The notes under the pieces are model-generated. The model was not told the origin of the DNA and did no database searches. It saw only the letters and a program-made list of their open reading frames with translations. Below, in pieces: positions 1 through 64,000 of a stretch of 64,000 nucleotides of DNA. Source of the DNA: Bdellovibrionota bacterium (lineage in GTDB: Bacteria > Bdellovibrionota_C > UBA2361 > OMII01); assembly GCA_044356215.1 (NCBI GenBank), contig JBIKWQ010000002.1:1-64000 (forward strand), given 5' to 3'. Position numbers and translations under genes: made by a program. Every line of letters starts with the position of its first letter. Position 1 is the stretch's first letter.

Positions 1-97
1 CTCGGGTGGTCGGGGACGGGCTGGGACTGCGACACCTGTTGATTTCAGAATAAAAAAATCCCGCCGTCACCAGCAGGATTGCAAATTCTCTCAACAT
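1..97 (-). CDS. Partial ORF of a probable third integron cassette (MLREFAILLVTAGFFYSEINRC...), running off the window edge
   Basis: ATG at 97 is preceded by GGAGG and lies just downstream of the attC R' site (GTTGAAC at 125-119); the frame is open to position 1. Confidence 0.45.
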   Translation of the reverse strand, partial: MLREFAILLVTAGFFYSEINRCRSPSPSPTTR

Positions 98-118
98 AAC
101 CTCCGCGCAAGCGGGTTA

Positions 119-177
119 GTTCAACGATCGCGTGATTTGCGCCCGACTAGGGCGTCAAATCCACGCGTTTGTTATAG
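119..177 (-). mobile_element. attC site (59 bp)
   Basis: Minus strand reads CTATAAC-AAACG-CGTGGATT-TGACGCCC-TAGTC-GGGCGCA-AATCACG-CGATC-GTTGAAC. This gives R''/L''/L'/R' boxes, 5-bp spacers and two unpaired bases (G in L'', then A). Confidence 0.9.
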
Positions 178-644
178 CCCTGTTCGAGCTCGCGGACATC
201 AATTATATCTGTTTCCCGACCGGCCATCTTCTTGTACTCAATAAGCCGATCTCGCCGAATAACTGGAACTTCAACTCCGAGTACCGTCACGCATTCGGTA
301 ATCGACAGATCCGTAGGCCAATGTATCCACGTTCCTAAACGCACATCTCGAATCAGTAGGCTATCCGCTCCACCAAGTTCAATCGCTTGGCCAAGGTATG
401 AAATGCCCAGAATTTGACAGTCGAAACACTCATTGACCGAGTGTTCAGGGCCAAAGTCGACATGCGCTTTCAGTTCATTTGCCAGCCGCGGAAGCACCGA
501 GTCGGGAACATCGATATCGATGTCATTTAACGGGCGAGAACCACCGTACGCAAGCGTTGCAAGGCCACCCACAATAACAAAGGGGATGTGGCGTTGAGTC
601 AGTTCGTTCACAATCCAAATCAGCGCGGCTTCAGAGTCGATCAT
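147..644 (-). CDS. Nucleotidyltransferase-fold protein (GG...DxD), integron cassette gene
   Basis: Motif VGGLATLAYGGSRPLNDIDIDV. Start moved to ATG 644 because the ORF-track TTG at 668 lies inside the upstream attC. The stop codon lies in the loop of the downstream attC. Confidence 0.75.
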   Translation of the reverse strand: MIDSEAALIWIVNELTQRHIPFVIVGGLATLAYGGSRPLNDIDIDVPDSVLPRLANELKAHVDFGPEHSVNECFDCQILGISYLGQAIELGGADSLLIRDVRLGTWIHWPTDLSITECVTVLGVEVPVIRRDRLIEYKKMAGRETDIIDVRELEQGYNKRVDLTP

Positions 645-655
645 TGTGGGCCAAG

Positions 656-750
656 CTATAACGTTCAAATCAAAAGTTTCGCACCATTCGTAAACTTACT
701 CAAATGAAAGACGGCAACAATGCGAAATCTTTTGCATTTTATTGTTATGC
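656..750 (-). mobile_element. attC site (95 bp)
   Basis: Minus strand reads GCATAAC-AATAA-AATGCAAA-AGATTTCGCA...TGCGAAACT-TTTGATT-TGAAC-GTTATAG. It has the same unpaired-G and unpaired-A geometry as the 119-177 site. Confidence 0.88.
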
Positions 751-821
751 AATTCTACCAAGCTACATTAGAGCTCTTGATACTGTTTCCTAAAAAACTC
801 ACAACGGCAAAAAAGGCTAGT

Positions 822-1730
822 TCACTCAATAATAAGGCACGGCAATATGAAACTGCCTTTATCATTGCTGGCACTCACGGCAGCGCTAAATAATAGCAGA
901 GCATTTTCATCGGGATACCCTGCGCGGGCGGCACGAAACTCTCGGTTAATTTCTCCGATTGATACACCACTAATAACCGCGGCAGCTGTAAGAATTGCAT
1001 TTGTGGTTGGAAATCCGCCACTTGCTTGTGCGAATATTGCATTTACCTCGTCGATTGACTTGCCGGCTCCCGCTGCACAAACAGCTAAAAGGGCATTTTC
1101 ATCGGGATATCCTGCACGGGCGGCACGAAAATCTCGGTTGATTTTTTGAATGGACACACCGCTAATAAGAGCTCCTGCTGTCAGGATCGCATTTGTGGAT
1201 GGAAATTTACCCTCTGCTTGCGCAAAAGTTGCATTTACCTCGGTGATCGGCTTTCCAGTTTCTGCTGCACAAACAGCTAAAAGTGCATTCTCATCGGGAA
1301 ATCCAGCACCGGCAGCATGAAATTCTTGATTGATTTTTTGAATGGACACACCGCTAATAAGAGCTCCTGCTGTCAGGATCGCATTTGTGGATGGAAATTT
1401 GCCCTCTGCCTGTGTGTATTTTTCGTTAGCTTCAGTGATCGGAGTATTGGAGAGACAAGAAGCCGAGGCTAAACAAGCATTCTCATGGGGGAACCTGGTT
1501 TCGGCTTTAGCGAAGGCGTCATTTGCTTTGCTGAGCGCCAGCCCAAGCGGCGAATTGTCAGGAACTGGCAAGGCAACTGGCGGTTGGCATCCGGTTAGCA
1601 TCACCAAAGAAGGAAGGGCCATAAGTTCAAACATGCTTGTCAGCATACTGCGCCTTGAAAGTCTCTCACTGGATGATAGATTTGTTGTTGTAGGATCGAC
1701 TTTAAGTCTAATATCGTCGGCCGTTTTCAT
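822..1730 (-). CDS. Putative Tat-exported lipoprotein with seven 32-aa repeats, integron cassette gene
   Basis: SRRSML twin-arginine-like motif and LTGC lipobox. Repeat pattern is N..F..A...FP..NA.L; a DNA repeat with 192-bp period is visible at 1141 and 1333. Purine-rich RBS before ATG 1730. Confidence 0.7.
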   Translation of the reverse strand: MKTADDIRLKVDPTTTNLSSSERLSRRSMLTSMFELMALPSLVMLTGCQPPVALPVPDNSPLGLALSKANDAFAKAETRFPHENACLASASCLSNTPITEANEKYTQAEGKFPSTNAILTAGALISGVSIQKINQEFHAAGAGFPDENALLAVCAAETGKPITEVNATFAQAEGKFPSTNAILTAGALISGVSIQKINRDFRAARAGYPDENALLAVCAAGAGKSIDEVNAIFAQASGGFPTTNAILTAAAVISGVSIGEINREFRAARAGYPDENALLLFSAAVSASNDKGSFILPCLIIE

Positions 1731-1790
1731 TCTGGAACCCCTCTTCCTATAGTCTTTAGTGATATTACGCCAGGGCAAAAATCAAATGTT

Positions 1791-1812
1791 GCATAACAGT
1801 ATTATTTACCCG
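1791..1812 (-). mobile_element. First-cassette core site (G/TTATGC), candidate attI
   Basis: GTTATGC at 1797-1791 is complementary to R'' GCATAAC of the 656-750 attC. No attC hairpin was found upstream. Confidence 0.55.
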
Positions 1813-2027
1813 TTCTTCTCAGCACTCTACCTCGTCCTGCAGATCCTAAACAACACTTCAAAGCTCCTAGATATACAGCAGTGTATTATACCCTATTTAC
1901 AGCCTATTAGGCTTTATTGAGCTGGAGATCTACCTGTTAACCTTAATCGCCTCCCTGTAGATCCACCCTAAAAAAATCTTGGGTAGATCCGCAGTTCGGC
2001 TGTTCCAGAGCTCAACTTTTGTCCTGG

Positions 2028-2119
2028 CTCTTCGATGATCTCTCGGTGCAGCCTGGGTGATCACCACATGAGGCACAGGACTGCCGAGCAATAGAATCCA
2101 CTTGAGGAGAATTATCCTA
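2028..2119 (+). pseudogene. Possible decayed integron-integrase N-terminus
   Basis: With two frameshifts and one stop it reads LFDDLSVQ/LGDHHMRHRTAEQ*NP/LRRIIL, matching the spacing of the IntI N-terminal LLD.....IR..HYS.RTE..Y..WIRRFIL pattern. It is divergent from the cassettes. Confidence 0.3.
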
Positions 2120-2165
2120 AAACGGCAGATAAGGCTGATGGAAATGCAGCAGCATCATCGCCGCT

Positions 2166-2687
2166 TTAGCCCCTTACTTTCACCAGATACTTATTCAGCG
2201 ACAAAAGAAACGGCCTGAACTCTTGCATGTACCTCTCTACCTCACGCGGCTTATATCCACTCGAAGTAATCAGCGCGTTCTCTTCATCTGAACACCTCCG
2301 CTGGATCGGCACCGCGATATCTGTCGAGTTAAGACCATCCCAAGCAGCGATCGGAAGGACCTCTTGAAGCCCGCTGTCCCACGACGCGTCGAGATCAATC
2401 CAGACACCTGTCTCTGGAATAAATACACGCAGCCACTGATGCCACTCCTCGTCATTTGGAAGCAGATCGATCAGCTCAACAGGTAGGTTTAATTGTCGCC
2501 AAGAGAAGGTGCCGTAAGCAAAAATACTCCCGATTCCTAACGACGCGAGCCTCCTCTGGAGCATGAAGCTTTTCGTAGCGCAGCTCGCGTCAGCCTCACC
2601 ATCAGTGGCGATATGATAAGGGATATCTCGTACCTCTTTGAATAAGTGCTGACGCTTTTGGATGGTATTCATAAATTCTTTGCACAT
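2166..2687 (-). CDS. Transglutaminase-like (Cys-His-Asp) protein
   Basis: VRDIPY, SCATKS...LGI, HQWL and WIDLDASW motifs. Confidence 0.7.
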   Translation of the reverse strand: MCKEFMNTIQKRQHLFKEVRDIPYHIATDGEADASCATKSFMLQRRLASLGIGSIFAYGTFSWRQLNLPVELIDLLPNDEEWHQWLRVFIPETGVWIDLDASWDSGLQEVLPIAAWDGLNSTDIAVPIQRRCSDEENALITSSGYKPREVERYMQEFRPFLLSLNKYLVKVRG

Positions 2688-2798
2688 GACACTTAATCCG
2701 CTCAGGAAACAGCTGGCTGTGATGATTCAGCTACAACTTAATCATGTAGAATTTGGTGTCTACCGTCATCACTGGGAATTTTTCAGGCAATACTCCTT

Positions 2799-3056
2799 TA
2801 GGGAAGGCCGGCAAAACCCCTCCCTACTGCGAAAGCGGATCTTGAGGTGCTCTTCGAGTTTTCGAGATGGGAAAAAATCCTCAATGTATCACAGGGGATA
2901 CACTTCCGGCCTTCGCTAAAGCTACGGCCGGCGAGGCTTTTGTCGGACCAGACGTAGCCTTGGCGTAGTCTGGTGCGGTTTTTTCCCATCTCGAAAATCG
3001 AATATCAACTCAACCTCCACTTTCTCGCTACGGGTAGGTTTTGCCGGCCTTCCTTA
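2799..3056 (+). mobile_element. Palindromic MITE-like element, copy 1 (with nested insert)
   Basis: Terminal IR TAGGGAAGGCCGGCAAAA...TTTTGCCGGCCTTCCTTA; homologous to copies at 9713, 42987 and 51683. Confidence 0.9.
2905..2973. repeat. Nested REP-like doublet inside MITE copy 1
   Basis: CCGGCCTTCGCTAAAGCTACGGCCGG...CCAGACGTAGCCTTGGCGTAGTCTGG; absent from copies 3 and 4 at the same position. Confidence 0.85.
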
Positions 3057-3176
3057 GTAATGTGGGAGAGACTACCCCTTCCAAGGTGGCGACCGCAAGA
3101 TATCAGACCGCAATAAATTCGGATGATTAGCATCACGCAATAGCTCGATCGACCGCGCCGTGATACCCTGCTTGAT

Positions 3177-3608
3177 ATGTCCGCCAAAGGTAAGGTTAAT
3201 ATCCCGGAAGGGGAGATTGAGTTCCGTTTCTCTAGGGCCGGCGGTCCGGGAGGCCAAAACGTAAATAAAGTAGAGACGAAGGTCTTGGTGGTTTTTGATT
3301 ACGTAAACTCCAACTGTCTAAGCTGGGAGCAGAAGGGGCGGATAGGAGCTAATAAGGCGGTGAGGTCGCGGCTGGATGCTGAAGGGAAGATCTCCATCTC
3401 AAGTCAAGAGCATCGCACACAGGCTTTAAATCGTGAGGCAGCGATTAAGAAGCTCCATGAGCTGATCAATTTAGCTCTGTTTATCCCTAAGAAGCGCATT
3501 CCAACCAAGAAAACTCGCTCAAGCCAACGTAAGCGAGTTGAAAGCAAACGTGTTCGTGGCGCTACTAAATCTGTAAGAGGAAGAGTTCGAGAAATTGATC
3601 AAGAGTAG
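3177..3608 (+). CDS. arfB: Alternative ribosome rescue peptidyl-tRNA hydrolase ArfB
   Basis: GPGGQNVNKV motif, RTQALNRE, basic C-terminal tail. Confidence 0.93.
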   Translation: MSAKGKVNIPEGEIEFRFSRAGGPGGQNVNKVETKVLVVFDYVNSNCLSWEQKGRIGANKAVRSRLDAEGKISISSQEHRTQALNREAAIKKLHELINLALFIPKKRIPTKKTRSSQRKRVESKRVRGATKSVRGRVREIDQE

Positions 3609-3611
3609 GGG

Positions 3612-4175
3612 TTAACTCATAGCTCCGCGGCTGTTTGCTTCAAGCCGGTTTTTGCGACTCTCCTTATCTTTTTTCTGTTTATCGGCGGCGTCCTGCGCTT
3701 GATCGTTATTTTCTAAGTTTGGCCTGCTCTGATTCTTCTGCTGTGTCGGCAAAGGGCCGGCGTCACGCATTCCAAATAATCTCAAGATGAAACGCTCTAT
3801 TAGTTTTAAAATATTACCGATGAAAGCGATTAGCTTATTCATTAAGCCACCGTCGTATCGGTAAAAAGGATTCTTAAACACTCCGATCTTGCCGCTCTCA
3901 GGTGATTTGGATGCCCCTGTTCGGCTACGACTGTTGCTCAACGTCACAGTGCCTACGTCAGCACCGTTTGATCGGCTGCGCACTCCTCTAGCGGTGGGAG
4001 GTTGAGGAACCCGGGTCACGCTGGGATCCGAGATCGACAGGTCCGTTAGGTCCTGATTGTTAGCTGGAGTGAGTTCTCCTGGCGATAGATCGGGCTTCTT
4101 CACCGCAGAGAGTTCCGAGAGGTCTATTACCTCCGCGGCATTTCCACTCTGAACTTTTCTCTCTATGTCTGACAT
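3612..4175 (-). CDS. Hypothetical protein, mostly disordered with one amphipathic helix
   Basis: 187-aa ATG ORF filling the intergenic space. Confidence 0.6.
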   Translation of the reverse strand: MSDIERKVQSGNAAEVIDLSELSAVKKPDLSPGELTPANNQDLTDLSISDPSVTRVPQPPTARGVRSRSNGADVGTVTLSNSRSRTGASKSPESGKIGVFKNPFYRYDGGLMNKLIAFIGNILKLIERFILRLFGMRDAGPLPTQQKNQSRPNLENNDQAQDAADKQKKDKESRKNRLEANSRGAMS

Positions 4176-4376
4176 TCTATAAAAACCAAGGCTATCACAG
4201 TAAGTTATGGCCGTCTCTCGGAAAAATGTAGCTTAAGGCGTGGACTGCTAGGTCTGGTGCTATAAACCCTGGCGGGAGATAACTAGCCGAAATGTGTGGA
4301 GCTTTTACCCGAGATTGTGTACAAAACACAGATGTTCGTTCCGGTTTAAGCACTTAAAGATAATTGGTTTCGCGTC

Positions 4377-5378
4377 ATGCTTAGAGCTCTCTTCATATCG
4401 ATCGTCGCGATAATTGTGTCGGGCTGTAACTCAAGCGACATAAAAGAGGCGATTAATATCGTCGATGGTGTCCCCCGAAAAAAAATCGACACAGACATCC
4501 TTGGGGTTAACGCGTTCGCGAATGATGGTCGGTTCGGCTCCGCGACTTCCCAGTTTTCTGAGGTGGCATCAACTCTACGTCTTAGATTCGTAAGAGTCCT
4601 GATCCAGTGGGACTCTAATGTTCAACCGAGCCCAGGAGAAGCGCCGAACTTCGGCTTTTACGATTCAGTGATTAGCGCGCTACCAACGGGGGTTGATGCG
4701 CTTCTAGTTCTCAACGGCACTCCAACTTGGATGAGCGACTCGGCAAACTGGATCGGAGGAGATCCGCGTCGCACCTTTATTGAGCGGTGGGTCGCTCCAG
4801 CTGTGAGTCGCTACGGAGGTAATGGCAGAGTAATAGGCTTTCAGGTAGGTAATGAACCTAACCAGAACAATCGTGATAATCAGAATTTGGGATTAGTTAG
4901 TGATGCGGCAGCCTACGTCGACCTCCTGAAGATGAGTCACGCTGTAATTGAATCAATCGCTCCGGCAAAGTTAGTGGTCACGGCGGCAACTACGGCGATC
5001 AATCAAAACTTTCCAGGGAGCCTTGATTATAACCGAGCTATGCGCGATGCCGGCGCGCAAGATTACTCGGATATTTGGGCGATCCATTATTACGGTAAGC
5101 AGTACGAGAACCTAATTCGCCCAGGGGGCGTTCGTGATTTCGCGAATGGGTTAGCTAAACCGATCTGGGTCACTGAGAGTGGAGCGCAGGGTGTAAACAA
5201 ACAGCTGGCGTATGGTGAGGAGGTTTGGCCGTACTTGCGCGAGAAGATCCCTGGAATACAGAGGATCTATCAGTATCAGTTTACAGAGGCCACGCCACCA
5301 GAGTCGACCTATGGCTTAAGGAATCTATCGAGTGATATGGCGCTTTCTGACCTGTATGTCTGGTTGCGGGATCGGTAG
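4377..5378 (+). CDS. Clan GH-A glycoside hydrolase lipoprotein (GH5/GH39-like)
   Basis: Lipobox VSGC; acid/base motif GNEPN and nucleophile motif WVTESG. Confidence 0.8.
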   Translation: MLRALFISIVAIIVSGCNSSDIKEAINIVDGVPRKKIDTDILGVNAFANDGRFGSATSQFSEVASTLRLRFVRVLIQWDSNVQPSPGEAPNFGFYDSVISALPTGVDALLVLNGTPTWMSDSANWIGGDPRRTFIERWVAPAVSRYGGNGRVIGFQVGNEPNQNNRDNQNLGLVSDAAAYVDLLKMSHAVIESIAPAKLVVTAATTAINQNFPGSLDYNRAMRDAGAQDYSDIWAIHYYGKQYENLIRPGGVRDFANGLAKPIWVTESGAQGVNKQLAYGEEVWPYLREKIPGIQRIYQYQFTEATPPESTYGLRNLSSDMALSDLYVWLRDR

Positions 5379-5406
5379 AAGTTGGTCAGTATACCGTGAT
5401 AAAATT

Positions 5407-6603
5407 GTGTCCGCGCAGAGTAGTTCAAATTCCCAAGAAGACATCGCAGCTAAGACCCTAGCGCTAGAGCGTTATCGTGCAATTACAACTGGATTATACG
5501 AGTCGGTACAGAACGTTTTTTTGCTGCTTATATTGGTACGCTGGTTTAATGGGGGGAGCTTCGAGAAGTCGATAGTCGCCTCGGCCCCTCAGATGGGGCT
5601 ACTTTTTGCCCCAGCGGTGATTTTTCTCACGCGAGTATCGCGGGCTACCGTAGCGCAAGGCGCGGCGTTTCTCTTCGGCTGCGCGGCCGTGTCGATGGTC
5701 GTGGCCTCGGTTGTTCAATCCGGCTTTCTGTTCGCTACCTCCGCTACCTTAGCGGTTGTTTTATGCGCCGCGACTACTCCGCTATTCACGACTATTTATA
5801 CACTGAACTATTCAGCGACGACGCGTGGCCGAGACTTCGCCCGGTCAAACATAATCCGTGTTGGGTCGAGTATCCTATTCGCCTCCGCCGCGGGTTGGTT
5901 TCTTTCGGGTAATATTGAGCGCTACCCATATCTTTTAGGCATCGTAGCGGCAGCTATGGCTGGCGCGGCGTTTTTCTCCTCGCGTCTGCCGGTCAAAGTA
6001 GGAATCTCGGAGTCTCGGTCGATCTTCTCCTGCTTTCGATACCTAAAGACCGACGAGGTTCTGCGGGGAACGACGATAGCGTGGATGTTCCTGGGGTTCG
6101 CTTTTTTAATGATGGTGCCACTGCGGGTGGAGTATCTGGCTCACGAGAGATATGGACTGAAGCTTTCAGAGGGGGAGGTGGCGTTTATTCTCTCGGTTGT
6201 CCCGAATCTGTCGCGACTACTAAGTAACCCTTTCTGGGGGCGAGTGTTCGACCGAGTCGATTTCTTCACCTTGAGGATAATTCTAAATGTAACTTTCTTA
6301 ATCGGCATGTTGGGCTTTTTTGCCACTGACTCCTGGCCCCTACTGATAATCTCAGCGGCGATCTTCGGTATCGGGACGTCGGGAGGTGATCTGGCCTGGA
6401 ATCTTTGGGTAACCAAGTTCGCGCCGGCGGATCGGGTTTCGGATTACATGGCGGTACACGTTTTTTTCACCGGAATTCGTGGGGTTTTGGCGCCTCCCGT
6501 AGGATTCCTTTTGGCTCGATATCTGAGTCTTCAACAGATGAGCTTCCTTAGCGCGGGAATGATGGTAGTGTCGATTTTCTTGATTAGTCGGATGAAGCGA
6601 TAG
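5407..6603 (+). CDS. MFS transporter
   Basis: About 12 hydrophobic segments and WGRVFDRV (motif-A-like); start uncertain. Confidence 0.8.
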   Translation: MSAQSSSNSQEDIAAKTLALERYRAITTGLYESVQNVFLLLILVRWFNGGSFEKSIVASAPQMGLLFAPAVIFLTRVSRATVAQGAAFLFGCAAVSMVVASVVQSGFLFATSATLAVVLCAATTPLFTTIYTLNYSATTRGRDFARSNIIRVGSSILFASAAGWFLSGNIERYPYLLGIVAAAMAGAAFFSSRLPVKVGISESRSIFSCFRYLKTDEVLRGTTIAWMFLGFAFLMMVPLRVEYLAHERYGLKLSEGEVAFILSVVPNLSRLLSNPFWGRVFDRVDFFTLRIILNVTFLIGMLGFFATDSWPLLIISAAIFGIGTSGGDLAWNLWVTKFAPADRVSDYMAVHVFFTGIRGVLAPPVGFLLARYLSLQQMSFLSAGMMVVSIFLISRMKR

Positions 6604-6744
6604 GACGTTGAAAACTAAAAACCGGAGCCCGCATGCTTGCTTGATATTTGTGGCCGCCCAAGTGTTGACGTTTGGGTCAATCTCCTATAAACACGTTGCG
6701 AATTTGGTACTCTGGTTAATCGCGTTAGTAGGAGAAAAACGACG

Positions 6745-8214
6745 TTGGGAAAGATATCTTTTCGAGGCAAGATCCTCGTTATCGGTTGTGGTTCAGTAGC
6801 GCAGTGCACGCTTCCCATTCTTTTTGAGCAGTTTGATATAACTCCGAGTCAAGTCACGGTTATAGATTTCGTTGATAATCGTTCGCGCATCAAGTCACTT
6901 ATCAAGAGTGGTGTGACCTATCGTCAAGAGAAGATCACACCAAAGAATTACACGCAGATCTTGAGCAGCCATCTCTCAGTGGGAGATGTGTTGATCGACC
7001 TCGGTTGGAACATAGAGACGATAGCGCTACTTGAGTGGTGCCGTGAAAACAGTGTTCTTTTCGTTAATACATCAGTAGAGACTTGGGATCCCTACGTTCA
7101 GGAAGAGCGCCGCGACCCTCGTGACCATACCCTGTACGTGAGGCAGATGGCTTTGATGGATATGGTCAAGAAGTGGGGAGATAACAAAGGCCCAACAGCG
7201 ATAGTTGATCACGGAGCTAATCCAGGTCTTGTTTCTCATTTTACCAAGCATGCGCTTAAGCAAATTGGCGAGAAGATCGTTACAAGTAAGCCAAGTGATG
7301 CACGCGTAAAAGCCTTAGAGAAGGCGTTAGCGGATCGCGACTTCAAGAACCTGGCTCATCTAGCGGGCGTGAAAGTGATTCATATCAGTGAGCGCGACAC
7401 ACAGGTCGCGTCACAGCCAAAGCGCGTTAATGAGTTCGTTAATACATGGAGTATCGAGGGGCTCTACGAAGAAGGCGTTGCTCCTGCTGAGATGGGGTGG
7501 GGAACGCATGAGCGTGCGCTTCCGCCGGGAGCCGCGATATTTGAGAATGGACCAAGGAACGAGATCTGCCTCTCCTCACTCGGAGTGAACACGATGGTTC
7601 GCTCTTGGGTTCCAAGCGGGCCGATTGTTGGAATGGTTATTAGACACGGAGAGGCTTTTGGAATCTCTGACCGCTTAACTGTTTGGGAAGGTGACAAAGC
7701 GGTTTATCGTCCGACTGTTCATTACGTATATTCTCCATGTGACGCGGCTATAGCATCGCTTCATGAGCTTCGCATGCGGCAGTATGACCTGCAAAATAAT
7801 CTACGCATCATGAGCGATGAGATCATAGATGGTTGGGATGAGTTGGGTGTTCTGGTCATGGGACATGACTTTAACTCTTGGTGGACCGGAACGGTGCTAG
7901 ATATTCATAAAGCGAGAGACCTTGTGCCAAATCAGAACGCCACGACGGTGCAGGTAGCAGTGTCAGTGGTGGCGGCAGTTCAATACATGCTAAAGCATCC
8001 TAACGAGGGCTTCTGTCTGCCCGATGATATCGATGAGAGAGAGATCTTAGAGGCGGCTAAGCCATATCTTGGAAAGTTTGTTTCCGAGCAGACCGAGTGG
8101 AATCCACTTAGGTCGCTTGATATGTCGTACACCGCATATGGACGTCCGCGTCCATCACAAGAAGACGAGTGGCAATTCGGGACCTTTAGCCTTGGGGCGG
8201 GGATTTTGGGGTAG
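6745..8214 (+). CDS. hss: Homospermidine synthase
   Basis: IGCGSV Rossmann motif, HGANPGLVSHF, HISERD, FVNTWSIEG, QNATTVQV. Confidence 0.92.
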   Translation: MGKISFRGKILVIGCGSVAQCTLPILFEQFDITPSQVTVIDFVDNRSRIKSLIKSGVTYRQEKITPKNYTQILSSHLSVGDVLIDLGWNIETIALLEWCRENSVLFVNTSVETWDPYVQEERRDPRDHTLYVRQMALMDMVKKWGDNKGPTAIVDHGANPGLVSHFTKHALKQIGEKIVTSKPSDARVKALEKALADRDFKNLAHLAGVKVIHISERDTQVASQPKRVNEFVNTWSIEGLYEEGVAPAEMGWGTHERALPPGAAIFENGPRNEICLSSLGVNTMVRSWVPSGPIVGMVIRHGEAFGISDRLTVWEGDKAVYRPTVHYVYSPCDAAIASLHELRMRQYDLQNNLRIMSDEIIDGWDELGVLVMGHDFNSWWTGTVLDIHKARDLVPNQNATTVQVAVSVVAAVQYMLKHPNEGFCLPDDIDEREILEAAKPYLGKFVSEQTEWNPLRSLDMSYTAYGRPRPSQEDEWQFGTFSLGAGILG

Positions 8215-8869
8215 GTGAAAACTCCCCCGGTTCCCCTATAATAACATCCGCCCCAGCCCGCTCCAGTATCTCCCTTGGCCGGAATCCCCAGAGCACTCCT
8301 ACAGCTTTCATTCCCGCGCGTTTTGCTGTCTCGATATCGATCTCGGAGTCTCCGACAAAGATACATTCGCTCGGAGCTACGTTGAGCTGGTTAGCTACCT
8401 TTAGAGCAGCGTCCGGAGCCGGCTTAATTGGAGTTCCGGCGCGTTCGCCTCGAACCTCCCCGAATGGGGTATTGGGAAAGAACCATGACACGCATTTTTT
8501 TGTAAAGTCATCGCGCTTGTTAGAGAGGACCGCAATTTTAAAACCGTTGCTGATTATTTTGTCCAGCAGCTCAGGAATTCCCGCGTATATGCAGGTCTCT
8601 TTGTTCCAATTCGCGGAGTAGAGCTTGCGATACTCTTCAATAAGTTCCGAGAGCTGTTCAGTGGAGATCTCTCTATCAGGCATGATCTTTTGTACAAGAT
8701 TTGAGATCCCATCACCTACTAGCTCCTTATATCGCTCTGTCGGAAGCGCAGCGTATCCGTGGTTCTGAAGAACTGAGTTAGCACAGAAAGCTATATCGCT
8801 GATTGAGTTTATGAGCGTTCCATCAAGGTCGAATATAACTGCTTTGTAGTTTGGGGGGTGGATTGTCAT
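8186..8869 (-). CDS. HAD-family phosphatase (phosphoglycolate phosphatase-like)
   Basis: FDLDGTL, SNK, KPAP and VGDSEID motifs. Confidence 0.88.
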   Translation of the reverse strand: MTIHPPNYKAVIFDLDGTLINSISDIAFCANSVLQNHGYAALPTERYKELVGDGISNLVQKIMPDREISTEQLSELIEEYRKLYSANWNKETCIYAGIPELLDKIISNGFKIAVLSNKRDDFTKKCVSWFFPNTPFGEVRGERAGTPIKPAPDAALKVANQLNVAPSECIFVGDSEIDIETAKRAGMKAVGVLWGFRPREILERAGADVIIGEPGEFSPTPKSPPQG

Positions 8870-9029
8870 GATGGGGTTAAAACTAGCATAAAGATGAAGA
8901 GGAGGAGAAGGAGTGGAAAAGAAGGTATGAGATTATAAATAGCTCACTCACCAGACTTATTGTAATCTTAGGCCGTCCGATTTGGGGACTTTAAGTAAGT
9001 TCCCTAAACCATCTTACAGGAGAAAAAAT

Positions 9030-9656
9030 ATGAATATAAAACAGGCACTTTTTTTAGCGGGGTTCGTTGCCCTCAGTTTCGCTGGTGCTCAAGCCGCTTT
9101 CGCGGAAGGTGAGAAGCGCGTTGAGATCTCGCCTACTGAGAGCTCGATTACATGGGTAGGGCGTAAAGTTACCGGCTCTCACTCTGGAACCGTGCCTCTA
9201 AAGAGCGGAGAGGTTTTAGTTGAGGGGAACTCGATTAAATCAGGAACCTTCGGAATCGATCTCGCTGGGGTTCTGGTAACAGATATCACCGACGCTAAAA
9301 ACAACGCTAAGCTAGTAGGCCACCTAAAGTCGCCTGATTTCTTTTCAGCCGATCTCTTCCCTACAGTACAGTTCACTATTGATAGCGCGACTCCGCTGGA
9401 GAAAGCTCTTCCAACAGGCGAGAACACAACTATAAAGGGCACCTTGGCTATCAAAGGTATCTCAAAATCAATCGAGTTCCCAGCACAGGTTGGAGTAAAA
9501 GATGGAGTAGCTGAGGCGCGCGGAAAAGCCAAGCTTGATCGCACCCAGTGGGATATTCGCTACGGCTCCGGAAAATTCTTTCAAGGATTAGGTGATAAGT
9601 TAATCTACGATGAGTTCGAGGTGGATTTTAACTTGAAGGGTAAGTTGGTAGGGTAG
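9030..9656 (+). CDS. YceI-family periplasmic lipid-binding protein
   Basis: Signal peptide, WVGRKVTGSHSG, HLKSPDFF, DRTQWDIRYGS; AGGAG RBS before ATG 9030. Confidence 0.88.
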   Translation: MNIKQALFLAGFVALSFAGAQAAFAEGEKRVEISPTESSITWVGRKVTGSHSGTVPLKSGEVLVEGNSIKSGTFGIDLAGVLVTDITDAKNNAKLVGHLKSPDFFSADLFPTVQFTIDSATPLEKALPTGENTTIKGTLAIKGISKSIEFPAQVGVKDGVAEARGKAKLDRTQWDIRYGSGKFFQGLGDKLIYDEFEVDFNLKGKLVG

Positions 9657-9665
9657 TTAATAATG

Positions 9666-9690
9666 CCCGCGGACCTAAGTGGTCCGCGGG
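9666..9690. terminator. GC-rich hairpin after yceI
   Basis: CCCGCGGACC-TAAGT-GGTCCGCGGG, a perfect 10-bp stem with no U tract. Confidence 0.5.
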
Positions 9691-9712
9691 TCCACCAACA
9701 CACCTCAAAGCC

Positions 9713-9966
9713 TAGGGAAGGCCGGCAAAACCTACCCGTAACGAGAAAGTGGAGGTTAAGTTGATATTCGATTTTCGAGGTGGGAAAAAACCGCACCGGA
9801 CTACGCCAAGGCTACGTCTGGTCCGACAAAAGCCTCGTCGGCCGTAGCTTTAGCGAAGGCCGAGGTGTATCCCCTGTGATACATTGAGGATTTTTTCCCA
9901 TCTCGAAAACTCGAAGAGCAGCTCAAGATCCGCTTTCGCAGTAGGGGGGGGTGCCGGCCTTCCCTA
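9713..9966 (-). mobile_element. Palindromic MITE-like element, copy 2 (reverse orientation, nested insert ~9796-9863)
   Basis: Reverse complement aligns end to end with 2799-3056. Confidence 0.9.
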
Positions 9967-10296
9967 GTATTCTTTATCGATCTCATCCTCAGAAACCGTC
10001 TCACCATTTATCGCCCTCCGTAAGAGCTGGCTCGGTTTAAACTTAACCACACGACGTGCTCGAAGGGTAATTGTTTCGCGGGTCTGAGGATTGCGTCCAC
10101 GTCGTGGCGGCTTAGGCTTAGCCTCATAGCATCCAAATCCGGAAAGCATCACCTTCGAGTCCTTGTCGAGGGCGTCTTTGATGATCTCGATATAGTCCTC
10201 GATGATGTCAGCAGCTTTCTGTTTATCTACGTCGATAGTCGCGTAAATCGCGTCAGCAAGGTCAGCTTTAGTCAAACAGTAGCGAGGTTTACCCAT
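9964..10296 (-). CDS. Integration host factor alpha-like / HU-family DNA-binding protein
   Basis: LTKADL, LSGFG, RRGRNPQT, ARRVVKFKPS. Confidence 0.9.
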   Translation of the reverse strand: MGKPRYCLTKADLADAIYATIDVDKQKAADIIEDYIEIIKDALDKDSKVMLSGFGCYEAKPKPPRRGRNPQTRETITLRARRVVKFKPSQLLRRAINGETVSEDEIDKEY

Positions 10297-10626
10297 GATG
10301 GTTCTCCAAAATCGGGACTCTTTCGATCCAATTAACTTACTTTCTTAACAACGACAAGTGGTTACATTAATCGGCTAATATCTATCAAGCGCAAATTCTC
10401 TCAGAAAGCTTTAATCAAACAGATAATTCATGAGAAATCAGCTACTTATATAGACCTAATTCTGACTAAATAAACAAACGCTGATTTGAAAGTGCGCCGA
10501 TAAACTCAGTAATTACTGCTGCTTATCGTCATTCACTTTGTAAGACGCCCGAAGTAGGTTGAAAGGATTCAAATAATTCCGGCAGTTACCCACAAAAAAA
10601 CACCCTAGAAAAAGCACGGTCCTGGT

Positions 10627-13600
10627 TTAGGGTGCCGTGGAGTCGCTGCTATCTGGTAGGGGGCTAAATAGCTGCTCTAGATCAGATTTAGTCAGTTTAA
10701 CCGTTGAGAGCCCGTTTTCGTTGATCAGGGCGTCTACTATCTTCGATTTCTTATCCTTTAGAGCCATTATCTTCTGCTCTACTGATTCCTCGGTCACTAG
10801 TCGGTAAACTGACACGGTCTTGCTCTGGCCGATACGGTGAGCTCGGTCTACCGCCTGGCTCTCAACAGCCGGGTTCCACCACGGATCGTAGATTATTACA
10901 GTATCCGCTGCCATCAGGTTGAGACCAGAACCTCCGGCTTTTAGACTGATGAGAAAGAGTCTGACCGACTCGTCTTGAGAGAAGCGGTCAATTAGATCCT
11001 GCCTATTTCGTGTGGTGCCATCTAAGTAAAGATACTCTTTGCTTTGTTCATCTAACCATGAGCGGATGATTCCAAGCATTCCACGGAACTGACTGAAGAG
11101 AAGTATCTTGCGTCCTGATTCAAGAGCCTCTGTTAGTAGATCTTTAAGCAGATTGAATTTTCCGGAATCAAAGCCGGGTAATTCAGAGAAGGCGTCGATC
11201 GAATTAGGGTGATTGCACACCTGTCTGAGTCGAAGTAGCGCAGCCAGGATTGAAACGCTCGCTCCGGGAATCCCCTTTTTCTTGATCGCGTCGAATACCT
11301 TCGGGCGCACTTCATTAAGGATCTGAGTGTAGAGGTGCTTCTGACTAGCTGTCATCTCGACATGAAGAACTGACTCTATCTTAGGCGGCAACTCCTTCTC
11401 TACGTCAGCTTTCAGTCTTCGCAGAATGAACGGCCTGGTTTTCGCGTTTAGGGTCTGGGCTACCTGAACTTCTGTTCCCCCATCTAATATCGGGCGCTCG
11501 ATGTTGTTACGAAAGAATTCATGAGAGCCGAGATATCCCGGCATCAGGAAGTCCATAATCGACCAGAGCTCCATAGGCCGATTCTCCGTCGGGGTTCCCG
11601 TGAGGGCCAACCTTCGCTCAGAGCGCAGCGCCTTAGCCGCTTTGGTCGTTGATGTCGTTGGATTCTTAATATTCTGAGCCTCGTCCAAGACTAGATACGA
11701 GAACTCGTGTCGTTCTAGGTCGTAACGATCGAGCCTAAGGAGTGCATAAGAGGTGAGGACAAAATCATAGTCAGGTATCTTATCGAAATTTGATTTGCGG
11801 CCCGGGCCGTGAAGCATCAGCACCTTAGCGCCCGGTGTAAATTTACGGATCTCATAACTCCAGTTGGTGATTACAGAAGTTGGTGCCACGATCAAGATCG
11901 GTTTGCGCGTGGATTTCTTGGCGGTTTTGCGATCTTTTAAAGCTTGGAAAAAAGCTAGGGCCTGCACCGTTTTTCCAAGTCCCATCTCATCAGCTAGGAT
12001 TCCACCTAGCTCGAACTCATGAAGAAAATTTAGCCAACTGATTCCTTCTTCCTGATAGCTACGCAGCTTTCCAGAGAATCCTTTGGTCGCCTTTAGCGGC
12101 TCGATCTCAGAGAACGACGACAACTTCGCGCTCAAGGCGAGCAGTTTTTTATCGAGAGATATGTCGAAACCTGGTCCATGTACCCGGCTTAGGCTGATCG
12201 CCTGAGCTAGAGTAAGCTGAGTCTTGATAGTATTACTGACCCTGCAGTTTGGGTCGACCATCCCTAGGATCGTTTTAAGTTGACCGATACTGCCTCCAGG
12301 AACGCGCGCGAAAGCGCCGCTATCAAGACGTGTCCATCGGTCGCTATCGTGCCGCGCGTTTTTAAATACCGAAGATAGGGGTAGATTCGCGTTGTTCTGG
12401 ATCACCGAGATGTGGCAATCAAACCAATCAATAGCTCCCTTGGGTCTGTCAATCGCGGAATCAATTCCCTTCTTCTTAGAGGCGCTCGCTAACGATACCG
12501 CCACATTTAGCTCGGCGAATTTAACTCCTTTGCGGATCGGCTCAAGGTTATTTATCTTCCACGGCTTTTTGAGCTCCTGATATTTGCCGTTAACAAAGTC
12601 TAGTGCGGCGTCACTACTGATCAGATAGCGGCGCTTCTCCGCCAGACCGGCGAAGCCAAGGTCGGTTAAATTTGTCGAGCAGGCGCTCTCATAATCACGG
12701 TCTCTTAGGTAGATCACGTTCGATCCCGCTGGTGGCCTTGGATATTCAAAGTCGATCGTCGCGACAAGTTCGAATTGACGTGTTGAGGCGAAGTGATCTG
12801 ATGGTGTGTCACGTCGCTCTAGGAGTAAAACTGGGGTGGGGGTTTTTACCTCAACTCTTGGTTGTTCGGCGGCGTTTAAGATCTTAATCCAATCACCTTC
12901 CTCACCCTCAAGCTCGTGCAGTATCTCAAGGATCGGCCCAGTCTGCCCGCGCGGAATTGTTATAGAGTGAGATGTGCCGAAGATTGAGGCTACTCTGGCG
13001 GCCTGCGGGGTTAGCCGATGAATCGTATTCTTAATCATCGTCCAGAAGGGGCCGGTGCCGAAGATCTCCTGTGAGCGGTCGCATTCGTGCTGATTGCCCA
13101 ACGGATCGGTTGGTAGCCAACGCATCGATAATTCCAATGCCTCATCGCTCCAATTCAGAATGAGTTTGGCGTTCACTACTGTATGGCTAACTTTTACTGG
13201 CTGTAAGTCAGCTACTGATAGTACGTTTTCGTACTCCTCTATCAGACCCAGAACCAGCTCAATGCCGCGGCTTGAGTTGATGTACCAATAACGCGAACGA
13301 TCATCCCAGGAGCCTTCATCGTCAAGAACCTGCAAGAGTATATTGTCTAAGGCCCTGCTGGATACGGATCGAAATCCCTCAAAAATAGCGGGTTCTTGCT
13401 CCTGATCGTCAAAAGCTACCCGTATGCCAAGGCGGTCACTAGATAAATCCACTAGAATTGAGACATTCGGACTAAGAGTTGTTGTCCCCGTGTTGGCCGT
13501 CGTTTCGGTATTATTTTGAGAGTAATTCAGTTGAGAGATCTCACGAATGGTGAGAGCTACATCAGCAGGAGAGCTCGGCGAGATCCTAAAGGTAGATTCT

Positions 13601-13938
13601 CGTTCGCTAAAACCGGCTCGAGCGTCGAAGAAATCGAGCTCCGCGGCGCGGTAAAGCACGGCAACGGCGTGATGACACCACTGCTCTTGCATATCTGAAG
13701 TCGAGCAGCAGGTGCATGTGGCGTCAATTTCGTGCGCCGATAATACAGTTAGAGTAACCGAGTGGGTATTTATCTCATCATCGCGAACGATTCCAGTTAT
13801 TGTGTGGCCGGATCCACTACATTCAGCGACGTAATTTTGGATCGCCAGATTTATCCCGCGTTCTACGATCGAGAACGGAGCGACCCTTTTAAGGTGAGTT
13901 AGGATCTTCGATTTTGCTGGGGCTTGGGCACTGATCAT
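10627..13938 (-). CDS. SWIM zinc-finger + SNF2-family helicase/ATPase
   Basis: CTC...CHH SWIM motif; LADEMGLGKT, DEAQ, TGTP, QAVDRAHRIGQ. Confidence 0.92.
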   Translation of the reverse strand: MISAQAPAKSKILTHLKRVAPFSIVERGINLAIQNYVAECSGSGHTITGIVRDDEINTHSVTLTVLSAHEIDATCTCCSTSDMQEQWCHHAVAVLYRAAELDFFDARAGFSERESTFRISPSSPADVALTIREISQLNYSQNNTETTANTGTTTLSPNVSILVDLSSDRLGIRVAFDDQEQEPAIFEGFRSVSSRALDNILLQVLDDEGSWDDRSRYWYINSSRGIELVLGLIEEYENVLSVADLQPVKVSHTVVNAKLILNWSDEALELSMRWLPTDPLGNQHECDRSQEIFGTGPFWTMIKNTIHRLTPQAARVASIFGTSHSITIPRGQTGPILEILHELEGEEGDWIKILNAAEQPRVEVKTPTPVLLLERRDTPSDHFASTRQFELVATIDFEYPRPPAGSNVIYLRDRDYESACSTNLTDLGFAGLAEKRRYLISSDAALDFVNGKYQELKKPWKINNLEPIRKGVKFAELNVAVSLASASKKKGIDSAIDRPKGAIDWFDCHISVIQNNANLPLSSVFKNARHDSDRWTRLDSGAFARVPGGSIGQLKTILGMVDPNCRVSNTIKTQLTLAQAISLSRVHGPGFDISLDKKLLALSAKLSSFSEIEPLKATKGFSGKLRSYQEEGISWLNFLHEFELGGILADEMGLGKTVQALAFFQALKDRKTAKKSTRKPILIVAPTSVITNWSYEIRKFTPGAKVLMLHGPGRKSNFDKIPDYDFVLTSYALLRLDRYDLERHEFSYLVLDEAQNIKNPTTSTTKAAKALRSERRLALTGTPTENRPMELWSIMDFLMPGYLGSHEFFRNNIERPILDGGTEVQVAQTLNAKTRPFILRRLKADVEKELPPKIESVLHVEMTASQKHLYTQILNEVRPKVFDAIKKKGIPGASVSILAALLRLRQVCNHPNSIDAFSELPGFDSGKFNLLKDLLTEALESGRKILLFSQFRGMLGIIRSWLDEQSKEYLYLDGTTRNRQDLIDRFSQDESVRLFLISLKAGGSGLNLMAADTVIIYDPWWNPAVESQAVDRAHRIGQSKTVSVYRLVTEESVEQKIMALKDKKSKIVDALINENGLSTVKLTKSDLEQLFSPLPDSSDSTAP

Positions 13939-14014
13939 CCGGCAATTATGGCATAAATCGATACTCTTTGGCAGGGGTCTTCCGTTTATCCGCGTTGCGC
14001 TATACGATGGCGCC

Positions 14015-15244
14015 ATGGCTAAACAGTTTTCATTCCCTCCAGAGAAGATAAAGGTGCTATTCCTCGAGGGTATCCATCCCGCCGCGGCGGATCGGATGCG
14101 GCAGTCTGGATATCAGACTGAGATGATAAAAGCGGCTTACAGCGAGGATGAGCTGTGTAAAGCGATCGGATCGGTTCATATCCTCGGTATTCGATCGAAA
14201 ACCAGTGTAACTGGCCGAGTTTTAGAGCACGCCAAGAGCCTGCTAGCTGTGGGCTGTTTCTGTATCGGTACCGACCAGGTTGATCTTGATGAGGCTCGTC
14301 GCCGGGGTGTGCCGGTTTTTAACGCCCCCTTTAGTAACACCCGTAGCGTCGCGGAGTTAGCGATAGCTGAGATGATCATGCTAGCGCGCCAAGCTGCCCA
14401 CAAAAGTCAGCTGCTCCATGCTGGAGTTTGGGAGAAGTCCGCGGACGGCTGCTGTGAGGTGCGCAACAAAACGGTGGGAATCGTGGGCTACGGACACATC
14501 GGACCTCAGGTAGGCTTGCTGGCCGAAGCTTTTGGTATGAAGGTTTACTATTTCGATGTGGTGGGAAAGCTTCCTCTTGGCAACGCCACTCCGGTAGGCT
14601 CTCTTAAGGAGCTTCTAAATCTCTCTGACTTTGTGACCTTGCACGTTCCCGATACCGCTGAGACGCGGTCGATGATCAGCCGCGCGGAGATCGAGCAGAT
14701 GAAGGCCGGATCTTTCCTGCTTAATTTAAGTCGTGGCCGGGTCGTTGATTTAGATGCTGTGAAGGAGGCGCTAGTTAGTAAGAAGCTGGCGGGCGCCGCG
14801 ATCGATGTTTTTCCAGAGGAGCCTAAATCGAATGAGGATCCGTTCTCGTCCCCGTTATGTGGGTTGAACAATGTAATCCTAACTCCGCATATCGGAGGAA
14901 GTACGATAGAAGCGCAGCGGAATATCGGGATAGAGGTGGCTTCAACATTCGTTAAATACATAGAGACTGGTAGCACAACAGGGGCGGTTAACTTTCCGCA
15001 GGTTGAATTGCCGGTTGTGAAGGATTCTCACAGGATTCTGAATATCCATCGCAATGTTCCCGGGGTTCTTAGTTCGATAAATCAGATTATCGCCAGCATG
15101 GGAGCTAACATCAGAGCTCAGTATCTCGAGACCAGGGGCGATGTGGGATATCTTATTATTGATGTGGATAGTGACATTTCAGCGGCTGTAAAGAGCTCTA
15201 TAGACGAGCTTGATACAAGCATAAAAACCAGGATGTTGTTTTAA
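14015..15244 (+). CDS. serA: D-3-phosphoglycerate dehydrogenase with ACT domain
   Basis: GCFCIGT, NAPFSNTRSVAE, GYGHIG, TPHIGGST, HRNVPG. Confidence 0.95.
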   Translation: MAKQFSFPPEKIKVLFLEGIHPAAADRMRQSGYQTEMIKAAYSEDELCKAIGSVHILGIRSKTSVTGRVLEHAKSLLAVGCFCIGTDQVDLDEARRRGVPVFNAPFSNTRSVAELAIAEMIMLARQAAHKSQLLHAGVWEKSADGCCEVRNKTVGIVGYGHIGPQVGLLAEAFGMKVYYFDVVGKLPLGNATPVGSLKELLNLSDFVTLHVPDTAETRSMISRAEIEQMKAGSFLLNLSRGRVVDLDAVKEALVSKKLAGAAIDVFPEEPKSNEDPFSSPLCGLNNVILTPHIGGSTIEAQRNIGIEVASTFVKYIETGSTTGAVNFPQVELPVVKDSHRILNIHRNVPGVLSSINQIIASMGANIRAQYLETRGDVGYLIIDVDSDISAAVKSSIDELDTSIKTRMLF

Positions 15245-15255
15245 TCTAAAGATAA

Positions 15256-16599
15256 ATGACGGCGGCTATTGTAGGTGGAGGTATCTCGGGGCTGGTGGCC
15301 GCCTATGAGCTGGTAAAGGCTGGCGAGCGACCATTTCTAATTGAGTCGGGTCAGCTTGGCGGAATGATTAGCTCCGCTGAGTTGGATGGTTTCACCCTTG
15401 AGCATGGCCCAAATGTGTTGGTGGAGCGCCCCGACCTAAAGCAACTACTCTCTGAGCTGGGACTAGCCTCTCAGGCTGCTTATCCAAGTGTAAATCCTTA
15501 CGGACAGTACGTGTGGTATCGAGGTAGCGCGGTAAAGGTTCCCGCCGGTTTGTTAGAGTTTATTCGAAGTCCTCTCTTTGAGCTCAGCGCGAAACTTCTC
15601 TTGCCTCTCAAAGCTATAATCCCTGGAGTTTTATCAACAGGACCCGATAACGATCGCTCCGTTGCGGATTTTTTTAGTCCACTAATCGGGGAGCGCGGGG
15701 TAAATCATCTCTTAGATCCGGTGCTGAAGGGGATCTATGGAGGAGATGTAACGAGATTGAGCGCACGTTCGCTGTTTTCAGGGCTGTGGAGTGTCGCTGA
15801 AAACAGCGCGTCTCTGTTGGGGTACATGCGAGCGCGCAAGTCAGGAGGAAAACCTCCGATACTCGTGATGCGCGGCGGGATGCGTGGAATAGCTGATGCT
15901 CTTTGGCGCGAGATTGGGCCTCATGTCGAGTTAATCACATCGCAAGCGCAAAGAATCAATCCCGCCGATGGGAACCGCTTCAAGATATCGTTAGTGGGAG
16001 GAAGACAGATAGAGTCTGATGGTGTCATCGTAACTGTAGCTGGGCCCCGTTTGGCCCCCCTCGTTCCAGGATTGAGTGAGGATTTAGCTGACGCGCTGAT
16101 TAACGTCAGATACGCGACTCTGGCGGTCGCTCATCTACATGTGCCGCGCTCTGAGCCTCTAATTCCGGCCGCGTTTGGAGTCCTCTTCCCCGGCGGCATG
16201 CCCGAAGACCTCTTAGGTGTGATGTTTAATTCTCTAATATTTCCTCATGTCGCTCCGCCTGATAAACACGTTCTAACAGTGGTGTTAGGTGGAGCTCAGG
16301 CCGGCGCGAAGGTGTTTGATGAAGCTAAACTAAGGTCGCGGATACCTGAACTACTAAAGGAGTTATTGAATATATCAAACGCCAAGTGGATCAGTATGAG
16401 ACAGTGGCCAGCGGCGATACCGCAGCTTGAAGTAGGGCATCATCGGCTGGTATCTAAACTCGATCAGTGCGAGCATGATTTCCCAGGGATCGTGTTTTCC
16501 GGAGTCGATCGGGGTGGAGTTGGTGTCTCTGATCGAATCAGGCTAGCGAAAGAGGCAGTCAAGAGATTTAGACGACTTAGAGTTGAAACCGTTGTGTGA
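15256..16599 (+). CDS. hemY: FAD-dependent protoporphyrinogen/coproporphyrinogen oxidase (HemY-type)
   Basis: GGGISGL, EHGPN, GIYGGD...LS, AIPQ; adjacent to ferrochelatase. Confidence 0.85.
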   Translation: MTAAIVGGGISGLVAAYELVKAGERPFLIESGQLGGMISSAELDGFTLEHGPNVLVERPDLKQLLSELGLASQAAYPSVNPYGQYVWYRGSAVKVPAGLLEFIRSPLFELSAKLLLPLKAIIPGVLSTGPDNDRSVADFFSPLIGERGVNHLLDPVLKGIYGGDVTRLSARSLFSGLWSVAENSASLLGYMRARKSGGKPPILVMRGGMRGIADALWREIGPHVELITSQAQRINPADGNRFKISLVGGRQIESDGVIVTVAGPRLAPLVPGLSEDLADALINVRYATLAVAHLHVPRSEPLIPAAFGVLFPGGMPEDLLGVMFNSLIFPHVAPPDKHVLTVVLGGAQAGAKVFDEAKLRSRIPELLKELLNISNAKWISMRQWPAAIPQLEVGHHRLVSKLDQCEHDFPGIVFSGVDRGGVGVSDRIRLAKEAVKRFRRLRVETVV

Positions 16600-16630
16600 C
16601 TTTCAGCTATTTTTTAGTAGGTATTTATAG

Positions 16631-17743
16631 ATGGATCTAAAAGCATGTGAGTTTGGTTGCCGTGGTTCTAAGGACAAGGTAGGAGTTCTCTTAGCGCAGC
16701 TAGGGACTCCGGACGCGCCCGAGCCTAGGGCCTTACGGCGTTATCTAAGGCAGTTTCTATCGGATCGTCGAGTGATCGAGGTTAATCGGGTGCTGTGGTG
16801 GGTTCTCCTTAACTGCGTAATTCTGGTAACACGACCGCGCCGGTCCGCTAGGCTTTACAAGAGGATCTGGGGGAAAGACGGATCGCCTCTGCTGACGATT
16901 ACAAAGAAGCAGGCAGATGGAGTGCGAGAGCGGCTGTCGCGGATCTCTCCTAACGTTGAAGTAGAGTTCGGTATGCGCTATGGAAAACCGAGCTTAGAAA
17001 GCGCTGTAGACGCGCTAATCGCTAAGGGCTGCTCAAAAATCCTGCTCTTTCCGATGTATCCGCAATATGCGGCGGCGACTAGCGCATCTACGTATGACGC
17101 GGTTCTCCCGCATATTTTGAAGCGTCGTTGGGTTCCCACGATAAGGGTCGCCGAGCCGTACTACCAGCACCCAAGATATATAGCCGCCCAAGCGGATGTA
17201 ATTAATCAGCATCTCGCCAAGCTGCCATGGAAACCTGAGTACCTTGTTCTCTCATATCACGGGGTGCCTGAAAAATATGTCACCAAGGGCGACCCGTATT
17301 GTTGCCAGTGTGTTGAGACGACGGCGGCGCTCAAGCCTAACTTATCTTTTTCAGCGGAGCGCGTAGTACATACCTTCCAATCGCGTTTTGGGAGGGATCC
17401 GTGGTTGACACCTTACACCGATGAAACATTTGAGGAGCTTGGGCACTCTGGAGTAAAGAGTATCGCCGTTGTGGCGCCTGGTTTTACAGCGGACTGTCTG
17501 GAAACCCTTGATGAGTTGGGCAACGAGGGACTTGAGCAATTTGAGGAGAGTGGGGGTAAGCAATATTCGGTCATTCCTTGCCTCAATGATCACCCTGTCT
17601 GGTTGGATAGTCTTAGCGCTATTATCAAAGAGGAGTTGGGAAGCTGGCTGGAGGGAGACGCCAGGAGACAACACGAGTGCGTGATTAAGTGTCCATTACG
17701 CGGGGAACCCCTCAAGTTTGATACTCTCAAAGATGTAGCTTAG
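16631..17743 (+). CDS. hemH: Ferrochelatase
   Basis: LGTP, FLSDRRV, SYHGVP, FQSRFG, FTADCLETL. Confidence 0.95.
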   Translation: MDLKACEFGCRGSKDKVGVLLAQLGTPDAPEPRALRRYLRQFLSDRRVIEVNRVLWWVLLNCVILVTRPRRSARLYKRIWGKDGSPLLTITKKQADGVRERLSRISPNVEVEFGMRYGKPSLESAVDALIAKGCSKILLFPMYPQYAAATSASTYDAVLPHILKRRWVPTIRVAEPYYQHPRYIAAQADVINQHLAKLPWKPEYLVLSYHGVPEKYVTKGDPYCCQCVETTAALKPNLSFSAERVVHTFQSRFGRDPWLTPYTDETFEELGHSGVKSIAVVAPGFTADCLETLDELGNEGLEQFEESGGKQYSVIPCLNDHPVWLDSLSAIIKEELGSWLEGDARRQHECVIKCPLRGEPLKFDTLKDVA

Positions 17744-17751
17744 GCGATCGT

Positions 17752-18759
17752 ATGAAAAAAGTGATTCAATTGGTGGTTGGATGCGCGGTTAGCGCTCTGA
17801 TGTTGTACATCGTTTTCGGTGATACTAATTTCGCTGAGCTAAAGAGTAGTTTCGATCGGATCGTTTGGTGGCCGGTAGTTCCGTTTATAGCGCTCTTTGT
17901 GGCGCACTATGTATTGAGGGCTATCCGATGGAGATATCTGCTGCCTGACCCTTCAGGCAAGAGCCCCTCACTTCGGGAGCTGTTTGATTCGATAATCTTG
18001 GGCAATCTGGCCTCCTGCCTATTGCCTTTTAGATTGGGTGAATTCATCAGGCCTCTTGTATTGACTCGTTGGACTGATTACAGCTTTGGCTCGGCCTTTA
18101 TATCAGTTGTGATTGAGCGCTTCTTTGATCTATCCACAGTTCTTATCTCATTTTTTTTCATAGTTCAGCTCCTGCCCGATCTGCCAGAGTGGTTACATTT
18201 GGCGGCGTATTCTCTTGGAGGAATGTCGTTGGCGTTGTTGCTGTTTCTGGTAGGTGGGTGCCTGTTCCCCAGCCTGATCAATCAAATGGTCGCGGTGTTT
18301 ACCCGTCCGCTGCCTGGCAAGATAGGCGGAGCTCTGCGGAAATTCGCCGCTGATCTGCTCGCTGGAGCGGCGGTAATAAAGACCCCATCAAGATTGTTAA
18401 TGATTCTAATTTTCACATCACTTGTCTGGTTAACCGCCTATCTGCAGTTCCAGGTGGTGCTGTGGATGTTCCCGTTCAACCAGTCATTTCTTTTAAGTGT
18501 GGCATTAGGCGTTTTTGTAGCGCTAGCCATAGCTTTACCTTCGGCTCCGGGTTTTGTTGGCGTTTTTCAGATAGGTTGTGTAGCCGCGGCTACTCTCTTC
18601 TCGTATCCTGAGGCCGACGCGAAGGTTTATTCATTAGTGGTTCACGGACTAACCTACCTAATGATGGTTATAATAGGCTTCTGGTTGCTGGCGATCCATG
18701 ACCTTAACCTTTTCGAGCTTAAGAAAGCCGCCGAGGGTGGTCGAAGATCTGAGCCTTAA
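17752..18759 (+). CDS. Lysylphosphatidylglycerol synthase TM-domain (flippase-like) protein
   Basis: RAIRW, LPFRLGEFIR, IERFFD, LPSAPGFVG. Confidence 0.85.
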   Translation: MKKVIQLVVGCAVSALMLYIVFGDTNFAELKSSFDRIVWWPVVPFIALFVAHYVLRAIRWRYLLPDPSGKSPSLRELFDSIILGNLASCLLPFRLGEFIRPLVLTRWTDYSFGSAFISVVIERFFDLSTVLISFFFIVQLLPDLPEWLHLAAYSLGGMSLALLLFLVGGCLFPSLINQMVAVFTRPLPGKIGGALRKFAADLLAGAAVIKTPSRLLMILIFTSLVWLTAYLQFQVVLWMFPFNQSFLLSVALGVFVALAIALPSAPGFVGVFQIGCVAAATLFSYPEADAKVYSLVVHGLTYLMMVIIGFWLLAIHDLNLFELKKAAEGGRRSEP

Positions 18760-18764
18760 CGAGA

Positions 18765-18800
18765 CGAAGCAAAAGCTCGCGTGCACAAGCTTTTGCCTCG
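18765..18800. terminator. Hairpin between convergent genes
   Basis: CGAAGCAAAAGCT...AGCTTTTGCCTCG. Confidence 0.5.
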
Positions 18801-18814
18801 CTTCCCTGGGTCAG

Positions 18815-19954
18815 CTACTCAATCACATCACGTAGGCTCTTAAGTGATAAAATCTTAATGACGCCTGGCTTCGTTAGGTCTAGTAACCCCTCTCGCTCCA
18901 AATTCTTTGTTACTCTAATCGCGGTTTCGGGAGTAGTTCCTGTAAGATCCGCTAACTCCTTTCGTGTTAGGAATATCCTCGTCGAGTCCTCACTCGCTGT
19001 CGGCCTGCCGAAACGAGGCGCCAGGGCTAGGAGAGCGGATATTATACGACTCTCTACTCGTGAGTGCGCGAGTCCTAGAGCTAGATCGTTGGTGCGTCTG
19101 GCTCTTCGCATAAGCTCTGAGGTGATCTGACGGTATATTACCGGATGCTTGTCAGCGAGAGCTTTTAAGTTAGCTGTCGGTATCGCCAATAACTTCGCGT
19201 CTGTTTGCCCGCGGATCGAAGTGTCAACTTCTTTGGGCTCGATCGCCCGAATAATTCCGGAGCAGTCTCCAGGAATTAATAGGTCAAGAGTGAGCTCTTT
19301 GCCGTGGGATGTAGATTTGATAACCGCGAGACGTCCAGATAGCACCATAAATCCGAAGTTTGGAAGCTCGCCATCCATTGATAGGTATTCTCCTCCACTT
19401 ACATCCTGAATTACGGCGGATTTGGTAAGATCATTTAGCTCGCGAGCTGGAATGTCATTAAATAGCGAGATCGCTCGAAGCGCCTCTAGCTTGTATTGGT
19501 CCACGGCATATCCCGCCTCTAGTCCCTCAGCAGGCTCAGGAACCGGTAGGATGTCCTCGTCCTCCTCCGCGGCAGCTTTCGCCATTCTTGAGCGGTGGAG
19601 CGCTATCTCTATATTAGCTCTTAGCTCATTAGGCTCAAATGGCTTCATTACGTAACCGGATGGGCCGGTTATCTTGGCTCTCTGCAGGGTCGCTTCATCT
19701 GAGTGCGCGGTAACAAAAATTACCGGGGCGCCTAGGCGGCTTGTGATCTCCTCTGCCGCTATGATTCCATCTATCTCACCCGGCATCGTGATATCCATCA
19801 ACACCACATCGGGCTTTAGGCGTAACGCCTGATCGACCGCGTCCCTCCCATTAGTCACTTGAGCTACGATGTTATAGCCAGCCGCCTCAAGCTCGTGACT
19901 TATATCAAGCGCCACTAACGACTCATCTTCAGCGATCATTACATTTGTTGACAT
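18815..19954 (-). CDS. Response-regulator receiver domain fused to a Crp/Fnr regulator
   Basis: AEDE, LMDITMP and KPF receiver motifs; cNMP-binding-like middle domain; LTRKELADLTGTTPETAIR HTH. Confidence 0.85.
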   Translation of the reverse strand: MSTNVMIAEDESLVALDISHELEAAGYNIVAQVTNGRDAVDQALRLKPDVVLMDITMPGEIDGIIAAEEITSRLGAPVIFVTAHSDEATLQRAKITGPSGYVMKPFEPNELRANIEIALHRSRMAKAAAEEDEDILPVPEPAEGLEAGYAVDQYKLEALRAISLFNDIPARELNDLTKSAVIQDVSGGEYLSMDGELPNFGFMVLSGRLAVIKSTSHGKELTLDLLIPGDCSGIIRAIEPKEVDTSIRGQTDAKLLAIPTANLKALADKHPVIYRQITSELMRRARRTNDLALGLAHSRVESRIISALLALAPRFGRPTASEDSTRIFLTRKELADLTGTTPETAIRVTKNLEREGLLDLTKPGVIKILSLKSLRDVIE

Positions 19955-20172
19955 AGTTTTCCTAACAGTGTGTTGGTCATTTAGAGCATCAGAAGCGAAA
20001 GTCGCGATACTTAATTTGCGATCGCTCGCCACTTAGCTCCCTAAAGCAAGCGTATCATACTTCATAGTTTCACTAGGTTAAATCATAAGTAGTTCAAAAT
20101 AGGTGAGGCAACGATCGATGTATGATCTAGGTTACTGACTAAGCATCAACACCCTTGACCCGTTGTGCCTAC

Positions 20173-21114
20173 TCACCGGATTTTTTTAATCCACCCCGCT
20201 CGCAATGAATCCGGCAGAGTTACATTAACTTCAGAACCCGTGATGGGGTGCCAGCAAGTGATCGAGAAACTTACAAGGTGAAGCGAATCCGCTGGTGCTC
20301 CACCATAAAAACGATCTCCTAAAAGCGCGGCGCCAGAGTTGGACGCGTGCACGCGGATCTGATGTGTGCGTCCAGTCAAAGGTTTCGCGCTGAAAACGGT
20401 TACTGGCGTTCCATCAGACTCGGAGTTGCCTAAAACGCTGAATTTAGTCAGCGCGTTCTGTCCGGATTCGTGATCGATAGCTCGTAATACCGGATGATCC
20501 TGTGAGCGGCCGATCGGTAAAGCAACGGTGAGTTGATTCCACGGGGGAAGAGCGAGAGTGGCGCAGAGATATTGTTTATCTACCAAGCGGTGCTCGAAAG
20601 CTTGCTGAAGTCCGGCGTGAGCTTCAGGTGAGATGCTGGCTATAATCAGTCCTTGGGTTGATACATCAAGCCTCGATGGCATGTGGATAGTCTTGCCTAC
20701 ATAGCGTTCAAGATAAGCTTTCATGCTGAAGTGCCGCTGTTCCTTCGCCGGCATGCTCGATAGCCCGGCTGGTTTGTAAGCGACTAATACGTGTTCATCT
20801 CGATAGACGATGTATTCCTCTTTAAAAGGGGGGAATATTTGAGCGGCCAGCGAGATCTCAAATTTCGGCTCATAATACTCGACTTTGCAGGGAGTAGGCA
20901 GAATTTGATCGGTTAGTATCGCTCTTCCATTGATGTAGATCCCACCGAAATCAAACCGCTCCGCCCAAGTGTTAGGGTGAATATGTGGTAGCTCCGCGTG
21001 GAAAAGATCAAGGAGTGTTCGCGGAGCGTCACTAGGATTGAGAAACGTCCATGACCAGTACTTAGTTCTTAAGCAATCGTTAATAGACTCTAGGTCCGGG
21101 GTGTGACTGATCAT
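20173..21114 (-). CDS. RluA-family pseudouridine synthase
   Basis: KPAG, SRLDVSTQG, TGRTHQIRVH, GDRFYG. Confidence 0.9.
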   Translation of the reverse strand: MISHTPDLESINDCLRTKYWSWTFLNPSDAPRTLLDLFHAELPHIHPNTWAERFDFGGIYINGRAILTDQILPTPCKVEYYEPKFEISLAAQIFPPFKEEYIVYRDEHVLVAYKPAGLSSMPAKEQRHFSMKAYLERYVGKTIHMPSRLDVSTQGLIIASISPEAHAGLQQAFEHRLVDKQYLCATLALPPWNQLTVALPIGRSQDHPVLRAIDHESGQNALTKFSVLGNSESDGTPVTVFSAKPLTGRTHQIRVHASNSGAALLGDRFYGGAPADSLHLVSFSITCWHPITGSEVNVTLPDSLRAGWIKKIR

Positions 21115-21147
21115 CTGTAACTACTCAGCCAGCTACGGGCGGTTTAA

Positions 21148-21837
21148 TCAGCGAGGCGCGCCTGGTTTGTAAGATTGATATTTCCTGAGCGCGTGCTCAA
21201 TGCGGGATAGGCGCTCAATTAAATCAGCAGCGGGGAGATCGGGGCTCAAATCCGCCGAACGGTTAAGTCCAAACGCCTCCTCGAATTTAGCTAATTTGGC
21301 TAATACATTTTGGTCCATCGCGCGCTTTAGCTTTAGCTTAACAATATCGAGTCTCTCAGCGCGAACATCAACCAACTGCTTAAGAGCTCCGGGGGTGCTG
21401 ATAGTAGTTACCTTAGAAGAGTCCTCTCCTGGGCACTCAGGCACGCTCGCCAAGAGATCACGGCCCTCTGAGTTCAGAGCGGGAGTTACGTTGCCGAAGA
21501 CGGTCGCTCCAGCTTCATCTGTAGCTATCGCTGAAGCGACAGAATCTGGTTGTAATTTGGAGCGAGGTACCGAGAATGATATCTCGTAAAGCTTGTCTCC
21601 AATCTTAGAAATAGTCGTATCGCTTATATTCGTGGATGAGCCAGATGAGAAAACGATACCTGATGCCTTAACTAAGGTCGGCTTTGATTCAGCCCTAACC
21701 ACGACTTTTACAGCGTCACCAAAGATGTCCACCGCGTGGGCTGATGTCACGCTGATGATTGTGGTTAAACACAGCGCTATGGTCGTGATAGGTCTGAGTA
21801 GCCGAGTATTAATTTCTATTGAGGTTAAAGCTCGCAT
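21148..21837 (-). CDS. Exported hypothetical protein
   Basis: Signal-peptide-like N-terminus (SAHA-V), beta-rich then coiled region. Confidence 0.65.
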   Translation of the reverse strand: MRALTSIEINTRLLRPITTIALCLTTIISVTSAHAVDIFGDAVKVVVRAESKPTLVKASGIVFSSGSSTNISDTTISKIGDKLYEISFSVPRSKLQPDSVASAIATDEAGATVFGNVTPALNSEGRDLLASVPECPGEDSSKVTTISTPGALKQLVDVRAERLDIVKLKLKRAMDQNVLAKLAKFEEAFGLNRSADLSPDLPAADLIERLSRIEHALRKYQSYKPGAPR

Positions 21838-21856
21838 AATTCCCTCAAGTTTACCT

Positions 21857-22423
21857 TTAATTTGTTAGAGATGATTTAATCTGCTCGAGTAACTTTAAGG
21901 ATGTCTCAAAGCTGGCTGTGTCTCTCTCAAGATTTTTAGCTTGCGATACTAGGCTTGATATCTCTCGCCTGAATTCAGCGTTAGGAGCGTCCTCTGGTAT
22001 CGTGACTTTATAGTTCTGAATACAACGTCTCTTTATGACGAAGCGCTCTGATGAGGATAGTGAACCATCTCTCTGGTGGACAACAAACTGATAGGTCATA
22101 GCCGCGATAGGGCTCGGTATCTCGACTTTAAAGGTCGGGTGGTCAGCGGCGTTTAGCGCTCCCCTTGGAAAGGCGATGTCGATGAAGCGACCATCTTTAG
22201 AGCCAACAAGTCTAATCTTAGTCTCGATATCAAAAGTGTTTTGGAGCTCGATCTCCAGCGTCATCAGAGTTCCGATAGCGGGCAGGGCATCACTAGCGGG
22301 CGCCCGATGCGACACTTTGATTTGAGGTGGTGTTCCGGCATCCTGCGCGAGAGTGATGCCCCCCCCCTCAAACAACATGAAAAGAGATACCAGGAGGATC
22401 GATTTTTTCAGATAACTAATCAT
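21857..22423 (-). CDS. Exported hypothetical protein
   Basis: Signal peptide (TLA-Q), beta-rich then coiled-coil region. Confidence 0.65.
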   Translation of the reverse strand: MISYLKKSILLVSLFMLFEGGGITLAQDAGTPPQIKVSHRAPASDALPAIGTLMTLEIELQNTFDIETKIRLVGSKDGRFIDIAFPRGALNAADHPTFKVEIPSPIAAMTYQFVVHQRDGSLSSSERFVIKRRCIQNYKVTIPEDAPNAEFRREISSLVSQAKNLERDTASFETSLKLLEQIKSSLTN

Positions 22424-22441
22424 AGCTCAGTACGGCGTATT

Positions 22442-24202
22442 CTACTTAGCTACCCGCCAGGTTCCAGCCTCGCCAGTAACTACGTCGATGACAGTACCAG
22501 TTATTTTCGAGGAAGACGACTCCTGATTAAATCTCAAAATAAGCCCGTTTGACCGAAAAGTAGGGCTGTTGGGGTCTTTATCCTCGGCTGCTTCGGCGCT
22601 GACGGTGGATGGTAACCATCCGTCTAAGCCTAGCATTAGAGTTAGTTCGCGTGACTCTGGATTTGAGATTATCGCCATAGGGGTAGCTGAGTCGGAGAAA
22701 ATTCCGGAAATGGAACCAGTATAGATTCCAGACGGCAGCGCCATGATCGATGGCGCTGGCTCAGCTGATTCAGAGGATTCCTGGGTTGACTTGGCGTCGG
22801 CTCCACTCTCAATCGCGGCGCCGGTTCGCGTCTGCGCGTCACTCGACGCGCTTTGATCTGGCTTGACTGCCTTTCCGCTAAATATCGAGCTGTAAGCGGA
22901 CACTCCACCCACAGTAAGGATGGCGAACGCGACCGCGACACCCAAGTACTTAACCAGGGATCTCGGAAGGGGGGACTGAAAAGGTCCTTCCAAATTCAGC
23001 GAGCTCGGATTGGGCTTAGCTTTTCTCTGAATTGGCGCCTGAGTATTCGAGGCCTTAACCGTTCGCTCATCGCGGACGGAGTCGTTCTTATGAGCCGATT
23101 GCTCAGCAGTGGGTAGATCGCTCTGTTGATTTGGCGCGGTGCTTGAACGCGTCGCTGTGTCGTTGTTAATGATCTCCTTTATTTTTTGAAGATCAATTGT
23201 TTCAGTTGGAGTCTGCTCAGGCCGTTTAGTCGGTTCCGCTACCGCGACATCTCGCGGAGCATCGGAGATGTCAGAGTTTGCGGGGGCAGATTTCGTCGCA
23301 ATGTCGTTGATCGCCACCTCCCCAATTATAGAAGTAGGCGCGGATGATGAAACCAGCCCCTTGAAGCCCTTGTTGTCCAGTGCACGAAGGGCATCCGAAG
23401 CTGTTTGAAACCTGTCGGTCGCCGAGAACAGCATTAGTGACCTGATCACACCCGCTACGTGAGGTGGGAGTTCCGGAATTAGCTGAGATATAGGAGTGAT
23501 CCTGGCGTCCTGTCGAGCATCGCACTTCTCGGCTATGGGGGCTTGAGAGAAGGGGTGTTTTCCACTGGCGACTTCATAGAAGCAAACACCTAACGAGTAT
23601 AGGTCAGACACTGTGTCGTAGCGTATACCATCTAGAACTTCAGGCGCTAAGTAATCAAAGCTACCAACGGCGTTTCTTAGCTCCGCGACCGGCACATCAT
23701 CGCCTGGTAGTAATGATAAGCCGAAGTCAGCGAGACGGATCTCGTCGTCGTTTAGGACGAGGATATTCTCCGGCTTTAAATCCCGGTGAATAACTCCGGT
23801 GGCATGAACAAAATCGATCGCCTCTAGCGCCTGTCGCAGGAACTTTTCGACTTGGTCAGGAGCCAGTCGTTTATTTGGGAGGGAAGCGATGTATTTGTTA
23901 AGGTCTCCTTGGGGAGCGTATTCCATCGCTAAGTAGCAGAGATCTTGGATTGAATGAAAATCATCGAGCCGGACCACGTATCGGTGTCGACACGAGACGA
24001 GGGTTAACGCTTCTCTTCTTAATTTGTCAGTCAGCGTAGTGGAGCCATCTCGATTGACTAAAACTTTGATGGCTACCTCTTGATTGGATCCAGTAATGTG
24101 ACGGCCGTGATAAACGACGCTGTCCACGCCGCGACCAACGATCGATAGGATCTCGTATCTCCCATCAAAGACCTTCCGTTTTGAGCTATTTGGAAGCGAC
24201 AT
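22442..24202 (-). CDS. Hanks-type Ser/Thr protein kinase with TM helix and extracytoplasmic domain
   Basis: VAIK, HRDLKPEN, DFG, YLAPE, SDLYSLG. Confidence 0.92.
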   Translation of the reverse strand: MSLPNSSKRKVFDGRYEILSIVGRGVDSVVYHGRHITGSNQEVAIKVLVNRDGSTTLTDKLRREALTLVSCRHRYVVRLDDFHSIQDLCYLAMEYAPQGDLNKYIASLPNKRLAPDQVEKFLRQALEAIDFVHATGVIHRDLKPENILVLNDDEIRLADFGLSLLPGDDVPVAELRNAVGSFDYLAPEVLDGIRYDTVSDLYSLGVCFYEVASGKHPFSQAPIAEKCDARQDARITPISQLIPELPPHVAGVIRSLMLFSATDRFQTASDALRALDNKGFKGLVSSSAPTSIIGEVAINDIATKSAPANSDISDAPRDVAVAEPTKRPEQTPTETIDLQKIKEIINNDTATRSSTAPNQQSDLPTAEQSAHKNDSVRDERTVKASNTQAPIQRKAKPNPSSLNLEGPFQSPLPRSLVKYLGVAVAFAILTVGGVSAYSSIFSGKAVKPDQSASSDAQTRTGAAIESGADAKSTQESSESAEPAPSIMALPSGIYTGSISGIFSDSATPMAIISNPESRELTLMLGLDGWLPSTVSAEAAEDKDPNSPTFRSNGLILRFNQESSSSKITGTVIDVVTGEAGTWRVAK

Positions 24203-24535
24203 GCGTTAGCCAGCTAAATATAAAATTCTGACACCCATTTAGGCGCCATTCACAACTACATCTACTAGGGTACCCCGGCCTGAAATCTAAGGCTACTTTC
24301 GGGCCGCAAAGATACACCGGCGGTAGGTATAGTTCTATCCTATAGTCTTCCGTTCTGATGGCTATGCTTCAGTTCTCACAGTCGGTATGAGTTCGTTATA
24401 GTAATTATCTGAATTTATGAGGGTTTCTCGTAGTCCTTATCTATTGTCTCGATGTTAGGTAGTGGGATACCGCTAGCCGCCTGAAAGTGTTACACTATCG
24501 CTCGGATTTTCACTAAGATGTGAAATTTCGATTGT

Positions 24536-24609
24536 GCACCCGTAGCTCAGTTGGATAGAGCACCCGCCTTCTAAGCGGGTGGTCAGAGGTTCGAATCCTC
24601 TCGGGTGCG
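24536..24609 (+). tRNA. tRNA-Arg (anticodon TCT)
   Basis: Acceptor stem GCACCCG/CGGGTGC, D-loop AGTTGGATA, anticodon arm CCCGC-CTTCTAA-GCGGG, T-loop GGTTCGAATCC; CCA not encoded. Confidence 0.96.
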
Positions 24610-24649
24610 TTCATCCATACTTTCTTTAAATAGAGATTAGGCTCGACCG

Positions 24650-25018
24650 ATGAATCAACTTAACCCTTATCTGGGTATCCTGTTACTCACAGTGGCGGCT
24701 GGTGGTTTTCTGGTAACCATGGTGCTTCTGGCCTCGTGGCTTGGGCCGAAAAACGCGACAAAAACAAAACAGATGCCGTGGGAGTGCGGCGCGATACCGG
24801 TCGGCTCTGTAAAAGATCAGAGATTTAATGTGCGGTTCTATCTAGTCGCGATGTTGTTCATCCTCTTCGATATTGAGGTGATCTTCATGTACCCATGGGC
24901 GGTAGTGTTAGAGGAGCTCGGCACCTTCGCGTTGCTGCAGATGCTATCTTTCATGGCAGTACTCGTAGTTGGATTCATTTACGTTTGGCGAAAAGGGGTC
25001 CTTAACTGGAACGATTAG
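24650..25018 (+). CDS. nuoA: NADH-quinone oxidoreductase subunit A
   Basis: ECG, RFYLVAMLFILFDIE, YVWRKGVLNW. Confidence 0.95.
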   Translation: MNQLNPYLGILLLTVAAGGFLVTMVLLASWLGPKNATKTKQMPWECGAIPVGSVKDQRFNVRFYLVAMLFILFDIEVIFMYPWAVVLEELGTFALLQMLSFMAVLVVGFIYVWRKGVLNWND

Positions 25019-25923
25019 TCGCGCTCCTCGGTATCATAGCTGCCCTGTGTGTCGCCAACCGACCGCGCTTCTGGTGGCAGGAATCTTTTTGTGGAGCCGC
25101 CGCATATTGGATTCCTTTTGCTATTGCAGCCGCGCTTTGGCTAGCTTCGAGACTTCGCGAGCATTTTAGGCTTAGCGCCGCGTCAACTTGGTTTGGGCTA
25201 ATTGGTTACAGCTATGTTGTAATTTTTATGGGGCTTAAAGCGCTCCCGTATTTTTATTTCGCGAATTGGCGTGTCGCTAACAGTTCTCAAACTGAATATC
25301 TTACGGGCATTTGGGTCGATGACTGGTCCGGTGTCGATAAGACAAGCGCGATAGAGCAGCTCGTTTTTAGCTATAAGCCAGACCTGTTTCTAGTTTCCGG
25401 CCAAAAGACCGGCGATCTAAAGGGCATCCTGCGGCGTGGGCACTTTAGGGACATAGCTTATGTGGATTCAGTTGAAGACCGATCGTTTGTGCTCGCGTCT
25501 ACCCGAACTATTTTGCCGATCAAGTTCCCGAATCTCGGTGTTATGGCGTGGTCCGGTGGTGTTTTTTCGATCCTTCTGGATCAGGAGCGAGAGTTTCAGA
25601 TAGGGGTGATGAACCTTGAGCCATCCATAAATAAGGAAAATTTTGAGCGCAACAGAGTTACCGCTCGAAGACTTTCATCGATTATGCGTGATAGTAGCTT
25701 GAGTCGATTGGTCGCCGCGCGGTTCAATACCACCCCATTTTCTCAATTCGTCTCGGTGTATACTGAGCAAGCGGGGATGAACTCTCTTATGTTTGGGGAG
25801 AGAGTGATGCCAACCTCAAATATATTGATCTCGAGGGATTTGGGGCGTCAGGGGATTAAACGTATAGTTGACTCAGGCGGAGACGGTGATGCATTTTGGT
25901 TTAAAATCGCGACCAACCACTGA
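25006..25923 (+). CDS. Membrane-anchored EEP (endonuclease/exonuclease/phosphatase)-like protein with degenerate motifs; probable CTG start
   Basis: The frame of the 25228 ORF is open back to CTG 25006 (after AGGGG) and adds hydrophobic helices. PDLFLVSG and ARFNTTPFS resemble the EEP PD...QE and GDFN motifs. Confidence 0.55.
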   Translation: MERLVALLGIIAALCVANRPRFWWQESFCGAAAYWIPFAIAAALWLASRLREHFRLSAASTWFGLIGYSYVVIFMGLKALPYFYFANWRVANSSQTEYLTGIWVDDWSGVDKTSAIEQLVFSYKPDLFLVSGQKTGDLKGILRRGHFRDIAYVDSVEDRSFVLASTRTILPIKFPNLGVMAWSGGVFSILLDQEREFQIGVMNLEPSINKENFERNRVTARRLSSIMRDSSLSRLVAARFNTTPFSQFVSVYTEQAGMNSLMFGERVMPTSNILISRDLGRQGIKRIVDSGGDGDAFWFKIATNH

Positions 25924-25937
25924 ATAGTTACCCAGAT

Positions 25938-26348
25938 TTAGCGAGTTCTAGACGGCATCGCCTGGGCGCGGCGCAAAGGACGCCCCGAGCTATTTATCGC
26001 TTGTTGGTGAGCTTGTTGGGATGCAGTTGATCTCCCGCCTCTACCTAAGATGATTGACTTCATCATTTTGCGGCGCTCTTCGTAGGTAATTATATCATCC
26101 GAATCAGAGTTGTGTTGGCTGTAACCCAAGTCAGGGAGAACCGGACCATCTGTCGATCCAAATCGTTCGAGACTTGGCGATGGTCTGGAAGCTCTTCCCG
26201 CTCCCTGAACTGCGGGGGCGCCACACCCATAAGCTTCCGCGGCATCTCCGTAGCACTCCGCCTGAGCAAGATTAGCATCGGTAGAAATAAATAAGAGCGC
26301 AAAAAATGTGCTAAAAATAATTGAGTGTTTCATAGAGTCATAATCCAT
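25938..26348 (-). CDS. Exported hypothetical protein
   Basis: Signal peptide (AQA-E), 136-aa ORF. Confidence 0.6.
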   Translation of the reverse strand: MDYDSMKHSIIFSTFFALLFISTDANLAQAECYGDAAEAYGCGAPAVQGAGRASRPSPSLERFGSTDGPVLPDLGYSQHNSDSDDIITYEERRKMMKSIILGRGGRSTASQQAHQQAINSSGRPLRRAQAMPSRTR

Positions 26349-26427
26349 AGAGTCACGCTTGCCGCGGGGTTTCTACTAATCATTATGGCACGTTTGCATG
26401 ATCTTGTGACATTTTTGCTCAGGAATC

Positions 26428-26590
26428 TAGGGCGCCGCAGTTTTTTATCACCACAGAGGACGCAGAGGACACAGAGAACGGCCATTTTATAGGTAATTAT
26501 GGGATTTTCTCTGTGTCCTCTGCGTCCTCTGTGGTAAAAAATATTTTACGAATTATCCCAGCGGCTTACCAAAAACACTGCGACGCCCTG
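26428..26590. mobile_element. 163-bp MITE with terminal IRs and a 9-bp target-site duplication
   Basis: TSD TCAGGAATC at 26419-26427 and 26591-26599; ends TAGGGCGCCGCAGTTTTT and AAAAACACTGCGACGCCCTG. Confidence 0.85.
26450..26535. repeat. Perfect 29-bp inverted repeat (REP-doublet-like) inside the MITE
   Basis: ACCACAGAGGACGCAGAGGACACAGAGAA at 26450-26478 and its exact reverse complement at 26507-26535. Confidence 0.9.
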
Positions 26591-26836
26591 TCAGGAATCA
26601 AATTTATCGTGAGAAGATGTGACCTATTTTCATTAGATTTACCTCCAAAAGAGCAAGTAATTCTGAGCAGATGAGCGATTAGATCGGGGGAGTACGAAAG
26701 GTAACGTAACTACTCACTGGATTATTTGGATCTTTGCAGTCATAACATCGCTAAAAGAGTAGCTAATCAATACCTGTATATCTTGTTGCGGGCCGCTGAT
26801 CGGGTAAGAATGGGGCGTGATCTGCGAGTGTTTAAG

Positions 26837-27901
26837 ATGCGAGAAATACGATTTTATTCAGTGATGTTTTCTTTGTTGGGGCTTGTTTTAACAGCGAGCG
26901 CATGGCCCGCGCTCGCGGAGACACGCCCGCCTCATGGCTTCAAGGCTGGAGTTGCTCGTAAGTCAACACCCCCTCCGGGTATGGTTTGGATCCCCGGAGG
27001 GAAATTCACCATGGGGAGCAAGGACGATAGTAGTCGCTCAAATGAAGGTCCCCCGCATGCCGTTCACGTAGCCGGTTTCTGGATCGACCAGACCACGGTC
27101 ACCAATGCGCAATTCGAGAAGTTTGTTAAAGCTACAGGCTACGTCACCACCGCCGAGAAGGTGCCTTCGTGGGATGAGTTGAGTAAGCAATTTCCTCCAG
27201 GTGCAGAGAAACCAACCGATCTGAAATTTGAGGCGGGGTCGCTGGTTTTTACCCCAACGAATGGGCCGGTCAATCGGAGAGATATGCGTAATTTTTGGCG
27301 CTGGGTTCCGGGCGCTAACTGGAGACATCCTGAAGGCCCAGGAAGTTCAATAGCGGACCGTATGGATCATCCGGTTGTCCAAGTGTCGTGGTTCGATGCG
27401 GAGGCTTATGCGAAGTGGGCAGGTAAACGACTTCCTACAGAGGCCGAGTGGGAGTTCGCGGCGCGCGGGGGGCTTGAGCAAAAGAAATTCCCGTGGGGCG
27501 ATACAGATACAGTTGGCGGAAAATTTATGGCGAACACCTGGCAGGGGGATTTTCCGTATCGTAATACTGCCGAGGATGGGTACGTTGGCACTGCGCCGGT
27601 GAGATCGTTCCCAGCTAATGGTTGCGGCCTCTTTGATATGGTCGGAAATGTTTGGCAGTGGTGTAGTGATTGGTATAGCGCTGATGCGTTTGTGCAGAGA
27701 GCACAAGAGCCGTCGTGTCACAATCCTCAGGGGCCTGATAGCAGCCGGAATCAGCACAACCCAAATCAGGAACAGCGAGTTACCAAGGGTGGCTCCTTTC
27801 TCTGTCATGTAAGTTATTGCGAGAGCTACAGGCCTGCGGCGCGTCGCGGTACTCCGCCGGATACGGGGATGTCGCATATTGGGTTTCGGTGTGTGAGGTA
27901 G
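26837..27901 (+). CDS. Formylglycine-generating enzyme (FGE/SUMF1 family)
   Basis: HPVVQVSW, RLPTEAEWE, KGGSFLCHVSYCESYRPAAR, GFRC. Confidence 0.92.
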   Translation: MREIRFYSVMFSLLGLVLTASAWPALAETRPPHGFKAGVARKSTPPPGMVWIPGGKFTMGSKDDSSRSNEGPPHAVHVAGFWIDQTTVTNAQFEKFVKATGYVTTAEKVPSWDELSKQFPPGAEKPTDLKFEAGSLVFTPTNGPVNRRDMRNFWRWVPGANWRHPEGPGSSIADRMDHPVVQVSWFDAEAYAKWAGKRLPTEAEWEFAARGGLEQKKFPWGDTDTVGGKFMANTWQGDFPYRNTAEDGYVGTAPVRSFPANGCGLFDMVGNVWQWCSDWYSADAFVQRAQEPSCHNPQGPDSSRNQHNPNQEQRVTKGGSFLCHVSYCESYRPAARRGTPPDTGMSHIGFRCVR

Positions 27902-28042
27902 TGAGTGGTCAATCCCTGAATAGGCTTCACGTGAGACATCTTCCCCCTTGTCTCCACCCCCCTAATTTGATTTAATACCGGCACTTCGCGTTATTCGTAG
28001 CGCTTGCAACTGTATTCTTTCCATTTACATCCCGGAGGTAAT

Positions 28043-29608
28043 ATGAGCCTTAAAAGAGTATCAGCGTTAGCAACAGCGGTTGCCCTGGTCTTCGCCAGTT
28101 TTTGCATCACAACCGTCTCAGCTCAAACAAAGAGCAAGAAGCCTAATATTTTGGTAATCTGGGGCGACGACGTCGGAGTTTTTAACGTCGGTGCCTACAA
28201 TATGGGCATGATGGGTTATAAAACACCCAATATCGACAGAATCGCTAAAGAGGGGGCTCTCTTCACCGATTGGTACGGCCAACAGAGCTGCACCGCGGGT
28301 CGCGCGGCTTTTATTACTGGACAGTCCCCAATTAGAACTGGGTTAACAAAGGTCGGTCTTCCAGGCGCTCCAGAAGGGATGAAGAAAGAGGATCCAACTA
28401 TTGCTACCCTTCTCAAGGCGCAAGGTTATGTGACCGGACAGTTTGGAAAGAATCACTTGGGAGATCGTGATGAGATGCTTCCAACTCAACACGGCTTTGA
28501 TGAATTCTTCGGAAACCTCTACCACCTGAACGCGGAAGAGGAGCCTGAGCATCCTGATTATCCAAAGAGTCCGGAGTTTAAGAAGCGGTTTGGCCCTCGT
28601 GGTGTTATGCATAGCTTCGCTGATGGCCGAATTGAGGATACAGGCCCTCTGACAAAGAAGCGCATGGAGACGATCGATGAGGAGGTTAGCGCTAAGACCT
28701 TTGCGTTCATGGAGAAGGCGGTCAAAGATGACAAGCCGTTCTTTGTTTGGTGGAACTCAACGAAGATGCATATCTTCACGCACCTAAATGAAGGGGTTGC
28801 TGGAAAGACAGGGTTAGGAATCTATGCCGATGGTATGGTTGAGCACGACAGACAGGTAGGCGAGCTGTTAGCTAAACTTAAGGAGCTTGGAGTAGAAGAG
28901 AACACTATAGTCATGTACTCCACTGATAACGGAGCCGAGGCGTTCACTTGGCCAGATGGTGGAACAACTATGTTCCGTGGCGAGAAGAATACGCAGTGGG
29001 AGGGAGGCTACCGAGTTCCATGCGCGATTAAATGGCCTGGAGTTATTAAGGCTGGAACGATCGTTAATGATATAGGCGCGCATGAGGATATGATGCCAAC
29101 GCTGCTCGCCGCCGCGGGGGATTTAAGTGCCAAAGACGAGTTGTTAAAGGGCCGCAAGAGTGGTGCTCGTTCTTACAAGGTGCACCTCGATGGATACAAC
29201 CTCTTGCCAGCGTTACAAGGAACAGAGGCTTGGCCGAGAAAAGACTTCATCTACTTTACAGATGATGGAGATGCGGCAGCTCTTCGTTATGACAACTGGA
29301 AGATTACTTTCTTACGTCAGAACGCGCACGGAATGCACGTGTGGTTAGAGCCATTTGAGCAGTTACGTGCTCCGATGATCACCAATCTCCGCATGGATCC
29401 GTTTGAGTTGGCCCATGAGATCGGGATGGATTATCAACGTTGGTTCCTTGAGCACATGTTTGTTATAGCGCCAGCAGCTTCGTATGTGGGTCAGTGGCTT
29501 CAAAGCTTTAAGGAGTTCCCGCCACGTCAAAAGCCAGGTAGCTTTAACCTGAATCGTGTGATGGATGCATTAACTCGTCCCGCTGGAAACGGCAACGGCA
29601 CCAACTAA
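28043..29608 (+). CDS. Arylsulfatase (Cys-type)
   Basis: PNILVIWGDD, SCTAGRAA, GKNHLG, TDNG, GEKN..WEGG.RVP. Confidence 0.93.
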   Translation: MSLKRVSALATAVALVFASFCITTVSAQTKSKKPNILVIWGDDVGVFNVGAYNMGMMGYKTPNIDRIAKEGALFTDWYGQQSCTAGRAAFITGQSPIRTGLTKVGLPGAPEGMKKEDPTIATLLKAQGYVTGQFGKNHLGDRDEMLPTQHGFDEFFGNLYHLNAEEEPEHPDYPKSPEFKKRFGPRGVMHSFADGRIEDTGPLTKKRMETIDEEVSAKTFAFMEKAVKDDKPFFVWWNSTKMHIFTHLNEGVAGKTGLGIYADGMVEHDRQVGELLAKLKELGVEENTIVMYSTDNGAEAFTWPDGGTTMFRGEKNTQWEGGYRVPCAIKWPGVIKAGTIVNDIGAHEDMMPTLLAAAGDLSAKDELLKGRKSGARSYKVHLDGYNLLPALQGTEAWPRKDFIYFTDDGDAAALRYDNWKITFLRQNAHGMHVWLEPFEQLRAPMITNLRMDPFELAHEIGMDYQRWFLEHMFVIAPAASYVGQWLQSFKEFPPRQKPGSFNLNRVMDALTRPAGNGNGTN

Positions 29609-29629
29609 AGTTTTAATATGGAGTTTATC

Positions 29630-30313
29630 ATGAAGACTAAGAGTTCATTATCTTTTATAGCAATCGCTTTAACAGTATCCCTTGTAAGCGCTTCAACCGC
29701 CTTCGCTGGCCCGATTAAGGATGCGGTTACCGGTGCTGCTGGCTTTGTTGGAGACACTGTATCCGACACAGCCAAGGCTGTGGGTAAAACAGTAGGCGAT
29801 GTTACTGACAGAGTAACAGGAGACGTTAAGTATGGTGAAGTTCGCCGTGAGCTTGATGCAACCGCTGACGCTACTCTAAAGCGTTTATTCAAGACAGTTC
29901 CGCAGGCGAAGGAGCTGTTCGATAGGTCTTTTGGCTACGCGGTTTTTGATAACCATAAGACGGCTTTCCTTTTAGCCGCTGGATCGGGTGCTGGAGTAGC
30001 TGTGCGCAAGGATTCAGGAGCTAGGACCTATATGCGCATGGGTTCCCTTGGAGCTAACCTTGGAGCAGGAGCGCAGTTTTATCACTCTGTATTCCTGTTT
30101 GAAACAGAGAGCGCTTACAGATCGTTTGTTGATTCAGGTTGGGAGGCAACAACAGCCGCAGACGCATCTTTTGGTAAGGCAGCGGCAGGGGTAGAGGTTA
30201 AGTTTAATGGCGGCATGGCCTTCTTTAATCTCGCGGATTCCGGAGCGCTCGTGGCTGTTAGTATTGCTGGAACCAAGTATTGGGTTTCAGAGGATCTGAA
30301 TAAGAAGAACTAA
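29630..30313 (+). CDS. YSC84/SYLF-like exported lipid-binding protein
   Basis: Signal peptide; GYAVF, GSGAGVA, GLGAGAQ-like and GTKYW motifs. Confidence 0.75.
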   Translation: MKTKSSLSFIAIALTVSLVSASTAFAGPIKDAVTGAAGFVGDTVSDTAKAVGKTVGDVTDRVTGDVKYGEVRRELDATADATLKRLFKTVPQAKELFDRSFGYAVFDNHKTAFLLAAGSGAGVAVRKDSGARTYMRMGSLGANLGAGAQFYHSVFLFETESAYRSFVDSGWEATTAADASFGKAAAGVEVKFNGGMAFFNLADSGALVAVSIAGTKYWVSEDLNKKN

Positions 30314-30335
30314 ATCCTGACTAGCTGTTACCGCT

Positions 30336-31100
30336 GTGCATATGTTGAGACGTTTCACTGCTTCAATACTCGTGTCAGCGGTAGCGCTGCTACCTTCTTT
30401 TTCGGCAACGGCCCAGGACTGGGAATTTGTCGTGGCTCCTTATGTGCTAGTCCCAAGTATTACAGGGGATGCGTCGTTAGGCAGGATCGAAGGAGCTGAC
30501 GTTGACGTGTCATCTTCCGATATCCTTAAAAGCCTAGACCTTGGAGCGATGATCCAGGTTGAGGGTAGGCACTCAAGCAGCTATGGATTCGTTCTTAATT
30601 ACGCGTTCATGGATCTTAGCAACAAGGCCTCTGGTCCGTTGGGATTTGTTGATGTTGAGTCAAATGTATTTCAAGGCGTTCTTGAGGCTTTCGGAAGCCG
30701 ACGTTTTTCGTACCAAGGTGGAACAGTAGATCTGTACGGTGGTTTGCGTTGGTGGGATATTAATCTTGATGTTGAAGCAGAGACGCCACTTGGAAGTAGA
30801 AAATTTAGCAGGAACGAGGATTGGGTAGATCCGGTAATTGGAGCGCGTTGGATGCCTCGTGTCGCTGATTCGCTAAGACTGCTTATTCAGGGCGACGTAG
30901 GTGGATTCGGAGCTGCTTCAGATTTCTCCTGGTGCGCTATGGGCGGATTGCTTTGGGATGTTACTCCAGAGACCACTGTAGCTTTGCTATATAAGGCTTT
31001 AGGTGTTGATTACCAAACGGGTAGTCGTGGTTCGCGCTCGTTTTTTGAATATGACACGATCACTCAGGGGCCGCTCCTTGGAGTGGCCGTTAAGTTTTAA
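30336..31100 (+). CDS. Outer-membrane beta-barrel protein
   Basis: Signal peptide, WVDPVIGAR, DVGGFG, C-terminal GPLLGVAVKF. Confidence 0.8.
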   Translation: MHMLRRFTASILVSAVALLPSFSATAQDWEFVVAPYVLVPSITGDASLGRIEGADVDVSSSDILKSLDLGAMIQVEGRHSSSYGFVLNYAFMDLSNKASGPLGFVDVESNVFQGVLEAFGSRRFSYQGGTVDLYGGLRWWDINLDVEAETPLGSRKFSRNEDWVDPVIGARWMPRVADSLRLLIQGDVGGFGAASDFSWCAMGGLLWDVTPETTVALLYKALGVDYQTGSRGSRSFFEYDTITQGPLLGVAVKF

Positions 31101-31133
31101 CTGGTCCGTTTAGCTCTAATAGGAGATCTCAAG

Positions 31134-33371
31134 ATGTTAGCTTTTAAGCGCCGTTTCGGGCTCTCGCTCTTTCTCACTTTCGTTATTGCTGCGGGTGTTG
31201 AGCCAGCCGGCGCTGAGACGCCAGCGGCTCGTCGCCCAAAGACAGGTCTTGTGTTAGCCGGAGGCGGTGCCTTGGGAATGGCGCACGTTGGCGTTCTTAA
31301 AGTGCTCGAGGAGAATCGGATCCCGGTAGATTTCATCACTGGAACCTCGATGGGATCAATCGTTGGTGCGGCTTACGCTTCGGGCGCTACGGTAGAAGAG
31401 ATGGAGAGGCTACTCTCGAAAACCGATTGGGACGCTCTCTTCAATGAGTCTCTTGCCAGAGAGGATGTAAAGTACCGAGATAAGTATGGGCGTGCTGGGC
31501 AATTCACAGGTGACGCCAAGATCGGGCTAAAGGATTCAGGGCTAGTGAGATTTAGCGGGGTGGTGTCGGGACAGAATGTGCTTCCGCTTCTGCAGCGCCT
31601 CTACTACAGAGCGCCAGGTGAGGTTGATTTTAAAAAATTACCGATCCCTTTTACAGCAGTGGCTGCTGATATTGAGACGGGAAAGGCTGTGCCGCTAAGT
31701 TCAGGGCAGCTTGCAGTGGCGGCGCGCGCCAGTATGGCGGTGCCGGGATTTTTTACTCCGGTGGAGCTAGATGGTAAGGCCTTAGTTGACGGTGGAATCG
31801 CGAATAATCTGCCGGTTGATATAGCGCTTCAGATGGGCGCGGAGCGGTTGATAGTAGTGGATCTTCTCGCGGACCTAAAGAAGAAGGATGAACTTGGGGG
31901 GATTCTCGGAATCTCTGGGCAGATTATATCGATCCTGTTGCAGCAGAACTCAGATCTGCAAAGAAAGAATATGCGCAAAGGAGATCTCCTGCTTGAGCCT
32001 AATCTAAAGGGCTACAGCGCTACGGATTTCCAGAAGGCATCTGAGATATTCGCTCGAGGGGAAGAGGTCGCACGAAAGAACGTCGCGGCCCTAAAGAAGT
32101 TCTCTGTATCAGATGCTGAATACCAGCGTTACAAAGAGGCTTTGCAACAGGAGCAAACTGAGGCTCCTATAATCACGGCTTTTAGGCTCGATAGTGATGT
32201 TCCGGCCCGCAATCAACAGATCGAGCAATCCTTTGCTTCCCAGATCGGTAAACCGTTAGACACCGCGCATATCGAGAATATCATAGCTGATGAGTATAAA
32301 TATGGAGATCTAACCTCTCTTTCTTACAAGGTAGAGACTGATGAGGATGGGAAGAATACCATCGCGGTAACCGCTAGAAAGCCTAAATGGTACGATCAGT
32401 ATCTACAGGTTGGGTTCTCTCTGCAGGATGATTTTCAGGGAGACGATGCCTATCAGTTGGCTCTAGCTGCTCGCTTTAACGAGTTAAATGCCGCTGGCGC
32501 ATTTTTAGACACCAGGCTCGACATCGGTTGGAGGCCTCTATTTGAGCTCGATTATTATCAACCCTTCGCGCAGAATAGCAGCTTCTTTGTTAATCCAATT
32601 TTGACCCTCGATCGTTATCAGTTACCGGTTCGAGTTGGAGGTGAGGATATAGCTGAGTACGAGAGAAACAGGATTGTTGGTGGACTCGGAATTGGTAGCA
32701 AGCTTGGAAAGGGTGGTGAGATACAGGGAGGGATAAGACGCGGTAACGGAGATTTCTCAAGGCATATCGGAGACCCCTCGCTACCTGAGGGGAGTTATCA
32801 GATAGGAAGTTATTTCGGCAGTGTCGCTTTCGATTCACGCGACACTCCGGATTTCCCAAAGAAGGGAACTCTATTCACCTATGATATCTCTTACAACACA
32901 GATCAACTGGGCTCCTCTGATAACTTTACACAGATGTCGGGTGGATTCTCGAAACCCATCACTTTTGGCGCGAATACCATTCTACTAGGAACTGAATATG
33001 GAGTTACTCTAGATAGGATCCCGGCAGAGAGGGTATTTGTCTTAGGCGGCATGTTTGACCTATCGGGCTACAGGCCCGGAGGAATCTCCGCGTCTGATTT
33101 CGTTATCGGACGAATCGGGCTTTATAGAGAGTTGCAGTCGCTAGGTGGGGCAATGGCCAAGCTTAACCTATTTGGTGGTGGTACTTTTGAGATGGCTTCT
33201 GTGCGTAGCGATCTACAGTCTATAGATGATAACACTGGGATAGTGGCCGGCTCGTTGTTTTTAGGCGCTGATACGCCTATTTTGCCGGTCTATTTCGCGG
33301 CAGGCATGAATAACGACAATGAAGCCTCGCTTTATATCAACATAGGCCGGATATTTAAGCCCAGAAGATAA
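31134..33371 (+). CDS. Patatin-like phospholipase fused to an Omp85-type barrel (PlpD-like)
   Basis: GGGALG, GTSMG and DGG motifs; C-terminal beta-strands ending IGRIF. Confidence 0.88.
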   Translation: MLAFKRRFGLSLFLTFVIAAGVEPAGAETPAARRPKTGLVLAGGGALGMAHVGVLKVLEENRIPVDFITGTSMGSIVGAAYASGATVEEMERLLSKTDWDALFNESLAREDVKYRDKYGRAGQFTGDAKIGLKDSGLVRFSGVVSGQNVLPLLQRLYYRAPGEVDFKKLPIPFTAVAADIETGKAVPLSSGQLAVAARASMAVPGFFTPVELDGKALVDGGIANNLPVDIALQMGAERLIVVDLLADLKKKDELGGILGISGQIISILLQQNSDLQRKNMRKGDLLLEPNLKGYSATDFQKASEIFARGEEVARKNVAALKKFSVSDAEYQRYKEALQQEQTEAPIITAFRLDSDVPARNQQIEQSFASQIGKPLDTAHIENIIADEYKYGDLTSLSYKVETDEDGKNTIAVTARKPKWYDQYLQVGFSLQDDFQGDDAYQLALAARFNELNAAGAFLDTRLDIGWRPLFELDYYQPFAQNSSFFVNPILTLDRYQLPVRVGGEDIAEYERNRIVGGLGIGSKLGKGGEIQGGIRRGNGDFSRHIGDPSLPEGSYQIGSYFGSVAFDSRDTPDFPKKGTLFTYDISYNTDQLGSSDNFTQMSGGFSKPITFGANTILLGTEYGVTLDRIPAERVFVLGGMFDLSGYRPGGISASDFVIGRIGLYRELQSLGGAMAKLNLFGGGTFEMASVRSDLQSIDDNTGIVAGSLFLGADTPILPVYFAAGMNNDNEASLYINIGRIFKPRR

Positions 33372-33381
33372 GCTTCTTGCC

Positions 33382-33397
33382 TGGCAAGGCAATTGCA
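33382..33397 (+). promoter_or_regulatory. Sigma-54 -24/-12 promoter
   Basis: TGGCAAGGCAATTGCA (GG-N10-GC), about 65 bp upstream of the flgE-like ATG. Confidence 0.65.
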
Positions 33398-33463
33398 TTG
33401 GTCCTCTTAGCGGCTACAGAACCGGCAAGGATTGCCGGGGCCGAACAGGGGCATCGCGCAATC

Positions 33464-34726
33464 ATGGGAATAGAGTCCGCTATGAGAACCAGTCGTGAGG
33501 GGCTTACCGCCTTGGCGGATGGGCTCTCCCGTATAGGTAACAATATCTCAAATGCAAACACCACTGGTTATAAAGGGCAGAGAACTGAATTCGTATCACT
33601 TCTTGGAGAGAAAGAGGATGATAGGGGGGCAACGGTTCCAGCCGGTGCCGGTGACGGTGTGGCAGTTGGTGACATAAGGACAGACTACAGTACTGGAACT
33701 ACGAACCCCACTGGACGGCCGCTCGACGCTGCTCTAACTGGTCGGGGATTCTTTCTAGTAGGAGACGCTAAGAAACCTGGTCTTACCAGAGTTGGAAATT
33801 TTAGAGTTACCAACGAAGGTTTACTCAGCACGACAGAGGGGCTTCCAGTTCTTGGTTTCTCCGGGCGCGATACAGAGGTGCTCGGGCCTATCAACATGAA
33901 CAATCTAGATATAAAGTCTCTCCCGACAACGCAGATCGCGCTGTTTGGCAATATCGATGGCGGGGGGCGAATCAATGAGGCTCCGGTTAATCCGACATCG
34001 TTTAACGATCTCAGCACAAACGCGGCGTTCGTTTCAACTCAAACAGCTTATGACGCTTCTGGCGGTCGTCATGACATTCAACTTTTTTATTTTCGAACGG
34101 CGGCTAATCAGTGGAATGTGCAGGCTTATGTTAACGGTGATGATGTTGGTCAAACCGCCGATCAGCCGGTATTGCTTGGGCAGGTTAGCTTTGGGTTTAA
34201 TAGTGTCGGGCAGATTCCGACTGAGCAGCAAGGTCAAGCTGTGCTCAATCTAAATCCAGCATGGGCTGGTGGCGCGGCGCAGACACCATTTACGATCTCA
34301 TTAGGTAAGCTCACTCAGTACGCTGGTGGCTCCCGAATTACAAACGTTCAGATGGATGGGCAGGGGACGGGAGATGTGGTCTCTTTTGAGATCGATGGCG
34401 GAGGAAGAATCTTCGGAATTACTGCGAACGGCGACAAGCTTCAAGCCGGCACCTTGGCGCTTGGATTAGTTACTAATAATGACGGATTGCAACGACAAGC
34501 TGATTCATTATACGAGGTCACCCAGGATTCTGGAGCGCTTAGAGTTGGGTTGGCTACTCAAGGTGGTCGAGGCGGAGTTCAAGGGGGAGCGCTAGAATTA
34601 TCAAATGTTGATATCCCGCAGCAGTTTGTTGAGATGATTGTTATGCAGCGCGGATACCAAGCGAATTCTCAGGTTCTATCAGCAGCGAGTGATCTGCTTA
34701 AGAATACTATAGCGATGATTAGGTAG
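33464..34726 (+). CDS. flgE: Flagellar hook protein FlgE-like
   Basis: NNISNANTTGYK, TGRPLD, GRGFF, TRVGNF, LELSNVD, QRGYQAN. Confidence 0.85.
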   Translation: MGIESAMRTSREGLTALADGLSRIGNNISNANTTGYKGQRTEFVSLLGEKEDDRGATVPAGAGDGVAVGDIRTDYSTGTTNPTGRPLDAALTGRGFFLVGDAKKPGLTRVGNFRVTNEGLLSTTEGLPVLGFSGRDTEVLGPINMNNLDIKSLPTTQIALFGNIDGGGRINEAPVNPTSFNDLSTNAAFVSTQTAYDASGGRHDIQLFYFRTAANQWNVQAYVNGDDVGQTADQPVLLGQVSFGFNSVGQIPTEQQGQAVLNLNPAWAGGAAQTPFTISLGKLTQYAGGSRITNVQMDGQGTGDVVSFEIDGGGRIFGITANGDKLQAGTLALGLVTNNDGLQRQADSLYEVTQDSGALRVGLATQGGRGGVQGGALELSNVDIPQQFVEMIVMQRGYQANSQVLSAASDLLKNTIAMIR

Positions 34727-34830
34727 TGGTTGAAAAATTCAAAACCTCGCATTCGCGATGTTTTGTTAAAAACGGCGCCATGTGCCGTCACCGAGGAGAA
34801 CCCCGCACAAGCGGGGGGTTGCTCGTGTCT

Positions 34831-36108
34831 TTAGCCCGCCAACCTTCGCGCTAACCCCTCAACCTCTCTCACTGCTTCCTCTGCGGAGCAGGGCGACCTG
34901 GCTGATTGTCTAACTAGATCAAACAATTCATTTTTTAGATCTAGTATCTTTTGAAGCTCTGGATCTGCCACACCACCAAGAAGAATTATCTGTCGGTCTT
35001 TTAGAAATCGTGACATAGCTGATGTGATTAGGCGCGCATGATTTAAGTATTCCCCCGAATGTAATCTACCAAAGAGTCGTGAGATGCTTTGAGTTACATC
35101 GATCGCTGGAAGGATCCCCAGTTCAGCGATCTCTTTGCGTAGGCATATATGCCCGTCTAAAAGGCTCTTTATCTCATCGGCTAGCGGATCGATATCATCA
35201 TCTTGATTAGTCAGCACGGTGTAAAGAGCGGTAATAGATCCTCTGTGTGATACCCCAGCCCTCTCTACTAATTTAGGAAGCTGTGTATAGACCGAGTTGG
35301 TATATCCGTGTCTGACGGGAAGATCTCCCGCGGAGATGCTGGTCTCACGAATGGCGCGCGCCATGCGGGTTAGAGAGTCGATAATCAGCAGAACGTCTTT
35401 GCCTTGATCTCTAAAGTGTTCTGCAATAGCTGTGGCGGTGTAGGGTGCCGTTTGGCGGGTTAAAGATGAATCATCGCTAGTCGCGACAACTATAACACTT
35501 CGCTTAAGCCCATCTGCTCCAAGAGTTTCATCGATAAATTCCTGAACCTCTCTTCCGCGTTCGCCAACTAACGCTACTACTATTACATCGATCTGAGCTT
35601 CTCGGGCAATCATCGCAAGTAAGGTTGATTTTCCGACACCAGCGGAAGCGAACACTCCAACTCGTTGTCCTTTGCCAATCGTGCAGAGTGAATCGATAGC
35701 TTTGACTCCTGTATTTAGCGGAGTGTCTATCGGCGGTCTGCCTGATGCCGGCGGAGGTTTCGAATTAATAGACCGATGCTGAGTTGCGCTGCTTGCGAGC
35801 TTCCCATCTAGTGGTATTCCAAGTGGAGAGATAACTCGGCCTAATAGTTCATCTCCTACAGGGATCTTTAGTTGAGTACCTTTAGTTTTAACACGCGCCC
35901 CCGGTATAATCCCATCCGGATCATCGAATAGGGCCAAAGAAAATACATCCTCATTAAACGAGATGATCTGCGCTGCCAAGTCTCCGCGATCTCTGGTGGT
36001 GATCCAACAGAGATCTCCCACAGATGCCTGAGGTAGTCTCGCGGTTAATGAGCTACCCTGCGCTGAAATAATCGAGCCAGTAATGGTAAAAGGTGAAAGT
36101 GCTTCCAT
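34831..36108 (-). CDS. fliI: FliI/SctN type III export ATPase
   Basis: GQRVG.FA.AGVGKST, VGERGREV, DSLTR, LDGHI. Confidence 0.85.
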   Translation of the reverse strand: MEALSPFTITGSIISAQGSSLTARLPQASVGDLCWITTRDRGDLAAQIISFNEDVFSLALFDDPDGIIPGARVKTKGTQLKIPVGDELLGRVISPLGIPLDGKLASSATQHRSINSKPPPASGRPPIDTPLNTGVKAIDSLCTIGKGQRVGVFASAGVGKSTLLAMIAREAQIDVIVVALVGERGREVQEFIDETLGADGLKRSVIVVATSDDSSLTRQTAPYTATAIAEHFRDQGKDVLLIIDSLTRMARAIRETSISAGDLPVRHGYTNSVYTQLPKLVERAGVSHRGSITALYTVLTNQDDDIDPLADEIKSLLDGHICLRKEIAELGILPAIDVTQSISRLFGRLHSGEYLNHARLITSAMSRFLKDRQIILLGGVADPELQKILDLKNELFDLVRQSARSPCSAEEAVREVEGLARRLAG

Positions 36109-36110
36109 TG

Positions 36111-36701
36111 TTAAGCGGCTCTGGAGAGCTTTAGCTCGGAGACTGATTGGACCGCAGACTGCCATGAAAATTCGATACCACCTCTTGATCCTTCGATAAT
36201 AAAATCGGCCTCTGATAATTCGCGGTCGACGCGAATTGATACGCCGGAAGTTAAGAGCGGAGATATTTCGTTTATGATGTTTAGGTAGCGCTTATTTAGA
36301 GCGATATGAATTTCGCGCGAATCTTTAAGTAGCCCAAGGCCCTCTGAGATCCAAGCCATTAATGCTTCAGGTCTTGTTGTTAGAGTTGTGTCTATTATCT
36401 TCTGTGCAATAGACGTGGCTAGAGCTAGTGTATCGTTAGCCGCCGCGTTGATAGCATCCTCATAGCAGCCCCTTAACCCTTTAATTAAATCGATACATTC
36501 GTTCCTGCCTTGGGCTAGGCCCTCCTGGTAGCCTTGGCCAAAACCTCTGCGGCGAATATAGCGCGAGTATCTTGCGCTTTTGGCCCGGGATCGCTTGCGC
36601 TCTTGGGCGATGGTAGTTCGGCCCAGTTTGATAGTTTGTCTGAGCGCGCTAACTGACAAGTCCTGGATAATACCGGCAGGCATGAGCTTGGCTTTAAACA
36701 T
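36111..36701 (-). CDS. FliH/SctL-like stator protein
   Basis: GFGQGYQEGLAQG GxxxG repeats; directly upstream of the ATPase. Confidence 0.7.
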   Translation of the reverse strand: MFKAKLMPAGIIQDLSVSALRQTIKLGRTTIAQERKRSRAKSARYSRYIRRRGFGQGYQEGLAQGRNECIDLIKGLRGCYEDAINAAANDTLALATSIAQKIIDTTLTTRPEALMAWISEGLGLLKDSREIHIALNKRYLNIINEISPLLTSGVSIRVDRELSEADFIIEGSRGGIEFSWQSAVQSVSELKLSRAA

Positions 36702-36848
36702 AGAAAAAGACCTATCCCTTTATACTAGTTACGTTACATCTTTATCGGGTAGACGAAGCGAAGAGTTGCTATGATCTCGAGTTTTGCCCGCAGGTTCTAA
36801 GTGTGCTACAATATTCATCTTTAGTTATCTAACATTCCATGGTGAATT

Positions 36849-38000
36849 ATGGCCTCAAGTGTCAATTCAGGAAGAAAGAATTTCGGCATCGTAGTGAGCG
36901 GTGGGCCGGCGCCTGGAATTAACTCGGTTATCAGCGCCTGCGTTATAGAAGCTACTAATCGTGGCTACGGCGTTAAGGGTTTAGTAAACGGGTTCCATGA
37001 CATAACGATGGGGGAGCTCGGATCTGTTGTTGACCTGACTACAGATATGATCACAACTATCTACAACAAGGGAGGTTCGATTATCGGAACCTCAAGATTT
37101 AATCCGCTAAAAGACGAGAAGCTTTTGGGGCAGTTCCTCGCGGGCCTTGAGGCTAACAACATCGATAAGTTGATCGTAATAGGTGGAGAGGGATCGGCTT
37201 ATCTAAGTCTTAAGCTCTCGCAGCTTCATAGTAATCTGTCGATTGTGCACGTTCCTAAGACGATTGATAATGATCTAGTTTTGCCGAGCAATCACCCAAG
37301 CTTTGGTTTTGAAACCGCGATGCACGCTGGAACCAAGATAGTTGAGATCCTCAGAGAAGACGCCAAGACGTGTCGCCGCTGGTTTTTGGTTACGACTATG
37401 GGTCGTAAAGCTGGATTTCTCGCTCTAGGTATGGGTCTGGCCGCTGGTGCAACATCAACTTTAATACCTGAGGAGTTTGCGGGTGTGGCTCCATCACCCG
37501 ATGATGTAGCTGCGATTATTTTATCATCGATCCGCAAGCGGATATCGATGGGGAAGAACTATGGTGTGATCGTCCTAGCCGAAGGAATTATTGATTGCAT
37601 CGACGCGAGCAAGAGCGAAGCATTGCAGAGCTGTGTTAAAGATGACATGGGCCGTATCCGCTACTCTCAAGTGGAGCTAGGAGATGTGATTATTCCTCCC
37701 CTCAAGCGGATGCTTAAAGAGGTGAACATAGATGTGCATATGATCACCAAAAATATCGGATACGAGCTGCGGTGTTGTGATCCGATATCATTCGATGTCG
37801 AGTATTCAAAGTTTTTAGGCTACGGAGCGGTGCAGCATATATTAGGTGGCAACAGCGGGATAATGGTCACGCGAGATTTCGATAGGCTCGGGTTTATCCC
37901 GCTTGAGTCGATGGCCGGAAGCAACGGAGTTATCAAGTCCAGAGGCGTTGATCTGTCGTCGGATCTGTATCGCGTGGCGCGGAGTTTTATGATTCGGTAG
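36849..38000 (+). CDS. pfkA: Phosphofructokinase (PfkA family)
   Basis: GGPAPGIN, GGEGS, PKTIDND, TMGR, GYELR. Confidence 0.88.
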   Translation: MASSVNSGRKNFGIVVSGGPAPGINSVISACVIEATNRGYGVKGLVNGFHDITMGELGSVVDLTTDMITTIYNKGGSIIGTSRFNPLKDEKLLGQFLAGLEANNIDKLIVIGGEGSAYLSLKLSQLHSNLSIVHVPKTIDNDLVLPSNHPSFGFETAMHAGTKIVEILREDAKTCRRWFLVTTMGRKAGFLALGMGLAAGATSTLIPEEFAGVAPSPDDVAAIILSSIRKRISMGKNYGVIVLAEGIIDCIDASKSEALQSCVKDDMGRIRYSQVELGDVIIPPLKRMLKEVNIDVHMITKNIGYELRCCDPISFDVEYSKFLGYGAVQHILGGNSGIMVTRDFDRLGFIPLESMAGSNGVIKSRGVDLSSDLYRVARSFMIR

Positions 38001-38015
38001 GGGGGCGGGACATCG

Positions 38016-39122
38016 TTGAATTTATACAGGTATTCCGGATCTCTTTTATCACTCTCTCTTGCCTTACTATTTATTAGTGTCCCGATCACCAATGGAGACG
38101 TTCCGGATAAGGAAGAAGTGAGATTTGGAGCTACACTCTCCCTGTCAGGTGGCTCGGCTCAGTTTTCTGAATCTTGTAGGAACGCGATTGAGCTTGCCTC
38201 AGCAGATGTTAATAGTGGCGGTGGGATAAATGGAGCGAAGCTTCGTGTTCTGATCGAGGACTTTGGAGATTTGGATCTAAAGCGGGCTGCGTCGGCCGCT
38301 CATAAGTTAATCAATGCTGACCGCGTTTCAGCTATCTTACCTAATTGGTCAGAGGACACTGAGGTTATCGCCCCGATTGCCGATCGCGCCGGTATAGTGG
38401 CTATGACGCTAGGGGCAGGGGGCCCGGGAGCCGCTCGATATGCGCCATCTCTTTTTCGGGCGACAACTTCAGACGGTGAATTGGCCGCGGCCGCGGCTCG
38501 CGACTATCGCACGCAAGGAGCTAATCGGGCGTGCGTTTTACACGCGAACACTAATTACTTTCAGGACATCGGAAAGAACCTAGTAGATACTTGGTCGTCT
38601 TTAGGTGGAGTGATTACGTTCCACGAAGAGGTTGACTACAATGAGCACAATCTAAGCTCGCTTGTTACGCGAATGAATAGGCGTGGCTGTGACGTGATCT
38701 TTGTTTGGACCACTCCAGCGCAGATCGCCAAGACGGTGCGAGAGCTGCGAAGGCAGCGCATCGGGACACCACGAGTATTGCCGTGGTTCGCTGATATGCC
38801 GGAGGTGCTCAATGAAACAAAAGGAGACGCCTCTTCGGCTGAGTTATATCGCTGGATTCTTAAAGACAAGAGCTTCATAGAGCGTTACAAAGTACGCTTT
38901 GGCATAGACGCGCGCAGACCAGCGGGAAATTGTTACGACGGTGTGATGCGTCTAGCGGCGGCTGCCCGCAAAGTTGGGATGACCCGTGATAAATTGATCC
39001 AAGAGCTTCTAGCTAGTGAGGATTTCTCAGGTGTAACCGGACCCTTCAGGATCCTGCCAAATAGAGAACGCACCGGGGAGATCTATGAGCGTGCGCGGAT
39101 TGTGGATGGGAAGGTTGGGTAG
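38016..39122 (+). CDS. Branched-chain amino acid-type ABC substrate-binding protein (stand-alone)
   Basis: LSLSG, N.GGGING, YDG, FSGVTG. Confidence 0.8.
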   Translation: MNLYRYSGSLLSLSLALLFISVPITNGDVPDKEEVRFGATLSLSGGSAQFSESCRNAIELASADVNSGGGINGAKLRVLIEDFGDLDLKRAASAAHKLINADRVSAILPNWSEDTEVIAPIADRAGIVAMTLGAGGPGAARYAPSLFRATTSDGELAAAAARDYRTQGANRACVLHANTNYFQDIGKNLVDTWSSLGGVITFHEEVDYNEHNLSSLVTRMNRRGCDVIFVWTTPAQIAKTVRELRRQRIGTPRVLPWFADMPEVLNETKGDASSAELYRWILKDKSFIERYKVRFGIDARRPAGNCYDGVMRLAAAARKVGMTRDKLIQELLASEDFSGVTGPFRILPNRERTGEIYERARIVDGKVG

Positions 39123-39453
39123 ATCGCTGGGAGTTTTTACGGATTCTAATTTAAGTGCGGACAAAAAGCTAAGTAGACAGCCCAAAAGTTGGAGTGTCAT
39201 GTACCCTAGCGCGACATGGAGAGTCTCGCGACCTGATGATTTTTAGTACGTGACGTAAGCTTGATTGGGCCACTTTTTCTTAAGTGAAGTAGGGTGTTAT
39301 GTCGCTTGAGAGGAGGGGCTTTGGATTTTTTCAGTATTTACGAGCATTAAGGCGCTGTTTTTTGGACTGGGGGGCTGGATCTCGTCGTAACCGATTCAGT
39401 AAAAGTAGATCCTGCAGCTTTGTTAGCGAGCCCGGCTCTGGTAATTTAGTAGA

Positions 39454-40038
39454 ATGACTGATCGTAGTTATAATCGAAAGTTTGTATCCGGGGATAAATC
39501 CGCCCCGCGCCCTGACTCTATCTTGAGCCAAGTTCAGCAGGCACTGACATGGAGAGGATTTAGTTTTAACGACTTGAGAGAGCAGATCCCCAAAACACAA
39601 GAGGGCCTGTATCACTGGGAGTCGTACCTTCTTGGCTCCGAAACCGATCCGGCTAACCTAGCGCTTATTTCACTTCCGTCCGGAGTCGCAACGACTCCGA
39701 GTCTATTTGTAGGGCCATCAGGTGATGAGCGAAGAGACTTCTCCTTCGCCGTTCACACACTGGCAGGGCATGGTGATTTGATAATAATGAAGCCTGGCGG
39801 CTCAATTGAAGTTCATGAGCTTTACAGGGGAGGACCGGTATATCACGTTAGACCAGGTGATATATACGCTCTGCAAGCTGGTGATAGAGGGCTAGTAGTT
39901 GGAGATTATTGCGCCCCGCGTTTTAAGCCTGAATGGGAGGTGCCGGTTGATCCTAGTAAGCTTCCCAACCAGTTTATTAGGAAGCTCAATGGACAAGGCA
40001 GCCGCAGAAACCCCGAGTCTAACAGCCAGTGTGGCTAG
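39454..40038 (+). CDS. Hypothetical protein, possibly cupin-like
   Basis: 194-aa ORF with GxG..., VRPGDIY and PRF motifs; start uncertain. Confidence 0.45.
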   Translation: MTDRSYNRKFVSGDKSAPRPDSILSQVQQALTWRGFSFNDLREQIPKTQEGLYHWESYLLGSETDPANLALISLPSGVATTPSLFVGPSGDERRDFSFAVHTLAGHGDLIIMKPGGSIEVHELYRGGPVYHVRPGDIYALQAGDRGLVVGDYCAPRFKPEWEVPVDPSKLPNQFIRKLNGQGSRRNPESNSQCG

Positions 40039-40627
40039 AGCTGTGGATCTGCTGGAGGCGAGTGCTCTCCGCGCTCTCTCCACCACTGACTTGCGCGGTG
40101 AAATAAAACTATTCCCGGCCCGACGGAAGAACGCAGCAGCAATAGGCAGAGACTTCCAGAAAAAAGCATAAGTTTGGGATATTCATTAATCGATAACGAG
40201 CTGAAGTGTATCTGTGAGTAGAGACTATAAGATAGTGCGCCAAACGCTCCTTGGATGATACCGAAAGCAGCAACATGCTTTGATTAGAATGCTGGCTAGC
40301 TCAGCGACTCACCTACTGCTCGTATTTTGAGCGACTGTATCAAGCACGGTTGGTGCGCAAGCCGCCACGATAACAGTAGTGCATGGAATTAACGGCTAGC
40401 ACCTTGACTTGGCCTTAAACCCCAGAAATACAACAAAGGCGACAAAAGCCAGCGTAAGTGTGGTTTTGCCGTTTTTACCAAGATTGGCCAATTGCCAGAG
40501 GTTATCAGGAGGCGATATCGTGGAGGAGCCTCGAGCCGATTTGGCAAAGCCAGCCAGGAGCTCTTGTGGCAAGAGGAAGATAGCCTTCGCGATTTACCTA
40601 ATGTAAGGAGTCTCAGTGTTAAAGAGT

Positions 40628-41044
40628 ATGCTCGATCTAGGCCCGCTAAAGAACGCGTTGTCTCAACTTGAGGATGGTCTGCGGCTAGCTGAGCAGCCTG
40701 GAGCAGCGGAGATAGTTAGAGATGGCGTGATCCAGCGATTTGAATATACCTATGAGTTGTGCTGGAAGATGTTACGACGCTACCTTGAAATGACTGAAGA
40801 CGATCCCCAGCGAGTGGACCAACTTTCATTTGGGGATCTGACACGTCTAGGTTTTGAGCGAGGGCTGCTGCGCTCAAGTTACGATGTATGGGCTGGGTTT
40901 CGTCAAGCGAGAGGAACAACTAGTCACACCTATGACAGGTTAAAGGCTGAGCAGGTGTATAGCGTAATCCCAGCTTTTTATCTTGAAGCACGTTTTTTAT
41001 TCGATCATCTGAGGCAAGCGATTTCTAGTCAGGTGGGTAAATGA
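40628..41044 (+). CDS. HEPN-domain (HI0074/HepT-like) toxin
   Basis: RDGVIQRFEYTYELCWK and the RX4HXY motif RGTTSHTY. Confidence 0.88.
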   Translation: MLDLGPLKNALSQLEDGLRLAEQPGAAEIVRDGVIQRFEYTYELCWKMLRRYLEMTEDDPQRVDQLSFGDLTRLGFERGLLRSSYDVWAGFRQARGTTSHTYDRLKAEQVYSVIPAFYLEARFLFDHLRQAISSQVGK

Positions 41045-41334
41045 TAGGGGTAACCGCGAAGCAAAAATCGTTGCTCCGTGACCTCTTACTCCGGCACGTG
41101 CCCGACACAGAGGTCTGGGTTTTTGGCTCCAGGGTCCGAGGGCCGGTGAAAGATAGTTCGGACTTAGATTTAGCTCTGTATCCAAAAAAAACACTAAGTA
41201 TGTCCGCGATGGGTCTGCTGCAAGAGGCCCTAAGTGAGGCCCTTCTGCCATTTAGGGTGGATTGTGTAGATACAACCTCGATAACTCCGGAATTTCGGGC
41301 TATTATCGATCAATCTCGGCAGAGATTTATTTGA
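41041..41334 (+). CDS. Minimal nucleotidyltransferase (MntA-like antitoxin)
   Basis: FGSRVRG...SDLDL and FRVD; overlaps the HEPN gene stop. Confidence 0.88.
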   Translation: MIGVTAKQKSLLRDLLLRHVPDTEVWVFGSRVRGPVKDSSDLDLALYPKKTLSMSAMGLLQEALSEALLPFRVDCVDTTSITPEFRAIIDQSRQRFI

Positions 41335-41380
41335 CGGCATATATCCTTTAGGTTGGCCGTTATATGAATTAGGTGAATAA

Positions 41381-43033
41381 GTGCTACTTCGCGGAACAGC
41401 TATCGTTTCAGTTTTAACCCTACTTAGTCGCCTTCTAGGTTTCGCCCGCGATCTCCTGGTTGCTCGGCTACTAGGCGCGTCACTTTTCGCTGACGCTTTC
41501 TTTGTGGCCTTTAGAATCCCTAATCTCCTTAGAAGCTTTGTCGCCGAGGGGGCGCTGACTTCGGCATTTACACCGGTTTTCTCGAGCGCCTTAACTAAGG
41601 GCAAAGACGAGGCCCGCGAGACTGTACGTAGGATTATCGGATTTCTCTTATTAATTACGTTAACGCTAACTGCTCTGCTAGTCCTGTTTGCCCCGGCAAT
41701 TATCGATTTAATGGCGCCTGGATTCAGGGTGGAGGGGAGAAAGTTTGAATTGTGCGTAAAGTTAACGCGCATGATGGCGCCTTATATCGCTTGTGTCAGT
41801 TTGATAGCCCTTGTAAACGCCGCGTTAAATGCTCTTAACATCTTCGGAGCGTCAGCGTGGGCTCAGGTGGTGATGAATTTAGTGCTGATAGTGGGTGCCT
41901 TACTGGCCACGCCATTCGATCTTACAACGGCTACCGTTGTACTAGCGTTGTCCGTCCTAATTGGTGGTGTCGTTCAGGTACTTGTTCAGGTTCCAGCTTG
42001 TCGTCGTAGTGGCCTATCGCTTAAGCCGTCTACACAATTATTCTCTCGTGATGTTAGAGATGTTGTGAAACTCATGATACCGGCGACGCTTGGTGCTTCG
42101 GTTTATCAGATAACGATCTTCATGAGCACGATATTAGCTTCGTTGCTTCCATCTGGCAGCGTCTCTTGGCTCTTCTATGCTGACCGCGTGGCGCAATTTC
42201 CTATCGGTGTATTTTCGGTGGCACTCGCGTCTGTACTGCTGCCGGCGCTTGCTAATGCTTCAGCAAAAAGTGATGATTCAGCGTTCACTCGAAACCTGTC
42301 TAATTCTCTGCGCTATACAAGTTTCTGCATTATTCCGATGTCTGTTGGTATCGCGGTGCTGGCCCTGCCGATTACAAAGATCTTATTCGAAAGGGGAGCA
42401 TTTGATCAGGTATCGAGTTTAAAGACAGCTTTGGCGCTGCAGTCACTATGTTTTGGTTTATGGGCTTCTAGCTGCTATTCCATGCTGGCCCGAGCGTTTA
42501 TCGCCAGAAAAGATACGCTAACCCCAAGCTTAATCGGCATGGCATCTTTGATGATTAATCTTGTTGTATCGCTGTCTCTGATGGGAGCTCTAAAAGTTGG
42601 TAGTGACTCCGGGTACATAACAGGTACCCTTAGAGCTCTTCAAATGGCAGTGACAGTGGCATTTCCTTTCTCATCAAATCTAGGTCATGTAGGCTTAGCA
42701 GCCGCTTCGTCTGTAGCCGCTTTGGCGAGTCTAGTTTTCGCGCTTTTGCTGTTTCGTTTTAAGTTAGGGGTATTTCCTTGGAGTGATTTTATCTCGGCTA
42801 CTTGGAGGTCTCTATGTGCTTCGCTCTGTATGGCTGTGGTGGTAAAGCTAGTAATTGTGAATATTCAAAATCCTCTGTGGGCGTGCGTATTTGGCGCGTT
42901 TTTAGGGGCTGTTACCTTTATTGTTGCTTCGTTTCTGGTAAACTCACGGGAGCTTAAGGAGGCGCTGTTAGTGGCGAGGGCTAAGTTAAGGAAGCGAGGC
43001 AAAACCCCTCCCTGCTGCGAAAGCAGATCTTGA
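41381..43033 (+). CDS. murJ: Lipid II flippase MurJ (last codons derived from a MITE)
   Basis: SRLLGFARD, FRIPNLLR..AEGA, YADRV.QFP.G, FERGAF. Confidence 0.95.
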   Translation: MLLRGTAIVSVLTLLSRLLGFARDLLVARLLGASLFADAFFVAFRIPNLLRSFVAEGALTSAFTPVFSSALTKGKDEARETVRRIIGFLLLITLTLTALLVLFAPAIIDLMAPGFRVEGRKFELCVKLTRMMAPYIACVSLIALVNAALNALNIFGASAWAQVVMNLVLIVGALLATPFDLTTATVVLALSVLIGGVVQVLVQVPACRRSGLSLKPSTQLFSRDVRDVVKLMIPATLGASVYQITIFMSTILASLLPSGSVSWLFYADRVAQFPIGVFSVALASVLLPALANASAKSDDSAFTRNLSNSLRYTSFCIIPMSVGIAVLALPITKILFERGAFDQVSSLKTALALQSLCFGLWASSCYSMLARAFIARKDTLTPSLIGMASLMINLVVSLSLMGALKVGSDSGYITGTLRALQMAVTVAFPFSSNLGHVGLAAASSVAALASLVFALLLFRFKLGVFPWSDFISATWRSLCASLCMAVVVKLVIVNIQNPLWACVFGAFLGAVTFIVASFLVNSRELKEALLVARAKLRKRGKTPPCCESRS

Positions 43034-43174
43034 GCTGCTCTTCGAATTTCGCGACGAGAAAAAATCCTCAATGTATCTCAGCGGATACATCTGCGGTTTT
43101 TTCTCATCACGAAACTCGAATATCAACTCAACCTCCACTTTCTCGCTACGAGCAGGTTTTGCCTCACTTCCTTA
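42987..43174 (+). mobile_element. Palindromic MITE-like element, copy 3 (divergent, no nested insert)
   Basis: TAAGGAAGCGAGGCAAAA...TTTTGCCTCACTTCCTTA with the same internal AATCCTCAATGTATC...GATAC..TGCGGTT core. Confidence 0.88.
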
Positions 43175-43246
43175 AGGAAGCAAAAATAGCTGAAGTAGTG
43201 ATGTACTAACGGCAATGATCTTAAATCTTGATGAGTAGTCGCGAGA

Positions 43247-44524
43247 ATGAAATCTGACGATTTGATAAGCCGAGATAAAGCTGTAATTTGGCATCCCTTC
43301 ACTCAGAGCGCTCTTGAGCAAGAGATGTTGGATGTTGACCGAGCAGGCGGTGCTAGCCTGTTTCTTAAATCTGGAGAGGAGTTAATCGATGGTATCAGCT
43401 CGTGGTGGTGTAACCTTCACGGACACGGGCACCCGGAGTTAGTTAAGGCTGCGACGGATCAATTTAAGAGATTAGATCACATTTTATTCGCCGGATGCAC
43501 GCATGAGCCTGCGGTCGCTTTAGGTGAGGAGTTAGTGCGGGTCCTTCCAGGTGACATGGGGAAGGTTTTCTATTCCGACAATGGCTCTACCGCTGTTGAG
43601 GTAGCGCTTAAGATGGCTATTCAATGGTGGCACAACCGTGGGGATAGTCGCGGCACTACAGTGGCATTGACTGGCAGTTATCACGGCGACACCTTTGGTG
43701 CTATGTCCGCTGGAGCGCGGGGACTATTCACTAAGCCTTTTGACCAGATGCTTTTTCAAGTAGAGCATCTAGATGTCGATCAACCCGAGCAGGCTATCGC
43801 ATCACTTGAGAGTTTGTGCGCGGCGGGGAAAGTGGCAGCGTTTATTTATGAGCCTCTTATTCAGGGGGCGGGTGGGATGCGCATCTATAGCCGCGATACT
43901 TTAGAGCGACTAATTGATATCTGTAAAAGCTATGGAGTTATCTGTATCGCTGATGAAGTAATGACAGGTTTTGGCAGAACAGGGCCGCTTTTCGCGTCTT
44001 CGAGTTTAAAGACCGCGCCTGACATCATCTGCATTTCAAAGGGGCTTACAAGTGGGTCTGTGCCTTTGTCGGCGACGGTGTGTTCAGAGGAGATCTTTCA
44101 AGGCTTCGTATCGCGGGAGATGACGCATACATTTTTTCATGGCCACACATACACTGGTAATCCGATAGCAGCATCGATCGCCTTAGCGAGTCTTAAGCTT
44201 ACAGAGTCAGATGAGTGCGCCTCGAATAGAGCCAGGATTCATGCGGCGCACGTTAAGTGTGCGCAGGAGTTAATCGCGCTTCCAACGGTTTCAAATGCCC
44301 GAGTTTTAGGTACGGTCATAGCGTTTGATCTGCTAGACCCTGAGGGTAAGGGGTACCTAAGCTCGGTAAAAGATGATGCGAGTAGATTTTTTAGGAGCCG
44401 CGGAGTTCTTTTGAGGCCTTTAGGAAACGTGGTGTACGCGTTGCCACCGTATTGCATAACTGACGAGCAGCTTGAGCGTCTTCACAGGAGCATGATTGAT
44501 TTCGCGGCTGGGGGAAGGGGATAA
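43247..44524 (+). CDS. bioA: Adenosylmethionine-8-amino-7-oxononanoate aminotransferase
   Basis: WHPFTQ, SSWW, DNGS.AVE.A.K, YHGDT, DEVMTGFGRTG, SKGLT. Confidence 0.95.
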   Translation: MKSDDLISRDKAVIWHPFTQSALEQEMLDVDRAGGASLFLKSGEELIDGISSWWCNLHGHGHPELVKAATDQFKRLDHILFAGCTHEPAVALGEELVRVLPGDMGKVFYSDNGSTAVEVALKMAIQWWHNRGDSRGTTVALTGSYHGDTFGAMSAGARGLFTKPFDQMLFQVEHLDVDQPEQAIASLESLCAAGKVAAFIYEPLIQGAGGMRIYSRDTLERLIDICKSYGVICIADEVMTGFGRTGPLFASSSLKTAPDIICISKGLTSGSVPLSATVCSEEIFQGFVSREMTHTFFHGHTYTGNPIAASIALASLKLTESDECASNRARIHAAHVKCAQELIALPTVSNARVLGTVIAFDLLDPEGKGYLSSVKDDASRFFRSRGVLLRPLGNVVYALPPYCITDEQLERLHRSMIDFAAGGRG

Positions 44525-44548
44525 GTTGGGAGCGCCTTTGACCTCCAT

Positions 44549-44561
44549 GTAGTCGGGCTAC
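44549..44561. repeat. GTAG palindrome upstream of the RAYT gene
   Basis: GTAGTCGGGCTAC; its reverse complement matches 45775-45787 at 12 of 13 positions. Confidence 0.55.
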
Positions 44562-44658
44562 TCTTTATCGTCCTGCCTGAACTTTTTTGCCCAGCGCGCA
44601 ACTTTGACAATCCAGCGCACGATATTTAGAGAGTCTTTTAACTAATAGAGGCTCTCTG

Positions 44659-45624
44659 ATGATAAAATATCACCAAAAAGGCAGTGTGCTATTTATTACC
44701 TTCTCTGTGGAGGAGGGGCTCCTTTTCCAAGCCAACCCGCTTTGTACGGCTATTATACAGAGCTGCCTTGTGGCGGCATCGAAGCTTTATCCCCTCAAGA
44801 TATCTCACATTACTGCTGAGGCCACACACTTTCACACTATTATTACTGTTTTAAACCCGGATCATGTGCAGGCTTTCCTCAGACATTTTAAAACCGAGTC
44901 GGCTCATGCGATTAACGCCGTCCTGGGAAGAAAAAAGAGAACCGTGTGGTGTGATGGATACGATAGCCCACGCGTTCTGACCCTATCTAAAGCGATAGCG
45001 CTCATATCTTATACCTACTGCAACCCGGCTAAGGACAACCTTGTTTCATCAATCGAGGAGTACCCAGGATTCTCAACGTGGCAGATGTTTAGATCCGGTG
45101 AGACAACAAAGAGGTGGAAGAGATTTAGACGCCCGCAGTACCGGTGCCTTGCTCCAGAGAGCCATAACTTAAGAGGCTATACAAAAGAGGCTCAGCGACT
45201 CCTTGATGGGTCTTCAGAGGTTGAGACATTTACCTTAGAGCCAAACGCGTGGATGGAGGCGTTTGGGATAACAGATCCTGAACAGCAGAAAAGAATTAAC
45301 GATAGGATTGTTGAGCGCGTCTGCACCTTAGAGAAGCGCGCTGCTGAGAAGCGGATACGCGAAAATAAGACCGTCATTGGACGCAGACGACTAGAGGAGC
45401 AGAAGATCGATACATCTTATAGACCGGACCGAAAGGGAAGGAAGACGTGGTGCCTCTCGGATAACCGCTCGTTAAGAATTCAGTATATAAAAAAGTTAAA
45501 GGGACTACGAAAGGAAGGTCAAGCGATTAGAGCCAAGTGGATTATGGGCGATAGAACCGCCGTGTATCCACCTGGACTGTACCCTCCGTCGTTTCCGAAG
45601 CTAGCCAATGTTGTAGGCTGCTAG
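44659..45624 (+). CDS. REP-associated tyrosine transposase (RAYT; Y1 HUH) with C-terminal extension
   Basis: FIT, HUH motif THFH, FK...A..IN, VW..GY, Y..CNPAKDNLV....YP.FS. Confidence 0.85.
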   Translation: MIKYHQKGSVLFITFSVEEGLLFQANPLCTAIIQSCLVAASKLYPLKISHITAEATHFHTIITVLNPDHVQAFLRHFKTESAHAINAVLGRKKRTVWCDGYDSPRVLTLSKAIALISYTYCNPAKDNLVSSIEEYPGFSTWQMFRSGETTKRWKRFRRPQYRCLAPESHNLRGYTKEAQRLLDGSSEVETFTLEPNAWMEAFGITDPEQQKRINDRIVERVCTLEKRAAEKRIRENKTVIGRRRLEEQKIDTSYRPDRKGRKTWCLSDNRSLRIQYIKKLKGLRKEGQAIRAKWIMGDRTAVYPPGLYPPSFPKLANVVGC

Positions 45625-45774
45625 AGTCCTTTCCTATCCCATAGTGCGACTTCTGACTCGCAGCGCCGAGGTGTATCTACTGTTGGCGGTTGACTGGCTT
45701 GTTTCGACGCATTTCCTCGATTTACAGAGTTTTAGTGATGCCTCGACGCTCTGATTATTACGCAGCCGCTTCCG

Positions 45775-45818
45775 GTAGCCCGGCTACAGGGACTCGGGGC
45801 CGGCTACCGGGACTGGGA
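45775..45818. repeat. GTAG palindrome plus a 20-bp tandem repeat downstream of the RAYT gene
   Basis: GTAGCCCGGCTAC followed by two copies of CCGGCTAC(A/C)GGGACT(C/G)GG. Confidence 0.55.
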
Positions 45819-45856
45819 AGGACTCAAGCAGAGACTCGGAATCGCTCGCGGCGACC

Positions 45857-47380
45857 TCACCCCAACAACGACACCCCCGTCATCTCCTTGGGCTGCTCCA
45901 GCCCCATCATCGCCAGGATAGTTGGAGCAACGTCACAGAGCGCGCCGTCGGCCTTTAGGGTGACGCCAGGCTTATGGCCTACCAGTATAACCGGCACTGG
46001 GAATGTTGTGTGCGCGGTGTGTGGCGTGCCATCGGCATAATTGATCATCTGCTCGGCGTTTCCGTGGTCGGCTATAATTAGAGCCTGCCCTCTGACTTCT
46101 TCTAAGTTTTTTAGAATCTCTCCTAGGCATGAATCAACCGTCTCAACCGCCTTGATCCCCGCATCCACCACTCCAGTATGGCCCACCATATCGCAGTTGG
46201 CGAAGTTAACAACGACTAGGCCGTACTTTCCAGAACGCAATCCACCGGTTACTAATTCAGTTACACCGTGAGCGCTCATCTCAGGTTCTAGATCGTATGT
46301 TTTCACATCACGCGGAGAGGGGACTAATTGGCGATCTTCTCCTGGATAGGGCTTCTCGATTCCGCCATTTAGGAAATAGGTCACATGTGGATATTTCTCG
46401 GTCTCAGCGACCCGGAGCTGGCCGATGCCGTTGTTGGCTACTACTTCGCCTAGGTGGTTCTTAATCTCTCTCTGCTCAAATAGAAATGGTAACCCTAAGG
46501 TGTGATCATAATCGGTAAAGCAGAGAACGTGCTGGCTCTCTGGTACTAGACCTTCTCTCTTGAATCCTTCAAAAGACGGCGAGCAGATAGAGGAAACTAT
46601 TTCGCGCATGCGATCTTCACGGAAATTAAAGAAAATAACTGAGTCACCCCGCTCGAATCCCCGGTAGTTAATCGTAGCTGGCTCAAGGAACTCGTCGGTA
46701 ACACCCTTCGCGTAAGAAGAGTTTATGTATTCCGCCGCTGAAGTAATCGCAGTCCCCTTTCCTAAGCAGATCGCGTTGTAAGCCGCCTGAACACGCTCCC
46801 ACCGTTTGTCGCGGTCCATCGCGAAGAAACGTCCGCAAACTGTTGCTATTCGGCAGTTTGGAGTGTCCGCTATGAAATCACTTAGATCTTTTAGGTCGTT
46901 TTTAAAAGATGTCGGTGAGACGTCTCTGCCATCACTAATTGGATGAAGAGCGATATTCATTCCATTTAGATCGCTCTTTAGTCGCTTTAAGAGAAGCTTT
47001 AAATGCTCGCTGTGAGAGTGAACACCGCCAGAGCTAAGGAGTCCGATAATATGGACGGTTTTAGATTCTTTAGCTGTCTCTAAAAACTCCTGATAAGCCG
47101 CTGACGAATCAAGGAAGGACCCAGATAACGCGCGAGAGATCTTTAATAGCCACTGCTCAACTTCTCGGCCTGCGCCTATATTGAGATGTCCTACTTCAGA
47201 GTTTCCCATCTGGCCGGCCGGGAGCCCAACACGCTCACCAAAAGTGGTTAGAGTGGCGTGCGGATGTGATGACAAGAGTCCGTCGATTACCGGTTTCTTG
47301 GCCAAGGCTACCGCGTTACCAACTGAGTTCGGATTAATTCCAAATCCATCTAAGATACAGAGAAGGGTTGGCTTAGTCAT
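45857..47380 (-). CDS. gpmI: 2,3-bisphosphoglycerate-independent phosphoglycerate mutase
   Basis: ILDGFG, QMGNSEVGH, AMDRDKRW, AETEKYPHVT, DMVGHTG, ADHGN. Confidence 0.96.
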   Translation of the reverse strand: MTKPTLLCILDGFGINPNSVGNAVALAKKPVIDGLLSSHPHATLTTFGERVGLPAGQMGNSEVGHLNIGAGREVEQWLLKISRALSGSFLDSSAAYQEFLETAKESKTVHIIGLLSSGGVHSHSEHLKLLLKRLKSDLNGMNIALHPISDGRDVSPTSFKNDLKDLSDFIADTPNCRIATVCGRFFAMDRDKRWERVQAAYNAICLGKGTAITSAAEYINSSYAKGVTDEFLEPATINYRGFERGDSVIFFNFREDRMREIVSSICSPSFEGFKREGLVPESQHVLCFTDYDHTLGLPFLFEQREIKNHLGEVVANNGIGQLRVAETEKYPHVTYFLNGGIEKPYPGEDRQLVPSPRDVKTYDLEPEMSAHGVTELVTGGLRSGKYGLVVVNFANCDMVGHTGVVDAGIKAVETVDSCLGEILKNLEEVRGQALIIADHGNAEQMINYADGTPHTAHTTFPVPVILVGHKPGVTLKADGALCDVAPTILAMMGLEQPKEMTGVSLLG

Positions 47381-47400
47381 ACTAGTTCCACAGATAAAAG

Positions 47401-48711
47401 TTACGGTGTAGATAGAGCTGGTGATGGCTCGGATCTTCCGGATGCAGAAGAGATTTTTGTGCTCTGAGAAGTAGTGGGTCGACCTTTGCCGGTGGCTAGC
47501 TTCTCCCAGATAGGCGCGGTATCTCGAGCATTGCCCATTAGCGATATACAGTAGCCCTCGTGAATGTTTAGTCTCTGTGTCTGTTCTTCCGAAAGAGCGA
47601 CCCCTTCCTTGTTTGACAAAGCAGTTACGCCAGTAATTAGACCCTCAGCGTCCTGGAATCTATTTGCAGATAGAAGGGTTTCAATAAGAAGAAACTCTGC
47701 CTCAATTCTGGAAACTCCTAGAGTATCTTTAGTGGCGCTCCTGGCTGCAGCGATGGCGCGATCTCCGCGTTGCTTCTGATCAATCGATTGATTGTTTAGC
47801 CAGAGGTCAACAACGGCGCGCCACTTTGATACGTTGCCCTTGGATGCACGCGCGGCTTTAACTAGATACTCAGCCGCCGCGTCAGCGCGCCCGTGATGAA
47901 GTTCATCTTCGGCTAGCTTCTCTAGCGCGGCCGTAAAGGTAGGATTTCTTTTGGCTAGGGTAAGTAGTGATTCCCGTCGTGCATCATCGTTCTGCTCATT
48001 TGTTACTACTTGCTTAAACGAGAGTCTAGCGCGCGTCTCGACACTGTTCTCAGAGGCATATCCCATGCGCTCTAGCTCCTCGTGGTATTTCAGCGCCTGA
48101 GTAAAGTCACCGAGCTCTTCGCTGATTTGGCGCGCCATCTCTAGCGCATGTCGACAAGGATAATCCGCGATAACTAGTGCCAAGTTGTCACGTGCCGCGG
48201 TCTTATTATCCAGAGTGTGATTTAGCTTCGCGGCTCTAATCAAAACCTCAGCGTTCGAGCGGCTGCTAGCCCGTGTTGAATCAAGAACCTTTAGAGCCTC
48301 GCGAGGGTCGCCTAACTCCTCGATGCATTTCGATAGCTCAACTCGGGCGACGATGTTGTCTGGGTCTTCACCTATGACGCTCTCCCAGAGGGCTCTAGCC
48401 GCCCCTAAATCTCCGCATGCCATCAGGGTCCTGGCCTGTTCCTGAGATTTAAAGAAGCTCTGCCTAGCGCGCTCTAGCGAGCGGAGTCGCCGCTCTCTTA
48501 AGTAGCCTTTAAAGCCGAAGAACAGAGCGACTATTGAGGCAGCGACGCAACCAGCGACGAATACCCCGATGTAAATAACGCCAGCATAGGTTGAGATAGT
48601 TAGCTTAGGTCCCAGCTTAAGGGTCGCAGTATCAGAGTTTGTTAGGGTGATATAGAGAGCCGCGGCGACGACTAAGGCGATGAATAGGAACCGATTGAAT
48701 TGCTTGAGCAT
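47401..48711 (-). CDS. LapA-like TM domain + TPR protein (LapB-like)
   Basis: Two N-terminal TM helices around N...V.L, followed by TPR-like helical repeats. Confidence 0.65.
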   Translation of the reverse strand: MLKQFNRFLFIALVVAAALYITLTNSDTATLKLGPKLTISTYAGVIYIGVFVAGCVAASIVALFFGFKGYLRERRLRSLERARQSFFKSQEQARTLMACGDLGAARALWESVIGEDPDNIVARVELSKCIEELGDPREALKVLDSTRASSRSNAEVLIRAAKLNHTLDNKTAARDNLALVIADYPCRHALEMARQISEELGDFTQALKYHEELERMGYASENSVETRARLSFKQVVTNEQNDDARRESLLTLAKRNPTFTAALEKLAEDELHHGRADAAAEYLVKAARASKGNVSKWRAVVDLWLNNQSIDQKQRGDRAIAAARSATKDTLGVSRIEAEFLLIETLLSANRFQDAEGLITGVTALSNKEGVALSEEQTQRLNIHEGYCISLMGNARDTAPIWEKLATGKGRPTTSQSTKISSASGRSEPSPALSTP

Positions 48712-48869
48712 GAGCTGATAACTCTAAAGAAAATAGTCAAAGTGAGTTTAGCTTGGAGAGGGGTAGGTGTACAGAGTTCTGAGAGTGGGGCGTAGGATTT
48801 GCGCATCCCGATATCACTCCCTCGTGAACGTGCTCGTAATACTGCACATGTCTTCTACGCGGCCTCTTT

Positions 48870-49102
48870 CTCCTGCACCTATCTCCTGCTCCTCCTCCTC
48901 TTGCTCCTTCCTTATCCTAATCCTGCACTTGCACCTATCTCCTCCTCTTCGTCTACAGATAGGTAGGTGAAATAGGCAAAATTAACTCTCCGTGACCCTA
49001 GGCGACCTCGATGTGGAGGATTAGGAGGAGGAAACCGGTGCAGGTGCAGGATAAGGATAAGGAGGAAATCATAGGAGCAAGAGGAGGATAAGGACGAGGA
49101 GG
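48870..49102. repeat. Long imperfect inverted repeat built from 6-bp units
   Basis: TCCTTATCCTAATCCTGCACTTGCACC pairs with GGTGCAGGTGCAGGATAAGGATAAGGA; CCTCCTCTTGCTCCT pairs with AGGAGCAAGAGGAGG. Confidence 0.8.
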
Positions 49103-49213
49103 CAAAACCGGCAAGCCTATTTGTGGATTGACCACGAATGGACTGACCGTATCCTCTCGCCCCTTCAAGAACCCCGAAAACGGCGCCAGATTCATGTCAA
49201 CGGCGGGACTTCC

Positions 49214-49534
49214 CTAAACATTCGAGGCAGCAGATTCCTCTACCACTGTATTAGCCGGTGTCCGGTTAAGCGAGCCAGCTCTTCTTACTATTACAGGCGA
49301 GTTAATGAGCAGCGTAGTAGTATCAGCCATGCGGTGGTACTTGATATCAAAGCCGTCTTTGTCAATTACGAAGTACTTCTCGATGACCTTGACCATCTCC
49401 TCACGGAAGCCTGACATCTCGTCGTTTGTTAGGCCGGTCCTGTCTTGAACAAGAACGAAGTGCAGTCGGCTCTTGGCTACATCTTTGCTCTCATTATTTC
49501 CACCGAAGATTAAATTTTTAATGGCGGTTAACAC
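49214..49534 (-). CDS. minE: Cell division topological specificity factor MinE
   Basis: SKDVAKSRLHFVLVQDR, VIEKY; downstream of minD. Confidence 0.92.
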   Translation of the reverse strand: MLTAIKNLIFGGNNESKDVAKSRLHFVLVQDRTGLTNDEMSGFREEMVKVIEKYFVIDKDGFDIKYHRMADTTTLLINSPVIVRRAGSLNRTPANTVVEESAASNV

Positions 49535-49613
49535 TTTTTTAACTCCCGTGACTATGCACTTACTACGTTTTTCGACTTTACCTAGAATGACACAATCCGA
49601 CCATACTAAAACT

Positions 49614-50444
49614 TTACTGATTTACCCCTAACCTGCGAGTGAGGCGATTCCATAACGAACCACTATCGAAGCTCGGTATCGGAATCTGCTCGCCGCATAC
49701 ACGGCCAGCGATACGATTAAATGCCTGGCCAGCCTTTGACTTAGGATTATAGGTTACTGGCTCGCCGCAGTTGGCGGCTACGATAATCTGCTCATCGCGC
49801 TCAATTACCCCAAGGATCTCAATTCCTAGGATGTCCTGAACGTCCTTCACCGAAAGCATATCTCCGCGACGGACCATATCGAAATCGATGCGGTTAATTA
49901 TTAGCCGCGCCTCGATACCCTTTGATGATAGAAGTCCGACCACTCGGTCGGCATCACGGATAGCTGATACCTCAGGGGTGGTTACGACGATAGCTGAGTC
50001 CGCTCCAGCGCATGCATTTCTGAAACCTTGCTCGATGCCCGCAGGAGAGTCGATTAGTATGTAGTGGAATTCACGCTTGAACTGCTCGAGAACGTACCTT
50101 ACCTCAGCCTCATCGATTACGTCCTTGTCGTCGGTCTGTGAAGCCGGGAGGAGGTAGAGGTTGTTGGACTTCTTTGACTTGATAATCGCTTGTGAAGGTT
50201 TGCAGATCTTCTTGGCAACATCGACGATATTGAAAACAATGCGGTTCTCAAGGCCAAGAATTACGTCTAGGTTTCTCAGGCCGATATCGGCATCGATCAC
50301 AAGAACTCGCTGGCCCTTCAGGGCTAAGGCGGCCCCTAAGCTAGCTGTGGTTGTGGTTTTACCGACGCCACCTTTACCCGATGTAATGACGATAGCCTCG
50401 CCCACATCCTTCTTTCCACCGGCTCCCAAAGTTTTATTGCTCAT
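49614..50444 (-). CDS. minD: Septum site-determining ATPase MinD
   Basis: SGKGGVGKTT, DIGLRNLD, LPASQT, DSPAGIE, PEVSAIRDADR. Confidence 0.97.
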   Translation of the reverse strand: MSNKTLGAGGKKDVGEAIVITSGKGGVGKTTTTASLGAALALKGQRVLVIDADIGLRNLDVILGLENRIVFNIVDVAKKICKPSQAIIKSKKSNNLYLLPASQTDDKDVIDEAEVRYVLEQFKREFHYILIDSPAGIEQGFRNACAGADSAIVVTTPEVSAIRDADRVVGLLSSKGIEARLIINRIDFDMVRRGDMLSVKDVQDILGIEILGVIERDEQIIVAANCGEPVTYNPKSKAGQAFNRIAGRVCGEQIPIPSFDSGSLWNRLTRRLGVNQ

Positions 50445-50447
50445 CGA

Positions 50448-51404
50448 CTACTCCCTTCTACGTGCCCAGACAGTTCGCGATTGGTAAGGTTCAACTACGA
50501 TCATATTTCCATCTACCCGAGCCACCTCAGGTAGACCTCCACGCGGGGTGCTTTCGGCATCCTCAGCTCCAGATCCACGTGATATCACGAGCCCTATGCG
50601 TAGCTGAGTCGGTCTCAGATTGAGACTGAATATCACCCTTCCGCCACCACTCTCATCGTACGCTCCAGCGTGGGCTATTCCGCGGAGAGTCCCAAGGATT
50701 ATAACGTCACCACCAGCTATAACCTCAGCACCGGAATTAACATCTCCAAAGACTATAATCGAGTGCTCGCTCTCGATCTTCTGCCCCGAGCGCAGTGTTC
50801 CGTAAACGATTCTCGCGTCAGGCTCATCCCATGACATAGGATTGGCGGCGCCAACACGGCTCTCGTAAGAATCAATCCCATCAAACAAACTGACGCTACG
50901 CTCTGGAGTGGCTGCGGATTTCTTAACAGCACCGTTCTTGCCACCACCTACAACAGCGAATGGGGGCTCTTTGCTCTGTATCTCTTCCGTCACGGAGAGA
51001 TTTTCTACCGGAGTGGATTTGGTAACTGTCACGCTTTTTTGCTTGGATGCGCGAACTGATACCGCGAAGTCTTTGCTTAGGATTTCGGTAAGGGTCTGAA
51101 CGATTCCCTCATCCGGACGGCGTCCGATCCACTCAAAAGCGATATCGTTCCCTGATAGGAAGGAGCGCCTTGACTCAAGGAACTCTCGGACCGCAGATAT
51201 GAGGTCCGAGCTCTCAACCCGGCCGTCGACGCGCAAAACCAGCCCCTCAGATGTCCCTCGCGCGGTGATTACACTACTGCGCTCCTCGGTCTTTCTAGCG
51301 GCTGGGATTTGATCGGCTGATTCCCTGTTAGGCGTATCGATGAGGCCGTTTGTTCCGGCTCCGCCTTCCTGAAATCCTTCTTCATCATTAAAGGGGTTGT
51401 TCAT
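50448..51404 (-). CDS. minC: Septum site-determining protein MinC
   Basis: LRSGQ, GDVNSGAEVIAGG, GTLRGIAHAG, PTQLRI, PEVA. Confidence 0.92.
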   Translation of the reverse strand: MNNPFNDEEGFQEGGAGTNGLIDTPNRESADQIPAARKTEERSSVITARGTSEGLVLRVDGRVESSDLISAVREFLESRRSFLSGNDIAFEWIGRRPDEGIVQTLTEILSKDFAVSVRASKQKSVTVTKSTPVENLSVTEEIQSKEPPFAVVGGGKNGAVKKSAATPERSVSLFDGIDSYESRVGAANPMSWDEPDARIVYGTLRSGQKIESEHSIIVFGDVNSGAEVIAGGDVIILGTLRGIAHAGAYDESGGGRVIFSLNLRPTQLRIGLVISRGSGAEDAESTPRGGLPEVARVDGNMIVVEPYQSRTVWARRRE

Positions 51405-51682
51405 AATGGATGCTACATCTCTCTACGGCAAAACCGATTAAACCTGCTGGTCGCTCCGCGCTTTGTCGAGTAAAGTCGATCGTTTACTTGTACCAAAGAT
51501 ACTCGCGCTGAGTGATTACTTTAAGTGGCTTATAGCAAAGCCTTGATCTCGGCGTCAACAAACAAGTGTTGAAAATAAAAATTATTTAGAGTGAAGATAA
51601 AGTTTGCCTATCTCTCGGCCGGTCGTATTGACTTTACTAGGAGCTTTGGCATAGCCCTAAGGATAGCCAAATTAGGCTGGGT

Positions 51683-51871
51683 TAAGGAAGGCCGGCAAAA
51701 CCCCTCCCTACTGCGAAAGCGGATCTTGAGCTGCTCTTCGAGTTTTCGAGATGGGAAAAAATCCTCAATGTATCACAGTGGATACACTTGCGGTTTTTCC
51801 CCATCTCGAAAATCGAATATCAACTCAACCTCCACTTTCTCGCTACGGGTAGGTTTTTCCGGCCTTCCTTA
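51683..51871 (+). mobile_element. Palindromic MITE-like element, copy 4 (189 bp, no nested insert)
   Basis: TAAGGAAGGCCGGCAAAA...TTTTTCCGGCCTTCCTTA; colinear with copy 1 once the 69-bp insert is removed. Confidence 0.9.
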
Positions 51872-51898
51872 AAGAAGTTTAAGAAGGTATTTACCTTA

Positions 51899-52369
51899 AT
51901 GATTGACCTAATAGCTAAATGGATCGCGAGTGGTTTTGGAAGTGGCTATGCGAATGTAGCGCCCGGCACATTTGGAAGTTTTGCGGCGCTGTTTTTTTGG
52001 TGGTTGCTCTTTCAGATTGGCGCACTAGATGCGGCGAACGCCGCTGTTGTTCCTCTAGTGATTACAACTGCAGTCGGATTCTTAGCTGTCGCTTGGTGTG
52101 TACGAAATCTCGACGCAGGAGCTGATCCGCAGTGGATCGTGATCGATGAATGGGCGGGTCTATACATCGCTCTTCTAGGTTTGACTCCGGGTAGCTGGGG
52201 GCTAGTTTTAGCGGCATTTATTTTTTTTAGAGCTTTTGACGCGCTCAAAACAGGTCCTGTCGCGTGGGCGGAGTCGTTACCTAAGGCGTTCGGAATTATG
52301 GCAGATGATTTAGTAGCAGGAATAATGGCCGCTATCGTAATCTGGGGATTAAGGTTAGCCATTTATTAG
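51899..52369 (+). CDS. pgpA: Phosphatidylglycerophosphatase A
   Basis: GFGSG..APGTFGS, DPQWIVIDE..G, FRAFD..K, MADD. Confidence 0.93.
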   Translation: MIDLIAKWIASGFGSGYANVAPGTFGSFAALFFWWLLFQIGALDAANAAVVPLVITTAVGFLAVAWCVRNLDAGADPQWIVIDEWAGLYIALLGLTPGSWGLVLAAFIFFRAFDALKTGPVAWAESLPKAFGIMADDLVAGIMAAIVIWGLRLAIY

Positions 52370-52379
52370 TTATGAAACT

Positions 52380-53435
52380 GTGAAGATTATGAGTTTGTCG
52401 CGGAATCTTGGATTTGTATCTCTTTTGCTTTGTTTATCCGCGTGCTCTCCAGGATATGTCATGAGAGCGGCATATGAGCAGAGTAAGATCCTACTAGCTA
52501 GGAGACCGATCGATCAGGTGGTTCAGGATGTCGCCATAGTTGATGAGGACCGAAGAAAACTTGAGCTAGTCTTGGAGGCGCGTGCCTTCGCCGTTTCAAT
52601 CGGTTTAGATCCGAAGGGTTCATTCACGAAGTACGCTGATATCGGCAAAGACACATTGGCCTGGGTTGTTATGGGATCAAAAAAAGATTCCTTTGACATG
52701 TATACTTGGTGGTTTCCGATCGTTGGTACAGTGCCTTACAAAGGTTTCTTCTCTCAGGAGGCCGCGATAAGTCAGGCAAGCGAGCTAGAGCGAAAGGGCT
52801 ATGAAACTAGCGTCAGAGGTACCGAGGCCTTTAGCACCCTTGGTTGGTTTAATGATCCGCTACTCTCGACGACTCTAATGAATCCGCCAGTACGGGTCGC
52901 TAATACTGTGATTCACGAGAGCGTGCACTCAACTGTTTGGATTAAAGATAACGTGCCGTTTAATGAGAGCTTGGCTAACTTTGTTGCCTCTCAGGCGACG
53001 GTAGAGTTTTTTAAAGCGCGCGCAAAAGATACTTGGTCAAACTCAGCTAAAGATACGGGAGAGTTGGTCGGTCTAGCGGAGAGAGAGCACCGATTTACCT
53101 TAGAGTATGCGGATCTAGTAACCACATTGTACAAGGAGCTGGGTGATCTCTATCAGAGAGCGGACATCACAAAGGAACAGAAGATTGAGATGCGAGAAGG
53201 GGTATTTAAAGCGATCGTCGCGCCATTTAAAAAGCGTTATCCCGGCATCCGATCCTTGGCTCAGTTAAACAACGCGGAATTGCTGCAAACTACTATATAC
53301 ATGACCAAATTACGCTCTTTCGAGCGCCTGTTTAACCGCTCGTCGGGGTCTTGGGAGCGCTTCTTTGGGGAGATTAGAGCTATCTCTAGGCGTGTTTCCG
53401 AGGGAGATCTTGAGGACCCTTTTGCTGGTTTGTAG
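52380..53435 (+). CDS. Putative zinc aminopeptidase lipoprotein
   Basis: Lipobox LSAC, WWFPIVG.VPYKGFF, STLGWF.DP, HESVH, FNESLA. Confidence 0.85.
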   Translation: MKIMSLSRNLGFVSLLLCLSACSPGYVMRAAYEQSKILLARRPIDQVVQDVAIVDEDRRKLELVLEARAFAVSIGLDPKGSFTKYADIGKDTLAWVVMGSKKDSFDMYTWWFPIVGTVPYKGFFSQEAAISQASELERKGYETSVRGTEAFSTLGWFNDPLLSTTLMNPPVRVANTVIHESVHSTVWIKDNVPFNESLANFVASQATVEFFKARAKDTWSNSAKDTGELVGLAEREHRFTLEYADLVTTLYKELGDLYQRADITKEQKIEMREGVFKAIVAPFKKRYPGIRSLAQLNNAELLQTTIYMTKLRSFERLFNRSSGSWERFFGEIRAISRRVSEGDLEDPFAGL

Positions 53436-53736
53436 GGTGTAAGAAAAAGGGATTTAGCCCTCCAATCTGTTGATTTAGCCACCCAAACAGCTTAAAAACT
53501 CTCGCCGGACAAGGGCGCGTTGTGGCCTAAAAAAGGACCCAATAGGGCGTTTTTAGGGGGATATCACGATTTGGCTCAAACGACCCATAACCCTAAAAGA
53601 TAATACTAGTGGCAAGGTTAAGTTATTTTTGAAGCACTTGGCCGTTTGCCTCGGATTATAGGTTAACGCCGCGGTGTGTGGTGGTGGGTGTGTGTCCCTA
53701 TGTGGCAGGCCCACGATTAAAAGAAAAGGTTAGATT

Positions 53737-56700
53737 ATGGCACCTAAGATATCTTTACCGATAACCTCGCAATTAGGGTTTTTAGCAAAGGTCCTGCGTT
53801 CCGCCCTTGGGATCCTTGTGGCGTTGATGAGTGTGATAGGAGTAGGGATGGAGGCATCCGCCACTACCCCTACTGCGAGTCCGACAGTTGGGTCGGGAAG
53901 CTCCAGAGATTGGCGAGTCTTCGTGAGTAGGACTGCCAAGCAGGGAAATTTCGGAGGCATCGCGGCAGCCGATAGCATCTGTCAACAGGAAGCGACGCAG
54001 GCAGGTCGTACAGGAACCTGGATTTCCATTCTTTCTGATCAGAGCCAGAGCGCCAAAGACAGAATTATAGCCTTAAATGGCGGCGTCGATGTGGCGACTG
54101 AGATCCGCGATCTCTCTCCGGAGAGACGGCTCGTGGCGGTAGGAACAAGCGGAACCAAGGGTCTGTGGAGTGGTGGACTGATCAACCGAATTGAATTTCA
54201 CGCTGATTCCGTGAATACCTTTAGCTCTTTGGTCTGGTCAGGAACTAATAAGGATGGTTCAAAAGATGGCCGAGAAACCGCTTGTAACAATTGGACAGCG
54301 ATTAACCGCGGAGTAGAGAGCGGACGCACAGATCGTATAGATGCCACCTGGATAGCCATATACAATGGTGAGGGATCTCCGGGAAACTCCTGTGCTAATT
54401 CCGGGCGGTTCTACTGTATCGGCAAGACAAATGACCCGATCAGCGCACCGGCGACCCCGACCTTTACCTATACACCTACGGTGCATCCGACGATCACCGC
54501 GACATCGACCTCAACTCCGACGCCGACCTTCACCGCCGTCAAGACATCAACTCCTACTTTTACGCCGACGTGGACATTCACTCCAACTAATACGGCAACC
54601 CCTACACCAGCGGCTGCTGGGCGCGTTTATTCAGGCAGCTCACTAATTATGGGGTATCTTGCTCAAGGCTCCTCTGCGCCTGTTGGAGAGTATACCAACT
54701 GTTATGCCGCAATCGGTAATTCCTTGTCTCTCGAGATCTCAAATACGGGGAGCATCTACCCTGAGCTTGATGTCAAGATCGCGAATGGTAATATCTCCAT
54801 AGTTACAGATAATACCAGAAATCTCGCTGCCAACGCGGCATATGTCTGTATCAAGGGTGCTAACGGCACAGTGGTAGATGCTGATGTTAAGGCAGGCATG
54901 CAGTGGTGGGCAGGTGGAGTTCAAACAGGTTCGTTTAAGATCGCCGCTGGGCTACAGTGCGTACTAAGCGTGTCAGGTTTTGATAAGAGGCGTTCATCCT
55001 CCGGTGGTGGGATCGGAACGATGAGAGCCAGCTACGACTCAGCTAGCGGTAACGTTACTGTAACCGGCGAGTCTTATGGGTACGTTATCGGAGTTAGCTA
55101 CATCTGCGTTGATCCTAAGTCGACTAACAAGACACCAGTACACATCGGACAGTACGCGCGTGATGTTGCCGGAGCTAGCGCTTTGTTAGCAAAGGACCTG
55201 CAAGTTAGCCCTGGCATCAACTATTTCTCAACTAACGGCTGCAGCAGTGACGCTATTGGACAGCATCAGTACAACAGAGATTCCGGAATGGCTTATAAGG
55301 GTGGAGCAACAGGTTGCGGCACTGGTGTGGCATCCTACAGCTACCTAGGAGTAGGCGGAACTATCGCAGGAACTCCAAGTTGCCGTGACGGCAAAGACAA
55401 CGATGGCGACGGGCTAGTTGACTTCCCAGCCGACCCAGGTTGCTTAGACGTCAACGATGTCGACGAGTCTAACTCATTTGACCCAGGCGGAGCTCAGTGT
55501 AACGACGGGCTCGATAACGACAACGATGGCTTAGTCGATGCCTACTCTGAATTAGCCCCAGATAACGGAGAGGTGCTGAATCTAGCTCCAACCGGTGATA
55601 CCGCTCTAGAGTTCCGACGTGTCGTTGAGGCTACAGTTAAGGCCAAGAAATTCCCAGGAATGACAGCGCCGGGTAAGGTTCTAATCAACGGATCTCAAGA
55701 GGTGGAGGCTGGTATTCTGCGCTCTGTCTCCACAGGAGCCGACTTATGGGCCGATGCAGGCAGTGATAACTCTACCGACGGAATCATGACCGACTCTTTG
55801 AGTCAGGTTTGTCGGGTCCTCGGCTATAAGGATTATGTTTCGTCGACCTGCCGCGATGGCGAGCGTTCGTCTAGATATCCTAACGGTAAGTGTAACTTCC
55901 ACGGTACCTCTGATAACCGTCAGTGGGCCTTTGAGAACGGCAACTTCATCGTGAAGACAGCTGATCCTAAGTACAAAAAGACGTGGGTCACCTCGATTCA
56001 GTGTAAGAACAAGCTCTCGGCTTGTAACGACGGCTGGGATAACGATGGCGATGGCAAAGTCGATTCGGCAGATGATGGTTGCGCTAACGCAAACGACAAT
56101 AGTGAGGGCAAGCCAGATACCAAGTGCTCTAGCCCAACATCAACCACTGAGTTTGAGCAGTGCCGTGATGGTAAGGATAACGACGCCGATGGCTTGATCG
56201 ATCAACAGGATCCGGCGTGCCGTACGATCTTCGACAATCCGAATACTTACAATCCTAGCTTAGATAACGAGAGCGCTAACTTCGGTAAGGTAGAGCTCAT
56301 CGGGCCAAATGGTACGGTGCGCGATGGAAGACCAACTTATTCATGGAAGCCTTTAGCCGCTAGCGCGACTCGTTACCTAGTAGAGGTGTATCGTGGAGCT
56401 GAGCTGCAGTACTCATTCTACTTCGATGGTACAAGTGTAAGACCAGACCTACCGCTACAGTTCGGAGTTGAGCATAACTTCAGAGTAAGAGGGGTTGACG
56501 CTAACAACAATCCGATTAGCTTCTGGAGTGATCCAATGAAGTTTACTATCGCGCTAGCTGGTCCGGCCATGGTGCGTCCAAATGGAGCAATTAATGAGCG
56601 CAGGCCAACCTTCGAGTGGACAGCGATCCCGTTCGCTCTGCAATACGAGCTGCAGGTTTTCGATAAAGCGACAAAAACGCTGGTTCTGCAGGGCTTCTCG

Positions 56701-58362
56701 ACAACCACCTCGCTAGTATCGACTGTGGATCTGATACAGGGCAAAACCTACCAGTCGTTCGTGCGGGTTGTTAACACAAACAGATCTACTGCTGGAGACT
56801 GGAGCACGCCGCTAGATTTCTTAGTGGTTGAGCCAACGGCTACGCCGACAGCTACGGCCACAGAGACGCCTACGGCGACATTTACCGCGACCGCGACTTA
56901 TACCGCCACGGCAACGCATACCGCTACAGCTACGGAAACTGCCACGGCGACCTACACCGCGACCGCAACAGTGACTCACACAGCTACGGCGACATCAACG
57001 GTAACGATAGCGCCTACTGATACCGCCACGGCGACGCCGACGGCAAGGAGTACTAGTACGGCGACTAATACGCCAACAAACACGCCGACGGATACGCCGA
57101 CGGACACGCCAACAAATACTCCGACGAATACGCCGACGGTAACACCGACGAATACTCACACGGCGACACAAACGGCAACGTACACTGCTACAGCGACGTA
57201 TACTGCTACAGCGACGTATACCGCTACAGCTACTTACACCGCTACTGCAACCGCTACGGCAACCGCGACGGAGACGGCAACCGCGACTCCGACTAACGAG
57301 CCGCCACTGTTAACTCTCGGAGTGGAGTGTGTGAGCAAAAACGTCGATGGAACGAGAACGGCATACTTCTCCTATAACAACCTTACAGGAGGGGATGTCA
57401 CTGTGGCCAACAACACGGCCCTCGGAACTATCAACGAGTTCAAGGCGACTACAACGACTTCCGCTACGCCGCCTGCTACCTTCAAGTTAGGCCAGGCCAA
57501 GGGAGCGGTCGTAGTTCCATACTCCAGTGGCTCTGTGACCTGGACAGTTAAGGCTCCGAAGAGCTTGCGTTCGGAAGCTATAGCATCCGACTCAAGCCCA
57601 GAGTGTCCAGTGGTTCAACCTCTAGCCGACTGTCGCGGCTACGAGAGTGGAGTGCTCAAGGTTAAGCTTGGTTACAGTAATCCGGGCTCATTCGAGCAGA
57701 GTGTTCCTGTGGGTAAGCTAAACAGCTTCACCTCTGGAAGCACAGATCGTGGCCAGCCCAATAGATTCTTCTCGGGATTAAACTCGTCGGTGTTCCAGAT
57801 CGCTTTGTCTGATCCGAACGAGAAGGTAACATGGAGTGTAAACGGCAAATCCGTCGTTATCGATAACACCCTAAAGGTCTGCTCAGGACAGTGCGTTGAC
57901 CTACCGGCCGGCACTATCAAGGGTAATCTGGATAGAATAGCTGGAGAGCTGTCGGGTGTGGTTAACCGCGCGGCGAGCCTCCTCGCGAGTGTCAAAGATA
58001 GGAACATGAATGGGCGTACATCGCCAAGAGATAGAACTGATGCGGGGCGAGCTAGAAAGAAAGCCACTTATTACGAGGGGCTTGCTAAATCGCTCACTAT
58101 TCAGTTCCCAGCGGTAATCAAGACGTGTCCAGAGGCGCCAGCATTCTGCTCGACGGTAGATCGTTTGGGAACGATAGAGACGCTCAAAGGACTCTACGCG
58201 AATCAGCGTAATACCGTGATGCGTGTGATCGCCCGTGTCCAGTTCAGATCTGGCACGACACCGACCCGCAGACAAAAGCTGATAGTACAAGCCAAGGAGC
58301 TAGAGCAGCAGGGATTAGCGGAGCTTGCTAAGTTACCGCGCTTCTCAACTGAGTGTAAGTAG
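53737..58362 (+). CDS. Large secreted multidomain surface protein
   Basis: Signal peptide; endostatin-like/DUF1554-like domain ([11 protein letters not shown]); four C.DG.DND.DG..D repeats; two Fn3-like units; Thr/Pro/Ala linkers; Cys-containing C-terminal domains. Confidence 0.85.
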
Positions 58363-58384
58363 TTAACTACGGGTTCTTACAAAA

Positions 58385-58419
58385 GGGCGAGGCTTCGCTT
58401 AACAGGCGGGGCCTCGCCC
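58385..58419 (+). terminator. Hairpin after the large surface protein gene
   Basis: GGGCGAGGCTTCGC...GCGGGGCCTCGCCC. Confidence 0.6.
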
Positions 58420-58522
58420 CTCCCTTTGTTAGCGATCCATTGGGGATGTTTTGCCTCGCTCGGCTATATAGTGTACGTTTTGGGGCTGTTCGCAACTGTG
58501 ACTACCCGTGAAGAGGCGCTCC

Positions 58523-59449
58523 ATGAACACTTTCGCTGACAGAGTAGAGGCAACCATTAAAAAAACCGGAAGCTACCTAGTAGCCGGATTTGATCCAGTA
58601 ATAGAGAAGCTCCCCACTTTTATTTTAGAAGAGGCAGATAAAAACGCTGGCTCTGATAGTGACTATCTAGAGAGAGTGCTGTTTAGCTTCTCTGATGTTT
58701 TTCTCGCCGCGGTGGTTGGTCGCGTAGCCGCGATTAAACCGAACATCGCTTTCTTTGAGCAGTATGGGCTCCCAGGTGTCACAGCTTTCGCGCGCTTTAG
58801 CCAATCTGTCCGAGCAGCTGGGGTGCCATTAATTACCGACGCTAAACGTGGTGATATCGGCTCAACCGCCACAGCTTACAGCGCCGCGTTCCTCGGATCA
58901 GTAAATGTGAGGGGCCGCAAGATCGAGAGCTTCGAGGCTGATGCTCTGACGGTTAATCCATTTATGGGGTTTGATACCCTAGAACCATTTATCAAGGATT
59001 GCCAAAACCATGGCCGAGGGATCTTTGTTTTAACGCAGACCTCTAATCCAGGAGCCGCGGCGATTCAGGGATTGGTCGCTGATGGTAAGCCGGTGCGGGA
59101 GCATATCGCTAACTGGCTGGCTGAAAAGGCTGAACTCTTAATGGGAGAGTGCGGATGGTCGGGACTTGGCGCAGTAGTAGGAGCGTCGTATCCGCAGGAA
59201 GCCAGAAGATTGAGGGAGCTTATGCCAAGAAGCCTTTTCTTAATACCTGGACTAGGTGCGCAGGGCGCTCAAGCGGGTGATTCAGTAGCGGGATTTGGTT
59301 CAATCAACGGCGTCAAAGGGGGAGCGTTGATAAACGTTTCACGCGGACTCTTGGAAGGAGCAGCTAGTAGTACCGCTGAGTTTGCAGCACGAATTAGCGA
59401 GAATGTTGCGCGTTATAATTCTCAGATAGGGGCGGCGCTTCTGGCGTAG
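58523..59449 (+). CDS. pyrF: Orotidine-5'-phosphate decarboxylase
   Basis: GFDP, KPNIAFFE, DAKRGDIGST, TSNPG, PGLGAQG. Confidence 0.95.
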   Translation: MNTFADRVEATIKKTGSYLVAGFDPVIEKLPTFILEEADKNAGSDSDYLERVLFSFSDVFLAAVVGRVAAIKPNIAFFEQYGLPGVTAFARFSQSVRAAGVPLITDAKRGDIGSTATAYSAAFLGSVNVRGRKIESFEADALTVNPFMGFDTLEPFIKDCQNHGRGIFVLTQTSNPGAAAIQGLVADGKPVREHIANWLAEKAELLMGECGWSGLGAVVGASYPQEARRLRELMPRSLFLIPGLGAQGAQAGDSVAGFGSINGVKGGALINVSRGLLEGAASSTAEFAARISENVARYNSQIGAALLA

Positions 59450-59496
59450 GTTCAATTGACTTTACTCCCAGCCTCTAGCACAGTAAGGGGCATCTC

Positions 59497-61584
59497 ATGT
59501 CACTAAAACCCCCATCATCATCAAAAGCAAGTGTGCCGCCAAGCGACTTAACAGTTGATTCATTCATCCACTACGACGATGAAGGGGATGTAATCCTCGG
59601 TGTGGTGGTTGGAATAAAGAAAGACAAGTTAGCTGTATTAAATATCCGAGGCAGAGAGATCGACCTTCCGCGCGCTAGACTCTATCCTCTACCGGGTAAA
59701 CTCACAGGAGCTTTCAAATCAACAGGAGAGAAGGTCGCGGCACTTAAAGATCTAGCGGCGCGCATAGATGCTGAAGCCTCCTCTCTAGACGTAAAGGAGC
59801 TCTGGAGCTTTGTTCATGAAGAGGGGCGTTTATATTCAGTATCAGAGTTAAGTGCTCTCTATCTGGGGCGCGATGAGCTTATGGCTCACGCATCGCTTAG
59901 ATTAGCTATAATCCGAGATCGCACTCACTTTAAGCGCGATCGTGATCTCTTTGAGCCAAGAAGCGAGAATGTCGTAGCTGATCTAATTAGAGCCGAGGAG
60001 GCGAAGTCGAGAAAGAGAGCGGCGCAAGAGAATACGATCGCTCTCTTGGAAGCAAGAATAAAAGATCCTTCGGTGGTTATCCCTCCTGAATTGAAAGAGC
60101 CGATAAAATTAATAGAGGAGGTCGCTGCCTACATAGCGCACAGCGATCCGGCTCGGTATAAGGAGGCCCGTGAGTTTACCCACGCATGCGGTGAGCGGCT
60201 TGGCTTCCCAGAGAATATTCCGGTAGAGAAGCGCGCTTTTGAGATCCTGCGAAAGGCTGGGATATTTCACGAACACACCAATTTAAGTTTCATTAGGCAC
60301 GATATACCTGTCAGGCATACGGCTGAGGTGGAGGAGGAGGCGACACGGATCTCTCTTCCGAGTGATTTATCAGGTTTTGGCCCAGAGGAGCGTGAGTTTA
60401 GGCTCGATCTAACACGCGCTTTCTCGTTCACCGTAGATGATATATCAACCCAAGATATGGATGACGCGCTCTCTTTAGAGCGAACGCCAGATGGATATAT
60501 CTTGGGTATCCATATAACAGATCTAACAGGTGGGATAATTCCAGATTCGCGCATAGACCGTGCCGCAAAACGCAGAGCGACATCGATCTACTGCGCGGAC
60601 CAAACGATAAACATGATACCGAATCGTTTGTCAGAGGCGGTATTTAGTTTGCGTGCTGGCGAGGTGCGTCCATGCTTGTCGGCTTTAGTAACACTTAATG
60701 AGAATTTAGAGATTCAGAGTAGTGATGTCAGAGCAAGTTTTATTAAAGTAAGTAGGCGCTATACCTACGACGAAGTCGATGATCTGTTAGAGTCAGGAGA
60801 CGACTTGTTATTGAAGGTTCACGATATCGCTGCCGCATGCGAAGAGAAACGTATCCGTCACGGCGCCACTCGTGTTCACAAAAGAGAGGTTGCGCCTTCG
60901 TTTGTAGACGGAAGAGTAGTCCTGCAAGAGATCCATGAAGACAGTCCAGCGCGGTTGCTGGTGTCAGAGATGATGGTATTGGCGAATACGATTAAAGCTG
61001 AGTTCGCGGCGAGAAACGGCATCCCTGTTTTATTTAGGGGGCAGGAGCGCCCCGATGATCAGAATAATGATGCGGGAAAGAAGAAGGACGCGCCTGATGG
61101 CCCAGCTCGAGATTTCTCTGAGCGTAGACAGCTAAAGAAATCCTCGGTGTCGTTTGAGCCGATGCACCACGCGGGGCTGGGTGTTGACGCTTACATTCAA
61201 GCCACATCTCCTATCAGACGTTATATGGATCTCTGCCATCAGAGACAGTTCGTTTCATTTTTAAGAAGTGGTAAACCGTGGATCGCCGCCGAAGAGTTTG
61301 AGCGGGTAGCTAGTGAGACCGAGGTTCCGCTTCAAGAGGCTGGCTTAGCGAGTCGCGAGACGAAACGCTATTGGTTGCTGCGGTATCTTGAGCAGCGAGA
61401 GCGTAATCTGCCGATTGAGGCTACAGTAGTGAGAGTGGATTTAAAGACCCCACTTGTCGAGTTAGATGAAGTCTACATCACAGCGTCTGTGCGCTTTCAA
61501 CAGCGAGTGAAGTTAGGCCAGCGAGTAACGCTTAAAGTAAACACAGTAGATGCGCACGGGGATTATTTGAGGCTTGGGGAGTGA
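59497..61584 (+). CDS. RNase II/R (RNB-domain) exoribonuclease
   Basis: TVDDISTQDMDDAL, IHITD, VSEMM, TSPIRRYMD. Confidence 0.9.
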   Translation: MSLKPPSSSKASVPPSDLTVDSFIHYDDEGDVILGVVVGIKKDKLAVLNIRGREIDLPRARLYPLPGKLTGAFKSTGEKVAALKDLAARIDAEASSLDVKELWSFVHEEGRLYSVSELSALYLGRDELMAHASLRLAIIRDRTHFKRDRDLFEPRSENVVADLIRAEEAKSRKRAAQENTIALLEARIKDPSVVIPPELKEPIKLIEEVAAYIAHSDPARYKEAREFTHACGERLGFPENIPVEKRAFEILRKAGIFHEHTNLSFIRHDIPVRHTAEVEEEATRISLPSDLSGFGPEEREFRLDLTRAFSFTVDDISTQDMDDALSLERTPDGYILGIHITDLTGGIIPDSRIDRAAKRRATSIYCADQTINMIPNRLSEAVFSLRAGEVRPCLSALVTLNENLEIQSSDVRASFIKVSRRYTYDEVDDLLESGDDLLLKVHDIAAACEEKRIRHGATRVHKREVAPSFVDGRVVLQEIHEDSPARLLVSEMMVLANTIKAEFAARNGIPVLFRGQERPDDQNNDAGKKKDAPDGPARDFSERRQLKKSSVSFEPMHHAGLGVDAYIQATSPIRRYMDLCHQRQFVSFLRSGKPWIAAEEFERVASETEVPLQEAGLASRETKRYWLLRYLEQRERNLPIEATVVRVDLKTPLVELDEVYITASVRFQQRVKLGQRVTLKVNTVDAHGDYLRLGE

Positions 61585-61592
61585 TTCAGTCA

Positions 61593-61976
61593 CTACGCTA
61601 GGCATCTTTTGTAAAACTTAGCGATTTCTTTATCGGCAGTGATTATTGTGGCGTCTAGGTCCTGGGCGAGTGCTACTATTACTCGGTCGGCTGGGTCTCT
61701 GTGTTCCCAGGGAAGCAAGATGCTTTTTGCCCACATTCGCGCGTCAACAGCCATCAACACGAAATCTGAGCAACTCGTTACTCTCGAGATATAGTCCTCG
61801 TAATTTGTCCCGAGATCGATCTTCCCACTTTTCCATTTCACTCCGACCTCCCAGACCGAGATGGAGCTTATCGTGAGATGGTCCGCCTCAGAGAGCGCTT
61901 TGTGCGCCCGCGGCGATAAGCTTGATGGATCTAGAGTTAGCCAGAGGAGGGCGCATGTGTCTAAAACTAGATTCAC
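61593..61976 (-). CDS. PIN-domain VapC toxin
   Basis: VLDTCALLW, SVWE, HRDPADR, ITAD. Confidence 0.9.
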   Translation of the reverse strand: MNLVLDTCALLWLTLDPSSLSPRAHKALSEADHLTISSISVWEVGVKWKSGKIDLGTNYEDYISRVTSCSDFVLMAVDARMWAKSILLPWEHRDPADRVIVALAQDLDATIITADKEIAKFYKRCLA

Positions 61977-62206
61977 AGCTCGTCCCATTCATCTTTGGTA
62001 GTCTCCAAGGCGGCATCTTTTGATATCCGAGCTCGCTCTCTCAGGTTGCCAAACAATTCGTCGACGTTCTTTCCCTCTGTGCAGGGAATTATCTTCAGGA
62101 CAGGTTTGCCGAAATCAGTGACTATGAGCTCGCCCCCCTGTTCCTGGAGCTCCCGAAAGTACTCAAACATCTTGGCTTTTAGAACACTCTTACTCACCCG
62201 TTTCAT
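61973..62206 (-). CDS. Phd/YefM-type antitoxin
   Basis: SKS.LKA..., VTDFGKPV; 4-bp overlap with the PIN gene. Confidence 0.85.
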   Translation of the reverse strand: MKRVSKSVLKAKMFEYFRELQEQGGELIVTDFGKPVLKIIPCTEGKNVDELFGNLRERARISKDAALETTKDEWDEL

Positions 62207-62310
62207 AAGGTAATCCTGGATCTTGATTGTGAGGAGATGCCTCTATTTTGGTTGGCAAGACCGCCTTTAGCACAAGTATAACTGGAGTTATGACTCTAGT
62301 CTAGGCCTGT

Positions 62311-62499
62311 CTAATTCACCAAATTCTCCGGAATCTCCAGAGTCTCCGTCGCGATCTCGCGCTTTAGGTTTTCGCAGAGGTCACTAATCATATAGAAAGC
62401 GCGGGTAAGTGAATCCACCCCGTCAGAAGTGAGCTCGATAAGTTCAGTGGCTAGCTCTTCCTCTGTTAGCTCCATCTGGTCAGGTGTGATTTTGCGCAT
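62311..62499 (-). CDS. Small acidic hypothetical protein
   Basis: 62-aa ATG ORF in an otherwise empty gap. Confidence 0.5.
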   Translation of the reverse strand: MRKITPDQMELTEEELATELIELTSDGVDSLTRAFYMISDLCENLKREIATETLEIPENLVN

Positions 62500-62640
62500 A
62501 TTCAGATCCGTGAATTTCGGTTCGACACAGGTACGTCCACTGACATATTAGGATGTCGGCCGTGGCTCGGAGGATCTTTAGATTTTGAGCGTAAAAAATT
62601 AACTTAGTTATACCAGGTAGTTAGGCGGGTGGCTCTCGAC

Positions 62641-63168
62641 TCACCGCGCCGCAGCCGCCTTAATAGCCAGTATTAACCCCTTATCTTCGGCGCACTCTGT
62701 CCCCGTCAATACCGACTCATCCGCGTCGAAGTGGATGCGGGTGTTTAAGATCTCACTGCCGTCTCTGTCACGCCAGTTAAGCCATAAGCCAGCTTTGTGA
62801 TCGTCGGCGTAGATCGGCCTAAAGATCAAAGTATGCCCATTTGGAAGTTGCAACGAGTCGCGATGTTTAATCGCTAGGGTCTCTTCCTTGCTTGAGAGTA
62901 GCTGAAAGTTGTTAAACGGTAGTTGCGACAATCGTGTTTCAAGATCTTTAATTTCGCCGACTACATTTATCTTACGACCTTCTAGAGTAGCCTCGCTGTT
63001 TTCAGTTTTATGAGGCTCGCTTGCCTGGATCGCGCGGACTGAGATCTTAATCTCTGTATCCTCAGGGTTAGGTTGATCACACTGGGCGCTATCTACAAAG
63101 AAAGCGAATTGAGACAACGCCGCGAAGATGAGATTAAAGGACGCTCTAGAGATCTGACGAAACAACAT
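62641..63168 (-). CDS. Exported hypothetical protein in the ECF sigma operon
   Basis: Signal-like N-terminus; starts 5 bp after the anti-sigma stop. Confidence 0.65.
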   Translation of the reverse strand: MLFRQISRASFNLIFAALSQFAFFVDSAQCDQPNPEDTEIKISVRAIQASEPHKTENSEATLEGRKINVVGEIKDLETRLSQLPFNNFQLLSSKEETLAIKHRDSLQLPNGHTLIFRPIYADDHKAGLWLNWRDRDGSEILNTRIHFDADESVLTGTECAEDKGLILAIKAAAAR

Positions 63169-63173
63169 GACGA

Positions 63174-63947
63174 CTATTTGGCTCCAGATCTAGTAGTTCC
63201 GTCAAGTCGATTTTGTTTGGAGGTCGCCGCGCCGCGGAATCCGCCAAGTGGAGTAGGAGAGAGTAATCTGTTTGGTCCATACTGCGATGGTTGCCGCCGG
63301 ATCCAAATGATTGAAGAAGATCCGTTCGGGTCTGGTATTAATCTAAGAGATCCGTTCGCACGCATCCAATCAACTTGGAGTGGGTTACGCGAGGCGCGAT
63401 TCTGAGTCAGATAGTTCGGGTGCTGAGTATTTGAGTTGGCGGCGCCGACACCCGCTTGGTGAATAATTCCAGAGCCAGATACGGGGCCAGCATGAGGCGC
63501 TGAGAATTTTACGATCTCACTAGGACGTGTTGTTAAGGTAATTAATAAAGCCGCCGCGATGGCAGCGCCTGAAGCTCCACCTAGTAAAGCTTGACGGAGA
63601 TCAATACGCTCAAAGAGTGATGGTTTGCTCTCTTTTAATCTGCGCTGGCCAAGATAGAGTGCCGCGCGCTCCTCCTGTTCGATCCGAGTTTCTATCTTCC
63701 CCCAGAGATCTACCTTCATTTCGTCGCGAGAGCTAAACAGCTCTCCGCAGCTACTACGTAGCTCCTCTAACTCACTTAGTAGCTCGCGGGCTGAGTGATT
63801 CTTGGCTAGTAACCTCTTGGCTAGAAAATTTGATATGTATGAGCACTCGCCATCTGAGAAGCGGGAGATAAGGAGCTGTTGACGCTCTGATAGGGGCGAT
63901 TGCTGTTGTTTGTCTGTCAGGCGCGTGTCCTTCGATCGAGTGTTCAT
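63174..63947 (-). CDS. Putative anti-sigma factor (RseA-like)
   Basis: ISRFSDGE motif, single TM helix, ATGA overlap with the upstream sigma-like gene. Confidence 0.7.
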   Translation of the reverse strand: MNTRSKDTRLTDKQQQSPLSERQQLLISRFSDGECSYISNFLAKRLLAKNHSARELLSELEELRSSCGELFSSRDEMKVDLWGKIETRIEQEERAALYLGQRRLKESKPSLFERIDLRQALLGGASGAAIAAALLITLTTRPSEIVKFSAPHAGPVSGSGIIHQAGVGAANSNTQHPNYLTQNRASRNPLQVDWMRANGSLRLIPDPNGSSSIIWIRRQPSQYGPNRLLSPTPLGGFRGAATSKQNRLDGTTRSGAK

Positions 63948-64000
63948 TTGTGAGACTCCGGAGCTAGTTCCTTAAGCGCCTGTTGAAGGGCTTTGCGGGC
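63944..64000 (-). CDS. C-terminus of a probable ECF sigma factor (partial)
   Basis: ARKALQQALKELAPESHK* resembles the end of sigma region 4 and precedes the anti-sigma gene. Confidence 0.55.
   Translation of the reverse strand, partial: ARKALQQALKELAPESHK

Follow-up and report, generated by a model that had tools for sequence, protein, structure and literature searches.

In Vibrio, Xanthomonas and other bacteria, sedentary integrons lie in the chromosome and carry gene cassettes whose cargo is mostly of no known function. Cassette arrays that lack an integrase gene are called CALIN. In the survey by Cury et al. 2016 (PMC4889954), route (iii) to a CALIN is that one integron among several loses its intI, attI is described as not searchable in most integrons, and intI pseudogenes are located near only 15 of 279 CALIN. 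Since the attI of most integrons has yet to be identified, surveys rarely separate intI loss from secondary-site insertion or from the splitting of an array. Mobile elements can also associate with attC, among them the IS1111-attC insertion sequences and the group IIC-attC introns (PMC9229058, PMC8876359).

The locus described here lies at the left end of a contig (C9) in a draft genome of a Bdellovibrionota bacterium; the whole stretch analysed, called the window below, covers 64,000 nucleotides. It resembles the CALIN of PMC4889954 in having at least two attC sites on one strand, no intI nearby and a complete integron in the same genome, and also in a cargo whose function is not known and which holds no known resistance gene. 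It differs from them in that the array is still headed by a homolog of an attI region, which points to route (iii). With sedentary chromosomal integrons it shares the chromosomal setting and the obscure cargo, and the trait is genus-wide, integron integrases above the cut-off being present in 21 of 35 genomes. Unlike them, its attC sites are heterogeneous in length (59 and 95 nt) and have little sequence identity, and the genome contains several platforms, only one of which has an intact integrase. The window array is in itself a known, ordinary kind of element. Taken as a whole, positions 1-2045 are very probably best explained as a satellite integron platform that lacks its own integrase and has kept its attI.

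Read along the minus strand (Table 1), this platform would run from an attI-region paralog (attI') with its crossover at 1797/1796 through cassette 1 with its 95-nt attC and cassette 2 with its 59-nt attC to the end of a recombinase/IS91 unit. An integron would have been duplicated, or would have diverged, and would then have lost its intI; the platform would stem neither from insertion of cassettes at a secondary site nor from the splitting of one array. The cassettes may still be excisable, and attI' still usable, through the integrase encoded on another contig, C13, acting in trans. On this account the origin of at least one CALIN can be read from the locus, since the attI homolog that it has kept sets integrase loss apart from secondary-site insertion and array splitting. 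The genome combines a single intact IntI with copies of attI at three loci (C13, C9 and C92) and two intI remnants (C92 and C74), and so offers a natural case in which to test whether a single integrase serves more than one docking site in trans.

Table 1. Features at the left end of the window, by position.
Feature	Positions	Strand	Remarks
Left terminus of ~2.3-kb recombinase/IS91 unit	1-124	-	TTGAAC (124-119), terminal repeat TAACCCGCTTGC (118-107), hairpin (80-57)
attC site A	119-177 (to 178 with full R'' box)	+ (bottom strand)	59 nt; found by fold, geometric scan and model R2
Cassette 2	125-661	-	537 bp between G/TT crossover points; ORF 147-644, 165 aa
attC site B	656-750	+ (bottom strand)	95 nt, 37-nt variable loop; found by geometric scan and models R3 and R2
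Cassette 1	662-1796	-	1135 bp; ORF 822-1730, 302 aa
attI' (attI-region paralog)	1791-2045	-	Core AATACTG/TTATGC, crossover between 1797 and 1796
Place of the missing intI	2046-2165		Weak likeness to C13 leader, alignment decays, no integrase coding sequence
173-aa ORF, no family assigned	2166-2687	-	At intI position, same direction as cassettes
MITE-like repeat	2798-3057		~260 bp, ~80-bp terminal inverted repeats; bounds integron segment on chromosomal side

The initial annotation, made from the letters alone, had placed two attC sites here, each with two extrahelical bases at equivalent positions, and both parts of that claim hold. As the cassettes are read on the minus strand of the window, its plus strand is the bottom, recombinogenic strand of attC. 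R' and R'' lie at 119-125 (top strand GTTGAAC) and 171-178 in site A and at 656-662 and 744-750 in site B. Each site pairs R'' with R' (AAC...GTT) and has a central spacer and L boxes within the usual ~50-150 nt. Site A folds through AAC(123-125)/GTT(171-173) into a 6-bp stem, a bulged C161, a 5-bp stem, a bulged T155 and a further 5-bp stem closed by a 5-nt loop, and site B has a hairpin of like geometry (4 bp, bulged C, 6 bp, bulged T, 7 bp, 37-nt loop); the spacers measure 3/3 and 4/4 nt, respectively. The extrahelical bases are C and T in the window sites, compared with G and T in class 1 attC sites. Both stand on the 3' arm of the plus strand in either site, and the 5' arm has none; such bases, when carried by the bottom strand on its R''/L'' arm, mark the strand that is recombined (Figure 2 legend, PMC4889954).

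Independent scans and models confirm 119-177 and 656-750 as attC sites with integron geometry. For the plus strand at 110-190 the folding energy is -19.3 kcal/mol (z = -4.0), and none of 200 shuffles does equally well. In its stringent class (at least 16 bp, no mismatch), a geometric scan of the whole genome returned five matches against 0, 0, 1 and 1 in four nulls, and both window sites belong to that class (A with 16 bp, B with 17 bp, no mismatch in either). Two covariance models were trained without window sequence, R2 on four sites from other contigs and R3 on a single long attC from contig C112; the scores are thus those of models of this clade's own sites and not of IntegronFinder's attC model. 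At E <= 10, R2 has just two matches in the 64-kb window, site A at 56.6 bits (E 1.1e-12) and, weakly, site B at 15.2 bits (E 0.33) with exactly its ends. R3 scores site B at 42.8 bits (E 1.7e-8), the runner-up in the window reaching 11.9 bits; run over the whole genome, with a loose first pass that let through only 20 candidates, it did not list 656-750. In an alignment of 16 attC sites that includes site A, 15 of 18 pairs show compensatory change, and 89.6% of cells are paired as against 35-43% when the alignment is slid. A strict RYYYAAC/GTTRRRY pattern scan missed both window sites because their boxes are degenerate. An attC scan based on minimum free energy was dropped as too noisy, and where attC sites differed in length their MAFFT alignments were dropped for loss of structural register. 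A further model, R1, trained on site A, was too narrow to find site B and served only to gather sites.

The cassette boundaries, which had been described as self-consistent, are exactly so. Cassette 1 starts with G/TTATGC (1797-1791), complementary in 7 of 7 bases to its R'' GCATAAC (750-744), and cassette 2 with G/TTATAGC (662-655), complementary in 8 of 8 bases to its R'' GCTATAAC (178-171). Each thus begins at the TT of a G/TTRRRY core and ends in an R'' complementary to its own start (GCATAAC/GTTATGC in cassette 1, GCTATAAC/GTTATAGC in cassette 2), and the G/TT crossover points bear out the cassette limits proposed earlier. The same rule is obeyed by cassettes on C13 (GCAGAAC and G/TTCTGC) and C112 (GTATAAC and G/TTATAC). 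An inverse core that matches the start of its own cassette is the footprint of an IntI crossover between G and TT; together with the geometry and the models, the boundaries sustain the view of this locus as an IntI-type cassette array.

No intact integrase had been seen at the head of the array, and the searches agree: neither TIGR02249 at E <= 10 nor tblastn with the genome's own IntI finds an IntI match on C9. Instead of an intI adjoining attI and cassettes, as in a complete integron, unrelated sequence stands at the intI position. With two attC sites, no IntI match on its contig and a left side that ends at the contig edge, the array answers to the definition of a CALIN in PMC4889954, and it has kept an attI-region paralog; the earlier suggestion of a CALIN or decayed integron is upheld in this form. 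A genome-wide search for IntI, proposed as a check, was run and found one intact gene, on C13 (C13:23904-24842; TIGR02249, 436 bits against a cut-off of 265). The C13 integron has its own attI and a first cassette different from that of C9.

The probable identity of attI' follows from comparison of its sequence with regions adjoining intI. Over 254-255 nt it shares 74% identity with the stretch between intI and attI on C13, and its junction with cassette 1 falls in the same alignment column as the attI/cassette junction there. The upstream part carries repeated GATCT-CAGG-type motifs common to attI regions linked to intI. It also aligns with the intI-adjacent regions of two MAG records (L016 and L017), and three of the 34 congeners have DNA matches to it that lie next to intI, as a gene or as a pseudogene or fragment; a fourth, weaker match (G065:C32) was left out of this statement. 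The segment is thus homologous to at least four intI-adjacent regions and is itself without an adjoining intI. A retained attI in an array without integrase would speak for origin by intI loss and not by secondary-site insertion. Within the stretch that follows attI', positions 2100-2152 are a short repeat with further copies on C101 and C124. A search of 1797-2165 on the cassette strand gave no sigma-70-like promoter, so that cassette expression is unsupported. The 173-aa ORF that now occupies the intI position matches no Pfam or NCBIfam family and no DNA in 34 congeners; six proteins match it at E <= 0.001, none with a functional name, and one of them, 98% identical, is likely to be the same gene.

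Two of the competing explanations concern the nature of the sites. The hairpins could be palindromes that arose by chance or belong to something else, terminators or REP-like elements for instance, in which case they would not be attC: the loose class of the geometric scan is not specific over the whole genome (20 matches against 9-19 in the four nulls), and the free energy of site B is ordinary (z = -1.5, 19 of 200 shuffles equally good). The R2 and R3 matches and the compensatory changes speak against this, as do the complementary boundaries of both cassettes together with the attI homolog heading them, the integron integrase that the genome encodes and the related attC sites that flank homologous cargo elsewhere; this explanation is scarcely credible. 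The cassettes might otherwise have been put by IntI into a secondary chromosomal GTT, giving a classical secondary-site CALIN with no decayed integron behind it. One preprint (10.1101/2022.09.11.507474) reportedly describes cassette insertion outside att sites, which counts in favour of that route. The route is also among those given by Cury et al. 2016 (PMC4889954). It is nevertheless very improbable, since homology to intI-adjoining attI regions (on C13, in two MAG records and in three congeners) covers the 250 nt past the first cassette, and the junction at the column used in the C13 attI speaks against a secondary site.

The other two concern the assembly, a fragmented draft of 131 contigs, none below 2.5 kb, and possibly a mix of strains. 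The window cassettes might be the distal part of the C13 integron, split by the draft, in which case there would be no second platform. The end of C13 and the start of C9 do lie in one common 126-nt sequence, 194 of the 262 contig ends overlap other contigs, and an integron that has been split is scored as one CALIN and one integron (Cury et al. 2016, PMC4889954). Both contigs, however, enter the common 126 nt in the same orientation, so that one copy cannot join them; the sequence has four different left neighbours and about fourfold depth, and at the head of the C9 array stands an attI region of its own, which differs by 26% from the C13 one and is followed by non-integron sequence. A split is therefore improbable, if a little less so than the secondary site. 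Alternatively, a binning or assembly artefact could have joined two strains or species at the MITE-like repeat, the true genome having an integrase beside attI'. A copy of the repeat at 2798-3057, a break of synteny with the relatives at this point and a draft assembled from a metagenome-like source are in its favour. Yet the missing integrase would be expected ~120-350 bp from 2045, where the 173-aa ORF and unique sequence stand before the repeat is reached, and contigs from two sequencing runs, X2 and X3, cover 1832-2800 piece by piece without a mismatched letter (overlaps between neighbours are at most ~30 nt, and two X2 pieces fail to overlap at 2062-2065). Such an artefact is held to be very unlikely, and the platform that has lost its integrase and kept its attI stands as the preferred reading.

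The runs X2 and X3, which belong to other studies, have contigs that cover most of 97-2800, including the attC sites and the junction of attI' with cassette 1, with no differing letters; the match consists of several aligned pieces, none of which spans the whole stretch. Run X3 also has a form without one 192-bp repeat unit (1137 joined to 1330) and next to no cover at 128-278. In run X5, one contig of depth 2.3 joins attI' (1791-1844) to a different cassette-side sequence, a junction that hints at cassette turnover at attI'. On the chromosomal side, the MITE-like repeat lies 750 bp from attI' and has copies on many contigs, often at their ends, most full-length ones being ~92-98% identical. 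As a multi-copy repeat lies there, and as one copy, C84:4978-5231, follows the gene that neighbours arfB in two relatives, 1-2797 could have come to be linked with the remainder of C9 through rearrangement or misassembly. The relatives have no integron beside arfB, and synteny gave no date for the loss of intI.

At the far end of the array, a third cassette had been thought to run off the left edge. A further unit does extend leftward from 124; it is not ordinary cargo and represents the end of a multi-copy recombinase/IS91 unit. Its terminus, with a terminator-like hairpin nearby, recurs identically at three other contig ends (126 nt on C13, 127 nt on C109 and 124 nt on C55), and a ~2.4-kb unitig of runs X2 and X3, at ~4x the depth of the array unitigs, ends in it. 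The genome would thus hold about four copies, which break the assembly; C9 starts at the terminus because the unit is repeated, and the absence of its recombinase and IS91 transposase genes from this assembly is expected for a 4x repeat left out of a draft. The start of C9 is 126/126 identical to the metagenome loci L065 and L067, where open frames of 320 and 397 aa come next and match, by tblastn, the tyrosine recombinase and IS91-family transposase of congeners. In two congeners, copies 83-85% identical lead into genes with Phage_integrase and Zn_Tnp_IS91/Y2_Tnp domains. The Y2 HUH transposase with N-terminal zinc-binding domain that marks the IS91 family is present in the homologous copies L058 and L059 (Zn_Tnp_IS91, Y2_Tnp), whose transposase is 75% identical to the 397-aa frame of L067. 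The tyrosine recombinase, upstream of the transposase, is ~30-32% identical to IntI. The whole is bounded by GTTGAAC-TAACCCGCTTGC ... GCAAGCGGGTTA-GTTCAAC, the matching GTTCAAC at its far end being followed by an attC-like hairpin.

Elements of the IS91 family insert beside the tetranucleotide GAAC or CAAG and leave no target duplication. The unit abuts the attC R' box GTTGAAC, whose GAAC stands before the terminal repeat at each of the four contig ends of this genome, in all three copies from two congeners and in 14 of the 16 loci from metagenomes; TT before GAAC is constant in all those loci, and G before TT is replaced by A only in C55 and L062/L064. A constant (G)TT before GAAC fits an IntI-type crossover and an IS91-type insertion at GAAC equally. 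The unit may have entered at attC as an outsized cassette or through its own enzymes, and it could move as a self-mobilising giant cassette or insert by means of its own recombinase. It resembles the attC-associated elements named above in being multi-copy, in its fixed position relative to attC and in interrupting arrays and breaking assemblies, as well as in having an IS91 transposase. It differs from them in pairing an IS91-type transposase with a tyrosine recombinase, in its constant place after the entire R' box GTTGAAC and in a matched far end that may let it move as a cassette. It may be, at somewhat less than even odds, a mobile element of hybrid build resident in integrons, which would target the R' box of attC sites for insertion, multiply within arrays and help to fragment them, and so help to create platforms without integrase. 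If this is true, a recombinase/IS91 unit at attC would be a third class of attC-associated mobile element and would explain the bad assembly of arrays in such genomes. A literature search for an IS91-plus-recombinase element at attC returned nothing beyond a remark on ISShvi3; ISfinder and TnPedia lay outside the search, which is no proof of absence in print. Identity of the unit with a group IIC intron was rejected, as the junction is on the R' side and the start is unlike that of a group II intron. A small ORF at the start of the unit (GGAGGTTATG...) is not conserved in congeners and was not taken as a gene.

The cargo had been called uncharacterised, which it is: the array adds two such cassette proteins, one with the fold of antibiotic- and tRNA-modifying nucleotidyltransferases. 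The ORF of cassette 2 has its stop codon inside site A. Its 165-aa product stays below the Pfam cut-offs (DUF2204, 19.8 bits; the ANT(2'') family PF10706, Aminoglyc_resit, ANT(2'')-Ia, 17.9 bits against a gathering cut-off of 21, so that membership is not claimed), and profile searches match TM1012 (E 0.003) and LnuA (E 0.012). The AlphaFold model (pLDDT 92) matches TM1012 in Foldseek at TM 0.77-0.81, MenT1 at 0.65, LnuA at 0.60 and ANT(2'')-Ia at 0.58-0.60, and a G-G...D-x-D motif is invariant in the family alignment. Fold and size are those of TM1012, LnuA and ANT(2'')-Ia (PDB 2ewr, 4fo1 and 5cfu), with identities of 15-22%, and the toxin-type MenT1 matches about equally well. At the level of fold, the predicted structure makes the protein a putative small TM1012/LnuA/ANT(2'')-like nucleotidyltransferase. 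The aadB gene, which encodes ANT(2''), is a classical integron cassette gene. Only nine homologues of the 165-aa protein were found, none with a name, and the gene has a patchy distribution, occurring in 8 of 34 congeners and, with this genome (G000) counted, in 18 of the order's 91 genomes. Its homologues are flanked by attC in three of seven loci examined (L027, L028 and L029), the other four having no attC at E <= 1 beside them; the cargo thus appears, from these loci, to be mobile and cassette-borne in other genomes, and does not recur solely in contexts without attC.

Cassette 1 is predicted to encode an orphan helical-repeat lipoprotein. The N-terminus of the 302-aa protein has an RR motif, a hydrophobic stretch and a lipobox-like LTGC (read by eye), followed by 32-residue helix pairs; the gene contains a tandem repeat of 192 bp in 2.7 copies at 901-1409. 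No Pfam or NCBIfam family matches at curated thresholds, and word-index and Atlas searches came back empty. Among 1.84 billion representatives, 19 weak relatives were found (best E 4e-20); an ankyrin protein among the weakest HMMER matches was not accepted as kin. AlphaFold predicts an all-helical repeat (pLDDT 83), whose structural matches, all weak, are designed alpha/alpha toroids only. Cassettes of toxin-antitoxin-like content occur elsewhere, on C112 (read by eye) and in G060 (by Pfam).

Locus 1–2045, at the left end of contig C9, is a genuine array of integron cassettes and belongs to the CALIN type (a cluster of attC sites lacking an integron integrase), a kind already known. What is noteworthy is that an orphan attI has been kept and that a recombinase/IS91 unit is seated at attC sites. 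Both ORFs of the array region lie on the minus strand, so that any attC has its bottom strand on the plus strand. Folded as DNA, plus-strand 110–190 reaches −19.3 kcal/mol (z = −4.0; none of 200 shuffles is equally stable) and takes the shape of a textbook attC: AAC pairs with GTT, followed by a short unpaired spacer and three stem segments, between which a C and a T bulge out of the 3' arm. The second site (656–750) is built in the same way around a 37-nt loop; judged by free energy alone, it is ordinary compared with shuffles (z = −1.5). A geometric scan requiring AAC/GTT, 3–6-nt spacers and, on the 3' arm alone, two one-base bulges returned 20 places in the whole genome, no better than the 9–19 obtained in reversed or Markov sequences; the stringent class (at least 16 pairs, no mismatch), which includes both window sites, numbers 5 real places versus 0, 0, 1 and 1 in controls.

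Features of the array and its right flank
Feature	Position	Strand	Remarks
attC A	119–178	plus = bottom strand	found by DNA fold, geometric scan, R2
Cassette 2 protein		minus	165 aa; invariant GG...DIDID nucleotidyltransferase motif
attC B	656–750	plus = bottom strand	found by geometric scan, R3, R2
Cassette 1 protein	822–1730	minus	302 aa
attI'	1791–2045	read on minus	74% identity to the C13 intI-attI intergenic region
173-aa ORF	2166–2687		convergent; family unassigned; at the expected place of intI
MITE-like repeat	2798–3057		about 260 bp; terminal inverted repeats of about 80 bp; copies on many contigs

Two home-built covariance models, neither trained on window sequence, supplied the decisive test. 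R2, derived from four sites on contigs C13, C92, C36 and C112, gives just two matches over the whole window at E ≤ 10, namely 119–177 (56.6 bits, E 1.1e-12) and 656–750 (15.2 bits, E 0.33). Since R2 penalises long loops, R3 was built from a single long attC (C112:2745–2836) and scores 656–750 at 42.8 bits (E 1.7e-8); the site is absent from the whole-genome R3 list, whose first pass let through only 20 candidates. The two attC sites proposed in the initial annotation, whose ends coincide with those of the R2 matches, are thus borne out by the folds, the stringent scan and the clade-built models, a covariance search being the check it had suggested. When 16 attC sites from this genome, relatives and metagenome contigs are aligned, both partners have changed in 15 of 18 pairs, and 89.6% of cells are paired, versus 35–43% with the partner slid; the sites were gathered by R2, and the alignment, being fitted to the model, is biased towards it.

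The cassette boundaries are likewise self-consistent, as had been claimed. On the minus strand, cassette 1 starts with TTATGC (1796–1791) and its own attC opens with GCATAAC (750–744), while cassette 2 starts with TTATAGC (661–655) and its attC opens with GCTATAAC (178–171). The rule recurs in the intI-linked cassette of C13 (G/TTCTGC with GCAGAAC) and in a cassette of C112 (G/TTATAC with GTATAAC). This match between a cassette start and its own attC is the trace left by IntI when it crosses over between G and TT.

The sole intact integron integrase of the genome is encoded on another contig (C13:23904–24842; TIGR02249 436 bits versus a cut-off of 265). Its 462-aa frame (1276–2664 of the extracted locus L001) fuses an N-terminal DUF5710 to the usual SAM-like and catalytic domains; one congener frame is similarly long (472 aa). 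Short remnants with stop codons or gaps occur at C74:14130–14324, internally deleted and close to a contig end, and at C92:41101–41256. C9 itself gives no IntI match with TIGR02249 at E ≤ 10 or in tblastn with the genome's own IntI, which agrees with the earlier remark that no intact integrase heads the array. In the genus, 21 of 35 genomes have an integron integrase scoring above the cut-off, and several of these also carry extra fragments. Compared by IntI, the closest public records are metagenome-assembled genomes that bear the labels Pseudomonadota and Bdellovibrionota.

The intI-adjoining regions of two named MAG records align with both attI' and the C13 attI, and the cassette junction falls in the identical alignment column (AATACTG/TTATGC in attI', AATACTG/TTCTGC in C13). 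To judge from this homology and shared junction, an attI paralog stands at the head of the array. The attI' stretch is matched in 3 of 34 other genomes of the genus, and in every one of the three a match adjoins an intI gene or a piece of one (the adjacency check left out a further, weaker match in congener G065, on C32). A third, shorter copy of the attI core lies at C92:40312–40386, within a decayed integron piece (C92:38957–41925) that also holds two attC and the C92 intI remnant with its two TGA codons. Similarity between attI' and C13 decays about where intI should begin. A repeat of about 50 bp at that place (2100–2152) recurs at C101:24109–24161 (87%), downstream of a 333-aa ORF without known family, and on C124.

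Among the several routes to a CALIN that Cury et al. 2016 (PMC4889954) set out, which include intI loss in one of several integrons, the attI paralog decides for that loss. Insertion of cassettes at a secondary site is rejected on account of the same paralog, and so is a piece split off the C13 array. The suggestion of a CALIN or decayed integron is therefore upheld by the attC sites, the attI paralog and the lack of intI on C9. In two relatives, which lack an integron there, arfB adjoins a 471-aa gene. The present genome has the ortholog of this gene on C84, with a further copy of the MITE-like repeat after it (gene and repeat within C84:3483–5231), and synteny breaks at window 2798–3608. Thus, either segment 1–2797 was placed by rearrangement between repeat copies or the contig was mis-joined in the repeat, and the absence of intI beside attI' stands under both. 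Among full-length copies of the repeat, most are at about 92–98% identity; copies often lie at contig ends, and a shorter form lacks 2910–2973. The unique stretch 2046–2797 is tiled by contigs of the public runs X2 and X3, labelled lake-water metagenomes like the other runs carrying the window stretch, with overlaps between pieces of at most about 30 nt; two X2 pieces do not overlap at 2062–2065.

The window is the opening 64 kb of C9 in a draft genome of 3.24 Mb (131 contigs, the shortest at least 2.5 kb), which makes position 1 an end of the contig. Four contig ends (C9, C13, C55 and C109) share the first 124–127 nt letter for letter, each with different preceding sequence; C9, C13 and C109 diverge one base past the attC core GTTGAAC and C55 at the first base of the core (ATTGAAC). 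A repeated cassette was considered and dropped once copies with 83–85% identity in two congeners had been examined. In these the stretch forms the leader of a tyrosine recombinase gene (Phage_integrase and SAM_4 domains), after which comes an IS91-family transposase gene (Zn_Tnp_IS91 and Y2_Tnp), and an R2 attC ends exactly at the unit junction in all three congener copies. A 20-nt motif from the unit terminus is present in 16 metagenome contigs; the bases before it are GTTGAAC in 12, ATTGAAC in two (one locus type) and neither of these in two; an R2 match ends at the base before it in 10 of the 16, and a recombinase is encoded in nine of the 10 with at least 600 nt downstream. Two metagenome contigs match the window terminus at 126/126 positions. 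One of them, L067, holds the whole unit of 2297 bp, from TAACCCGCTTGC to GCAAGCGGGTTA, with frames of 320 and 397 aa, and beyond it GTTCAAC, a hairpin with a 19-bp stem and ATTATGC; complete units of 2261 and 2273 bp occur in two further contigs. In runs X2–X4 the first 124–126 nt form the end of a 2.4–2.7-kb unitig whose loose ends show the contexts of C55 and C109 again and whose depth is about four times that of adjoining array unitigs (30.8 versus 7.8 in X2, 21 versus 5.5 in X3), depths not being copy numbers. The congener copies, the metagenome contigs and the depth together identify the supposed third cassette as one end of a unit that occurs in several copies and is lodged at attC sites: sequence does run off the contig end past attC A, as the initial annotation said, but it is the terminus of a recombinase/IS91 unit rather than an ordinary cassette.

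This unit may be an outsized cassette, as its own start TTGAAC matches the GTTCAAC ahead of its hairpin, or an insertion sequence that chooses its target by itself, as the IS91 target GAAC stands next to the terminus. ISShvi3, remarked upon as adjoining an attC in a Shewanella integron (PMC9229058), is IS91-like and attC-adjacent, as is this unit with its IS91-family transposase; beyond that remark, the literature searches made on IS91-plus-recombinase elements at attC turned up nothing. A decayed copy of the unit in a congener (L058; G060:C54) contains a DUF4143/AAA_14 ATPase gene (L058, 3804–4988).

The platform may still work: neither attC site is damaged, the core and repeated motifs of attI' are conserved, and the genome codes for an IntI of the cognate type. 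In run X5, a contig of 211 nt (depth 2.3) joins attI' 1791–1844, with no differing letters, to other cassette-side sequence, sharing only TTATGC where cassette 1 begins. It may represent an alternative first cassette, as would be expected had another cassette inserted at attI' in another population. However, no sigma-70-like promoter is found on the cassette strand upstream of 1797, which counts against a working platform.

The cassette 2 protein matches no Pfam or NCBIfam family at curated thresholds. A profile built on its nine homologues, all unnamed, picks up TM1012 (E 0.003) and LnuA (E 0.012), and its predicted structure (pLDDT 92) matches TM1012 (TM 0.77–0.81), with LnuA, the MenT1 toxin and ANT(2'')-Ia coming after it. 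Its gene is patchy (8 of 34 congeners; 18 of 91 genomes of the order, this one counted) and attC matches flank a homologue in three of seven loci examined, the other four having none at E ≤ 1; it is thus a mobile cassette gene, for a putative nucleotidyltransferase. The cassette 1 protein begins, by eye, with an RR motif and a lipobox-like LTGC, followed by about eight helix pairs of 32 residues, including a 192-bp repeat present 2.7 times. Only 19 weak relatives are found among 1.84 billion representatives, and the predicted fold matches no natural structure, only computationally designed alpha/alpha toroids, weakly (TM 0.3–0.47). An allele in run X3 has exactly one 192-bp (64-aa) lipoprotein repeat fewer (window 1137–1330), a repeat-number polymorphism. 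The C112 cassette (L011, 1695–2836), bounded by two attC, contains a two-gene pair that by eye encodes a putative Phd/YefM-type antitoxin and RelE/ParE-type toxin; the pair reads in the direction opposed to the top strand of the cassette, as inferred from attC orientation, and is followed by a degenerate attC (GCT for GTT).
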